DNA of 64,000 bases from Longimicrobiales bacterium (GTDB lineage Bacteria > Gemmatimonadota > Gemmatimonadetes > Longimicrobiales > Gaopeijiaceae), in NCBI GenBank assembly GCA_965203485.1, contig OZ241892.1, positions 512,001 to 576,000 of the forward strand. The letters are read 5' to 3'. A program made the position numbers and the translations under genes. Shown here one piece after another: positions 1 through 64,000 of the stretch. The notes below the pieces were generated by a model. It ran no database searches, was not told where the DNA came from, and saw only the letters and a program-made list of their open reading frames with translations. Every line of letters begins with the position of its first letter. The first letter of the stretch is position 1.

Positions 1-375
1 CGTGCTGATCTGCCCTTGGAGGCGGGCCAGAAACTTGCGACGGACGGGGCCGTCTTCGTGCAACGCCAGGGCCTCGGCCGTGTCGGGCTGGGTGACGGAC
101 AGGAAGCCCGCGAGCTGGGCGATATCCACGCAGTGCTCGCGGTCGTAGTCGCGGGGGTCGCCGCAGAGCCAGCCGGAGCCCCGGCGGGATTGGCCGTTGG
201 GCGCGCCGGCCTCGTAAGCAGACCGAGGCTCCCCCGCCCGGAAAGGGGATGCGCGGCCGTTGCTGGGTGCGTTGCCGGCGCCGTCGTTGCCGCCAGCTTC
301 CGGATCGCAGGGCGAGCCCGTCATGGCGGCGCAGATCAGCCGTTCAAGGCCGCGTTCGGTGGTGTCGGTGGGCAA
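1..375 (-). CDS. hsdR: Type I restriction endonuclease subunit R, N-terminal part (runs off window start)
   Basis: My translation from TTG at 375: (M)PTDTTERGLERLICAAMTG...GWLCGDPRDYDREHCVDIAQLAGFLSVTQP...RRKFLARLQGQIS, a typical HsdR N-terminus. In-frame TAG upstream at 403-405; co-oriented with hsdM/hsdS. Not in the ORF track because it is partial. Confidence 0.85.
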   Translation of the reverse strand, partial: MPTDTTERGLERLICAAMTGSPCDPEAGGNDGAGNAPSNGRASPFRAGEPRSAYEAGAPNGQSRRGSGWLCGDPRDYDREHCVDIAQLAGFLSVTQPDTAEALALHEDGPVRRKFLARLQGQIST

Positions 376-491
376 TGGCGAAATGGGATTGTGGACTCGC
401 TTCTACACGGCACGGCCTGACGTTCGGTGGCTCGCAACCGAGGCAACCTACCGGCACGCGAGCGGCACCCCGCTCCCGGATCGCTTCTTCA

Positions 492-540
492 TCTTGGCCA
501 AGTGGTCGCAGGCCAGGGCCATCTCGAGCAGGACGCGCAT
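492..540 (-). pseudogene. Short degenerate fragment of an Rpn-family gene
   Basis: 42/49 nt identical to 1348-1396; encodes MRVLLEMALACDHLAK versus VRILLETALAYDYLAK in the intact gene. Confidence 0.6.
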
Positions 541-571
541 GCTGTCGGCCCGCTCAAGCTCGAATGTAGGG

Positions 572-1735
572 TCAGGAAGCCGTCCTCGCGTGCGCCAGCA
601 GTTCCTGCCCGCTCGCGCAGTCGATGACGAGATCGGCGACCTCGGCGAGCCGCTCTGAAGCGGAGACCTCCTCCAACAGCGCGCCAAGCTCCTTTGCCGT
701 CTCCGCGTCGAACTTCCGTCGCGCCAAGCGCACCAGGGTCGCCCGGCGCTCGAGCAGAGCACGCGCTTCGGCTTCCTGGCGACCTTCCTGCCGGCCTTCC
801 TCGCGGACTTCCCGGCGAACCTCCTCGCGGACTTCCTCGCGAACCTCCTGGCAAACCTCCTCGCGGACCTCCTGGCGGACCTCCTCGCGGACCTCCCGGC
901 GGTTCTTCTCGCGGTCCTCCGCCAACCAAATCTGTGCGACCCCGCCCGTCAGGTCGCCCATCTGCTTCACCTTTGCCACGTCCTCCTCCTTTGCTCCTTG
1001 GTCGATCATCAAACTTCGCACCCACGCCACCAGCCCCTCGCGCGCCGCGCTGTCGCGGGGCAGCAACGCCCTCAACACCGGCAACGCCTCCTCAACCTCG
1101 GCGCTGTTCGCCGCGTAGCGCAACTTCAGCGCCGCCTCGCGCGCCGTCGTCCCGCGCTCGATCTCCCGCGCCTCTTGCGCCTCCGACACGAGCACGAACT
1201 GGTGGCCGAGCGCGAACGGAAGGAACGCCTTCGCCTCGTCGGCCAGCAGATCCTCGAGCCGCGCCGGCGCCGTCCACCGCTCCGGCCCGACGTGCACGAC
1301 GATGGGCAGCACGGGCGGCAACCCGCGCGTCCGGCTCGCCTCTTGGCTCTTGGCCAGGTAGTCGTAGGCCAGGGCCGTCTCGAGCAAGATGCGCACGGCC
1401 ATTCGCCAGTCCGACGCCGCCTGGAACTCGAAAAGCAAGACGACGTAGAGCCACGAGTCGCGAAACGGCGCCCGCCACACGAGGTCGGCGTGGCGCGACG
1501 TGCGCAACTTGGGATCGACGTGCTCGGTCGGCGCCGGCTGGAGACCCTCGAGGTCGATGCGGTCGGCGACGCTGGCGGGGACGACCTTGCCGAAGACGTG
1601 CTTGGCCAGAAACTCGGCGACGATCCGCTTCTCGCGGTAGACGAGCTTGGCGCTCTTGTCCAGCGGCTGGTGGGCAGGCGGTTCGTCGTCCGGCTCGGGG
1701 TCGAGACGGCGGTCTCGGGGGCTGATGGGCGTCAT
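572..1735 (-). CDS. Rpn family recombination-promoting nuclease / putative transposase (YhgA-like, PD-(D/E)XK)
   Basis: Motifs RHADLVW...LLFEFQ...WRMAVRIL and LPPVLPIVVHVG..W; C-terminal EGRQ-type repeats and LVRLARRKF tail. ATG at 1735 preferred over 1948. Confidence 0.85.
   Translation of the reverse strand: MTPISPRDRRLDPEPDDEPPAHQPLDKSAKLVYREKRIVAEFLAKHVFGKVVPASVADRIDLEGLQPAPTEHVDPKLRTSRHADLVWRAPFRDSWLYVVLLFEFQAASDWRMAVRILLETALAYDYLAKSQEASRTRGLPPVLPIVVHVGPERWTAPARLEDLLADEAKAFLPFALGHQFVLVSEAQEAREIERGTTAREAALKLRYAANSAEVEEALPVLRALLPRDSAAREGLVAWVRSLMIDQGAKEEDVAKVKQMGDLTGGVAQIWLAEDREKNRREVREEVRQEVREEVCQEVREEVREEVRREVREEGRQEGRQEAEARALLERRATLVRLARRKFDAETAKELGALLEEVSASERLAEVADLVIDCASGQELLAHARTAS
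776..895 (-). repeat. 10 x 12-bp in-frame tandem repeat (EVRE/EVRQ/EGRQ)
   Basis: Protein reads EVRE EVRQ EVRE EVCQ EVRE EVRE EVRR EVRE EGRQ EGRQ; + strand units such as ctcgcggacctc. Confidence 0.9.
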
Positions 1736-2189
1736 GGACGTTGCGCCGGGGACGTGAACAAGGGCGGGCGCGCCCCCGGCCAGGCGGCGCTGGCCACGGA
1801 TTCGCCGTGCAAGGCTTCCGGAAGAAGCGTGCCATAAGACGGTCGCTGTCCGACGCCAGAATGCAAATGGCGGAATGGGACCCGTTGCATGTCCAAATGG
1901 GTCGATGACGGAAACGCCTCCGGCCAAGCGGTCGCCGATCGGCTTCATCCGGGGCTCGATGCGGGTTGCGAGGCGCGACGGGGCGAACCTGGTTCCTGGA
2001 AGGCTGAATGGTCGCGCCCGGCCGGACGCCCGCAGCTTTGACGGATGCCGGTTGCGGCTTTAAGCTTGCTGGTCCATGCGGTCCGCCCTCCCAGGCGGGG
2101 CGAACGAAATTCTGGACGTGTCGATTCGATTGCGATGCCAACGAAGCCGTCGTGGATCACCCAATCATCCAACGGGGCCTGGAACCAAT

Positions 2190-2954
2190 ATGATTGACGA
2201 AGTTCAACGCCTCGTGGACCAATACTGGAACTGGTTGCAGGAGCAGACGACAATCCGGGAGGTCGGAGACCACGTCGAGATCACGACTCCCTACCTGGAC
2301 CGCCACAACGACTGCTTCCAGATGTATGCTCGCCGACGCGAAGATGGATTCATCCTTACGGACGACGGCTACGTGCTCAACGACTTGGCGCAGGCCGGCG
2401 TCGACGCAACCAGCGGCAAGCGCGGATTGTTGCTGGAGGAAACGCTCAACGGCTTCGGGGTCCGGGAAGTCGCGGGTGCGTTGCAAGTGGAGGCGTCGCC
2501 CGAAGACTTCGGCCTGCGAAAGCACAACCTCCTTCAGGCCATGCTCGCTGTTTCCGACATGTTCTACTTGGCGTCGCCGACGGTCGAAAGCCTGTTTCAC
2601 GAAGACGTGATTGCGTGGCTCGACACGTCCAGCATCAGATACACGCCGAACGTCAAGCTCTCCGGCAAGAGCGGCTTCGACCACAAGTTCGACTTCGTCA
2701 TTCCGAAATCGCCGGATCAGCCCGAGCGAGTGTGCAGGTCCATCAACCGTCCCGACCGCAACGCGGCGCAAACCATGGTCTTCGCGTGGGAGGACACCAA
2801 GGAAGCTCGCGACCCCAACACTGTAGCCTACGCCATCCTAAACGACGCGGATCGGTCCGTATCACGGTTTGTCGACAAGGCACTCGAAAGTTACGATGTG
2901 CGGCCGGTCCGCTGGTCGACCCGCGAGGAAGCGATAAAGAAGCTAGCGGCATAG
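2190..2954 (+). CDS. DUF1828/DUF1829 domain protein
   Basis: MIDEVQRLVDQYWNWL..EITTPYLDRHND..LTDDGY and GKSGFDHKFDFVIPKS..FAWEDT, characteristic of this family; ATG at 2190. Confidence 0.8.
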   Translation: MIDEVQRLVDQYWNWLQEQTTIREVGDHVEITTPYLDRHNDCFQMYARRREDGFILTDDGYVLNDLAQAGVDATSGKRGLLLEETLNGFGVREVAGALQVEASPEDFGLRKHNLLQAMLAVSDMFYLASPTVESLFHEDVIAWLDTSSIRYTPNVKLSGKSGFDHKFDFVIPKSPDQPERVCRSINRPDRNAAQTMVFAWEDTKEARDPNTVAYAILNDADRSVSRFVDKALESYDVRPVRWSTREEAIKKLAA

Positions 2955-3092
2955 GGAGGCATCGTGTGCTCTCCAGTCCCGCCCCCGAGTCAAAGAAATA
3001 GGTCCCGCCTTCCTTTTTGAAACGCCAGCCATTTTCCGTCTCGGAGGACTGGCGGTGCATCGGTCCCATGAGGACCGCGTGCCGAGACAAGC

Positions 3093-4679
3093 TCACGCCG
3101 CGGTCTCTATGTTCGTGCCGGCGATCCCTCGGACGTCCACCTTGCCGGTCACCACGTCGGAGATCAAGCGGGTTCGGTACTCGCGGAGCAGCTCCATTTC
3201 CCGGCGTGCGAGTTCTGCCGCTCTGTCGATCTTGGCGGTTTCGCGGTCGAGGAACGCACCGATGGCCTCCTGTTCTTGCCGTAACGGAAGAGGTATGACC
3301 AAGTGCTTCAGTCCGCTAGCGTAGATGTGCATTACCGTCACTCCACGTCCCATACAGGATTTCTGCCAGGAAGCATGTGCACAATCAAGCGCGTATCCAC
3401 TGAACACGGGATTCAATGCGCCAAAATTTGGTCGAAAGACTATGACATCTCCACTGCAACATGTATGTTCGCGGAGGAGAGTTGTGACTGATTTGCCAAT
3501 GTCGTCGAGCGTTTCGCCTGATCCGGCGAAGAGTACATCTCCATACAAAACTTGCGTGTAGCCCTCGCTCACCTGTTCCGATACAAATCCGAAAGGTGTC
3601 CTGACATGACGGTCGTACATCGTGTAAATGTCTCCGTAGCGTATGCATGGAACACCCGTCGTCGATCTGTCGTTGCGTGTGCCACCTGAGCCTTTGAAGA
3701 AGTCCCCGAACGTCCCGAGTGGTTTGACTTCCCAATGCTCCGGCACGTCCCCCAGCCACTCCACTCCGCTCGGCTTGAGTTTCGGATGCGGATCGAATCC
3801 GGCCTTGCGCGCCTCGTCGGGCGGAAGTCCGCGTGTCACGGTCCGGCTGACGAGGACGGTGCGGTGTTCATCGAGTCTCTCGACCAGAATCTCCTTTTGG
3901 CGAATCAAGGCGTCGATCTTGGCGGTTTCGCGGTCGAGATAGAGGACTATTGCACACGACTCGGAAGGAGTGGGCAAGGGTAATCGCAAGTTGCCAATCC
4001 AGTTCCAACTGGCTCTTGGCATTCTAGCACCAGAAGTGCGCAGGTTTACGTTGTCGATAAAACCGGGGGTCAGCAACGCATACAGGAGATAGCTTGCATA
4101 ACTCGAAGGATTTCTTTCCCTAAGAACAATAAACTCGGATGAACACAAGCCGTCAGCATCAGGACGGCATGCCTTGGCCAAGTAGGGGCGCAACTTGCCA
4201 AACAGAATGTCACCAGCGAGGAATGGAGCAAATGACGAGTTTCGATCTGCCGAGTGAGGGACAGGCGTCTCGAGTAGCCTACCGGTCCACGACTCAACCG
4301 AGTCCATGCCTACATGCAGAGGCTTGCCGATCGAGTCCTCAACATCGTGCTTGTTGTCAATCCTTGACAATACGCGCTGTAGTGGTTTGACCTCCCAATG
4401 CTCCGGCACGTCCCCCAGCCACTCCACTCCGCTCGGCTTGTACTTCGGATACGGCATGAGGTCCAATGCGCGGGCTGCCCCGTTCTCCGATTGCAGGGTC
4501 TTCGGCGATTTCACCTCGGACATCAGTCGACGCAATGTCGGGTCCGTGTATTCTTGGGACAGACGCCACTGTTGAATGTCGTCGGCCGTCATGTGTTCAA
4601 GCTCTTTGCCGATGCGGTCTCGGATCTCGCGCAGGTGCTTGACGTGGGTGAAGGGCCGATCGTCGGCGGAATCAGTCAT
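3093..4679 (-). CDS. hsdS: Type I RM specificity subunit with N-terminal antitoxin-like extension
   Basis: Two KPSGVEWLGDVPEHWEVKPL conserved blocks, two TRDs, two LDRETAKID helices, C-terminal EYRTRLISDVVTGKVDVR. The first ~70 aa are paralogous to 4672-4890. Confidence 0.92.
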   Translation of the reverse strand: MTDSADDRPFTHVKHLREIRDRIGKELEHMTADDIQQWRLSQEYTDPTLRRLMSEVKSPKTLQSENGAARALDLMPYPKYKPSGVEWLGDVPEHWEVKPLQRVLSRIDNKHDVEDSIGKPLHVGMDSVESWTGRLLETPVPHSADRNSSFAPFLAGDILFGKLRPYLAKACRPDADGLCSSEFIVLRERNPSSYASYLLYALLTPGFIDNVNLRTSGARMPRASWNWIGNLRLPLPTPSESCAIVLYLDRETAKIDALIRQKEILVERLDEHRTVLVSRTVTRGLPPDEARKAGFDPHPKLKPSGVEWLGDVPEHWEVKPLGTFGDFFKGSGGTRNDRSTTGVPCIRYGDIYTMYDRHVRTPFGFVSEQVSEGYTQVLYGDVLFAGSGETLDDIGKSVTTLLREHTCCSGDVIVFRPNFGALNPVFSGYALDCAHASWQKSCMGRGVTVMHIYASGLKHLVIPLPLRQEQEAIGAFLDRETAKIDRAAELARREMELLREYRTRLISDVVTGKVDVRGIAGTNIETAA

Positions 4680-4890
4680 CGGGCTCTGCCGACTGCCTTG
4701 AACGTGTAGGCGACTTTGGCTTGGCTCTGGACATCAGGCGGCGTAGTTTCGGGTTCTTGTATTCTCGAGACTGGTGCCACCGATAGGCCTCCTCGGCCGT
4801 CATGTGTTCGAGCTCCTTGTTGATGCGATCTCTGATTTCGCGGAGGTGCTTGACGTAGCTGAAGGACTTCTTGTCCGTAGGTTCAGTCAT
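4672..4890 (-). CDS. 72-aa small helical protein, putative antitoxin partner of the PIN domain
   Basis: F..VKHLREIRDRINKELEHMT resembles small proteins encoded right after SWNFKH-type PIN genes; overlaps both neighbours by 8 nt (ATGACTGA). Confidence 0.7.
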   Translation of the reverse strand: MTEPTDKKSFSYVKHLREIRDRINKELEHMTAEEAYRWHQSREYKNPKLRRLMSRAKPKSPTRSRQSAEPDD

Positions 4891-7333
4891 GGTGCTCGAT
4901 CTCCCGTGGTGAGCGGATGTCGATGGATTGGTGTTCCCGGACGACGTTGACGGAGTTGCATATCTGGATTCGCCGGGCGTTCACGATGTGCTTGAAGTTC
5001 CAGCTGACCAAGACGTCGGCCTCGGCGAGCGTGGCCAGCGCGATGTGCTCGGCGTCGGCCTGCATCGACGGCGCCAGGGCGCCCGCGTCAATATAGGCCA
5101 GGGCAAGGCGTTCCGCGTCTTCCGACGCCTGGACCTCCTCTATGTGCGCGTCCGGGACCTGCTCCAGGACGTCTTGGACCTCCTGTCTTGCGCCTTCGAG
5201 TTCCGTGGCGGTTAGGTGCGACAGAAGCAGAACGTGCTCTCCCCGACCGAAGGCCTTGAACAGACGGCATGAGGGCTCCCGGAACTCTTCGTCGAAGCAC
5301 CCGCCCACGACGGTGGTGTCCACGTAGACCCGCAATCGCGCCCCGTAGGGCATCGGCCGGGGCTCGGCCACGAGCGCCGCCAGCAGGGCGTTGGACTTTC
5401 GGCGCACCGAACGGATGTCGGCTCGGATCGCGCGCAACGGCCGCATCGGCTTCGGCTTGTAGAAGTGGCGCGCGAAGTTGATCTCGTAGCCGGTCTTCAC
5501 CGAGTTGGGACGGTGCCAGGCGTCCGGCGCGTAGGGCAGGACCTCCCGGCGGAGAAAGGCATCCACGCCGCCCTCCTCCGTCAAGGGAACCCGCTCGGTG
5601 TCGCGAAGGTCGGGGTCCGGCTCGTACTCGACGACGGCGGGCGTTCCGTCCACCTGCGCCTCGAACCGGCCCACGAGCGCGTCGGCATCGACGCCCGTCT
5701 TCCACGCCCGCCGAATCACGGGCGCCGCCTCCGGGTCCCGCTCGCCGTCCTCCTTCAGGCGCTTGATCTCCGCCGCCTTGTAGACGCGCCCGGGCTCGGC
5801 CCCGGCGATCCGCAACGGCCGCTCGACCGTCGCCTTCGCGTATCCGAAGGCGTCGTTCGGGAAGATCTTCGACTCGTCCGTCTCCTCGAACGCCAGGAAG
5901 ACGTCGCACACGCGCTGGGCGTCCTCGTCCGACAGCTCGCAGTTCTTCTTGCCCAAGTTCTTGCGCAACGGCGTGAACCACCGGGTCGCGTCGATCAGCT
6001 GGACCCGGCCGACGCGATGTTCGGGCTTGCGGTTGGTCAGGACCCAGACGTACGTGGCGATGCCCGTGTTGTAGAACATGTTCAGGGGCAGCGCGACGAT
6101 CGCCTCGAGCCAGTCGTTCTCGATCATCCAACGGCGGATGTTGCTCTCGCCCTGGCCCGCGTCGCCGGCGAACAGCGAGCTGCCGTTGTGGACCTCGGCG
6201 ATGCGGCTGCCCAAAGTCGTGCTCTGCTTCATCTTGCTCAGCATGTTGGCCAGGAACAGCATCTGGCCGTCGCTGACGCGGGTCGCCAGCGAGAACTCCG
6301 GGTCGCGGCCGTGCTCGACCACGAACCGGGGATCGCGCATGTCGCGCTTGCCGCCCATGCGCTGCAAGTCGCTCTTCCAGCTCTTGCCGTAGGGCGGGTT
6401 CGACAGCATGAAGTCGAACTCCTTGTCGGGGAACGCGTCGTTGGACAAGGTCGAGTGCTCGGGGCCGCCCACGATGTTGTCGGCCGCTTCGCCTTCGCCC
6501 TTCAGCAGCAGGTCGGCCTTGCAGATCGCATAGGTCTCGGCGTTGATCTCCTGGCCGTACAGATGCGTGGCCACCTTCTTGCCGCGCTCCTCGGCCAGCG
6601 CCTGCAACGTCTGCTCGGCCACGGTCAGCATGCCGCCGGTGCCGCACGCGCCGTCGTAGAGCAGATACGTGCCGTTCGCGATCTCGTCGGCCACCGGCAG
6701 GAACACGAGCTTGGCCATCAGCTTCACGGCGTCGCGCGGCGTCCAGTGCTCGCCGGCCTCCTCGTTGTTCTCCTCGTTGAAGCGCCGGACCAGCTCCTCG
6801 AAGATCGTGCCCATGCCGTGGTTGTCGAGGCCGGGATGCCGCACCGTTCCGTCGGGCTTGAGCACGGGCTCCGGTCCCAGGTTCACGTCGGGCGACGTCA
6901 GCTTCTCGATCAGCGAGCCCAGCGCGTCCGCCCTGGACAGGCGCGGAACCTGGTTGCGGAACTCGAAGTTGTCGATGATCTCCTGGACGTTGGGCGAGAA
7001 GCCGTCCAAGTACGCCTCGAAGTCGGCCCGCAGCCGTTGCTGGCTGGCCCGCGCCTTCAGGTCCTGCATCGTGAAGGGCGACGCGTTCCAGAACGCTTGG
7101 CCCGCCGCCGCGCGCAGTCCGCCGTCCTGGTTCGCGACGCCGGCCTCGTCCAGCATGGCTTTCCGCTCCCGCACGGGCTGCTTGGTCGGCTCCAGCACCG
7201 CGTCCAGCCGGCGCAGGACGGTCATCGGCAGGATCACGTCGCGATACTTGCCGCGCACGTACAGGTCCCGCAGCACGTCGTCGGCGATGCCCCAGATGTA
7301 GTTCGCGATCCAGGCCAGCTGAGCATGATCCAT
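4883..7333 (-). CDS. hsdM: Type I RM m6A methyltransferase with C-terminal PIN domain fusion
   Basis: IWGIADDVLRD N-terminus, GEHWTPR, DGACGTGG (SAM binding), NPPY (catalytic), YEINFARHFY end of HsdM; then, in frame, RVYVDTTVVGGCFDEEF...ADAEHIALA...VSWNFKHIVN (PIN). Confidence 0.93.
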   Translation of the reverse strand: MDHAQLAWIANYIWGIADDVLRDLYVRGKYRDVILPMTVLRRLDAVLEPTKQPVRERKAMLDEAGVANQDGGLRAAAGQAFWNASPFTMQDLKARASQQRLRADFEAYLDGFSPNVQEIIDNFEFRNQVPRLSRADALGSLIEKLTSPDVNLGPEPVLKPDGTVRHPGLDNHGMGTIFEELVRRFNEENNEEAGEHWTPRDAVKLMAKLVFLPVADEIANGTYLLYDGACGTGGMLTVAEQTLQALAEERGKKVATHLYGQEINAETYAICKADLLLKGEGEAADNIVGGPEHSTLSNDAFPDKEFDFMLSNPPYGKSWKSDLQRMGGKRDMRDPRFVVEHGRDPEFSLATRVSDGQMLFLANMLSKMKQSTTLGSRIAEVHNGSSLFAGDAGQGESNIRRWMIENDWLEAIVALPLNMFYNTGIATYVWVLTNRKPEHRVGRVQLIDATRWFTPLRKNLGKKNCELSDEDAQRVCDVFLAFEETDESKIFPNDAFGYAKATVERPLRIAGAEPGRVYKAAEIKRLKEDGERDPEAAPVIRRAWKTGVDADALVGRFEAQVDGTPAVVEYEPDPDLRDTERVPLTEEGGVDAFLRREVLPYAPDAWHRPNSVKTGYEINFARHFYKPKPMRPLRAIRADIRSVRRKSNALLAALVAEPRPMPYGARLRVYVDTTVVGGCFDEEFREPSCRLFKAFGRGEHVLLLSHLTATELEGARQEVQDVLEQVPDAHIEEVQASEDAERLALAYIDAGALAPSMQADAEHIALATLAEADVLVSWNFKHIVNARRIQICNSVNVVREHQSIDIRSPREIEHHD

Positions 7334-7383
7334 GGCTGTTCGGCCTTTTCGCCTTGGAGGGCCGACGAACGAGGGCGCGAAAT

Positions 7384-8088
7384 CTACGCCGGCGCGCCCC
7401 CAACGCCAACCCGGTCGATTCCGTGGCGGTCGGACGGGGATTTGCGAGTCCGCATCTCCGACGCTAGTTCCTGCTCCAGCCTTCGTTGTTCCTTCGTTGC
7501 GTCCGCTTCCGCCACGATGCCGGCCCCCACATACGCCCGTACCGCTTCCGCCACCGATTCCACCTGAACGACGCGCGTGAGCTCGTCATCTCGCGCCGAT
7601 CGCCAGTGAAGCGCCACGCCGACGTCAGGCGCCACTTGCAACTCTGGCCTGCCCAACGGGTCTTCTTTCTTGAGCGTCGTCAGTAGCACGGCAGCCCCTC
7701 GCCACACTTCCACGAACCGGTCCCGCTCCTCCCTGCCCGGCATTTTGCCGCGTGGCTCGCGCTGGATTTCAGCGTGGGCTGGGTTCTCCGGTATAGGTCG
7801 GTCCGTGACGCTCCAAAGCCGGTGTCCTTCCGCATCGGTCAGCATGCGGATTTCTGCCGTCCTGGCCTTGATCGTGCCCCGCATGCCGCGACCGCCCATG
7901 ACTGCTTGCACATGGTGACTCCGGTCGACCGACGCACCGCCTTCCTCTTTGGTCCACCGGAGCGCTCTACGCGGAAACGCAGATCGAGGGACAGCTCCGC
8001 TACCCGTCTCTCGCGCTCCAGGGGGTAGCCGTCTCTCCAGTTCTTCGTTGTCATCAACCACCCCAAGCGCGTGTGCTCCCGGGCTCAT
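7384..8088 (-). CDS. Putative ADP-ribosyltransferase-fold toxin with C-terminal extra domain
   Basis: Pattern VDDNEELERR...AF...GASVDR...TAEIR...VTDRPIPENPAHAEI resembles small ART/RES-like toxins (R...S-x-D-R...H-A-E); recognised by eye only. Confidence 0.55.
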   Translation of the reverse strand: MSPGAHALGVVDDNEELERRLPPGARETGSGAVPRSAFPRRALRWTKEEGGASVDRSHHVQAVMGGRGMRGTIKARTAEIRMLTDAEGHRLWSVTDRPIPENPAHAEIQREPRGKMPGREERDRFVEVWRGAAVLLTTLKKEDPLGRPELQVAPDVGVALHWRSARDDELTRVVQVESVAEAVRAYVGAGIVAEADATKEQRRLEQELASEMRTRKSPSDRHGIDRVGVGGAPA

Positions 8089-8127
8089 TCCCTCAGCCGG
8101 AAACTTCTCCCCTCGCTTGACCAGGTC

Positions 8128-8688
8128 TCAGACCTCCCCGTGCATCTCTTCCAGCCAAGACATGACCCGATCAAGTTCTTCTCGGCTGTGTTCCACAAAG
8201 CGTCCCTCCTCGCTCTCTTCGCTCAGTGTGCGGCTGATGTAATAGCCGACGGTGCCGTTTTCTTCCGTGCCGATCTCGACCCTGCCGTATCCACTCCGCC
8301 AGATGATGCAGATCTCCCACGCCTCGTCGGCGTAGACCTCGTCGGGTTGCTTCCATGCGTCACGCAACCCCAGCAACGCAGCGATGCGATTCCTGTTGAT
8401 CTCAATCTGCGGCATGATCCCTCCCTTGACTTGGGCCGCTCGCAAGGTGTCGGCGTCGATTGTGTCCAGGATCTCTCGCGTCGTCTTGGCTTCCTGTCCG
8501 CTACCACTCGTGTCAATTCCTCCAAGACCTTTCTCATCTATCTGCCATGTAGTGGCATTTCCAAGTGCTACGGTAGTGTCTTCTTCCTGTCTGGGCGGTG
8601 ACAAACGACTTGATCCTCGCCTTGCTACGTAGCGTCCGTGTCTCAATCCCACGTCGGGTACTGATGCGATCATCCCGGCCGTGGTCAT
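8128..8688 (-). CDS. Hypothetical protein, putative antitoxin
   Basis: ATGA overlap with the upstream gene; low-complexity N-terminus; C-terminal P..V..D....I.WRS...VEI..E.NG.V.YY beta-rich domain. Confidence 0.6.
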   Translation of the reverse strand: MTTAGMIASVPDVGLRHGRYVARRGSSRLSPPRQEEDTTVALGNATTWQIDEKGLGGIDTSGSGQEAKTTREILDTIDADTLRAAQVKGGIMPQIEINRNRIAALLGLRDAWKQPDEVYADEAWEICIIWRSGYGRVEIGTEENGTVGYYISRTLSEESEEGRFVEHSREELDRVMSWLEEMHGEV

Positions 8689-9530
8689 ATCTGCCCTCCC
8701 GGTTGATTCATTCCGATCCGCTTGGCGATGTCTTCGGTGACCAGGTTCCCGAACAATGCATGGATGCGTCGATGCAGTTTGTCGTATACAGCTCGGCCGT
8801 TGCTCTCGCTCTCATCGACAGAATGAATTTTCCCGAACGCCCTGTCGAGCCTCAGGCGCGCTGTTGTTTCTCGAAATCCCCAGATCGCGGTTGTCTCCAC
8901 CTTGACGATCGGACGGACCTTCTGTCCCTCCGCACGCAGTTCTGCCCCTATCTGAAACCGCTCCAGGATACGTTGCCCGTCGGGATCTTCAATCCACCCT
9001 TCCCCTATGTGCCACATCTTCGAATTCCCGGCTTTCGACGGTATCCGTTCTTCCCGGACTGCGAGCTTTGGATCGTAGGTGGCATCAGGGCCGTGCCAGA
9101 CGAACATGTCTTGGTAGGTGAGCCCAGCACTGCAAACCTGTGCGAGCGGATGGTCGTTCCCAAGAACCTTTCCTACGCTGGCAAACAGCTCGTAGGCCTT
9201 TTCGCTCACGCTCTTCCATCCCCCGTACTGAGCGCATCCGATTGTGATTGTCGGCCCGGCGACCTCCATCCACCACGCGGCCTGGCCCGTGCGCTTGAAT
9301 TCAACGTACTGCGTGGGCGCCAGCGGCTTTGGCCTGTCGTCCACAAGGGGCGTCGGGCCCACCGCGATCTCCATCACATGGCCACGCCTCACCGTCGGCA
9401 GCACGGCCTTCCAGTAGTTCTCGTAGCCTTCGTCCAGCTTCGCTCGCTCGTGCTCCGTCATCTCGCCACTTCCGGTGAGGCGGAAAATCACGGCCTCGAT
9501 GGCGTGATCTCGGTGCAACGGCTCAAACAT
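8685..9530 (-). CDS. TIGR04255-like family protein
   Basis: HAIEAVIFRL N-terminus, YGGWKSV, AGLTYQDMF, C-terminal LHRRIHALFGNLVTE..KRIGM; GGAGG upstream of the ATG. Confidence 0.7.
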   Translation of the reverse strand: MFEPLHRDHAIEAVIFRLTGSGEMTEHERAKLDEGYENYWKAVLPTVRRGHVMEIAVGPTPLVDDRPKPLAPTQYVEFKRTGQAAWWMEVAGPTITIGCAQYGGWKSVSEKAYELFASVGKVLGNDHPLAQVCSAGLTYQDMFVWHGPDATYDPKLAVREERIPSKAGNSKMWHIGEGWIEDPDGQRILERFQIGAELRAEGQKVRPIVKVETTAIWGFRETTARLRLDRAFGKIHSVDESESNGRAVYDKLHRRIHALFGNLVTEDIAKRIGMNQPGGQI

Positions 9531-9622
9531 GCTGGTACTGTCCTCCGGGTGCGTGCGTTTGGGCCTCGTCCGAGGCTTTGCGGCTCCTCTCGCCTACCTT
9601 CCGTCCGCATGCTCGTAGTGGC

Positions 9623-9651
9623 AATATGGAGTCAGGGCGCCTCGGGATCAA
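9623..9651 (-). promoter_or_regulatory. Putative sigma70 promoter for the defence operon
   Basis: TTGATC-N17-CATATT on the minus strand, ~90 nt upstream of the 9530 start. Confidence 0.55.
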
Positions 9652-9947
9652 CGGCCCAGCTCGTGTTCCGCGCCGGATCCGTCTTGCGGCCCATCGGTCG
9701 CCGACGCCTTTTCCGCTCGTCCGACGGGCGTGCCCTCGATCGGGGTGCCGCTGTCGCTGGAGGCGTCACCTTGCCCGGCATCCGCACGCGCGTCCGCGAA
9801 AAACCCGACGAGGGGTGAACGCATGGCCGCGACCGCACCCCAGGGTCGCTCCGGTCATGAGGCACGACGACGCCGGGGTTGCCCGTTTCGACTCCTTGCA
9901 CCGGTCCCTTGGCGTGGCCGCTCGCTCCCCGTGCCGCGCCCGAAGAA

Positions 9948-12830
9948 TCAGGCGTCCCGGCCCCTGCCGTCCCGAGAACCACCTTCCTCCTCCTTCTCCT
10001 CCGGCGCTTCCCAGAACGCCGCGTTCTCCGGCGCCGCTCCAGCCAAGGCCGCGCCGTACAGGGCCGCGTTGAAGAGGATGCGGAAGTTGCCGAAGGGCTG
10101 GCCGCGCCACTGGGGCCGCATCCCCAGCAGCACCACGCGCCCCTCTCCCATGGCGACGTCCAGCGCGGCGGCCTTGCCCCGAAGGCGCTTCTCGCCCAGC
10201 AGGTACCCGGACAGCAGGGGCGATCCGTCCGCGGCGTACTTGGCGAGCACCGATCCCTCGAAGCCCTCCTTGGTCGTGAACACGGGGCTTCGCTCGACTA
10301 CCACCATTGCTCGCTTCGGCATCCCCGACATCACCGGATGGGAGGGATCGACCTCCATCTCCACGATCGATCCGCTCATGAAGTACTCGGACGGCGCGAG
10401 CCCGGCCACCACGTCTTCCACGGGCAAGTGGAGATGGTCGATGGCGAAGAGGGCGGCGCTGTTGATCGCCACCAGCGTCCCGCCGGCGCGCACGAACCGG
10501 GCCAGCTCCCGGACGCCTCGCGGGCCGATACCGCCGGCGTACCGGGGCGGTACCGAGCCCTTTGCGAAGCCTTCGACGATCTGGTTCGCGCTCATGTCGG
10601 CCAGGACGATCACGTCGTAGCGCTCGCGCAGCCCGCCGGCCAGCACGTCGGCGTTTCGCAGGCTGGCGAACCCGAAATCGTAGGCTTCCAGCAACCAACG
10701 CGTCCAGCCTTCGTCCATGGACGGACGCCAGGGGCGGTAGAGGCCGATTCTGGGACGCTCCAACGCAACTGGATTGCCGCCGGTCTGCGCCGCATCGCTC
10801 GCTTGTACCCGGCCGCCAACGCCATCCGCGCGGCCGCCGCCGCCAATCCGCAGATGCAGTTCGCGAGCCAAGGCTGCCCGGGCGCTTCCCGGCAGGCCGC
10901 GTATCTCGTAGCGTCCCGAAGTCCCGCCTTCGCCGCCCTCGCCCGCGGCTCCCGGCACGAACCGCACCTGCCCCCCGGCGTCCCACGCTCGGTTGATCGC
11001 CTTGAACGCGTTGTTCTGGGCCGGGTCCGCGACCAGCGTCCCGCCGCTCCCCGCGTTGCTCTCCAGGGGCAGGATAGCCGCCGCCACCGGGTGACTGTTG
11101 AAGCCCACGCCCCGCGGCGAGTCGAAGGGCGCAGCGTCCACCTCGCGCGCCGCGTCCTCCGCACCCGCCGCGCCCCTCGCGTTCCCGGTGCCCCTCTCGG
11201 CTCCAGCGCCGCCGCCGCCCGTCTCCTCCCCGCCCGCGGGCCCGCCGTCCCAGCGCACCGGCTCGGCGGCCAGCTCGGCCAGCGCCGCCCGCACGCCCTC
11301 CGTCAGCGGCGACGCGGCCTCCACGACCCGCACGCCCATCAGGTACGGCAACGTCCAGCCCGAGACGTCGTAGGGCTGGTCCGGCGGCCCCTCGGGGTAC
11401 TGGCGCAAGTCCGGATATTCCTGCACCGCGAACAGCTGGCGCACGAAGTTGGCGAACTCCTGGTCCATCGGGATCACCCACGTGCCGGCCGAATGCGACA
11501 CCCCCTCGAACTCCACGGCCCCCTGCAACTGAAGGACCTCCACGCCGTTGAACGCCAGCCGCCGCAGCATCTCCACGGGCGCCACCGGGTCGCGCTGGTC
11601 TTGGGGCACGAAGTAGGCGTACGGCGGTCCGCTCTCGTACTGGGCGATCACGTCGCGCCCCGCCTGGTAGCGGTTGTACAGAATGTCGGTCCGGTACTTG
11701 GCCGCGAAGTCCAGCACCGAGATCGAAGCCGTGAGCATGTAGTCCACGGCGTCGCGCAGCCTCCACCAGCCTCCCTCCCAGGGACTGCTGTAGAGCGACT
11801 GGGGCCGCAGGTCGCGTGCGGTGCGGGGGAAGTCCGAAACGGTGTAGAAGTGCGGCGTGGCGTACCTGTACAGCGCGGCCTCGGTCAGGAACGACGCCAC
11901 GTTGTGGAAGTTGTTGGCGTGGTCCATGAAGCCGGGGTACCAGTTGTCGAAGCCGGTGCCCATGTGCGTGGCGCCCCGCTGGCCCCGCTCCTCCAGCGCC
12001 TGCGCCATGGACATGCCGATCAAGTTGACCGTGCGCCACATGAGCGGGTGCACGTGCGGCGAGATCGGCTCGGCGAACGGCGGAATCCAGATGCGGGTTG
12101 GGAAGGGCGAGCTCTGGTGGTGGTTGTAGAGGATTTGCGGCTCCCACTCCCGCACCACCCGCGTGACCATGCGCGACTCGATCTGGTTGATCATGTAGCC
12201 GTCGCGGTTGTTGTCGTGCCCGACGTACTTCTGGTAGAGGAACGGGATCGGCGCGACCTCGTACGGCGTGCCCAGGTTCGACCGGTACCACTCGGCCACC
12301 ATCGTCTGGCCGTCCGGGTTGATCGACGGCCACAGCAGGAGCACGACGTTGTCCAGGATTGCGCGGACCTCGGGATCGGCGTCGCCGGTCGCTAGGTCGT
12401 GCGCCAGCTGGATCGTGTGCTGTCCGTGCGCCACCTCGGTCGAGTGGAGGCCGCCGTCGATGTGCACGAAGGCACGTCCCTCGCCGGCCAGCGCGCGCGC
12501 TTCGGCGCCGGTGAGTCCCTTGGGATGGGCCAGCCGCAGCGAGATTTCCTTGTAGCGGTCGAGGTTCGCCAAGTTGTCGGCGCTGGACACGAGCGCGAGG
12601 TGGATGGGCCTGCCGAACGAAGTGCGCCCGACTTCGCGGAGTTCCACGCGGTCGCTCGCGGCGTCGAGCCGCCGGAAGTACTCGATCGACTCCTCGTAGG
12701 TGGCGAGGAAGAAGTCGTCGCCCACGCGGTGGCCCAGCACCGACTCGGGAGCTGGGACTTGGGCGCGGGCGCCGGAAGGGGCCGCAACGGCTGCCGCCGC
12801 CAAGCCGAGAAGAACGGCCGTGTTTCGCAT
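9948..12830 (-). CDS. Secreted M14 family zinc carboxypeptidase with C-terminal GATase-like domain
   Basis: Signal peptide MRNTAVLLGLAAAAVAAPSGARA; GLHSTE (HxxE), INPDG, DNNRD, NHHQ; DEGWTRW in the C-terminal domain. Confidence 0.88.
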   Translation of the reverse strand: MRNTAVLLGLAAAAVAAPSGARAQVPAPESVLGHRVGDDFFLATYEESIEYFRRLDAASDRVELREVGRTSFGRPIHLALVSSADNLANLDRYKEISLRLAHPKGLTGAEARALAGEGRAFVHIDGGLHSTEVAHGQHTIQLAHDLATGDADPEVRAILDNVVLLLWPSINPDGQTMVAEWYRSNLGTPYEVAPIPFLYQKYVGHDNNRDGYMINQIESRMVTRVVREWEPQILYNHHQSSPFPTRIWIPPFAEPISPHVHPLMWRTVNLIGMSMAQALEERGQRGATHMGTGFDNWYPGFMDHANNFHNVASFLTEAALYRYATPHFYTVSDFPRTARDLRPQSLYSSPWEGGWWRLRDAVDYMLTASISVLDFAAKYRTDILYNRYQAGRDVIAQYESGPPYAYFVPQDQRDPVAPVEMLRRLAFNGVEVLQLQGAVEFEGVSHSAGTWVIPMDQEFANFVRQLFAVQEYPDLRQYPEGPPDQPYDVSGWTLPYLMGVRVVEAASPLTEGVRAALAELAAEPVRWDGGPAGGEETGGGGAGAERGTGNARGAAGAEDAAREVDAAPFDSPRGVGFNSHPVAAAILPLESNAGSGGTLVADPAQNNAFKAINRAWDAGGQVRFVPGAAGEGGEGGTSGRYEIRGLPGSARAALARELHLRIGGGGRADGVGGRVQASDAAQTGGNPVALERPRIGLYRPWRPSMDEGWTRWLLEAYDFGFASLRNADVLAGGLRERYDVIVLADMSANQIVEGFAKGSVPPRYAGGIGPRGVRELARFVRAGGTLVAINSAALFAIDHLHLPVEDVVAGLAPSEYFMSGSIVEMEVDPSHPVMSGMPKRAMVVVERSPVFTTKEGFEGSVLAKYAADGSPLLSGYLLGEKRLRGKAAALDVAMGEGRVVLLGMRPQWRGQPFGNFRILFNAALYGAALAGAAPENAAFWEAPEEKEEEGGSRDGRGRDA

Positions 12831-12983
12831 GAGAAGTCCGTCCCGCCGCTGGTTGCGGTCGAAAGTGGCGGCGAAACGAGCCCGGATCGCCGGTGCGGCC
12901 GGCGCCCGCCATCTGGCCGCCGGCCGCACCATCGAGGTCCCGCCCGAAGCGCGAGGACAGGCTCGTGGCTCGTCCCTGCGTCT

Positions 12984-13739
12984 TCAGCGCGCTCCGATGC
13001 TGATTCCCACCCGGTACGTGATCAGGTTGGTCTCGCTCACCACGGGACTGAACTGAGGTCGCCCGCCGGGGCCCTCCCGCAAGTCGCCCTTGGTGAGATA
13101 TTCGGTCGTTCCATTGTGCTGGTACGAGGCCGACAAGTCCAGCGACACCGGGTGCTTGCCCCGCGACAGCCGCACCATCATCCCGCCGCCCGCCCGGAGC
13201 GAGAACTTGAGGTCGTCCAGGTTGGTGGTGGCCGCGAAGTCGTCCGACAGCAGTTGGGTGCCGCTGGCCGAGGACTCCGTGGCGAAGTAGGAGATGCCGA
13301 CCGTGCCGAACACGTACGGCCGCACCGGCCCGCTTCCCAGGACCAGTTGGGGCCCGGCGCCCGCCGACGCGATGTAGTTGGTCGTGCGCACCGTCACGTT
13401 CACGCGCTGGACCGTTGTGCTCAGCGGCGTCGTGAACGACTCCGATCCGTAGACGACGAAGCTGCCCTCCAGCCGGAGCGCGGCGTTTCGCCCTTCGTCC
13501 ATGTACAGGAGGAGCCCCGCTCCCCCTCCGCCGCCCAGGTTCACGAAGTCCTTGAAGGCTCCGATCGGATTTGCCAGGCTGCCGTGGAGGAAGAACTCAC
13601 CCCGCGGCAGGTCGTCGAGGTCGTAGTCGTCGTTGGAATTCTTGCCGGACTCCCAGTTCTGCGCCCAGCCGTTGTCGGCCGAGACGCCCAGCACGGTCGC
13701 GAGCGCAACCAGGAACCCGAGCTTGGACAAGCTCTTCAT
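12984..13739 (-). CDS. Outer membrane beta-barrel protein
   Basis: Signal peptide, amphipathic beta strands (VRPYVFGTVGISYF), terminal YRVGISIG; GGAGG upstream. The start could be 13748. Confidence 0.7.
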   Translation of the reverse strand: MKSLSKLGFLVALATVLGVSADNGWAQNWESGKNSNDDYDLDDLPRGEFFLHGSLANPIGAFKDFVNLGGGGGAGLLLYMDEGRNAALRLEGSFVVYGSESFTTPLSTTVQRVNVTVRTTNYIASAGAGPQLVLGSGPVRPYVFGTVGISYFATESSASGTQLLSDDFAATTNLDDLKFSLRAGGGMMVRLSRGKHPVSLDLSASYQHNGTTEYLTKGDLREGPGGRPQFSPVVSETNLITYRVGISIGAR

Positions 13740-13811
13740 GCTCTTCATTCCTCCCAAGTGTGCATGGTGATCGTGACTTCGGGGACAGGCGTCTCCCGTC
13801 CCTGTCTTATG

Positions 13812-15221
13812 CTACACCGGCGCCCGCCATTTGGTTCCACGCGCGTCGGTGCGGCCCGAGCGCGGTCCCCGCGCAACCGCCAGCTCCTCGAGCACGCCGG
13901 GGTCCGTCTCCCTGTCGGTCCTGTCGGCCAACGCTTCCGCCGCCGCCGGCGTGCCGATCCGCCCCAAGGCCCAGGCGGCGTGGGCGCGCACCAGCGGCGC
14001 CGAGTCCTCCAGCGCCTCGCGAAGCGCCGGCACGGCCTCTTCCGAGCCCCAGTTCCCCAACGCGATGCAGACGTTTCGCAACAGGCCGTTGCGCCCCGGC
14101 CGTTGCGCCGCCGACTCCGAGAACTCGCGCCTGAACCGTCTTCCCGACATCGTCAGCAGCCTCAGCGCGAGCCGGACCAGGGGTTCGCGGTCGAAGCCCG
14201 GGCGGGGCGCGTAGGCGGCATCGGTCCGGGGCGCCGAGAACTTGGCGTTCCATGGGCAGACCTCCTGGCAGATGTCGCAGCCGAACACCCGGTTCCCGAT
14301 TGCGGGCCGCAGGCCGCGCGGCACCGGGCCCTTGAGTTCGATCGTCAGGTACGAGATGCAGCGGGTCGCGTCCATGACGGGCGCGCCGGACTCGTCGCGA
14401 CCCAGAAGAGCGCCGGTCGGGCACGCGTCGAGGCAACGGCGGCAGGAGCCGCAGTGGTCTTCGGCAAAGGGGGCCGAGGCGGCCAGCGGCAGATCGGTGA
14501 GCAGGACGCCCAAGAAGAAGTACGAGCCCTTGCGGGGATGGATGAGCATCGTGTTCTTGCCGAACCAGCCGAGCCCGGCTCGTTGGGCCAGCTCCCGCTC
14601 CAGCAGCGGGCCGGTGTCGACGTAGGCGCGCCCCTCGAGGGACTGCCCGGTCTTGGCGCGGAGCCGGTCGGCGAGGGCATGAAGCCGCTCCGTCAGGACT
14701 CCGTGGTAGTCGAGGCCGCGCGCATAGCGGGCGACCAAGGCTTCGCCCGCCCGGCGTCCGCCTCGGCGCGGCGCCGGCGCCTCGCCCGCCGACCCGCCGG
14801 CATCCGGCTTCGGTGGCCGTTCTGCGCGCGCGCAGGATCGCGGAGCCGCGTCGCCGTCGCCCTCGCGAGTCGCGGGCCCTTCGGCGCAGGCGTAGGACTG
14901 CGCCACCACGATCGCGCTGCGAAACGCCGGTAGCGTGCGGGCCAAGTCGGCTCGCCGCGCCAGGGCGTCCGGCCGCGACAGGTAGGACATTCGACCATGC
15001 CGCCCGGCCCCGATCCAGCGGCGCAGGTGGGCCATGTGCGCACTCCTCCCCTCGGTGACCACGCCGGCCAAGTCGAATCCCAAGGCGTACGCTTCGGCGA
15101 GCGCCGCGCCGGTCGTGAGCGCCGTCTCGCCGGCGGGGCGGGCGGACCGCCCGGTCGCCCGCTCGGCCGAGACCAACCGGGCGCCCGAGCCCATGCGCTC
15201 GTCCAAGAAGCTCGCCGCCAC
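13812..15221 (-). CDS. queG: Epoxyqueuosine reductase
   Basis: VARYARG.DYH, YVDTGPLLER, GWFGKN, CGSCRRCLDACPT, CISYLTIE, GCDICQEVCPWN, C-terminal HEAT repeats. Confidence 0.95.
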   Translation of the reverse strand: MAASFLDERMGSGARLVSAERATGRSARPAGETALTTGAALAEAYALGFDLAGVVTEGRSAHMAHLRRWIGAGRHGRMSYLSRPDALARRADLARTLPAFRSAIVVAQSYACAEGPATREGDGDAAPRSCARAERPPKPDAGGSAGEAPAPRRGGRRAGEALVARYARGLDYHGVLTERLHALADRLRAKTGQSLEGRAYVDTGPLLERELAQRAGLGWFGKNTMLIHPRKGSYFFLGVLLTDLPLAASAPFAEDHCGSCRRCLDACPTGALLGRDESGAPVMDATRCISYLTIELKGPVPRGLRPAIGNRVFGCDICQEVCPWNAKFSAPRTDAAYAPRPGFDREPLVRLALRLLTMSGRRFRREFSESAAQRPGRNGLLRNVCIALGNWGSEEAVPALREALEDSAPLVRAHAAWALGRIGTPAAAEALADRTDRETDPGVLEELAVARGPRSGRTDARGTKWRAPV

Positions 15222-15230
15222 GTAGGGGCC

Positions 15231-16379
15231 CTACGTCGGCGCCTGGAAGTCTCGGCCCTTCCAAGTGACGTGCGAGCGGCGCAGGGCGCTACGGGCCACC
15301 ATGCCCCAAACGACGGCCGTGGCGACCGGGTATATCAGCCCAAGCCACGGCCTGCGGTTCATGGCCCACGAAACTCCGCCCCACATTGCGGCGCTGGCCA
15401 CGTACGCGATCCCGGCCCACGCCGCGGCGGGACCTGCCGCGTACCCTGCCGCGCCGGCCAGCAACACGGTGCCCGGAAGCATCCAGAACAGCGGATAGCC
15501 GATCAGCACGCTCGCCAGCAGCAGGCGCCCGCCAACCGGCCCGAAGGTCTGCCGGGCGCCGATGCTCAGGTTCTTCGTCCAACCCCCAACGATCTCGCCG
15601 AACGACTGGTACATTCGCGCCGACAGCCCGTCCCAGTCTTCGCGCACGGAGACGCGGCGTCCCTCGCGAGCGAACATCTGAGCGAGCTTCAGGTCTTCGA
15701 CGACCGCGTCCCGGACCGCCTCGTGCCCGCCGACCGCCTCGTACGCCGACCGCCTGACCAGCACGTAATGCCCAACGGCGACCGCCCGGCGCCACTGCCG
15801 TTGCGGCACGGGCCGGTCCAGCCGGGGGAACGCCTGCAGCAGCATGAAGAACACGTGGGGCTGGACCAGACGCTCCCAGAAGCCCTCCATTTCCTGGCGT
15901 CCCGCGACCGATACCATGTCCGCGTCGTCCTCCTCCATGGCGGCCGCGGCCCTGGCCAGCGCACCGGCCTCGTGCCACGTGTCGGCATCGACGAACAGCA
16001 GCCATTCCCCGTGCGCAACCGCCACCCCTTGGTGGCATGCCCACGGCTTGCCCACCCACCCGGGCGGCACCGGGCGGCCGTTCACGACCCGGATGTCCTT
16101 GGCCCGCCCCCGGTCCGTCGCCCGGACGAGGGCGCCCGTGCCGTCGTCCGACTCGTCGTCCACGACGATCAGTTCGAAGTCGTCCCAACGGGACTGGGCC
16201 AACGAACCGACGCACCGCTCGATGTTTCGCGCTTCGTTGCGAGCGGGCACGATCACCGAAACGAACGGGCCTGGCGCTTCCCGCCTGGGGACGGGCCGGG
16301 GCCGTTTCAGGCGAAGCGCCTGCACGGCCAAGCCCGCGACCCAGAACCCCGCGAGCGCCATGGCGACCGGCCAAGTCAT
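15231..16379 (-). CDS. Family 2 glycosyltransferase, membrane-bound (CrtQ/CruG-like)
   Basis: VSVIVPARNE, VDDESDDGT, GWVGKPWAC, FVDAD, VVEDL, RMY...GWTKN; TM helices at both ends. Confidence 0.85.
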   Translation of the reverse strand: MTWPVAMALAGFWVAGLAVQALRLKRPRPVPRREAPGPFVSVIVPARNEARNIERCVGSLAQSRWDDFELIVVDDESDDGTGALVRATDRGRAKDIRVVNGRPVPPGWVGKPWACHQGVAVAHGEWLLFVDADTWHEAGALARAAAAMEEDDADMVSVAGRQEMEGFWERLVQPHVFFMLLQAFPRLDRPVPQRQWRRAVAVGHYVLVRRSAYEAVGGHEAVRDAVVEDLKLAQMFAREGRRVSVREDWDGLSARMYQSFGEIVGGWTKNLSIGARQTFGPVGGRLLLASVLIGYPLFWMLPGTVLLAGAAGYAAGPAAAWAGIAYVASAAMWGGVSWAMNRRPWLGLIYPVATAVVWGMVARSALRRSHVTWKGRDFQAPT

Positions 16380-16428
16380 GGGCACGCCTTGCGTTCGTCC
16401 ACACCGTTGCTCCCGGCGAAGGCGGCGA

Positions 16429-16501
16429 CTCCCGCGGCAGGACTCGAACCTGCGACCCGACGGTTAACAGCCGTCTGCTCTACCAGCTGAGCTACGCGGG
16501 A
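16429..16501 (-). tRNA. tRNA-Asn(GTT)
   Basis: TCCCGCGTAGCTCAGCTGGTAGAGCAGACGGCT-GTT-AACCGTCGGGTCGCAGGTTCGAGTCCTGCCGCGGGAG; cloverleaf; CCA not encoded. Confidence 0.97.
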
Positions 16502-16528
16502 TTCCACTGCGCCAAGCGCAGAGGTCGA

Positions 16529-16557
16529 ACAATCGCGGCTCCCTCGGCGGGCGTCAA
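16529..16557 (-). promoter_or_regulatory. Putative sigma70 promoter of tRNA-Asn
   Basis: TTGACG-N17-GATTGT, 27 nt upstream of the tRNA. Confidence 0.5.
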
Positions 16558-16717
16558 TCCCGCGCCGACCCGCCTCCGAGGCCGACCGGCCCGCCCGGAG
16601 CCAACCGCCTGCAAGCGCTTGCCCCGCCGCACCTGCGCTGCCCATAGATTACGAGGCGGCCGGCGACGGTCGGCGGGACCGGCCGCTTCTCTCATGAATG
16701 AAGGCGTGGGTCCGGAG

Positions 16718-17227
16718 ATGAATCGCTTCAAGCAGAGGGCGGCAACGGCGATCGTTGCCATCCTAGTGGCCGCATGCGGCATCCGCACGCGCTCTTCCTT
16801 GCCCGACGCCAACGCGGGCACCATCATCACGGCCGCCGAGATCGCGCGCAGCGAGGCGACGACGATGTGGGAGGCGCTTCAGCGGACCGTTCGCCATGTC
16901 CGTTTCGAAGAAGCGGGCAACGGCAAGCCCGTGCGCGCGCACCGGCGGGGCGCGTCCAGCATCGTCGTGGTCGAGGAGATCCCCGTCTTCATAGACCGCG
17001 TGCGCGTTCCCAACCTCTCCGTGCTCGCCTCGCTCCCGGCCGGGAGCATCTCGCGGATCCAGGTCCTCACCGGAATCCATGCGACCACCCTCTACGGCAC
17101 CAACGCCGGCGACGGCGTCATTCTGATCCACACGCGTGAGGGCGCCGACCCTCCCAGCGCGGGCCCGGCCGGCGCGAGTCGCCCAAGCACGCCCGTCTCC
17201 CCCGGCCCGGGCCCGCGCCACACGTAG
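16718..17227 (+). CDS. TonB-dependent receptor plug-domain-only lipoprotein
   Basis: Lipobox VAAC; IITAAEI, PVFIDRV, ISRIQVL...ATTLYGTNAGDGVILIHTR plug motif; no barrel. Confidence 0.8.
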   Translation: MNRFKQRAATAIVAILVAACGIRTRSSLPDANAGTIITAAEIARSEATTMWEALQRTVRHVRFEEAGNGKPVRAHRRGASSIVVVEEIPVFIDRVRVPNLSVLASLPAGSISRIQVLTGIHATTLYGTNAGDGVILIHTREGADPPSAGPAGASRPSTPVSPGPGPRHT

Positions 17228-17358
17228 CCGGTTCCATCCGAAGGGCGCGCCCGAGTCGGTCCAAGCACGCCATCTCCCTCGGTCGCCGGCCCCGACCCGC
17301 CCGACGAACAGGGGGCGCCCCGCCATCGCGGCGAGACGCCCCCTGGGGCGACCTGCGC

Positions 17359-18681
17359 CTACGCCCCGCGGCTGATGCAGATGTCGCCGGTGGCCTGCAG
17401 CTCGGCGAGCGCTTCGTTCTCGTGCTCCTCGAACGGGATCGGGAAGTTCACGTCCGTGCCGTAGACGCCGCCCTTGAAGAAGGCGCCCGTGGGGAACACG
17501 TCCTCCGGCGAAAAGGAATGTTGCCGGATCATCCGGCGAAGGTCGCCGACCCGATGGCCGGTGGCGAACAGCCAGCGCGCCCGCTCCTCGAAGACGAGTC
17601 GCATCCGGCTCGTCGCCGCGCCCGGATCCGTCAGCGCGTTCAGCGAAGCCGTCCGCCGCAACGCGTTCAGCGTCTCCAGCCACGGTCCTGCCGGCCCTTG
17701 GGAGGACAGCTCGTGCTCGGCCTGGATCAGCCGTGCCTCGATGCCGCTGGCGAGTGCCACGTCCGACTCCCAGGAATCGTACTTGAGCTGATGAAACAGC
17801 GGCGTGTTCTCGTCGAATCCGTTCGTCCCCGCGTCCCGCCAGGACACGCGCGCATCCTCCTCCGAACGGAAGGGCACGCCGTTCCCGCCTTCGCCGTCCG
17901 AGATCGACCAACGCCGCTGGCTCACGTTGAGTTCGTAGATCGCGTTGCGCTGGCCGAACTCGCCGCCCTCCTTGCTCCGAATCATGTAGGTCCAGTCCGT
18001 CGGCACGTTCGCCGCCGCGGAGGCCGCGCCGACGAGGTCGCCCAGCGAGAGGCGCGCCCGGGCCAGCCCCAACGCCGCCAAGGCGCTCTGGTCGGCATTG
18101 CCCGCCGCGGCCGCGTCGGCGCTGCCGAAGCTCTCGGCCGCCGTCTGGAAGATCTGCTCCGTGGTCTGGCGGTCGCCGTACACGATGTCCCCTTCGTTCG
18201 GCGTCGCGCTGAACGGCACGCCCGAGCAGTAGTTCTCGCCGAAGAAGATGTTGGCGAAGCCGTTCAGGTTCCACATCTCCGCGATCCGGGCGTCGCCCGG
18301 CAGCAAGTCCGCCATCCGGTCGGCGGCGTTCTGCGTGGCCACGCGCGCCCGGTGCAACTGGCGGTACTGCCCCAGCAGCGTGCCGTTCCTGTCGTCCATC
18401 TCGCGCCGGTCCACTTGGTTGCGGGTCGGGAACGTGCCCGACAGATGGAACTCGTCGGACAGCATCCCCACATACACCACCTGCCCCCCCCCGCCGCTCG
18501 AGAACGCCGAGGCGAACTGGCCGATGGCTCCGGCCCAGTACAGCTCCGCCCCCTTCGCGCCCACGACGTCGCCGGGCGTCACGATGTCGGGGTCGACGAC
18601 CTCCAGCAGGTCGCTGCACGCGGACCCCGTGACGGCCAGCGCCGCCAACGCGACCCAAGCCTGCTTCTTGAAGCTCTTCAT
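17359..18681 (-). CDS. RagB/SusD family lipoprotein
   Basis: Lipoprotein signal ..TGSAC; ENYCSGVP, EARLIQAE, LNALR, EERARWLFATGHRVGDLRR, FPIPFEE; directly after SusC. Confidence 0.9.
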   Translation of the reverse strand: MKSFKKQAWVALAALAVTGSACSDLLEVVDPDIVTPGDVVGAKGAELYWAGAIGQFASAFSSGGGGQVVYVGMLSDEFHLSGTFPTRNQVDRREMDDRNGTLLGQYRQLHRARVATQNAADRMADLLPGDARIAEMWNLNGFANIFFGENYCSGVPFSATPNEGDIVYGDRQTTEQIFQTAAESFGSADAAAAGNADQSALAALGLARARLSLGDLVGAASAAANVPTDWTYMIRSKEGGEFGQRNAIYELNVSQRRWSISDGEGGNGVPFRSEEDARVSWRDAGTNGFDENTPLFHQLKYDSWESDVALASGIEARLIQAEHELSSQGPAGPWLETLNALRRTASLNALTDPGAATSRMRLVFEERARWLFATGHRVGDLRRMIRQHSFSPEDVFPTGAFFKGGVYGTDVNFPIPFEEHENEALAELQATGDICISRGA

Positions 18682-18692
18682 TGATCGGTCTC

Positions 18693-21600
18693 CTAGAATG
18701 TGAAGTTCACGCGCAGCGTGTAGTAGCGAACGGGCGGCTGCGTCAGGAACTCGGACACGCCGAAGTTGTCGCCGGAACCGTTCCAGTTGATCTCGGGATC
18801 CATGCCCGTGTAGTCGGTCCACACGCCCAGGTTGCGCCCGGTCAGCACCACCTGCGCGCGCGACGCGCCCATGCGGCCGGCGATCGACTGGGGGAGCGAG
18901 TAGCTCAGCGAGACCTCGCGGAGCTTCACGAAGTCGCCCTTCTCCATGTACCCCGCCACCGTCTGGCTTGGGTGCAGCACGGCCGCGACCGCCCGCGCTT
19001 GCTCGTCGAGCGGCGACGCCGGATCGATGAGACCCTGGCAAATCCGGAAACGGCAACGGAACCGTTCCGTGTTGTTGTAGGCGATGTAGTCGCCGCGATA
19101 GTCGAGCAACCCGTAGACGCGAAAGTCGCCGAACAGCGAGATGCTGGTCGAGAACGTCAGCTGGTTCTCGGGCTGGCCCGGCCCCAGGTACACGATCGTG
19201 TCGCCGACGACCAGCTCGTCCGGCGTGATGATCCCGTTGCCGTCGGCGTCGCTCCAGCTCTCGATCGGCCGGCTCCACTGGCTGCCCAGCGGGAAGCCGG
19301 GCACGAACCGCGTCTGCGACCCGATCGGCTCGGTCCCTTCGCCCAGCGACACCAGCTCGTTCTGGTTGATCGAACCGGCCAGCGTCACGTCCCACGCGAC
19401 GTTGTCGGTCTCCACGACGGTGCTGCTGACCGACAGCTCGAATCCCCTGTTGGACACGTCGCCGATGTTGATCCACCGGCTCGCGCTCGCGCCCAGCGAC
19501 GGCGCCAGCGGCACCGTGATCAGCGCCCCGCTGGTGGCCTTGTCGTAGTAGGTGAACTCGACGGCCGCCCGTCCGCCGAACATCTCGGCGTCGAAGCCGG
19601 CCTCGATCTCGCTCGACTCCTCCGGCTCCAGCGTGCTGTTGCCGATGTTGCCGATCGACACGCCCGATCCCGTCTGGTCGGCCGGCGTCGTGATGGCGCT
19701 CGCCGACAGCGTCCGAATCGCGTCGTCGGATCCGGGCTGCACGCCCGACTTGCCCCACGCGACGCGGAACCGCAGCTGGTCGAGGAACGCGAGGTCGGGG
19801 AAGAACGCCTCCTCCGAGGCGATCCACGAGACGCCCGCCTTGGGATAGTAGATCAGGTCGAAGTCCTGGCCGAACGCGCTGTTGTCGTCGGCCCGGATCG
19901 CGCCGGTCGCGAAGAGGCGGTCGTTGAGGCCGAACGTCTGCTCCACGAAGACGCCCGCCGTCTTGTCGAACGTGTGGAACTCGCCGGAGAACGTCTCGGC
20001 GGCCGCTCCGATCGAAGACGCGCCGTTGACGATGTCGATTCCCCAGGCGTTCGTGCCCTCGTACTGGTTCTCGAAGTACTGGACGCCGACCGAGGTCTGC
20101 GACGAGACCGCGGCCGTGAGGTCGAAGGACGCCTTGCCGCTGGCGTCCAGCGTGTACTGGTACTGGTTGATTCGGTCGGTGTCCTTGCGGCCCAGGTTGC
20201 GTTGGCCGGGCACGCCGATGTCGCGTCCGAAGAAGGAAATGTCCTTGCGGCTGTAGAAGTCCATACCGGCCGTCGCCCGGGCCGTGAGCCACTCGAACGG
20301 ATCCCAGCCCACCGTCCCGCTCGCCGTCAGCCGCTGGATGTCCTGGTACAACGTCCGCCCGAACAGCTGGGCGGGGGCCTGGAAGCCCCAAGGACGCTCC
20401 CGGGTCGAACTCCCCAAGAACGCGCTGGGAAGCAAGCCGAACGAGTTGTTGTCGTTGCCCATGTAGGCGAAGTGGCTGTCCAGGTAGCCCGTGCGCACCG
20501 AGAGCGTCACGTTGTCGGCGATCTGGCTGTTGAGGTTGACGCGCAGGTTGCGCCTCTTGAGCTGGTTCGGGCGTCGAACCTCGCTCGTGATGGGGATGCC
20601 CCGCTCCTCGAGATCGAGGCGGTCCGGTTCCGGCAGCTTGTACGGGCCGACCTCGGTCTCCATCTCGCCCGCCACGTAGTAGTTCATCCGTTCGTTCCCG
20701 CCGGACAGCGACAGGCCCAGCTGGCCTCGCCCGCCGCGGTCGATCGGCGAATACTCGGGATCGTGCAGCACCTGGAAGGTGTCCAGCCCTTTCTGAGTGC
20801 AGCGTCCGGCGACGACGTCGTTGAGCAGGCACCGGCGGGCGTAGGCCGTGCCCGCGTCTCCCAGGCCCGCGTAGTTGAGCGGATAGGTGTTGGGCTCTTG
20901 AATGAGTCCGCCCTCCGCCCAGACGTTCCAGCGCGTGTCGCCGGGCTGGCCGCGCTTCGTCGTGATGCGGATCACGCCGTTCGCGGCCTCCGTGCCGTAG
21001 AGCGTCGCCGCCGACGGCCCCTTGACGATCTCGATGTCCTCGATGTCTTCCAGGTTGAAGTCGTCGAGCCGGGAAGACTCTTGGCCGCCCGCGCCCAGCC
21101 CGCTGTTGCGCGAGTCCACGCGGATGCCGTCCACGTACACCAGCGGGTCGTTCGAGAGCGAAATGGAGCTGGCGCCGCGAATGCGGACGCGCGACCCCAC
21201 GCCCGAAGTTCCTGCCGAACTGAGCACTTGAACGCCTGCCGACCGTCCCTGGAGCAGGTCCGCCAAGTTGTTGGCGGGCAGTTCGGGGACCAAGTCGGCG
21301 GCGTCGATGCCGGCGACCGAGTTGGGCAGCTCCCGCTTCCGCTGCTCGCCCGTCGCCGTGACGACGATGCCGTCGAGCTGGAGCGTGGACACGGTCAGGT
21401 CGAAGTTGACTTGGGCCGTCCCGCCCGGGGCGACCGTGAACTCGTGCGCCACCGGGCCGTAGCCGACCGACACGGCGCGCAGCGAGTGTTGCCCGGGCGG
21501 GATGTTGGGCAGAAGGAACCGGCCTTCGGCGTTCGAGAGGGTCGAGTAGTTTGTTCCCTCGACGAAGACGGCCGCGCCCACGATGGGCTGGCCGGAGTCC

Positions 21601-21707
21601 CCGTCGCGAACGATGCCGGTCGCGGCGCCGCGGTCTTGCGCGGCCAGCCCCGCCGACAGGAGCGCCGCCGCCGTCGCGGCAACGCCGATCTGACGAAGTA
21701 GCGTCAT
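18693..21707 (-). CDS. SusC/RagA family TonB-dependent outer membrane receptor
   Basis: Signal peptide, carboxypeptidase-regulatory-like domain, VRIRGASS, IEIVKGPSAATLYGTEAANGVIRITTK, YTGMDPE, terminal F. Confidence 0.93.
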   Translation of the reverse strand: MTLLRQIGVAATAAALLSAGLAAQDRGAATGIVRDGDSGQPIVGAAVFVEGTNYSTLSNAEGRFLLPNIPPGQHSLRAVSVGYGPVAHEFTVAPGGTAQVNFDLTVSTLQLDGIVVTATGEQRKRELPNSVAGIDAADLVPELPANNLADLLQGRSAGVQVLSSAGTSGVGSRVRIRGASSISLSNDPLVYVDGIRVDSRNSGLGAGGQESSRLDDFNLEDIEDIEIVKGPSAATLYGTEAANGVIRITTKRGQPGDTRWNVWAEGGLIQEPNTYPLNYAGLGDAGTAYARRCLLNDVVAGRCTQKGLDTFQVLHDPEYSPIDRGGRGQLGLSLSGGNERMNYYVAGEMETEVGPYKLPEPDRLDLEERGIPITSEVRRPNQLKRRNLRVNLNSQIADNVTLSVRTGYLDSHFAYMGNDNNSFGLLPSAFLGSSTRERPWGFQAPAQLFGRTLYQDIQRLTASGTVGWDPFEWLTARATAGMDFYSRKDISFFGRDIGVPGQRNLGRKDTDRINQYQYTLDASGKASFDLTAAVSSQTSVGVQYFENQYEGTNAWGIDIVNGASSIGAAAETFSGEFHTFDKTAGVFVEQTFGLNDRLFATGAIRADDNSAFGQDFDLIYYPKAGVSWIASEEAFFPDLAFLDQLRFRVAWGKSGVQPGSDDAIRTLSASAITTPADQTGSGVSIGNIGNSTLEPEESSEIEAGFDAEMFGGRAAVEFTYYDKATSGALITVPLAPSLGASASRWINIGDVSNRGFELSVSSTVVETDNVAWDVTLAGSINQNELVSLGEGTEPIGSQTRFVPGFPLGSQWSRPIESWSDADGNGIITPDELVVGDTIVYLGPGQPENQLTFSTSISLFGDFRVYGLLDYRGDYIAYNNTERFRCRFRICQGLIDPASPLDEQARAVAAVLHPSQTVAGYMEKGDFVKLREVSLSYSLPQSIAGRMGASRAQVVLTGRNLGVWTDYTGMDPEINWNGSGDNFGVSEFLTQPPVRYYTLRVNFTF

Positions 21708-21965
21708 TTCGTCTCTCCAAGAAGAGTGTGCATGGATTGCGTCCGCCCAGGCCTGCGGCGTCGCTCCTCGGGGAGCGCGGCGGCCCATGCGCAGTCCGGC
21801 GGACAACATGACTGCAGACGCCGTCAAGCATAAGGCGCGCGGCGTTCCTTGGCCAGAGGGCAACGCCCGCTTCGGCGCCGCGGGCTCCGCGCTGGGGGCC
21901 AGCCGTGCCCGCGGACGCCGAAGCGGCGCCTCTGAGCCGCCGCCCCGGCCCGCGGGCCGCGCCCC

Positions 21966-23000
21966 TCACACGTTGAACCGGACGTGCACGACGTCTCCGT
22001 CCTCGACTACGTAGTCCTTCCCCTCCACGCGCATCTTGCCTGCCGCCTTGGCCGCCGCCTCGGATCCGTGCTCGGCCAACGCCTCCCAGGACGTGACCTC
22101 CGCCCGGATGAAGCCGCGCTCCAAGTCGCTGTGAATGCGCCCCGCCGCCCGCCTCGCCGTCGTTCCCCGGCGAATTGTCCACGCCCGCACTTCGTCCTCG
22201 CCCACGGTAAAGAACGCGATCAGGCCCATCAGGTCGTGCGCGGTGCGCACAAACCGGGCCAGCGCGGGCTCCTCCAGACCGATGTCATTGAGGAAGGCCC
22301 GCTGGTCCGCGCGGTCCAGCGTCGCGATTTCGGCCTCGGCGCGGGCCGAGAGCGCCATTGCGGCCCCGCCGGCGGCTTCGACGCGGGCCGCCAGCGTCTC
22401 GTCCAGCGGCTCCGACGCCCGGTGCTCGTCCTTGTTCACGGCCACCAGCAGCGGCAAGTCCGTGAGGAGTCCGTAGCCCTTCAGGAACCGCCGGTCGAGC
22501 TCGGTCTCGGGCACCAGCCGCAACGGCGACTCGCCGGCCAGCGCCGCCGTCATGATCTCGAAGGCGGCGATCTCGCGTTCGTCCGCCCGCTCCTTCCGAG
22601 CGCGGTCCAGCCGCCGCTCGGCGATGGCGAGGTCGGCCAGCACGCACTCCTCCAGGAACAAGGCCAGCGCGCGTTCCGCTCCGGCCTCCCCCGCGCCCCC
22701 GCCGCCCACGAAGTCGGCGAGCACCAAGCAGATGGCGTCCTGCTCCCTCATGCGCTGCAACGTGCGCGGCTCCAGCGCGCCGCCGCCGTGGTCGCCCGGC
22801 ACGTCGCAGAAGTTCACGGCCGCGCAGGTCGTCTTGCGCGGCGAGTACAGGCGGGACAAGAAGTCGACCCGGGGGTCGCTCACCGGCACGGCCGCCAGTC
22901 GCACCTCGCCTCCGTGCCCGGTCGGCGCCTCCAAGCCGGTGAGCGCGTTGAACAGCGTCGTCTTGCCCGATCCGGCGAAACCCGCCAATCCGAACTTCAT
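21966..23000 (-). CDS. ychF: YchF/Obg-like NTPase with C-terminal TGS-like (DUF933) domain
   Basis: GFAGSGKTTLFNALT, DVPG, FFTVGEDEVRAW, AAGRIHSDLERGFIRAEV, EGKDYVVEDGD. Confidence 0.85.
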   Translation of the reverse strand: MKFGLAGFAGSGKTTLFNALTGLEAPTGHGGEVRLAAVPVSDPRVDFLSRLYSPRKTTCAAVNFCDVPGDHGGGALEPRTLQRMREQDAICLVLADFVGGGGAGEAGAERALALFLEECVLADLAIAERRLDRARKERADEREIAAFEIMTAALAGESPLRLVPETELDRRFLKGYGLLTDLPLLVAVNKDEHRASEPLDETLAARVEAAGGAAMALSARAEAEIATLDRADQRAFLNDIGLEEPALARFVRTAHDLMGLIAFFTVGEDEVRAWTIRRGTTARRAAGRIHSDLERGFIRAEVTSWEALAEHGSEAAAKAAGKMRVEGKDYVVEDGDVVHVRFNV

Positions 23001-23232
23001 GGAGCCTTCCTTGCGGCAGTTGCCCGCCCGGCAAAGGGCCCTCGCGGGCGCGCATGACGATAACCAGCGAAACGCGGGTTCTCCCATTCTTGCCATTCCC
23101 GCGCGATGCCGCGTCCGGGCGCCGGGGGCCGGCACGGGCTCCGCCTGCCGCGGGCGGCCCCGGACCGGTCCCAAAAAGCCGGCGAGCGCTCCCGCGCGCG
23201 AACCGCCTCGTCTTTGGGCCCGGGCGCCCCCC

Positions 23233-23261
23233 TTGGCGTCGCGCGGTTCCTTGGTTAGCTT
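23233..23261 (+). promoter_or_regulatory. Putative promoter of the tRNA-tuf operon
   Basis: TTGGCG-N17-TAGCTT, ~50 nt before tRNA-Tyr. Confidence 0.4.
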
Positions 23262-23309
23262 CCCATGCTGGACTTCGACCGGGGGTGCGGTTCCGGCGGA
23301 GTCCGGACT

Positions 23310-23392
23310 GGTGGGGTACCGAAGCGGCCAACCGGGGCAGACTGTAAATCTGCTGGCTCACGCCTACGTAGGTTCGAATCCTACCCCCACCA
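23310..23392 (+). tRNA. tRNA-Tyr(GTA)
   Basis: GGTGGGG acceptor, GCAGA-CT-GTA-AA-TCTGC anticodon arm, long variable arm, GGTTCGAATCC. Confidence 0.97.
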
Positions 23393-23436
23393 TGGGCGGA
23401 AAGGACGGGTTCCGGGCTCGCGAGCCCGTTCGCGTC

Positions 23437-23510
23437 GCGGGAGTAGCTCAGTTGGCTAGAGCGTCAGCCTTCCAAGCTGAGGGTCGCCGGTTCGAGTCCG
23501 GTCTCCCGCT
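23437..23510 (+). tRNA. tRNA-Gly(TCC)
   Basis: GCGGGAG acceptor, TCAGC-CT-TCC-AA-GCTGA, GGTTCGAGTCC. Confidence 0.97.
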
Positions 23511-23577
23511 CTGGCGTGGTTGCTTGCCGGGCTCGCCGAAGGGTCCGGCGTGGCGGCCTGCCCGCAAGGATTGGGGC

Positions 23578-23649
23578 GCTCTGGTAGCTCAGTGGTAGAG
23601 CGCTTCCTTGGTAAGGAAGAGGTCGCGGGTTCGATCCCCGCCCAGAGCT
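23578..23649 (+). tRNA. tRNA-Thr(GGT)
   Basis: GCTCTGG acceptor, CTTCC-TT-GGT-AA-GGAAG, GGTTCGATCCC. Confidence 0.97.
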
Positions 23650-23784
23650 TGGCGGAAACGCGCGGCGAGGCCGAACGGCTCGACGCCCAGCCGCGAAGCG
23701 CAGGCGCGCCCCGCCGAGGGGCCGCCGAAGAAACCAAGGCCCGCAGGGGCCGCCGAGAAATCAAGCGCCGAGAGGCGCCGCACC

Positions 23785-24993
<1,209 letters not shown>

Positions 24994-25033
24994 GCCGGAC
25001 CGGGCCGCTCCCGCTCAGCGAACGACGTCCGCC

Positions 25034-25237
25034 ATGTCCCGCTTGTCCGGCGCCAAGCTCTTCGTGGAAGAGTGCGTGTCCGAGATGGAGAAGGTCACGT
25101 GGCCCGACCGCGCCCAGCTTCGCAACGCCACGTGGGTGGTCATCGCGTTCACGATCCTCATCTCCATCGTCATCTGGTTCATGGACCTGGTTTCGCGCCT
25201 GGTCTTGGTCGACTTCGTCATGGGACTGTTCCGATGA
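25034..25237 (+). CDS. secE: Preprotein translocase subunit SecE
   Basis: EMEKVTWP motif plus one TM helix; precedes nusG. Confidence 0.93.
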
Positions 25238-25800
25238 GCGCGGCGCCGATCCGCGCGTCCCAAGCGGACGCCGTGGGCTCTTGGTACGCGGTGCAGACCC
25301 AAGCCCGGCACGAGAACCGCGTCTGCCAGCTCATCCAGCAGGAGATCGACAAGGACGCCGCGCCCGACCGCGAGATCCGCGAAGTCATGGTGCCGACCCA
25401 CGAAGTGGTCGAGATCCGCAAGGGCAAGCGCGTGCCGGTCGTCCGGCCCCTCTATCCCGGCTACCTGCTGGTGCGGATGGTCCTCAACGACCGGACGGAG
25501 CACCGGCTCTCCGCCCTCAAGGGCGTGCGCCTGGTGCGCCAAGGCCAGGCCGTGCACCCGCTGCGCGAAGAGGAAGTCAACAAGATCATGGGCATCGAGA
25601 CGGAAGAGGAGGCGCCGGCCCGGGAGGAAATCCCGTTCCGCGTTGGCCAAGTCGTCGAGATCGTCCATGGGCCGTTCGCCGACTTCTCGGGATCGGTCCA
25701 GGAGGTGTACTCGGACAAGGGCAAGGTGAAGGTCGAGGTTTCCCTCTTCGGCCGTCCCACGTCCGTCGAGCTCGACTTCACCCAGCTCAAGGGCTTGTAG
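25234..25800 (+). CDS. nusG: Transcription termination/antitermination factor NusG
   Basis: [39 protein letters not shown]. Confidence 0.96.
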
Positions 25801-25823
25801 AGGAGCCCCGGAGGCGCCGGCGC

Positions 25824-26270
25824 ATGGCCAAGACCAAGACCAAGAAGATCCTAGGCTTCGCCAAGTTGCAGATCCCGGCGGGCCAGGCCAATCCGGCCCC
25901 CCCGGTGGGTCCCGCGCTCGGCCAGCACGGCGTCAACATCATGGACTTCTGCAAGCAGTTCAACTCGCGGACGCAGAAGCAGGCCGGCACGCTGGTGCCC
26001 GTCGAGATCACGGTCTACGCCGACCGGACCTTCTCCTTCGTCACCAAGACGCCGCCCGCATCCTTCCTCATAACGAAGGCCGCGGGCGTGGACAAGGGAT
26101 CCGGCGAGCCGCACGCGCAGAAGGTGGGCACGCTCACCCCGCAGCAGGTGCGGGAGATCGCCGAAGCGAAGATGCCCGATCTCAACACGACCGATGTCCT
26201 CGCCGCCATGCGGATGATCAAGGGCACCGCCCGTTCGATGGGCATCGAAGTCGTCGGCGAGCTGGCCTGA
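25824..26270 (+). CDS. rplK: 50S ribosomal protein L11
   Basis: [31 protein letters not shown]. Confidence 0.98.
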
Positions 26271-26292
26271 CCGGCGCCGAACGGAGATCGGA

Positions 26293-26988
26293 ATGGCAAG
26301 ACGCGGAAAGAAGATCGCCGGCGCGCGCGACGCCTTCGACCGGCAGTCCCGCTACGCCCCCGCCGAAGCGCTCGACAAGGTCAAGCAGCTGGCCTTCGCC
26401 GGCTTCGACGAGAGCGTCGACGTCGTCGCCCACTTGGGCGTGGACCCCCGCAAGGCCGACCAGATGGTGCGCGGCACCGTGGTCCTGCCGCACGGCACCG
26501 GCAGGACTGTGCGCGTGCTGGTCGTGTGCCAGGGCGAGAAGGAGGCCGAGGCCGAGGAGGCGGGCGCCGACTACGTGGGCGTCGAGCACGCGGACCGCAT
26601 CAAGGACGGCTGGCTCGACTTCGACGTGTGCATCGCAACGCCCGACCTCATGCAGAAGGTCGGGCCGCTGGGCCGCATCCTGGGCCCCCGCGGCCTCATG
26701 CCCACGCCCAAGGCCGGAACGGTCACCTTCGACGTGGCGCAGGCGGTCAAGGACGTGAAGGGCGGCAAGATCGAATACCGCGTGGACCGAACGGGGAACC
26801 TCCATGCGGCGATCGGCAAGGTGTCGTTCGCGCCCGCGGCGCTTCGGGAGAACCTCGACGCTTTCATGTCGTCCGTGCTGCGCGCCAAGCCCGCGGCTGC
26901 GAAGGGGGCCTACCTGAAGAGCGTGACGGTCTCGAGCACCATGGGGCCGGGCGTCGCGGTGGACCCCAACAGCTTCGCGAGGTCCTGA
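26293..26988 (+). CDS. rplA: 50S ribosomal protein L1
   Basis: LGVDPRKADQMVRGTVVLPHGTG, LGPRGLMP. Confidence 0.98.
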   Translation: MARRGKKIAGARDAFDRQSRYAPAEALDKVKQLAFAGFDESVDVVAHLGVDPRKADQMVRGTVVLPHGTGRTVRVLVVCQGEKEAEAEEAGADYVGVEHADRIKDGWLDFDVCIATPDLMQKVGPLGRILGPRGLMPTPKAGTVTFDVAQAVKDVKGGKIEYRVDRTGNLHAAIGKVSFAPAALRENLDAFMSSVLRAKPAAAKGAYLKSVTVSSTMGPGVAVDPNSFARS

Positions 26989-26991
26989 CCC

Positions 26992-27525
26992 GTGGACAGG
27001 CAACGAAAGGAAGCGTTCGTCGCCGGCTTTCGCGACAAGGCGGCCCGGTCGAGCGCCATGTACCTGACGGACTTCACCGGGCTCGACGTGAAGGCCATGA
27101 CGGACCTGCGCAACCGGCTCAAGGGCGCGGGCGCCGAGTACTTGGTCGTCAAGAACCGCTTGGTCAAGCGCGCGTTCGACGACGCGGGCATGACGGCCAT
27201 GGCCGGCGTGCTCACCGGGCCCACAGGCGTGATCTTCAGCTCCAACGGCGTGGTCGAAGCCGCCAAGACGGTGGCCGACTTCGCGAAGGAGCACGACGGC
27301 AAGCCGGTCATGAAGGCGGGCTGGCTGGAAGGGAAGGCGCTGCAGCCGGGCGACGTGGCGCGCCTCGCGGAGTTGCCGTCGCGCGACGGACTGCTGGCGA
27401 TCCTGGCCGGCGCCCTGGCCGGTCCGACGGCCGCGCTGGCGAGCGCGATGGAAGCCAAGGCGAGGGAAGCGGCGGGCCTCTTGGAGGCGTTGCGCGACCA
27501 GAGGAGCCAAGAAGGCGAAGGATGA
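26992..27525 (+). CDS. rplJ: 50S ribosomal protein L10
   Basis: [26 protein letters not shown]; synteny. Confidence 0.95.
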
Positions 27526-27580
27526 CGAGAAGGCGAAGCACGACCAACCCAAGGGCGGAGGCCCAGGAGGAAGAAACACG

Positions 27581-27961
27581 ATGGCTGTGAACCAAGAGGA
27601 ACTGCTCGAGACCATCGGTGGCATGACCGTCCTCGAGCTCTCCGAGTTCGTCGAGGCGTTCAAGGACAAGTTCAACGTCACGGCGGTCGCGGCGCCGGTG
27701 GCGGCGATGCCCGGCGCGGGCGGTCCCGCCGAGGCGGCCGAGGAGGAAAAGGACGAGTTCGAGGTCGTCCTCGAGAGCTTCGGCGACAAGAAGATTCAGG
27801 TCATCAAGGTCATCCGCGAGATCACGGGACTTGGCCTGAAGGAGGCCAAGAGCCTGGTCGACGGAGCGCCGAACCCGATCAAGGAAGCCGCGCCGAAGGA
27901 CGAGGCGGACGAGATCAAGTCCAAACTGGAGGCCGTCGGCGCCAGCGTAGCCGTCAAGTAG
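27581..27961 (+). CDS. rplL: 50S ribosomal protein L7/L12
   Basis: [20 protein letters not shown]. Confidence 0.98.
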
Positions 27962-28125
27962 GTGGCTCGCCGTCGCCCTCTCCGCGGGACCCCGCTTCTC
28001 GGCGCGCCACGGCCGGTCGCGCCGCCTTCGCCCGTCGCTCTCGGTCGGCGAGCCGCGTTCGCTTGCGCGACGGCATCGCTTCGCGCAGGCGATTCGCGGC
28101 GCCCGGCCCCGCGCGCTTGTTCTCA

Positions 28126-32358
<4,233 letters not shown>

Positions 32359-32395
32359 CGCGCGAACGAGACCACAACGCGATTGGAGGCCAAGG

Positions 32396-35300
32396 ATGAT
32401 TGACTTCGCCCGCAGGGAGGAGCGGCCGCGGGAGTTCGACTCGATCCGCGTGCGGCTGGCGTCGCCGGAGGAGATCCGGGGGTGGTCGCGTGGGGAAGTG
32501 ACAAAGCCGGAGACGATCAACTACAGGTCGTACAAGCCGGAACCGAACGGACTGTTTTGCCAGCGCGTGTTCGGCCCGGAGAAGGACTGGCGGTGCGCGT
32601 GTGGGAAGTACGACCGCATTCGCTACCGCGGCATGATCTGCGACAAGTGCGGAGTCGAAGTCACGGTTGCGCGCGTTCGCCGCGAGCGCATGGGCCACAT
32701 CGAGCTGGCAGTGCCCGTGTGCCACATCTGGTTCTACAAGACATTGCCCAGCCAGATGGGCTACTTGCTGGACATGACGCTCAGGGACCTCGAGCGGCTC
32801 ATCTACTACGCCACTTTCGTCGTGACCAACCCTGGCAAGGCCGAGCGGCACTACCAGAACACGATGATCGTGTACGACGACGGCGAAAAGGAATACGTGG
32901 TTTCGCCCGTGGGGGAGCGCATCGTGGTCACGTACCCCGAAGGTTGGGACGCGGCGGCCAAGGCTCCACGGATCCGATTTGCTCAGTCGGAGGGCCGGGA
33001 CGGCCGCCTTGCCGAGGAGAAAGACGAGCCCGCCGACTTGGCCGATGCTCATGAACCCGTGTTTGTCCACAGGACGAAGAAGAAGGCCGTCAGGTTCGTC
33101 GAGACGGAGAAGGTCACGGAGAAGATTGCGTACTTGGAGCTCTTGTCCGAGGACGAGGTCTACGACTTGCAGGCGCAGGCCGCCTTGGAAGGCGACGGCG
33201 ACTTCAAGGCGGAGACGGGCGCGGAGGCGGTTCGGACGTTGCTTAAGCAGCTCGACTCGCCGGAACTGGCGGTTCGCGACAGGAACAAGGACGGACGCGG
33301 CCTGGACCGGTTGGCGGCGTGGTTGCGCAACGAGGTGGAGACTGAGACGTCGCAGCACCGCAAGCGCAAGAAGCTGAAGCGGCTCAAGATCGTGGACGCG
33401 TTCCGGGGCTCGGGCAACACGCAGGACAAGCGCAACAAGCCGGAGTGGATGGTGCTGGAGGCGATTCCGGTTCTCCCGCCGGACATTCGTCCGCTGGTCC
33501 CGCTGGACGGCGGGCGGTTCGCCACGTCGGACATGAACGACCTGTACCGCCGGGTCATCAACCGCAACAACCGGCTGAAGAAGCTGATAGACCTGGGCTC
33601 GCCCGAGGTGATCCTGCGCAACGAGAAGCGGATGCTGCAAGAATCCGTGGACGCGCTGTTCGACAACGGCAGGAGAGCGAAGCCGCTCCGCGGCCGTGGC
33701 AAGCGGCCGCTGAAGTCCCTCACCGACAACCTGAAGGGCAAGCAGGGACGGTTTCGGCAGAATTTGCTGGGCAAGCGGGTGGACTACTCGGGCCGTTCGG
33801 TGATCGTGGTGGGCCCGGAGCTCAAGCTGCACCAGTGCGGGCTGCCGAAGGCGATGGCGGTGGAGCTGTTCAAGCCGTTCGTCATTCACGAGCTCGAGAA
33901 GCGGGGCGAGGCGGAGACGGTCAAGCAGGCCAAGGTGCTGGTGGAGGCGGGACATCCGAGCGTGTATGAGGTGCTCGAGGACATCATCCGCGACCATCCG
34001 GTCTTGCTGAACCGCGCGCCGACGCTTCACCGGTTGGGCATTCAGGCGTTCGAACCGGTGCTGGTCGAGGGCAAGGCGATCCGCATTCATCCGCTCGTGT
34101 GCGCGGCGTTCAACGCCGACTTCGACGGCGACGCGATGGCAGTGCACGTGCCGTTGTCCTTCGAGGCGCAGATGGAGGCGCGGGTCCTGATGCTGTCGAG
34201 CAACAACCTGTTGCTGCCGGCGAACGGAAATCCGGTGACTGCGCCGACGCAGGACATGGTGATCGGGTGCTACTACTTGACGAAGCCGCCATACGACGTC
34301 GCGGTCTTGGAGCAGCGCGTCCGCAACCCCAACACGCCGGAGGCGGTGCGGGCCAAGGCGCAGGCCGAGTTCGACGCGCGCTACGCGAGCGGCCGGAGGT
34401 TCTCTTCGTACGGCGAGATCGAGGCGCTGCTCGAGCAAGGCCGGGTGAAGTTCCGCGATCCGTGCTGGTTCTGGTCTCCGGACTGGGACGCCGACGCGGG
34501 GTCTGGCGCCGGCGGGCCCGGCTGGATCCCCACGACGGTGGGCCGGGTGCTGTTCAACTCGATCATTCCGGCGCCGGTCGGATTCATCAACGAGACGTTC
34601 CGCAAGAGGGAGCTGACGGGCCTCGTGAAGAAGTGCTTCACGGACGCGGGCTTGGCCGAGACGACGCGCTTCCTGGACCATCTCAAGGACTTCGGCTTCC
34701 GTTGCGCGACGATCGGCGGCATATCGGTGGGCGTGGACGATCTCGAAGTGCCGCGGCAGAAGTCCGAAGTGCTGGAAGAGGCGGACGCCGACGTTGCGCG
34801 CTTCCAGGCGGCGTACGAAGACGGCGTGATCTCGGACGGCGAGCGCTACAACAAGATCATCGACACGTGGACGCATGCGAACAACGACGTGGCGGACGCG
34901 ATGGTGGGGCGCTTGGACCGGTCGAAGGGCGGTTTCAACCCGGTGTTCATGATGATGGACTCGGGTGCGCGAGGGAACCGCGACCAAATGCGCCAGCTCG
35001 CGGGCATGAGGGGACTGATGGCCAAGCCTCAGAAGAAGCTGACGGGCGGCCAGGGCGAGATCATCGAGAGTCCGATCAAGTCGAACTTCCGCGAAGGGCT
35101 GACGGTGCTCGAGTACTTCATTTCGACGCACGGCGCGCGCAAGGGCTTGGCCGACACGGCGCTGAAGACGGCGGACGCGGGCTACCTCACGCGGCGGCTG
35201 GTCGACGTGGCGCAGGACGTGACGATCACCGAGCCCGACTGCGGCACGGTGCTGGGGCTCGACGTGGGCGCGCTCAACGAGGGCGAGGACGTGATCGAGC

Positions 35301-37180
35301 CGCTCAAGGAGCGGATCGAAGGCAACGTGGCGGCGGACGACGTGTTCGACCCGGCCTCGGGCGAGTTGCTGCTCGAGGCGAACCAGCTGATCACGGAAGA
35401 CATCGCGGGCGCCATCGAGGGCGCGGGCATTCCGACGGTCAGAATTCGCTCGGCGCTCACGTGCGAAAGCAAGAAGGGACTGTGCCAGCTGTGCTACGGC
35501 CGCAACTTGGCGACGATGGAGATGGTCGACATCGGCGAGGCGGTGGGGGTCATGGCCGCGCAGTCGATCGGCGAACCCGGCACTCAGCTCACTCTCCGCA
35601 CGTTTCACTTCGGCGGATCGGGAAGCAGGGCGGTGCGAACCGAAGTCAAGTCTCCGGCGGCGGGAATCGTCGGCCTCGAGCGCGTCTCGACCGTGGAAGA
35701 CCGCGACGGGCGGCGCATCGTCACGTCCAAGGACGGACGCATCGTGGTCAAGACGAGCCATGGCCAGGTCGGAGGGAGCGTGCTGGTTCCCTACGGGGCG
35801 GTCATCGCCGTCGAGGAAGGCAAGCCGGTACGGGACGGCGACCCGCTCTTCAGCCAGGACCCGCACTCCGAGCCGATCGTGAACGACGTGACGGGCGTCG
35901 TGCACTTCACGGACATCGTGGACGGCCGGACCTTGCGAGAGGAGCTCGACGAGGTCACCGGACGACGCCAGCGCACGATCATCGAAGATCGCGACAAGAA
36001 GCTCCACCCGGTGGTCGGGATTCGGGCAGGCAAGTCGCCCAAGAGCGAGTTGCTCAAGGAGTTCATCATTCCGGTCGGCGCCCAGTTGCGCTGCACCAAC
36101 GGCAGCAAGGAGTTCGCCGGCGGTCTGATCGCCACGATTCCGCGCAGCGAGAGCCGGGTGGGCGACATCACGGTCGGCCTGCCCAGGGTTTCCGAGCTGT
36201 TCGAGGCGCGCAAGCCCAAGGACCCGGCCTTCCTCACCGAAATCGACGGCGTGGTGTCGTTCGGCGACATCAAGCGCGGCAAGCGCGAAGTGTTCGTCAC
36301 GCCTTGGGGGCAAGGAAGCCAGGAGACCTACGAGGTGCCTGCCCGCAAGCACTTGCGCGTGCACCAGGGCGACCACGTTCGGGCCGGCGACAGGCTGTCG
36401 GACGGGCCGGTCGACCCGCACGACATCCTGCAGATCAAGGGCGCCCGCGCCGTGCAGGGGTACCTCTTCGACGAGATCCGCAAGGTCTACAGCCTTCAGG
36501 GCGTCACGATCAACGACAAGCACATCGCGGTCATCGTGCGCCAGATGCTTCGCAAGGTGAAGGTCAAGCACCCCGGCGACACCGATCTGCTCGAAGGAGA
36601 CGCGGTGGACCGCGACGAGTTTCGCCGGGTCAACGACGAGGCCGTCAAGCAGGGCCGAAGGCCGGCCCGTTCGGAGCCCATGTTGCTCGGCGTCACCAAG
36701 ACCAGCCTGCAGACGAAGTCGTTCGTCTCGGCGGCGTCCTTCCAGGAGACGACGAAGGTGCTGACCGACGCCGCCGTGCGCGGTGCGCAGGATCCGCTCA
36801 AGGGCCTCAAGGAGAACATCGTAATCGGCCGCTTGATCCCCGCTGGGACGGGGATCCACAGCTGGGCCGAGGTGGACTTCGAAGTCGAGACCGAGTTCTA
36901 CGAGGACGAGATCCTGCCGCTGACGGCCTTCGAAACCGACTTGTCCGAGCCGGTCTTCTCGGCGGATACGGCGATGCCCCAGAGCGAGGACGACATACTG
37001 GACCGGCTCTCGCGGCAACCCGATGTTGTCGCGGACGGACTTCCGGCGGAGTCGTCGGAGAGCAAGGTAGACGCGATCGTAGCCGCCGCCATGGCAGGGC
37101 GCGAGGCGTCTTCCGGCGCCGAGCCGGCCGGCGGGGCTCCCGCGACCGAGGACCCAGCCGCCGAGGAGACCGGCTCGTGA
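32396..37180 (+). CDS. rpoC: RNA polymerase subunit beta'
   Basis: [52 protein letters not shown]. Confidence 0.98.
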
Positions 37181-37242
37181 GCGTCCGGGCCGGCCGTCGT
37201 TGCGCAACCGGCCTCTCCGGCCAAGCGGCCCGTCTGCCGGAT

Positions 37243-37271
37243 TTGACGAGCCGGGGCGCCGTCGCTATGCT
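37243..37271 (+). promoter_or_regulatory. Putative sigma70 promoter of rpsL-rpsG
   Basis: TTGACG-N17-TATGCT. Confidence 0.7.
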
Positions 37272-37364
37272 TGACGGCTCGTTTCTGCGCGTCGCCGTTC
37301 GCTCGGGCCCCGGCGAACGGAGACCGGCGCACACCATCACTCCGAGAGGTTCGGTTCAGGCGCG

Positions 37365-37736
37365 ATGCCCACGGTAAACCAGCTCCTGCGGAAGGGCCGC
37401 AAGCGCCATTCCAAGAAGACCAAGTCGCCCGCCCTGCAGCGAAATCCGCAAAAAAGGGGCGTCTGCACGCGGGTCTACACCACGACGCCCAAGAAGCCCA
37501 ACTCGGCGTTGCGCAAGGTGGCGCGCGTCCGTCTCACCAACGGCCACGAGGTGACGGCCTACATCGGGGGCGAGGGACACAACCTCCAGGAGCACTCGAT
37601 CGTCCTGATCCGCGGCGGCCGCGTGCGCGATCTGCCCGGCGTGCGCTACCACGTCGTTCGGGGGACGCTGGACGCTGCCGGGGTCGGGGAACGCAAGCAG
37701 GGACGCTCCAAGTACGGAGCCAAGCGGCCGAAGTAG
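37365..37736 (+). CDS. rpsL: 30S ribosomal protein S12
   Basis: [23 protein letters not shown]. Confidence 0.99.
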
Positions 37737-37757
37737 GCCCGGGACACGAGCAACCGC

Positions 37758-38228
37758 ATGAGTCGCCGCAGCAGGGCCGTCCGCCGCGAGATTCCCGACG
37801 ATCCGCGCTACGGATCGCAAGTCGCCCAGAAGTTCATCAACGGACTCATGTTGAACGGCAACAAGTCCCTTGCCGAGCGCATCTTCTACGACGCCATGGC
37901 CATGGTCGAGGAGAAGTCCGGCCAGCCCGCCATCGGCGTGTTCACCCAAGCGCTGACCAACGCGAAGCCGGCGTTGGAGGTCAAGAGTCGGCGAGTCGGC
38001 GGAGCCACGTACCAAGTGCCGATCGAAGTGCGTCCGGAGCGGCGTCAAGCTCTCGCGATCAAGTGGCTGATCGGATTCGCGCGCAACCGCGGAGAGCGCA
38101 CCATGGCCGAACGCTTGGCCGGCGAGTTGCTCGCGGCGGGCCGCGGCGAGGGCGCCACGGTGAAGAAGAAGGACGACACGCACCGCATGGCGGAGGCCAA
38201 CAAGGCGTTCGCCCACTACCGCTGGTAG
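37758..38228 (+). CDS. rpsG: 30S ribosomal protein S7
   Basis: [30 protein letters not shown]. Confidence 0.99.
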
Positions 38229-38288
38229 CCTCCCGGCGGCCGAACGCGACTGCGAGCCGGGAGCGCCGCCGCTAGTTCGCCGTCTCCG

Positions 38289-40820
38289 TCAATGCTTCGG
38301 CGTGAGCGTCCACCGCTCCGCAACCACCGACTCGACGCGCTCCCGGGAGTAGAAGACCGGGAAGTACTGGTCGGCGGCCCAGAGTTCGAAGAGGTTGCGG
38401 TAGAACGGCGAGTCCGGATCGCCGGACTGGCCGGGGGCGTTGGCGCCGAGCGTGCGGTCCCAGTCGCCGGTGTCCACGATGATCCGAAACGAGGCGCCCG
38501 AAATCTGGTTGTCTCGGTTGCCCGTGTTGTTGAGCGTGTAGCTGTTTCCGCCTCGCGGCGCGGGCCCGACGGACAGGCGCCCGGCCAGCGCGTCCGGCAC
38601 GGCGCCCGAAAGAGGATGGCGGATCGTCGCGTGCTTGTAGGCTGGTTGCCCGTAGCGCCACGCCCTCACGTCGTCGCCCAGCTTGGTCTCCAGGTCGCGG
38701 ACGGCTTCCTCCAGGCTGCGGGCCAGGAGCGCGTCGCGCGCCGCCACGGGGTCCGGGCCAAACTGCTCTCCCGGCGTCTGCAAATGCGCCAGGATCTTGC
38801 TCATCGCCATGCCCCGCAGGAAGCGGCGGACGGCGCCTGCGGGCGCGACGGCATCGTAGACGTTGCGTTGCACTCGCCGCTCGAACGCCACGTAGATGCC
38901 CGCCGCGACCGATCCGGGCGCGAGCGCGAAGTCCCACTCCAGCAGGCGCCGGCGAGCCTCCGCCGCGGCGGGCATGCGCGGCTCCACGCGGCCGAGCATC
39001 GGCGCCAGCGCGCGCGCCGGCAACGACACGTAGTCGGTCTGGAGCTCGGCCATGTCCTCCAAGGAGTGGCGGCGGCCCGAGTCCAGCACCTCCGACGCCC
39101 GGCTCCACCGGTACGGATCCGACCATTCCCACCCGATTGCGTCCCGGTGAGGGTAGTCCGGCGGCGTCAGATGGTTGTTTGCGGTAGCGAAGAATCCTTC
39201 GGGGGGATTGAGCGCGCTGGGCTTGGCCGGAATCGGCAGGTAGCCGTCCCATTCGTAGCGGCCGTCGCCCGGAACCGGGACCAAGCCCGACCAGTTCCGC
39301 CGGACGGGCGCGATTCCCACGGCCTGCCAGCCGATGTTTCCGTCGCGATCGGCCCAGACCATGTTCTCGCCGGGGATGTTCGAGTAGCTGCACGCCTCGA
39401 CGAACTCCGCCCACGTCCTGGCTTGGTCCATGCGCAGGCTGGCCAGGTACGGGGCTCCCCCGGGCTCCAGCCACGCCGCCCGAACCGCGTAGGCCACGTG
39501 GTTCTCCGGATCCTCGTGCACCACGGGACCGTGGCGGGTGTACCTGAGCTCGGCTTGGTGCGCCGCCTGTCCCTTCACGGGGATGTCTTCGACGATGACC
39601 GTCATCTCTTCCCACCCGTCGCCGTATCGGTAGCGGTTGGGATCGGCGGGATCCGTTCGATACACGTAGAGGTCCTCGCCGTCGGTTCTGAAGACCGTCA
39701 GGCCCCACGCCCCGTAACCGTTGTGGCCGATGCTCACTCCCGGGATTTCAGGCTCGCCCGCGCCGATCACGTTCCAACCCGGGCCCACCAAGTGCACCCA
39801 GTACCGCAGCGACGGCGCAGACTGTGCGCGGTGCGGATCGTTGGCCATCATCGGAAAGCCGCTTTCCGCGAGCCGCCCGCTGACCACCCAGTTGTTCGAG
39901 CCCGTGCTCTCGCGGTCGCCGCCGCGCCAGGCGCCGGCGAGCCCGCTCTCCGAGCCCGTCTCGCCGATGCCGGCCGCCGCGCCGGCGCCAGCTCCGCCGT
40001 CCAGCAGCGCCCGTGCCGCGTCGCCGCCGCGATGCTCCGGCGCCAGGTGCTCCGGCCGAAAGCGGATCGGCCCCCTGAACGCGTTGTACAATCTGAGGAT
40101 GTCGGCATTCAGCAAGGTGCCGTCGATCGCCGGATCCAGCTCGATATCCGGGTCTCCGGGGTGGAAGTTGGCGACCTGCTTGACGGCTTGGCTGCCGGCG
40201 GCGGCGACGGCCCGGCCGTAGTTGAGTTCCGCGCCGATGTTGCCCAGCAGTCCTTGGTGGCGGGAGATCACTACCTCCGGCGTCCACGGCTGGGGCCGGA
40301 TTCCCAGCAGGTCGAACTCGACGGGCAGCAGCGACGGGTCGGCCTCGGTTTGCCGTATCCAAGCGTTCACGCCTTCCACGTAGGCCGAAATGATCTCCGA
40401 TCCCCGGTCGTGGTAGTGGTTCGTCTCCTCCGTCATGTCGCCCCGGTACTTGAAGAGCCGGAAGCCGACATCGCGCTCGATCTCCGACGGCCCCAGCATT
40501 TGGGCCGCCGTCCCGGTTGCCTGGGCGCGCCACACCTCGAACTGGAAGAGGCGGTCCCGCGCCGCGGCGTAGCCCTGCGCGAAGAACAAGTCGTGCTCCG
40601 TTTCCGCGTAGATGTGATTGATGCCCCAACGGTCGCGAAGAATCTCCACCGGCGCCTGCAAGCCCGAGACCGCGACGCGCCTCTCCGGCGACGCTTGCTC
40701 GCGGCCGTCGCCTTCCTGGGCGACTCCGCCTCCGGCGTGGCTGCCCGCAAGGGCGGCCGAGACGGCCAGCGCCTGGATCGCGCGCACGGCGGCGGAACGA
40801 GAATCGACCTTGGCCTTCAT
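38289..40820 (-). CDS. Penicillin acylase family (S45) Ntn-hydrolase, secreted
   Basis: RDRWGINHIYA, FAQGYAAARDRLFQ, G-SNNWVV (catalytic Ser), MANDPH, TRHGP, PGQSGDP.SP.Y; signal-like N-terminus. Confidence 0.93.
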   Translation of the reverse strand: MKAKVDSRSAAVRAIQALAVSAALAGSHAGGGVAQEGDGREQASPERRVAVSGLQAPVEILRDRWGINHIYAETEHDLFFAQGYAAARDRLFQFEVWRAQATGTAAQMLGPSEIERDVGFRLFKYRGDMTEETNHYHDRGSEIISAYVEGVNAWIRQTEADPSLLPVEFDLLGIRPQPWTPEVVISRHQGLLGNIGAELNYGRAVAAAGSQAVKQVANFHPGDPDIELDPAIDGTLLNADILRLYNAFRGPIRFRPEHLAPEHRGGDAARALLDGGAGAGAAAGIGETGSESGLAGAWRGGDRESTGSNNWVVSGRLAESGFPMMANDPHRAQSAPSLRYWVHLVGPGWNVIGAGEPEIPGVSIGHNGYGAWGLTVFRTDGEDLYVYRTDPADPNRYRYGDGWEEMTVIVEDIPVKGQAAHQAELRYTRHGPVVHEDPENHVAYAVRAAWLEPGGAPYLASLRMDQARTWAEFVEACSYSNIPGENMVWADRDGNIGWQAVGIAPVRRNWSGLVPVPGDGRYEWDGYLPIPAKPSALNPPEGFFATANNHLTPPDYPHRDAIGWEWSDPYRWSRASEVLDSGRRHSLEDMAELQTDYVSLPARALAPMLGRVEPRMPAAAEARRRLLEWDFALAPGSVAAGIYVAFERRVQRNVYDAVAPAGAVRRFLRGMAMSKILAHLQTPGEQFGPDPVAARDALLARSLEEAVRDLETKLGDDVRAWRYGQPAYKHATIRHPLSGAVPDALAGRLSVGPAPRGGNSYTLNNTGNRDNQISGASFRIIVDTGDWDRTLGANAPGQSGDPDSPFYRNLFELWAADQYFPVFYSRERVESVVAERWTLTPKH

Positions 40821-41061
40821 GCGAGTTCTTCCTTGTGGAGTCTGCGTGGGCGCGCCGCGCGCAGGCCGGCGGCGCTTGGCGCACCATCGGAACCGGGTCG
40901 TGCTCCGTCCCCGCCAAGCTAGGCCCCGGCCCACGGTGAAGCGAGCGTCCGCCCGCGACTCCGGCCCCCGCTTGGTCGTCCTCCGCGCCGTCGCCAGCCG
41001 CCTCGTGTGCCGCCGCGTCCGCTTTGCGCCCGCGCCCTTCGAGCGCGGCGCGTGCCGCCCG

Positions 41062-41090
41062 TTGACGCGGGAAGCCGCCCGTGCTACCGT
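41062..41090 (+). promoter_or_regulatory. Putative sigma70 promoter of fusA-tuf-S10
   Basis: TTGACG-N17-TACCGT with an extended -10 TG. Confidence 0.65.
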
Positions 41091-41307
41091 TCTTGGTCTG
41101 TACCAAAAACGGGGAGAAGCCCTCTGGGCCTGTCGGGCGCGCTTGGCCGCCAAGCGCGCCCTTCTTCGGCTTGGAGTCCCCGAAAGAGATTGCGACGCCG
41201 GCAAGCCCGTTGCCAGGTTCGGAACTTCGGGCGTGGCCGTGGCGGTCGCCTCACGAAAGGCCGCCCGTGGCCGCACGACAACGATCAATACGCGAGAACA
41301 CCGTTAG

Positions 41308-43398
<2,091 letters not shown>

Positions 43399-43417
43399 GA
43401 CCGGCGAGGGGGTAGAG

Positions 43418-44608
<1,191 letters not shown>

Positions 44609-44653
44609 CGCCGCGGAACGCGCGGGGGCGAACCCAGGGGAACGGACCGAGCC

Positions 44654-44995
44654 ATGGCAACGAAGACCGACGAGAAGCCGAAGGTGATGGCCGACCGGAT
44701 CCGCATCCGCCTCAAGGCGTTCGATCACTGGGTCGTGGACCAAACCGCCGCCGACATCGTCCGCACGGCGCAGAAGACGGGAGCGACGATCCGGGGCCCG
44801 ATCCCCTTGCCCACGCGCCGCCAGCGGTGGACCGTGTTGCGCTCGCCGCACATCGACAAGAAGAGCCGCGAGCAGTTCGAGTTGCGCACGCACAAGCGCC
44901 TCATCGACATCGTGGAGAGCCGGCCCCAGACGATCGAAGCGCTGACGACGCTGGACCTTCCGGCCGGCGTGGACGTCGAGATCAAGGTGGACTGA
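44654..44995 (+). CDS. rpsJ: 30S ribosomal protein S10
   Basis: [30 protein letters not shown]. The start may be 44687. Confidence 0.97.
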
Positions 44996-44997
44996 CG

Positions 44998-45609
44998 GTG
45001 CCCGGACTGATCGGCAAGAAGGTCGGGATGACCCGCATCTACGGCGACGAAGGCGCCGTCGTCCCTGTGACGGTGGTGGAGGCCGGGCCCTGCCGCGTGC
45101 TCCGGGTGAGGCCCGCCGACGGCTGCGACGCCGTGCAGGTGGGCTACGGCGCCAAGAAGACGAAGCGGGCAAGCAAGGCCGAGATCGGCCATGCCGCGAA
45201 GGCCGGCGTGGACGAGGCTCCCCGCCTGATCCGCGAGTTTCGCGCTTCCGGCGGTCAGAAGTACGAGCCGGGCCAGACGCTCACCGTCGAGCTGTTCGAG
45301 GCGGGGGGGCAAGTGCGCGTCACGGGCGTCACCAAGGGGCGGGGCTTCCAAGGCGTCGTGAAGCGGCACGGCTTCAGCGGGCGCCCCGGCTCCCACGGCC
45401 ATCCCATGGCGCGCAACCCCGGCTCGATGGGCCCGGGCACCGATCCCTCCCGTGTCATCAAGGGCAAGAAGCTTCCGGGCCGCATGGGCGGCGCGCGCAA
45501 GACCATTCGCGGCATGTCCGTCGTCCGCGTCGATTCCGCCCGCAACCTGCTGTTCCTTCGGGGCGCCGTTCCCGGGGGGCGCAACAGCTACGTGTTGGTT
45601 CGGAGATAG
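44998..45609 (+). CDS. rplC: 50S ribosomal protein L3
   Basis: [25 protein letters not shown] start. Confidence 0.97.
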
Positions 45610-45611
45610 CA

Positions 45612-46394
45612 ATGGCCATGCAGGCGCCCTACGTCAAGGCAGCTGGCGAAGCCGCCGGCGCCGTCGACCTCCCCCCGGCGTATTTCGACGGCAAGGTCAA
45701 CGAGGCCGTCCTCCACCAAGTGGTCAAGGCGCATCTGGCGAACCGCCGCCGCGGCGCCGCCGCCAAGAAGAACAGGGCCGCGGTTGCGGGCGGCAGCCGC
45801 AAGCCGTGGCGGCAGAAGGGCACGGGCCGGGCGCGCCAGGGGACCATTCGCGCCGTGCAGTGGCGGGGCGGGGGACGCGCGTTCCCGCCGCGTCCGCGCT
45901 CGTGGGCCGAGCGCGTGCCCAAGCGCGTCAAGGCGCTGGCCAAGCGCTCCGCCTTCAACAGCCGGGCCGCCGACGGGAGGCTGGTGGTGATCGAGCGCTG
46001 GGATTTCGATACGCCCAAGACGCGCGCGTTGCGGACGCTGCTGGCGAAGCTGGACGTGCCGGGCCGGGTCCTGCTGCTCACGAAGGGCGTCCACCGCGAA
46101 CTCTACTTGTCGAGCCGCAACCTCCCGTCTGCGCGCGTCGTGCCGTTCGGCATGGAGTCCGCCTACGACATCGTGCGGGCAAGCGCCGTCGTCCTCGAGG
46201 AGAGCGTCCTGGCCGGCTTCGCCGCGGATGCTGGCGTCCACGCCGGACCGGCTTCCGCCGAGCCGATCCCTTCCGACGAGGAGCCGGCCCTGTCCCGGGA
46301 CGCGGCCTCTTCCGCCGGGGCCCGGTCCGATGCCGCGGCTCGGGACGAGAACGCGGCCTCTTCCGCCGAGAGGGCGGATGGAGCCGCAGAATGA
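45612..46394 (+). CDS. rplD: 50S ribosomal protein L4 with acidic Ala-rich tail
   Basis: [14 protein letters not shown]. Confidence 0.97.
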
Positions 46395-46702
46395 AGCGCG
46401 AGGCCTACGACGTGATCGTCGCGCCGGTCGTCACCGAGAAGACCACGGCGCAGATGGATCGGAGCCTGTACACGTTCGTCGTCGCCACGAAGGCCAACAA
46501 GCACGAGATCGTGCGTGCGGTGGAGTCGCTGTGGGACGTCAAGGTCAAGGACGTCCGCACCATGCGCTATCCGGGCAGGGCCAAGCGGGCGCTCTTGGGA
46601 CGCATGGCCAAGAACATGAGGATGGGTCGCGTCCCGTCCTACAAGAAGGCCGTCGTGCAACTGGCCGACGGCGACGAAATCGACTTCTACGAGGCGGGGT
46701 GA
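46391..46702 (+). CDS. rplW: 50S ribosomal protein L23
   Basis: [20 protein letters not shown]. Confidence 0.95.
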
Positions 46703-46709
46703 CGAAGCC

Positions 46710-47549
46710 ATGGCGCTCAAGAAGTTCAAGCCGGTCACGCCCGGCAGTCGCTTTCGATCGGTGACCGAGAAGGAAGCCATTACGCGCTCGGAACCCGAGA
46801 GGTCTCTGGTCGAGCCCATGAAGAGATCGGGCGGGCGCAACCATCACGGGCGCGTGACCGTCCGTCGCCGGGGCGGCGGGGCCAAGCGCAGATACCGCAG
46901 GATCGACTTCCGCCGCGACAAGCACGGCGTCCCCGGCCGCATCGCGGAGATCGAGTACGACCCCAACCGCTCCGCGCTCATTGCGCTGGTCCACTACGAG
47001 GACGGCGAGAAGCGCTACGTCCTGCATGTCCGCGGCACGGCGGTCGGCGATACGGTCGTCTCGGGCTCCGGCTCCGACGTCCGGCCGGGCAACGCGTTGC
47101 CACTGGGCGAGATTCCGCTGGGCACCACCGTGCACAACGTGGAGATGAAGCCGGGCAAGGGCGGTCAGATTGCCCGCTCGGCCGGAGCCTCCGTGCAGGT
47201 CGTGGCGCGAGAGGGCGACTATGTGAGCTTGCGCATGCCGTCCACCGAAGTGCGGCGCATCCACAAGCGCTGCTTGGCCACGGTCGGCCAAGTGGGCAAC
47301 GTGGACCACAACCTCCAGTCGCTCGGCAAGGCGGGGGCCTCGCGCCACCGAGGTCGGCGCCCGAAGGTCCGTGGCGTGGCCATGAATCCCGTCGACCACC
47401 CGTTGGGCGGCGGCGAAGGCAAGGCGTCCGGGGGGCGGCCGCCCGTCACTCCCTGGGGCAAGCCCGAAGGGGCCAAGACGCGCAAGAAGAAGAAGACGTC
47501 GAACAAGTTCATCGTCCGCGGGCGCAAGCGCGGCCGGGCGACGCGATGA
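46710..47549 (+). CDS. rplB: 50S ribosomal protein L2
   Basis: [25 protein letters not shown]. Confidence 0.98.
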
Positions 47550-47587
47550 CCCCCCGCGGACCGGTTCCGGAGCGAGGCTGACACGTC

Positions 47588-47872
47588 ATGCCGCGAAGCG
47601 TCAAGAAGGGTCCGTTCATCGACGAGAAGCTCCTCCGCAAGGTGGAGGCGATGGACGCGCGCAACGAACGCAGCGTGATCCGCACGTGGGCGCGCGCGAG
47701 CACGATATCGCCCGCGTTCGTCGGACACACGATCGCCGTCCACAACGGCAACAAGTTCATCCCCGTCTACGTCAGCGAGAACATGGTGGGGCACAAGCTG
47801 GGCGAGTTCGCGCCGACGCGGCTGTTTCGCGGCCACGGCGGCAAGCTGGCCGACAAGCGTTCGAGGGTGTAG
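47588..47872 (+). CDS. rpsS: 30S ribosomal protein S19
   Basis: [21 protein letters not shown]. Confidence 0.98.
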
Positions 47873-47881
47873 GGGGCCGTC

Positions 47882-48235
47882 ATGATGGCAAGCGCAACGG
47901 CAAGACACCTGAGAATGAGCCCCAGGAAGGTCCGCTTGGTCGTGGACCAGATCCGAGGCCGGCGCGTGAGCGAAGCCGTCGTCATCCTGGACTTCTCCAA
48001 GAAGGCCGCCGCGGTCCCCGTGGGCAAGACGCTCCGTTCCGCAGTGGCGAACGCGCAGGACCTGGCCGACCGCGACGGCGAATCCGTCGACGTGGACGCC
48101 CTCGTCGTGCGCCGCGCCTTCGTCGACGAGGGCCCCATGCTCAAGCGCTGGAAGGCCGCCGCGATGGGCCGCGCCGCGCCGCGCCGCCGCCGGACCAGCC
48201 ACGTCACCGTCGTGGTGGCCGAGGAAGGGGAATAG
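47882..48235 (+). CDS. rplV: 50S ribosomal protein L22
   Basis: [26 protein letters not shown]. Confidence 0.97.
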
Positions 48236-48239
48236 GACG

Positions 48240-48902
48240 GTGGGCCAGAAGACGCATCCCCACGGATTCCGGCTGGGCGTCGTCGCGGACTGGGACTCGC
48301 AGTGGTACGCCGAGCGCGACTTCCCGGCGCTGCTCAAGGAGGACCACACGATTCGGTCCTACGTTTGGCGAAGGTTGCACCACGCCGCCGTGGCCCGCGT
48401 CAGGATTGCGCGCAAGCCGTCGAAGATCGTGGTCACGGTTCACACGGCGCGCCCCGGCGTGGTGATCGGCAAGCGGGGCGCCGAAGTGGACAAGCTGCGC
48501 GACGAACTCGCGGTGCTCACGTCGAGCGACGTGTCGGTGAACGTGGAGGAGATCAAGCGGCCGGAACTCAACCCCCGGCTGGTTGCGGAGAACGTGGCCC
48601 ACCAGATCACGCAGCGCGTCTCGTTTCGGCGGGCCATGAAGCGCGCTGTGCAGTCGGCTATGCGCGCGGGCGCCGAGGGCATCCGCATTCAGTGCGCGGG
48701 GCGGCTCGGCGGCGCCGAGATCGCGCGCACCGAAGGCTACAACGAAGGGCGCGTGCCGCTGCACACCCTTCGGGCCGAGATCGAGTACGCGCACGTGGAC
48801 GCGCGCACGACCTACGGCGCCATCGGCGTGAAGTGCTGGATATTCAAGGGCGAAGTCATCGAAGACCGCTTCGGGCGGACGTACTCGGCCGGGCCGGCCT
48901 GA
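48240..48902 (+). CDS. rpsC: 30S ribosomal protein S3
   Basis: [24 protein letters not shown]. Confidence 0.98.
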
Positions 48903-48921
48903 CCGAGCAGGGAGCAAGGAC

Positions 48922-49338
48922 ATGCTGTCGCCGAAACGCGTGAGACGCCGCAAGACCCACAAGGGCAAGATGCGCGGCAAGGCGTACCGCGGGAGCAAGG
49001 TGTCGTTCGGCGAGTACGGACTCCAAGCGCTCGAGGCCTCCTGGATCACGAACCGGCAGATCGAGTCCGCCCGCGTGGCGATCACGCGCCACGTGAAGAG
49101 GGGCGGCAAAGTCTGGATACGCATCTTCCCGGACAAGCCCGTCACGAAGAAGCCCGCGGAGACGCGAATGGGCAAGGGAAAGGGAAACCCGGAGGACTGG
49201 GTCGCGGTCGTGAAGCCGGGACGCGTCATGTTCGAACTCGAAGGCGTGCCGGTCGAAACGGCGCGGCGCGCGATGCGGCTCGCTTCGTTCAAGTTGCCGG
49301 TCAAGACGCGCTTCGTTGTCCGGGAGTCGCAGCTCTAG
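48922..49338 (+). CDS. rplP: 50S ribosomal protein L16
   Basis: [16 protein letters not shown]. Confidence 0.98.
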
Positions 49339-49372
49339 CGGGCCGCGCCTCGGAAGACAGAGAGAAGACGAG

Positions 49373-49585
49373 ATGAAGGCAGAAGAGATTCGCGAGCTGG
49401 GCGACGCCGAACTCGCGCACGAGCTGGCGGACCGGAAGCTGGAGCTCTTCAGGCTTCGTTTCCGCCGGGCTACCATGGAGCTGGAGAACCCGAAGCTCCC
49501 AGGGCGGATCCGGCGCGACATCGCCCGCATCAAGACGATCCTGCACGAGCGCCGGCTCGGGCGCGAAGACGGCGGGTCCCGGTGA
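49373..49585 (+). CDS. rpmC: 50S ribosomal protein L29
   Basis: [26 protein letters not shown]. Confidence 0.96.
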
Positions 49586-49872
49586 CGCGAGCCCACGAAA
49601 CGGGCACGCCGTCGCCCGCGGTCCGCGCCAGGCGCAAGCTGCGCACGGGCAAGGTCGTCGCCGACGGCGCCGACAAGACCGTGACGGTGATGGTCTCGCG
49701 CCGTTTCGCGCATCCGCTGTACGGAAAGCAGGTCACGCGCTCCAAGAAATACCATGCCCACGACGAGGCCAACGAGTACCAGGTCGGCGACACGGTGCGG
49801 ATCATGGAGACCCGCCCGTTGTCCAAGACCAAGCGGTGGCGCGTCGTGGAACTGCTCGACCGGCCCGCCTGA
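49582..49872 (+). CDS. rpsQ: 30S ribosomal protein S17
   Basis: [17 protein letters not shown]. Confidence 0.97.
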
Positions 49873-49903
49873 CGAGCCGGCGTGAAGAGACTGGGTACGT
49901 TCG

Positions 49904-50272
49904 ATGATTCAACAGGAATCGATGCTCAAGATCGCCGACAACACGGGCGCGAAGCGGGCCTTGTGCATTCGCGTGCTGGGCGGCTCCGGGCGACGCTACG
50001 CGCGCATCGGGGACCGGGTGATCGTGACGATCAAGGACGCCGTGCCCAACGCTTCGGTGAAGAAGGGCGAAGTGACCGAGGCGGTCGTGGTCCGCACGGC
50101 CAAGGAGACGTCCCGCCGGGACGGCACCTACATCTGCTTTGACGACAATGCGGCCGTTCTCATCAACGCTCAGAAGGAGCCGCGCGGCACCCGCATCTTC
50201 GGGCCCGTCGGACGCGAGCTGCGCCAGAAGCGCTACATGAGGATCGTGTCGCTCGCGCCGGAGGTGCTCTGA
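49904..50272 (+). CDS. rplN: 50S ribosomal protein L14
   Basis: [22 protein letters not shown]. Confidence 0.98.
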
Positions 50273-50275
50273 GGG

Positions 50276-50623
50276 ATGGCGGCGCCGAAGATGAGGATCA
50301 TGAAGGGCGACCGGGTCAAGGTGATCCGGGGCAACCACCGCGAGGCCGAGGGCACGGTGCTTCGCGTTCTGCCGAGGTCGAACCGCGTGGTGGTGCAGGG
50401 CGTCAACATGCGCAAGCGGCACACGCGGCCGTCGCAGGCCAATCCCGAGGGCGGCGTCGTCACCTTCGAGGCGCCGATCCACGCGTCCAACGTCATGCTC
50501 CTCGACGGCGCGGCGGGCGGCGCGAGCCGCGTGCGCATGGACGTGCCCCGGGAAGGCGGCAAGGAACGGATCGCCGTGAAGAGCGGCAACCCGGTTCCCA
50601 AGCCGGAACGGCCGGGCGGCTAG
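50276..50623 (+). CDS. rplX: 50S ribosomal protein L24
   Basis: GDRVKVIRG, EAPIHASNV. Confidence 0.96.
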   Translation: MAAPKMRIMKGDRVKVIRGNHREAEGTVLRVLPRSNRVVVQGVNMRKRHTRPSQANPEGGVVTFEAPIHASNVMLLDGAAGGASRVRMDVPREGGKERIAVKSGNPVPKPERPGG

Positions 50624-50647
50624 GCGCCGCCGAAGGGAAGCCGGACG

Positions 50648-51220
50648 ATGGAGCCACGACTCTTGACCCACTACCGCGAGATCGCCCGCCCGGCGCTCCA
50701 GGAGCGGTTCGGCTTTTCGAATCCGCACCAGGTGCCCAGTGTGGTGAAGGTGACGCTGAACGTGGGCGTGGGCGAGGCCAGCCGCGACCGCAAGTTGGTC
50801 GATTCGGTCGCCGGCGAGCTGGCCGCGATCACGGGCCAGAAGGCGGTCGTCACGCGGGCCCGCAAGTCCATCGCCAACTTCAAGTTGCGCGAAGGCATGC
50901 CCGTGGGCGCGTCCGTGACGTTGCGCCGCCGCCGGATGTGGGAGTTCCTCGACAGGCTCGTCTCGGTGGCCACGCCGCGCATCCGCGACTTTCGCGGTCT
51001 CAACAGCCGCTCGTTCGACGGACGGGGCAACTACACGATGGGCATCCGCGAGCAGATCATCTTTCCCGAGGTCGACTACGACAGGGTCAGCCGCATCCAC
51101 GGCATGGACGTGTCGGTGGTCACCTCGACGAACAAGGACGACCAAGCGTATGCGCTGCTGCAACAGCTCGGGTTCCCCTTCCGGGGCCAGACGCCCGTGA
51201 TCATCGGAGCGAAGGCGTGA
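50648..51220 (+). CDS. rplE: 50S ribosomal protein L5
   Basis: [21 protein letters not shown]. Confidence 0.98.
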
Positions 51221-51284
51221 CGCGCGCCCCGGCCCGGGGCCAACAGGAGGCGTCTTCCAGCGCCCAGGAGGATCCCAACCAATC

Positions 51285-51677
51285 ATGATGACCGATCCCG
51301 TGGCGGACATGCTGACGCGCATCCGCAACGCCGGCACGGCCGGCCTCAAGTGGGCCGACGTCCCCCTCTCGAAGCTCAAGGTCGAAGTGGCCCGCCTGCT
51401 CAAGGAGAACGCGTTCGTCTACGACTACAAGGTCCTCAACGACGGACGTCACGGACTGTTGCGCGTCTATCTCAAGTACCACGAAGGGAGCCCCGTCATC
51501 CGCCGCATCGAGAGGGTCTCCAAGCCGGGGCGCCGGCGGTACGTGGGCGTGGACGAGATACCCAGAATACGCAATGGACTCGGGATCGCGATCCTGTCCA
51601 CGTCGCGGGGACTGCTGTCCGACCGCGCGGCGCGGGCCGCCCGGACGGGCGGCGAGGTCCTCGCGGTGGTCTGGTAG
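51285..51677 (+). CDS. rpsH: 30S ribosomal protein S8
   Basis: TDPVADMLTRIRNA, SKPGRRRY, GGEVL. Confidence 0.98.
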   Translation: MMTDPVADMLTRIRNAGTAGLKWADVPLSKLKVEVARLLKENAFVYDYKVLNDGRHGLLRVYLKYHEGSPVIRRIERVSKPGRRRYVGVDEIPRIRNGLGIAILSTSRGLLSDRAARAARTGGEVLAVVW

Positions 51678-51686
51678 AGGAGAACG

Positions 51687-52244
51687 ATGTCGCGCATTGG
51701 CAAGATGCCGGTCCGGGTGCCGGCCGGCGTCGAAGTGAAGCTCGACGGGCAGCGGTTGGCGGCCAAGGGTCCGAAGGGCGAACTCGAGCTGGAGGTGGCG
51801 TCTCCCATCGCGGTGACGTGGCGCGAGGCGGAGGGGACGGCCGAGAAGGCGCTGGTTGTTACGCGGGAGTCGGACGACAAGAAGCACCGGGCGCTTCACG
51901 GCCTGACGCGCTCCTTGGTGGCCAACGTCATCCAGGGCGTCGGCGAGGGCTTCGCGAAGACCCTGGAAATCGTCGGCGTCGGGTACCGGGCGGAGGCCAA
52001 GGGCGGCGAACTCCACCTGAGGCTCGGCTTTTCTCACCCGATCGACTATTCGGCCCCGAAGGGAATCGTCTTCGAGACCCCGAATCCGACGACGATTGTC
52101 GTAAAGGGGCCGGACAAGCAGCAGGTTGGCCACGTCGCCGCCGTCATTCGTGCCTTTCGCCCCCCGGAGCCCTACAAGGGCAAGGGCGTTCGGTACCGTG
52201 GAGAACAGGTCCGGCGCAAGGCCGGCAAGACCGCCGGGACGTGA
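51687..52244 (+). CDS. rplF: 50S ribosomal protein L6
   Basis: [17 protein letters not shown]. Confidence 0.98.
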
Positions 52245-52281
52245 CGACGAGACCGCGTTCGGGCCTAGGGACCGACTGGCA

Positions 52282-52671
52282 ATGATCAAGCAGAGCAAGC
52301 TCAGGAAGAACCGCAAGCTTCAGCGGGGCAGGCGCCACGCGCGCATCCGCAAGAGGGTGCACGGAACCCGAAGCCGGCCGCGGCTGGTGGTGTTCCGGTC
52401 GTTGCGCCACATCGAGGGCCAAGTGGTCGACGACGACGCGCAACGCACGCTGGTCGGCCTGTCCACGCTGGCGCCCGAGTTGCGGGACTTCAAGGCCGGC
52501 GAGGGCGAGCGGCGCAAGGTCGAGGCGGCTCGGGCGGCGGGCAAGCTCCTCGCCCAGAAGGCTCGGGAGCGTGGCGTCGAGACGGTCGTCTTCGACCGCG
52601 GCGGCTTCAAGTACCACGGTCGCGTCAAGGCGTTTGCCGAGGGTGCGCGCGAAGGGGGGCTGGCGTTCTGA
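52282..52671 (+). CDS. rplR: 50S ribosomal protein L18
   Basis: [23 protein letters not shown]. Confidence 0.97.
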
Positions 52672-53192
52672 TGGCCAGGGACAACTCGCCGCCGCGAGAG
52701 AACTCCGAGCAGGTCGAGAACGTGATCTACGTGAACCGCGTGGCGAAGGTCGTGAAGGGCGGCCGCCGGTTCTCCTTCAGCGCCCTGGTGGCCGCGGGCG
52801 ACAAGGCGGGCCGGGTCGGCATCGCGCAGGCGAAGGCCAACGAGGTGGCCGAGGCGATTCGCAAGGCGTTCGAGCATGCCCGCCGCAACATGGTGGACGT
52901 GCCCGTGGTCAACGGAACGTTGCCGCACGAGATCATCGGCCGGTGCGGAGCAGGCCGCGTTCTGATGCGGCCGGCGGCTCCGGGAACGGGAGTCATTGCG
53001 GGCGGGCCGGTGCGCGCGGTGCTCGAGGCCGCCGGCGTGACCGACGTGCTCACCAAGAGCTTGGGCACCAACAACCCCGTCAACGTTGCGCGGGCAACCT
53101 TCGACGGCTTGGAGAACTTGGTGACGGCGTACGAGGTTGCCGCCGAGCGCGGCGCGACGCTCGAGCAGCTGGGGCTTGCCGGCCATGGCTAA
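52671..53192 (+). CDS. rpsE: 30S ribosomal protein S5
   Basis: [23 protein letters not shown]. Confidence 0.98.
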
Positions 53193-53376
53193 GCGGTTGC
53201 GCATTACCCAGGTGCGCAGCGCCGTCGGCCGCCAAAAGGCGCAACGGCGCGTGTTGCGCGCTTTGGGCATCAAGGGACACCAGAAGGCCGTGGTCCAGGA
53301 CGACACGCCGGCGATCCGCGGCATGATCGCGAAGGTCGACTATCTGGTCGAGGTGACGGAGGCGGAACAGGCATGA
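53185..53376 (+). CDS. rpmD: 50S ribosomal protein L30
   Basis: [17 protein letters not shown]. Confidence 0.95.
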
Positions 53377-53855
53377 TCGGATTGGACAATCTCGGACCGC
53401 CCGCAGGGTCGCGGCGCAACCGCAAGCGCGTGGGCCGCGGGCCGGGGTCGGGGAAGGGAAAGACGTCCGGACGGGGCGAAAAGGGGCAGAACTCGCGTTC
53501 CGGGGGCGGGGTGCCGGCGTGGTTCGAGGGCGGCCAGATGCCGTTGCAGCGCCGCATCCCGAAACGCGGGTTCACCAACCGCAACCGGACCGAGTACCAA
53601 GTCGTCAACGTCGGCGATCTGGGCAGGGTCGAAGGCGAAGCGACGCCGGAGTCGCTTCGCGGTGCGGGGCTGATCCGCTCCCTGCGCAGGCCGGTCAAGC
53701 TCCTGGCCGGGGGCGACGCCCCCGCCGGTGCGCGTTGCCGCGTGCATTGGGCGAGCGCGGCCGCCCGCCGCAAGATCGAGGAAGCCGGCGGCTCCGTGGA
53801 GATCATGGGTCCAAGGGCCGGTCAAGCGCCCGCCGCCGAAGACGCAGCGGGATGA
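53373..53855 (+). CDS. rplO: 50S ribosomal protein L15
   Basis: [24 protein letters not shown]. Confidence 0.97.
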
Positions 53856-53919
53856 CGCGGAAGGCCCCGGGTTCACGCCCCGGTCCCCCCCCGCGACCGG
53901 TAGCTGGAGACGCAGCCTG

Positions 53920-55233
53920 ATGGCCAACCCGATCCCGAACCTCTTCCGGGCTCCGGAGCTGAAGAAGAAGATCCTCTTCACGCTCTTCATCATGTTCGTG
54001 TACCGCCTGGGGTCGCACATCACGGTGCCGGGCCTCGACGTGGTTGCCCTGCAGCAGCAGTTCCAGCAAGTCGCCGAGACCTTTCTGGGGGTCTTCGACA
54101 TGTTTGTGGGCGGCGGCCTGAGCCGTGCCACGATTCTGGCATTGGGCATCATGCCCTACATCTCGGCGAGCATCATGTTTCAGCTGCTCGCCGCCGTCGT
54201 GCCCAAGGTCGAGAAGCTGCAGAAGGAAGGCGAAGAGGGCCGCAAGAAGCTCACGCAGTGGACGCGCTACACGACGGTGCTGCTGTGCGTCGTCCAGTCG
54301 TACGCGTACGCGTCGTTCCTGCAGGGCCTCGCGGGAGCTGTCCGCGATCCGGGCGCGGGCTTCGTGCTCACCACCGTGATCGTGCTGACGGTCGGCGGCA
54401 TCTTCGTGATGTGGCTGGGCGAGCAGATCACCGAGCGGGGCATCGGCAACGGCATGTCGCTGCTCATCTTCTTTTCGATCATCCAGGGCTTCCCGCAAGC
54501 CGCGGCCAACGTGTGGGAGTCCGTGCGCTTGGACGAGATCGGCGTTGTGGAAGTCGTCGCGCTGCTGGGCATCGTCGTGGGAATCACGGCAGGAGTCGTG
54601 GCCATGACGATGGCGGCCCGAAAGATCCCGATTCAGATCCCCCGCAAGGTGGTGGGCCGCGGGCGCATCCAAGAGGGCCAGAAGAGCTTCATCCCGTTGC
54701 GCGTGAACTCCGCCGGGGTCATGCCGATCATCTTTGCGCAGTCCTTCATCGTCGTCCCGGGCACGATCGCCGCCTTCAGCTCGATCCCGCTGGTCCAGGA
54801 CGTGGCCGACGTCTTTCAGCCCGGCAATTGGGCATACTACCTGACCTACGGCTTCCTCATCGTCTTCTTCACGTACTTCTACACCGCCATCATCTTCAAC
54901 CCGGCGGACTTGGCCGAGAACCTGAAGAAGCAGGGGGCGTTCATTCCCGGCGTCAAGCCTGGAGCGCGCACCGCCGAATACATCGATCGCGTGCTCACCC
55001 GCGTCACTCTTCCCGGCTCTCTCTACCTGGCTCTCATCGCGTTGCTCCCCTACTGGATCTTGGACGTGTTCAACGTTCCGACCTTCTTCTTCGGGGGCAC
55101 CAGCCTGCTGATCGTGGTGGGCGTGGGTCTCGATACCGTCCAGCAGGCCCAGCAGCACCTTCTGTTGCGCCACTACGACGGCTTCATGAAGAAGGGCCGC
55201 GTCAAGATGCGCGGCCGCCAGAGGTACATGTAG
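53920..55233 (+). CDS. secY: Preprotein translocase subunit SecY
   Basis: ALGIMPYISASI, WLGEQITERGIGNG, GGTSLLIVVGV. Confidence 0.98.
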   Translation: MANPIPNLFRAPELKKKILFTLFIMFVYRLGSHITVPGLDVVALQQQFQQVAETFLGVFDMFVGGGLSRATILALGIMPYISASIMFQLLAAVVPKVEKLQKEGEEGRKKLTQWTRYTTVLLCVVQSYAYASFLQGLAGAVRDPGAGFVLTTVIVLTVGGIFVMWLGEQITERGIGNGMSLLIFFSIIQGFPQAAANVWESVRLDEIGVVEVVALLGIVVGITAGVVAMTMAARKIPIQIPRKVVGRGRIQEGQKSFIPLRVNSAGVMPIIFAQSFIVVPGTIAAFSSIPLVQDVADVFQPGNWAYYLTYGFLIVFFTYFYTAIIFNPADLAENLKKQGAFIPGVKPGARTAEYIDRVLTRVTLPGSLYLALIALLPYWILDVFNVPTFFFGGTSLLIVVGVGLDTVQQAQQHLLLRHYDGFMKKGRVKMRGRQRYM

Positions 55234-55243
55234 GGGCGGCATC

Positions 55244-55912
55244 GTGGATCCGCATTCCAACGAACCCGGCGCCGTCGTCGTCTTCCTCGGATCCCCGGGC
55301 GCGGGAAAGGGCACGCAGGGCGCCCGCTTGCGAGACGATCTCGGCTGGGCGCACGTCTCCACGGGCGACCTGCTGCGCGCCGTGCGCGCAGCAGGCACGC
55401 CGCTTGGCCAGGAGGCGCAAGCGTACATGGACTCGGGCCGCCTGGTCCCCGACGACCTCATGGTCGCGTTGCTGGGCGAGCGGCTGGCCGCGATGCCGCG
55501 CGGCCAGGGCCTGATCCTGGACGGCTTCCCCCGCACGGAGGCCCAGGCCGCCGCCCTCGACGAGGTCCTCGCAAGAGTCGGCCGCCGCGTGAGCCGAGTG
55601 GTGCTGCTGGACGCGCCCGAATCCGTTCTGGTCGAGCGGATCTCGGGCCGCCGCCTGTCGCCCAGCGGGCGCGTCTACAACGTTCACTCCGATCCGCCGC
55701 GCCGCGAGGGCTTCTGCGACGATACGGGCGAGCCCCTCGTGCACCGCGCCGACGACCACCCCGAGGCCGTGCGAACGCGCTTGGCCGTCTACCGCGAAGC
55801 GACCGCCCCGCTCGTCGCCCACTACGACCGCCGCCGGTTGCTGGCGCGCGTCGACGGGCAGACCGGCATGGACGAGGTTCACCGCGCTCTCATGGCCGCC
55901 GTGGCCGCCTAG
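55244..55912 (+). CDS. adk: Adenylate kinase
   Basis: GSPGAGKGTQ, STGDLLR, LDGFPRT. Confidence 0.97.
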   Translation: MDPHSNEPGAVVVFLGSPGAGKGTQGARLRDDLGWAHVSTGDLLRAVRAAGTPLGQEAQAYMDSGRLVPDDLMVALLGERLAAMPRGQGLILDGFPRTEAQAAALDEVLARVGRRVSRVVLLDAPESVLVERISGRRLSPSGRVYNVHSDPPRREGFCDDTGEPLVHRADDHPEAVRTRLAVYREATAPLVAHYDRRRLLARVDGQTGMDEVHRALMAAVAA

Positions 55913-55915
55913 GCG

Positions 55916-56893
55916 ATGGCCGGCGAATTCACGACCAAGTCTCCGGCGCAGATCGCCGCGATGGAGACCGCGGGGCGCGTCATCGGCGCCCTGTTCGCCG
56001 AGATCGAGGCGATCGTTCTGCCTGGAGCCACCACGGCCGCGCTCGACGGGTTCGTCGACGATTTCGTGCGTTCTCACGAGGGCGCCGTGCCCGCCTTCAA
56101 GGGGCTCTACGGCTTTCCCGGCAGCGCGTGCATCAGCGTCAACTCCGAGATCGTGCACGGCATTCCCGGCGCGCGGGCCTTGCGCTCCGGCGACATCGTG
56201 TCGATCGACGTGGGCGTGCGGCTTGACGGATGGTGTGCCGACTCGGCCTTCACGTACCCCGTGGGCGAGATCGGCCCGGATGCCGTCCAGTTGCTCGGCG
56301 TGACGCGCGCAGCCCTGGACGCGGCGGTGGCGGCGGCCTGTTCGGGCGCCCGCGTGGGCGACGTGGGCGCCGCCGTCGAAGCGGCCGTCGCCGGGAGCGG
56401 GATGGAGATCGCGCGCGACCTGGTGGGCCACGGCATCGGGCGGGCGGTGCACGAGGACCCCCAGGTGCCCAACCACGGGCGGCCCGGCACGGGGCCGCTC
56501 CTGCGCGCGGGCGCCACGCTGGCGATCGAGCCGATGGTGGCGCTGGGGAGCGGCCGCATCCGCACGCTCGCCGACGGGTGGACGACCGCCACCGCCGACG
56601 GCTCGCTCTCGGCGCACTTCGAGCACACGGTCGCGGTTGCCGGCGACGGGCCCCGCGTGCTTACGGGCGGCGGCATCTGGGCTACGGCGGCGGCGCTGGG
56701 CGGAGCGGATGCCGGCGGGGCGACCGAGCGAGCGCGCCCCGGCTTGACCCCGTTGAACGAGGACGCCCGGGCCGTCGCGGTCGCGTCCCGGCAGGAGTCC
56801 GCCAGAGTCGGCGTCCCCGGCCTCTACCGCAACGGCGTCGCGAGGGCTACCTTAAGTGGCTGTCCATTGAACTGGGGAGAGGAAGCCGTATGA
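55916..56893 (+). CDS. map: Type I methionine aminopeptidase with ~75-aa C-terminal extension
   Basis: [32 protein letters not shown]. Confidence 0.95.
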
Positions 56894-57006
56894 AGGTGCG
56901 GACCAGCGTGAAGCCCATGTGCGAATATTGTCGCGTCGTGCGCCGCAAGGGCGTCGTGCGCGTCATCTGCAGCAGGAACCCGCGCCACAAGCAGCGCCAG
57001 GGCTGA
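56890..57006 (+). CDS. rpmJ: 50S ribosomal protein L36 (Zn-ribbon form)
   Basis: [14 protein letters not shown]...[13 protein letters not shown]. Confidence 0.97.
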
Positions 57007-57022
57007 CGGGGAGCGAAGCGAA

Positions 57023-57403
57023 GTGGCGCGGATAGCCGGCGTGGACCTGCCGAGGGCCAAACGCATCGAAGTGGCGCTCACCTACGTGTACGGCGTCGGC
57101 CGGACGAGGGCCCGCCGCATTCTGGAGGCTACCGGAATCGACCCCGATCTGCGAACGCACGAGCTGAGCGACGAGGACGCCAGCGTGCTCCGTCGCGAGA
57201 TTGAGCAGTACCACAAAGTGGAGGGCGCGTTGCGCACCGAGATCTCCATGAACATCAAGCGGCTCATGGACATCGGTTGCTACCGAGGTCTGCGTCACCG
57301 GCGCGGGTTGCCAGTGCGCGGGCAGCGGACGCACACCAATGCGCGCACGAAGAAGGGCCCGCGCCGGGCCATCGCCGGCAAGAAGAAGGCGCCGAAGAAG
57401 TAG
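57023..57403 (+). CDS. rpsM: 30S ribosomal protein S13
   Basis: [23 protein letters not shown]. Confidence 0.98.
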
Positions 57404-57469
57404 CCCCAGCGCCGGACCCGCGAGCACTAACGCCAAGGCGGGCGTTGCCCCGCAAGGACGAGCGACAAG

Positions 57470-57862
57470 TTGGCCAAGCCAAAAACGACGCGATCCAAGA
57501 AGTCCAGGAAGGTCGTGGAATCCGAAGGCGTCGCCCACATCAAGGCGACGTTCAACAACACGCTGATCACGATCGCCGACAACGTCGGCAACGTCCTGGT
57601 GTGGGCGTCCGCCGGCACTGCGGGCTTCAAGGGGTCCAAGAAGTCGACGCCGTTCGCGGCGACGATGGCAGCCGAGAAGGCGGGCCGGGACGCCGTCGCA
57701 CTGGGCGTGCGCAGCGTCGTCGTGCGGGTTCGCGGGCCGGGATCGGGCCGCGAGTCCGCCATTCAGGCGATCGCCGCCGCCGGGCTCGAGGTCAAGTCGA
57801 TACACGACGTGACGCCGTTGCCGCACAACGGTTGCCGCCCGCCCAAGAAGCGCCGCGTCTGA
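57470..57862 (+). CDS. rpsK: 30S ribosomal protein S11
   Basis: ATFNNT, KSTPFAA, PHNGCRP. Confidence 0.98.
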
Positions 57863-57878
57863 CGGAGGACCCGGAACC

Positions 57879-58514
57879 ATGTCGCGATATACAGGACCCG
57901 CGTGCAAGCGTTGTCGCCGCGAGGGGCAGAAGCTGTTTCTCAAGGGGGTCAAGTGCTACACGCAGAAGTGCCCCGTGGAAAGGCGGCAGTACGCGCCCGG
58001 CCAGCACGGCCCCGCCTCGGTTCGGCGCCGCAAGCAGTCGGCGTACGCCGTCCAATTGCGCGAGAAGCAGAAGGTCAAGCGGATATACGGGTTGCACGAG
58101 AGGCAGTTCCGCAACCTGTTCAAGCATGCGGCGTCGAGACCCGGAGTGACCGGCGAGAACTTGGTGCTTGCCCTGGAAACCCGCCTGGACAACGTGGTGT
58201 TTCGCTTGGGGCTGGCCACCAGTCGCCGCCAAGCCAGGCAACTGGTGCGCCACCGCCACGTGCAAGTCAACGGGTCGCTGGTGGACATTCCTAGTTGCCG
58301 CGTGAGCGCGGGCGACGAGATCGCCCTGCGCGACGGCTCGCGCGAGCTCGACTTGGTGGCTGCCAGCTTGGGAGCACGCACGCGTCCGCCGCTGATGGAG
58401 TGGCTCGCCTTCGACGAGAAGGGCTGTGTGGGCCGTGTCGTGCGGGAACCGGAACGGGGCGAGATTCCGTTGCCTGCGCAAGAACAGCTGATCGTCGAAC
58501 TGTATTCCAAGTGA
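57879..58514 (+). CDS. rpsD: 30S ribosomal protein S4
   Basis: CKRCRREG, LETRLDNVVFR, IVELYSK. Confidence 0.98.
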   Translation: MSRYTGPACKRCRREGQKLFLKGVKCYTQKCPVERRQYAPGQHGPASVRRRKQSAYAVQLREKQKVKRIYGLHERQFRNLFKHAASRPGVTGENLVLALETRLDNVVFRLGLATSRRQARQLVRHRHVQVNGSLVDIPSCRVSAGDEIALRDGSRELDLVAASLGARTRPPLMEWLAFDEKGCVGRVVREPERGEIPLPAQEQLIVELYSK

Positions 58515-58590
58515 CGCGACCTTGGCCCGCCGGAGAGCGGGCGGCCGCCGCGCCGCTGGACACCTGCTGATACGAAAACGGAGGTCATTC

Positions 58591-59571
58591 TTGGAGATTG
58601 ACATGACGGGCCTCGTGTTGCCGGAGCGCATCGAGACCGCCAGGACGTCGGAGGACGGCAAGTCGGCCGACTTCGTTATGGAGCCGCTGGAGAGGGGCTT
58701 CGGCTACACGCTCGGCAACGCGATCCGCAGAGTTCTGCTCTCGTCGTTGCGCGGCTCGGCCGTGTGGGGACTCCGCAGCGCCGAGGTCCGTCACGAGCAC
58801 GCCACGATCGAGTCCGTCGTCGAAGACGTGCACCAAGTCGTCCACAACATCAAGGGCCTCGTCGTCACCCTCGACGAGGGAGTCGAGGAGGCGGCGCTCC
58901 GGATCGCGACGCGCAAGGCGGGGCCGGTCACGGCTGGTTCGGTCAAGGCGCCGCCGTCGGTGACGATCCATGACCCGGAGCGGCACATCCTCACCCTGCA
59001 GGACGACCGCGAACTCGAGATCGAGCTGTTCGTGAACAAGGGGCGCGGCTTCGTGCTCGCGGACGAGATGCCGGCCGACGGAGACGAACCGGGCTTGATC
59101 CGCATCGACGCGATCTACAATCCGGTGCTCCGGGCCAACTTCACGGTCGAAGAGACGCGAGTGGGCCAGCGGACCGACTTCGACAAGCTCACCGTGCGGG
59201 TCGAAACCAACGGCGCCTTGGCGCCAACAGAGGCGATTCGTTCGGCCGCGGCCTTGGTGCAGCGGTACGTCGGCTTCATGCTCGAGCTCGGAGCCGACCA
59301 GCCGGACGGGTCGTCGCCCGGGGTGGTCCCGGCCCACATCGCCGAGTTGCTCGACCGCCCGGTCCAGGATGCCGCCGAACTCAAGGTTCCGTTGCGCGAG
59401 TCGCTCGAGGCGGCGTCGGTTGCCACGCTTCGCGACTTGGTCGTCCGCAGCCGCGAAGATGTGCTGGACATTCCCGGCCTCGACGAGCGTGCGGTCGAGG
59501 AGATCGGCGAAGCCTTGGCCGCGATGGGCCTCAAGCTGGGCATGAACGTTCCGCGGATGCCGGGCGGCTAG
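58591..59571 (+). CDS. rpoA: RNA polymerase subunit alpha
   Basis: [36 protein letters not shown] start after GGAGG. Confidence 0.96.
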
Positions 59572-59600
59572 GCCGGGCGGAAGAAGGGAGTCTCTCCTCC

Positions 59601-59951
59601 ATGCGTCACAGAAAGAAAGGGCGCGGCCTGTCGCGTTCTCCGAGCCACAGGAAGGCCCTCCTGAGGAACTTGGCCGCCTCGCTGTTCCTGCACGAGCGGA
59701 TCACCACCACCACGGCGCGGGCCAAGGAGCTGCGGCCCTATGCCGAGAGGCTGGTCACGATGGCCAAGCGCGGGGACCTGCACGCCCGTAGAATGGCGGC
59801 GCGCCGCATATCGAGTCGCGCGATCCTTGGCAAGCTGTTCGACGAGATCGGCCCCAGGTACGCCGAAAGACCGGGCGGCTACGTGCGCATCCTGAAGCTG
59901 GGCAACCGCAAGGGCGACGCCGCCGAGATGGCGCGCGTCGAGCTGGTATGA
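59601..59951 (+). CDS. rplQ: 50S ribosomal protein L17
   Basis: [19 protein letters not shown]. Confidence 0.98.
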
Positions 59952-60025
59952 TGGAATCCGCGCGCCCGTTCGGGCGAGTCGCCGGACGCGCGCAACCGAG
60001 CGAACGCGAAGACGGAGGGAGGCAA

Positions 60026-60592
60026 ATGGCGATTCTGTTCAAGTCCCGGTCCGGGGGTGGAGGCGTCAGCGTGCTGCTGATGATCGTGGCGGTCTTGGCC
60101 GTGGCCGGTTTCTTCTTCTGGCTCTCCCAGACGGCGGTGCCGACCGAGGAAACGAGCGAAGAGGCGGTTCCGTCGGCCCTCGACGAGGTGTCCGTGGTCG
60201 CGCTGGAAGACTTCGCGAGCGAGACCGCGGCCTACGTCGGCCAAGCGATCGGCCTCGAGAACGTCCGGATCACGCAACTGTTCGGGCCGCACGCCTTCTG
60301 GACCACGTTGCCCAACGAAGGCAATGCGTCCTACTTGGTCCACCTCGCTCCGGAAGCCGTGGCGGACTCGGTGCCGATGGCGGCCGGGGCGGCCCTCAAC
60401 ATCTCGGGAGTCGTGGTGGCGATGACGGATTCCGTGCTCGACGCCTGGGCCGCGAACGGATACTTCGTTCAAGAAAACGACCGCTTGCTGGCGGAGTACG
60501 CCATCGACTTCCTTGAAGCGACCCGCGTCGAAGCTGCGAGTTCGGATGGGCCGACCCCGCAGTCCCAGTCTCCCGCTCAAGAGTCCGAATGA
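60026..60592 (+). CDS. Hypothetical single-pass membrane protein
   Basis: GGAGG upstream; N-terminal TM helix VSVLLMIVAVLAVAGFFFWL; acidic soluble domain. Confidence 0.7.
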   Translation: MAILFKSRSGGGGVSVLLMIVAVLAVAGFFFWLSQTAVPTEETSEEAVPSALDEVSVVALEDFASETAAYVGQAIGLENVRITQLFGPHAFWTTLPNEGNASYLVHLAPEAVADSVPMAAGAALNISGVVVAMTDSVLDAWAANGYFVQENDRLLAEYAIDFLEATRVEAASSDGPTPQSQSPAQESE

Positions 60593-61962
60593 TGGCTGAG
60601 TCGGTCCGGCCGGCGCTGGGGGTTCTCGGCGCCGGCTACGTGGGGCTTCCTCTGGCGATCGAAGCCGCAAGGAGCGGCATACGGGTCGTCGTGTTCGACG
60701 TGGCTCCGGAGGTGGTTGCCGGCCTCAACGACGGCCACAGCCACATTCCCGACATCCCGTCGGAGAAAGTCGAACGGGCGCGCGACCGGACGCTTCTCCG
60801 GGCCACGACGGACCCGCGCGATCTGGCCGGTTGCGAGGCGATGGCCATCTGCGTGCCCACGCCGCTCTCGAAGTCGGGAGACCCGGACGTCTCGCACGTC
60901 TTGGACGCGGCCCGCATGGTGGCGTCGGTCCTCGTTCCGGGGTGCTTGGTGGTTCTCGAGTCGACGATCTATCCGGGAGGCACGCGCGACCTGGTCCTGC
61001 CCGTGCTGTCTCAGAACGGCCTCTGCGCGGGCAGGGACTTCCACCTCTGCTTCTCGCCCGAGCGGGTGGATCCGGCCAACGAGCGCTGGGGAATCCGAAA
61101 CACCGCCAAGCTGATCGGCGGCGTCACCCCGGACTGCACGCGGGCCGGCATGGAGTTCTACTCCCGCTTCGTGGAGCATATTGTGCCAGTCTCTTCTTCC
61201 GAGACCGCCGAGTTCGCCAAGATACTGGAAAACGCGTTTCGGGCGGTGAACATCGGATTCGCCAACGAGATGGCGCAGGTCGCCGACAAGCTGGGACTCG
61301 ACATCTGGGAAGTCCTCGAGGCCGCAGGCACCAAGCCGTTCGGGTTCATGAAGTTTCAGCCCGGTCCCGGTCCCGGGGGACACTGCATTCCCGTGGACCC
61401 CCAATACTTGGCTTGGAAGATGCGCTCTCTAGGCGACCCCACGCGGCTCATCGAGCTCGCCGCGGAGATCAACGCCGAGATGCCGGCTTTCGTCGTCGGC
61501 AAAGTGCGGGAGGCTCTCGCCCCGAGCGGCGCCCTGAAGGGCTCGCGCGTCCTGCTAGTGGGCGTCGCCTTCAAGCGCGACGTGCCGGACGTACGTGGGT
61601 CGCCGGCCTTGGCGGTGCTCGATCTGCTGGAGCGTGAGGGCGCGGACGTGATCTACCACGACCCGCACGTACCCGAATGGAACACGGGAGATCGGGTGTT
61701 GCGGTCGGTCCCCCTGTTGCGCTCGGTGCTCGGCGAGGCCGACGCCGTGGTGGTCGTGGCGGACCATGCGAGCATCGACTACGGTCGGATCAGGCAACTC
61801 TCGCGGGCTCTCGTGGACGCGCGGAACGCGACGAGGAGGGTCGCGGCGCCGGCTGGCGAGCCGGGCGGGCCGTGGATCGTCAAGAAGGCGAAGGCCGGTT
61901 CGCGACGCGCCGGGGTGGCGTTGCACGGGCTTCGCCCCAGGGTGGATCGCGTGGCGGTATGA
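60589..61962 (+). CDS. Nucleotide-sugar dehydrogenase (WecC/WbpA-like)
   Basis: GAGYVG, ICVPTP, LESTIYPG, FSPERVDP, GGHCIPVDP. Confidence 0.92.
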   Translation: MMAESVRPALGVLGAGYVGLPLAIEAARSGIRVVVFDVAPEVVAGLNDGHSHIPDIPSEKVERARDRTLLRATTDPRDLAGCEAMAICVPTPLSKSGDPDVSHVLDAARMVASVLVPGCLVVLESTIYPGGTRDLVLPVLSQNGLCAGRDFHLCFSPERVDPANERWGIRNTAKLIGGVTPDCTRAGMEFYSRFVEHIVPVSSSETAEFAKILENAFRAVNIGFANEMAQVADKLGLDIWEVLEAAGTKPFGFMKFQPGPGPGGHCIPVDPQYLAWKMRSLGDPTRLIELAAEINAEMPAFVVGKVREALAPSGALKGSRVLLVGVAFKRDVPDVRGSPALAVLDLLEREGADVIYHDPHVPEWNTGDRVLRSVPLLRSVLGEADAVVVVADHASIDYGRIRQLSRALVDARNATRRVAAPAGEPGGPWIVKKAKAGSRRAGVALHGLRPRVDRVAV

Positions 61963-61963
61963 C

Positions 61964-63289
61964 GTGAACATCGCGGTCGTCGGTACCGGGTACGTGGGGT
62001 TGACGACGGGTGCGTGCTTGGCGGAGGCAGGGCATCGGGTCGTCTGTTGCGACATGGACCCGTCGGTCGTCGCCGTGCTTCGCAAGGGAACGCTCCACTT
62101 CGTCGAGCCGGGGTTGGCCGAACTGGTCAAGCGAAACCTCGACAGCGGGGGCTTGCGGTTCACGACCGATGTCGAAGAGGGCGTGCGCGCGTCCTACATC
62201 GTGTTCGTGACCGTGGGAACGCCGTGTCGCGAAGACGGTTCCGCGGATGTCGCGCAAGTGCTGGACGCGACGGCGAGGATCGCCGGATCCATGGACGGCG
62301 AGCGGATCGTGGCGCTCAAGAGCACGGTGCCCGTCGGCACGGCCGCCCGCGTGCGCGAGCTGCTGAAGACCGAGAGTCCGCACGCGGCGCATGTGTGCTC
62401 GAACCCCGAGTTCCTGCGCGAGGGGACAGCCGTCGCGGACTTCATGCGGTCCGAGCGCGTCGTGCTGGGCACCGAGAGCGACGTGGCCGTGCGCGAGCTG
62501 CGCCGTCTCTACCGGCCGTTCGTGTCTTCGGACAGCGAAATCGTTGCGATGGACGAGGCGTCGGCGGAAGTGCTCAAGTACGCTGCGAACGCGATGCTGG
62601 CAAGTCGCCTCAGCCTGATGAACGTGGTCGCGCAACTCTGCGAGAGGGTGGGCGCGGACATTGAGCGTGTTCGGCACGGCGTGGGTCGCGACTCGCGCAT
62701 CGGGCCGCTGTTCCTGAGGGCTGGCGTGGGGTACGGCGGGTCCTGCCTGCCCAAGGACGTGGACGCGCTCGCCCGCATGATGCGCGGGCACGGAGTGGAC
62801 GCGTCGCTCGTCGAGGCCGTCGGCCAAGTCAACGAGCGGCAGAAGCGGGCGCTCCTGGCGATGATCGTGGAGCGGTTCGGCGAGGACTTGTCGGGGCGCG
62901 CGTTCGCCGTGTGGGGGCTCGCCTTCAAGCCCGGGACCGACGACATGCGGGGCGCCCCGAGTCTGGCGACGATCGGGGGCCTGCTCGAGCGGGGTGCGAC
63001 GGTGACGGCCCACGACCCGGCCGCGATGCCCCGTGCCGCCCGAGTGCTCGGCGACGCCGTTCAGTACAAGGACGAGTGCAACGACGTGCTCGCGGGAGCC
63101 GACGCGCTGGTCGTCCACTCGGAGTGGCCGGCCTACCGCAACCCGGACTTCTCGTCCATGCGCGGCCTCATGAAGCGGCCGCTCGTCTTCGACGGCCGCA
63201 ACCTGTACCCGTTGCACGAGATGGCCCGTCGCGGCTTCGAGTACCATTCCGTGGGACGGCCGCGCGTGTCGGCCGAGCCGGCGAGCTGA
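61964..63289 (+). CDS. ugd: UDP-glucose 6-dehydrogenase
   Basis: [39 protein letters not shown]. Confidence 0.93.
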
Positions 63290-63291
63290 CC

Positions 63292-64000
63292 GTGCGCGTC
63301 GTTGTCTTCGGAGCGGCGGGCTTCGTGGGGTCCCACCTTGTGGACCGACTGCTCGGCGAGGGGTACCACGTGACGGGCGTCGACAACCTCATCACCGGCG
63401 CGGCGCGGAACTTGGCCCACCTCGACAGCGAACCGCGCTTCGACTTCGTGGAACACGACGTAAGCCGTCCGTTCTTCGCGGACCAGGAGCTGGCAGGCGT
63501 TCTCCATCTGGCTTCGCCGGCCAGCCCGTCGGCGTACTTGGCGACGCCGGTGGAGACCTTGCTCGCCGGCGGGCTGGGGACTCACAACACGCTGGGCCTG
63601 GCCCGCCGCCACGGCGCCCGCTACCTCCTGGCTTCGACCTCCGAGGTTTACGGCGACCCGGGCGTCCACCCCCAGCGCGAAGACTACTGGGGGAACGTCA
63701 ATCCGGTCGGCCTGCGGAGTTCGTACGACGAGGCCAAGCGCTACGCCGAGGCTCTCGCGTTCGCCTACCGGCGCAAGCACCGCGTCGACGCCGTCGTCGC
63801 CCGCATCTTCAACACCTACGGCCCCCGCATGAGGCCCGACGACGGCCGCGTGGTGTCCAACTTCGTCGTGCAGGCATTGCAGGGCGAGCCGCTGACGATC
63901 TACGGCGACGGGACCCAGACGCGGTCGTTCTGCTACGTGGACGACCTCGTGGAGGGCTTGTACCGGCTGTTCCGCTCGCAGTTGGCTGGGCCCGTGAACG
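63292..64000 (+). CDS. UDP-glucuronate decarboxylase family NAD-dependent enzyme (partial, runs off window end)
   Basis: My translation from GTG 63292: [15 protein letters not shown]...HLASPASP...[10 protein letters not shown]...YDEAKR...[10 protein letters not shown]...QTRSFCYV. Confidence 0.9.

Follow-up and report, generated by a model that had tools for sequence, protein, structure and literature searches.

A PIN domain joined in frame to the type I methyltransferase HsdM, with a small predicted antitoxin encoded next door

The question raised by this locus is why the methyltransferase of a restriction-modification (RM) system of type I should run into a nuclease domain of toxin type, and what would hold that nuclease in check. 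The window (the whole stretch of 64,000 nucleotides analyzed, from contig OZ241892.1 of a Longimicrobiales bacterium) contains hsdM-PIN, a 72-aa gene and an extended hsdS, three open reading frames lying on the minus strand exactly where a sequence-only reading had placed them (Table 1). The favored answer, to which an even chance is assigned, is that a swappable PIN/antitoxin cassette has been grafted on a type I HsdM, with the RNase checked by its partner, orphan antitoxins remaining behind, and the locus made addictive.

Locus layout and integrity of the junctions

The reading frames of hsdM-PIN, the partner and hsdS each overlap the next by 8 nt, with the full HsdS frame, including its N-terminal partner copy, spanning 4679-3093 on the minus strand (528 aa). 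The hsdM, hsdS and hsdR genes of the window locus are all present with intact frames. Pfam HsdM_N and N6_Mtase cover HsdM residues 9-487, and the methyltransferase motifs I (DGACGTGG, 227) and IV (NPPY, 312) are intact. The DUF1828/DUF1829 gene and the Rpn/YhgA-like nuclease are cargo outside the module. A promoter and terminator scan gave signal no better than chance, and no RNA data set containing the sequence was listed.

Table 1. Features of the hsd locus within the window
Feature	Position	Strand	Remark
hsdM-PIN fusion gene, 816 aa	4883..7333	minus	PADLOC MTase_I 7e-231
Methyltransferase part (type I, N6-adenine), residues 1-655	5369..7333	minus	ends in conserved C-terminal helix
Short HsdM-PIN linker	5342..5368	minus	
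VapC-fold PIN domain, residues 665-816	4886..5341	minus	predicted catalytic D672, E711, D760, N779
Free 72-aa three-helix partner, predicted antitoxin, without known family	4672..4890	minus	
Second partner copy and linker, HsdS residues 1-74, in frame	4458..4679	minus	lineage-restricted
HsdS core, two target-recognition domains (TRDs)	3093..4457	minus	
DUF1828/DUF1829 gene, PADLOC candidate PDC-M24B	2076..2954	plus	between hsdS and hsdR
Rpn/YhgA-like nuclease gene	572..1948	minus	between hsdS and hsdR
hsdR start	1..375	minus	1079-aa open frame in genome, runs off window

An assembly artefact at the fusion junctions is ruled out by bridging contigs and by recurrence, both fusions being found again in other genomes. 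In run X4, possibly the source sample itself, contigs with zero differences cover 4984-6122 and 4411-4855, and run X6 yields a divergent contig that covers 4266-5464 without gaps, so that both junctions are bridged and, as the sequence-only reading had them, free of a stop or frameshift. Run X5 holds a natural variant in which a 2-base insertion truncates the partner copy tethered to HsdS. Production of the PIN domain only from the internal ATG at 5353 is unsupported, this ATG not being conserved: a Met within 16 residues before the PIN occurs in only 25/58 distinct linkers, at varying positions, in a test that covers ATG starts only. An internal start at HsdS Met75 is possible, with L or V at that position in 6/14 extended HsdS proteins, compared as residues and not as codons.

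The fused PIN domain and its small partner

The C-terminal 152 aa of the window HsdM match none of the Pfam, NCBIfam or PADLOC models, and neither PADLOC nor NCBIfam has a model for the PIN type fused to HsdM. In the proposed HMM scan of HsdM for a PIN domain, Pfam PIN is matched by 51/76 aligned relatives and not by the window protein itself. PDB sequence searches with the PIN returned no match. The AF2 model of the window PIN (pLDDT 91.5) resembles VapC toxins, with matches at Z 10.8-12.6 and the best at Z 12.6 (rmsd 2.6 Å, 127 aligned residues), and also matches Nob1, Utp24 and SMG5 at Z 7-10. Across 62 fused PINs the active-site residues are conserved as D672 (62/62), E711 (62/62), D760 (61/62) and N779 (62/62). 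The earlier claim that HsdM continues into a complete PIN domain therefore holds, with a VapC fold in the AF2 model and its active-site residues kept, and from these residues the domain looks active. The fused PIN is under purifying selection, with dN/dS between the window and locus L111 of 0.185 for the PIN and 0.161 for the methyltransferase, and PIN values mostly of 0.1-0.3 in the other pairs printed.

The partner adjoins the PIN in 43/44 fused GTDB loci and is present in 112/116 loci with a stand-alone PIN. Its gene lies after the PIN gene in fused and stand-alone loci alike, and the partner start and PIN stop overlap in 40/41. The predicted fold is three short helices, for which Foldseek gave no match, VIA gave none at Z 5 or more, and the ESM Atlas gave unnamed clusters only; among Pfam and NCBIfam models, no family match was common to more than 2 of 112 partner members. 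In the complex model the partner lies over the PIN active site with an ipSAE of 0.86, against 0.00 for the best control, the mark applied being reached by 116/157 solved pairs and 2/215 mismatched pairs. At least 92% of contacts are common to the model runs, partner pLDDT is at least 76, and the modelled interface includes PIN residues E711, D760 and N779 together with the conserved partner residues R17 and R20. The complex model may pass through likeness to solved VapBC complexes. Because of its adjacency to the PIN and a model covering the active site, the 72-aa protein is predicted to behave like a cognate PIN inhibitor, in agreement with the antitoxin role first suggested for it.

Distribution, proposed cassette exchange and competing explanations

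The HsdM-PIN fusion is shared by 25 clusters and recurs across 5 phyla in GTDB, at 44 loci, with hsdS downstream in 43/44 loci and hsdR within 7 kb in 34/44. Replacement of HsdR by the PIN is ruled out by this retention of hsdR, which is also open in the window genome. On the methyltransferase tree (156 rows) the fused HsdMs do not form one clade, with 17 label changes of which at least 10 are forced, and an AU test against a single fused clade gave p 4e-45 on a 36-row subset picked after the 156-row tree had been seen; a single vertical origin of HsdM-PIN is rejected on this tree. A tree of the PIN domain, made by quick search from 183 rows and 147 columns, needs 6 changes, of which only 2 are forced. 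Loci L122 and L135 have methyltransferases 94% identical, PINs 60% identical and partners 44% identical. Since fused and plain HsdMs interleave, and PIN and partner vary jointly among nearly identical methyltransferases, the data argue for exchange of the cassette.

Exchange also appears to leave remnants. At least two partner copies are found in 14/44 fused loci versus 1/76 stand-alone loci, counts in which kin are non-independent, and 21/26 extra copies are closer to the first partner of another locus; judged by sequence, most of these extras resemble orphaned partners that belong to different PIN variants. At locus L221 a second, downstream PIN retains about 23 codons of HsdM tail and linker, followed by its own partner type. 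Locus L011, a stand-alone locus outside the 76-locus count, has three partner copies. A metagenome scan yielded stand-alone PINs only, among the 80 matches kept.

The preferred cassette reading would work as follows. A two-gene module, comprising a predicted VapC-fold PIN RNase and then a small helical inhibitor, is common alone in many bacteria; fused in frame to hsdM at its 3' end, it would pass between hsdM alleles as a cassette open to exchange. The methyltransferase, still part of an ordinary type I enzyme together with HsdS and HsdR, would carry one RNase per HsdM, kept off by the partner, with translational coupling to the PIN stop supplying about one partner per HsdM-PIN. Where partner supply fails, through loss or silencing of the locus or phage shut-off of host translation, the PIN would arrest the cell, making the RM locus addictive and providing it with a back-up. 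On replacement of the cassette, the partner genes of the earlier one, and in some cases its PIN, would persist downstream as orphans, possibly protecting against different PIN variants. The partner copy fused to HsdS would be an extra one that lost its stop in a single lineage; it may supply inhibitor locally and would not be required. The anatomy, distribution, selection and co-variation of the HsdM-PIN cassette are direct observations, and binding of the partner to the PIN is modelled; for RNase toxicity, neutralization, addiction, defense and orphan protection we infer the roles given here. Against this reading, the PIN is dispensable, 90/102 next-closest HsdM clusters being plain and 4 of 8 with PIN sequence truncated. 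A strictly addictive module should also resist the breakage seen in 7/44 fused loci (in PIN or methyltransferase, some possibly by assembly error), and no DNA-binding domain is recognized in the partner, so that the instability or autoregulation necessary for addiction is assumed.

The sequence-only reading went further, proposing a toxin-antitoxin pair split across two RM subunits. Its observation that HsdS starts with an in-frame paralogue of the 72-aa protein is confirmed (54% identical over 68 aa), and both fusions are real and recurrent; as a general design the split is not supported, since among the 44 GTDB loci with the fusion an extended HsdS co-occurs in 1 only. Thirteen further proteins with the tether belong to the lineage of the window, in whose HsdM clade 2/5 genome-resolved loci are tethered (the window and L112, not L111, L158 or L221). 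The same reading had explained the second, free antitoxin by the M2S1 ratio; only one partner gene, a free one, is present in 30/44 fused loci, and M2S1 stoichiometry therefore does not require two copies. An assembly-sensing guard, a wider form of that idea in which the fusion is the sensor and binding of inhibitors of the Ocr or ArdA type, or loss or swapping of HsdS, displaces the partner (attached to HsdS in this lineage, free in others) and frees the RNase, as in PrrC or Ronin, is on balance unlikely. It draws on an almost fixed spacing, the HsdM PMR motif and the PIN YxD motif being 40-42 residues apart in 54/56 fusions, although recombination spreading a single ancestral junction could give the same result. 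The tether is geometrically plausible because the HsdM C-terminus and HsdS N-terminus lie close together in EcoKI, according to the available part of PMC3510504, and a precedent exists in the suppression of RonA by HsdMS and its triggering by ArdA and Ocr, as given in the text available from 10.1101/2023.04.06.535777. The tethered copy has survived in the 13 other proteins despite TRD swaps, the TRDs varying among relatives that retain it, and in nine relatives checked it equals the free partner of the window at 26-31/33 predicted interface positions. Against the guard stand the rarity of the tether and the prevalence of single partners, the frameshift in run X5, weaker constraint on the tethered copy than on the free one (dN/dS 0.24-0.41 vs 0.09, 57 codons), and the existence of the PIN/partner pair without nearby hsd genes in 115/116 stand-alone loci. 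The tethered copy of the window itself differs at 5 of 10 highest-confidence contact positions. A broader proposal is likewise improbable: type I methyltransferases would be carriers and sensors of a polymorphic intracellular RNase, disturbance of M2S1 by phage DNA mimics or HsdS exchange would dislodge the inhibitor and kill the cell, allele-specific inhibitor arrays would immunize against rival hsdM-PIN alleles, and, in the lineage of the window, an inhibitor wired to HsdS would let assembly silence the toxin.

A selfish hitch-hiker, borrowing the hsdM promoter and translation start with no benefit to RM and with read-throughs as tolerated accidents, is slightly more doubtful. Loss and truncation of the PIN are frequent, as in the clusters counted above, and the hsd slots also hold GmrSD, DarTG, HNH, AlbA_2, PIN_10 and Phd genes. 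Read-through from hsdM is seen with other cargo too, HsdM running into a GmrSD N-terminus in P0046. Unconserved PIN-hsd neighborhoods were noted in the available part of Matelska et al. (PMC5499597). Such an account fits poorly with an in-frame fusion retained by 62 or more distinct PIN sequences, whose PIN identity falls to about 46%, with adjacent unfused cases that are few and odd (L013 and L014, where the PINs are divergent, and L230, shifted by one base), and with the enrichment of partner arrays at fused loci. Cargo of many kinds gathers in the hsd slots, however, so partner accumulation need not be adaptive, a point against the cassette reading. Least probable by some distance is that the PIN is an accessory RM nuclease and no host toxin, acting on RNA, R-loops or flaps near bound sites, with the partner as a regulatory or structural subunit. 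The PIN would sit on a DNA-bound enzyme, and PIN folds include non-toxic processing nucleases such as the three matched above; however, VapC toxins are the best structural matches, the partner is modelled as docking over the active site, most stand-alone loci have the pair but no hsd genes, and hsdR has been kept.

Significance and comparison with known systems

Type I RM systems are generally considered non-addictive, and the guards known for them (PrrC, Ronin) are proteins of their own. If the cassette reading is true, an RM defense with a built-in toxin cassette may be hard to lose or switch off, and natural cognate and non-cognate PIN/partner pairs make specificity, addiction and anti-anti-restriction testable with few constructs. 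An unnamed, very common putative PIN-first toxin/inhibitor family is also defined, with a confident complex model. An HsdM toxin cassette across five phyla with orphan inhibitors would further tie RM to toxin-antitoxin systems by direct physical linkage, a link not yet shown according to section 17 of Matelska et al. (PMC5499597), as far as that source is available. Literature searches, with most subscription papers beyond their reach, found no HsdM-PIN fusion, in keeping with the initial impression that no such architecture had been described. What appears new is a predicted RNase toxin within HsdM itself, with its predicted inhibitor encoded next door.

The locus shares with classical type I RM systems (EcoKI, EcoR124I; R2M2S1) open hsdM, hsdS and hsdR genes, intact methyltransferase motifs and two swapped TRDs, and differs in the 152-aa C-terminal PIN of HsdM, the partner gene between hsdM and hsdS, and, in the lineage of the window, the partner copy on HsdS. 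With VapBC it has in common the VapC fold and acidic active site, a small partner modelled over that site and translational coupling, whereas here the sequence of the predicted toxin, fused to that of a methylase, precedes the partner gene, VapBC antitoxin genes lying upstream of the toxin, Asn occupies the fourth active-site position, and the three-helix partner belongs to no known family, with no AbrB, RHH, Phd or HTH DNA-binding domain recognized.

PrrC/EcoPrrI and Ronin likewise place a toxin inside or beside an hsd operon, potentially checked in the RM context. In the available portions of PMC12707154 and 10.1101/2023.04.06.535777, PrrC and RonA exist as separate proteins that the RM subunits themselves inhibit, with the trigger shown, whereas the predicted toxin here is a PIN, covalent on HsdM, with a dedicated inhibitor of its own. 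Matelska et al. 2017 (PMC5499597, section 17) describe PIN-like toxin-antitoxin genes co-transcribed with hsd genes; in that section these are neighboring genes in unconserved arrangements, in contrast to the fusion to HsdM found here. Polymorphic toxin systems, as presented in the part of PMC3482391 available, offer a similar plan, with a constant N-terminal carrier, an exchangeable C-terminal toxin, a cognate inhibitor directly behind and orphan modules downstream. By comparison with that account, the carrier here is a cytoplasmic type I methyltransferase without an N-terminal secretion or delivery domain, a single PIN family is involved, and the conflict would be intragenomic or anti-phage rather than between cells.

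Architecture and recurrence of the locus

The three-gene layout proposed by the sequence-only reading, HsdM-PIN, a 72-aa gene and an extended HsdS on the minus strand, is borne out with exact coordinates. The HsdS extension, an in-frame paralogue of the free 72-aa protein, shares 54% identity with it over 68 aa, and no further copy of PIN or small protein occurs in the 3.56-Mb genome. The junctions, for which a check in sequencing data had been proposed, are both bridged by contigs from public runs: pieces from X4, possibly the source sample, show zero differences over 4984-6122 and 4411-4855, and pieces from X5 (4679-5980) and X6 (4266-5464) have no gaps. Of four runs compared with the window, three are labelled as marine or sponge metagenomes. 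The Rpn/YhgA-like gene has more than 10 tblastn matches elsewhere in the genome. The three upstream genes are of lower GC and may be more defence cargo, and another type I hsdM/hsdS locus lying far off in this genome (G000:C1:2658372-2661405) bears no PIN match.

Genes of the hsd locus and its surroundings in the window
Feature	Position	Strand	Remarks
hsdM-PIN	7333-4883	minus	816 aa ORF
72-aa partner gene	4890-4672	minus	ORF
hsdS	4679-3093	minus	528 aa ORF; 74 residues ahead of usual PYPKYKPSGVEWLG
DUF1828/DUF1829 gene	2076-2954	plus	PADLOC candidate PDC-M24B match, 1.5e-99; inside hsd locus, opposite strand, downstream of hsdS
Rpn/YhgA-like gene	572-1948	minus	downstream of hsdS; repeated EVREE tract
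hsdR			downstream of hsdS; open frame, 1079 aa
Three genes upstream of hsdM	7384-9530	minus	two without family
Third of these genes	8685-9530	minus	weak TIGR04255 match

The HsdM-PIN architecture is real and conserved. A protein search recovers it in 25 clusters among 26 matches, and the GTDB scan, using the best 80 of 537 confirmed stretches and hence giving lower bounds, places an HsdM tail in frame with PIN sequence at at least 44 loci (Acidobacteriota 20, Gemmatimonadota 18, Pseudomonadota 4, Latescibacterota 1, Spirochaetota 1), so that the suggested genome search finds the fusion recurring in five phyla. Within this set (best 80 of 537), 37 of 44 loci are intact over their whole length, the other 7 having a broken PIN or MTase. 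Among 401 evenly sampled genomes of the window's phylum, 7, window counted, have an uninterrupted frame running through both junction and PIN. Several of the records are named Ca. Palauibacter and Ca. Multivorans, presumably sponge symbionts. In 54 of 56 fusions HsdM and PIN are spaced by 40-42 residues, suggesting few junctions, spread by recombination. Met is absent from 33 of 58 distinct linkers and there is no conservation of the ATG at 5353, which argues against translation of PIN from that internal start only.

One genome record carries two HsdM-PIN loci (L137, L147) with differing partner types. PIN follows hsdM in another reading frame at L013:1237-2121, L014:1444-2229 and L230:3572-4066, the PINs of the first two being divergent and that of the last being shifted by a single base close to a short run of C, which may be an assembly error. 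In protein cluster P0046, HsdM runs on into the beginning of a GmrSD/DUF262 gene, so other read-through fusions occur at the hsdM slot. The HsdM C-terminal helix (window 5369-5450, minus strand) is Arg-rich in the window's clade and acidic in plain HsdMs, and could be the match of an altered surface on HsdS or on the partner.

The PIN domain and its small partner

The C-terminal domain of the window HsdM, itself matched by no library model, is a PIN domain, as had been proposed: Pfam PIN is matched by 51 of 76 aligned relatives, and the AF2 model (pLDDT 91.5) has VapC toxins as best structural matches (Z 12.6, rmsd 2.6 A, 127 residues), with Foldseek concurring. The suggested active-site positions also hold, with D672, E711 and N779 kept in 62 of 62 fused PINs and D760 in 61. 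Selection is evident in dN/dS, which between the window and L111, a locus of the same HsdM clade, is 0.185 for PIN and 0.161 for MTase, and mostly 0.1-0.3 in other pairs (those with PIN dS under 0.8). Members of this PIN family occur much more often as stand-alone proteins of 150-160 aa than in fused form.

The small protein, predicted as three helices and matching no named family, behaves as the cognate partner of PIN. Among the best 80 of 537 stretches it lies directly 3' of PIN in 43 of 44 fused loci, its start overlapping the PIN stop in 40 of the 41 with a full PIN end; it is also found at 112 of 116 stand-alone PIN loci, three of the four misses lying at contig ends. Modelling, a check proposed earlier and run on the window PIN and the free copy, docks the two with a score of 0.86 (best control 0.00). 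Of solved pairs 116 of 157 attain this mark, of mismatched pairs 2 of 215; likeness to solved VapBC complexes may have helped the score. Model runs have at least 92% of contacts in common, with partner pLDDT of at least 76. The modelled interface takes in E711, D760 and N779 of PIN and conserved R17 and R20 of the partner, fitting what an inhibitor should do.

Tethered copies and apparent exchange of the module

The HsdS tether is genuine, though restricted to this lineage. The extension occurs in 13 other proteins, most with differing TRDs, five of them on contigs of the same size as an HsdM-PIN match. In nine tethered copies checked, 26-31 of 33 predicted interface positions equal the window's free partner, suggesting that the tethered copy is often of cognate type in this lineage. 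EcoKI (PMC3510504) has the C-terminus of HsdM near the N-terminus of HsdS, making the geometry feasible. Across five genome-resolved loci of the window's HsdM clade, the window and L112 are tethered, and L111, L158 and L221 are untethered. Among the matches listed from 314 family genomes, partner and HsdS share one frame only in the window and one other genome; the other listed matches spanning both have a TGA between (13 weak matches left aside). In the window's own tethered copy 19 of 33 interface positions are retained, 5 of the 10 best supported ones are changed, and dN/dS is 0.24-0.41 vs 0.09 for the free copy (57 codons only). In X5 the tethered copy is cut short by a 2-base insertion at 4574 (one contig, depth 31 of 31). 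Of the idea that the module is split over two RM subunits, both fusions stand, but the tether is present at 1 of 44 fused loci (best 80 of 537). A single free partner at 30 of these 44 (same best 80 of 537) speaks against the M2S1 ratio as the reason for a second antitoxin; one coupled partner gene would already supply about one inhibitor per PIN.

The PIN/partner module appears, from sequence comparisons, to behave as an exchangeable cassette. All 18 closest HsdM matches carry PIN sequence, and the next-tier set of 102 clusters includes 90 plain, 4 with full PIN and 4 with truncated PIN. The MTase-only tree (156 rows) requires 17 changes of the fused label, of which starred branches force at least 10. 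One clade of fused HsdMs is rejected by this tree and by the AU test (p 4e-45; 36 rows picked after the tree had been seen). The PIN tree lacks the resolution needed to count fusion origins. Co-variation is seen across 36 loci: partner identity follows PIN identity (rho 0.67) more closely than it follows MTase identity (0.47). MTases that share 94% identity bear PINs sharing 60% and partners sharing 44%.

Two to four partner copies stand at 14 of 44 fused loci (best 80 of 537) vs 1 of 76 stand-alone loci flanked by 1 kb or more, kin among the loci not being independent; L011, with three copies, falls outside the 76. Extra copies are closer to another locus's first partner than to their own in 21 of 26 cases. 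The process of exchange is visible at L221, where HsdM-PIN and partner are followed by a second PIN that has retained some 23 codons from the HsdM tail and linker, then by another partner, of the type standing first in L112; its hsdS is broken. The orphan module there (L221:4113-5121) has a partner fused to the HsdM-tail remnant and the intact second PIN, ahead of the different partner type. Single proteins joining a PIN without the third acidic residue to a partner domain (L122:8153-9037, L126:8188-8907, L131:7878-8669, L158:9422-9982, L222:5419-6366) are possible dead-toxin decoys or self-inhibited relics. Other genes in hsd slots include GmrSD, DarTG, HNH, AlbA_2, PIN_10 and Phd (Pfam match in 25 of 56 ORFs), marking these slots as general defence hot spots.

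Candidate mechanisms and known systems

The leading reading, to which we give about an even chance, is that PIN would be an RNase toxin borne by HsdM and restrained by its coupled partner. Failing partner supply would arrest the cell, which would make the locus addictive and back up restriction; orphan partners would shield the cell while cassettes are exchanged. That anti-restriction proteins or HsdS exchange would trigger PIN agrees with the HsdS tether and has precedents in PrrC and Ronin (PMC12707154; 10.1101/2023.04.06.535777), but the tether is rare and breakable, leaving this unlikely. Frequent losses agree with a hitch-hiker without benefit, which we hold to be rather improbable, and a non-toxic accessory nuclease, the poorest fit of all readings, is very doubtful.

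The architecture is apparently undescribed so far, in line with the earlier claim: no HsdM-PIN fusion was found in the accessible literature outside supplements, and Supplementary Figure S7 of Matelska et al. could include one. Section 17 of that paper (PMC5499597) describes PIN genes adjoining hsd genes and says that direct TA-RM interaction had not been demonstrated; PMC7641849 associates PIN-GNAT-EVE proteins, encoded separately, with type I loci. The window module has a parallel, secretion apart, in the cassettes and poly-immunity arrays known from polymorphic toxins (PMC3482391). The predicted mode of working resembles VapBC as a toxin/partner pair, but the window pair is non-canonical, with the toxin gene first and a partner lacking a recognised DNA-binding domain. 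By gene content the locus belongs to type I RM, and it unites known kinds, type I RM and a toxin/partner pair.
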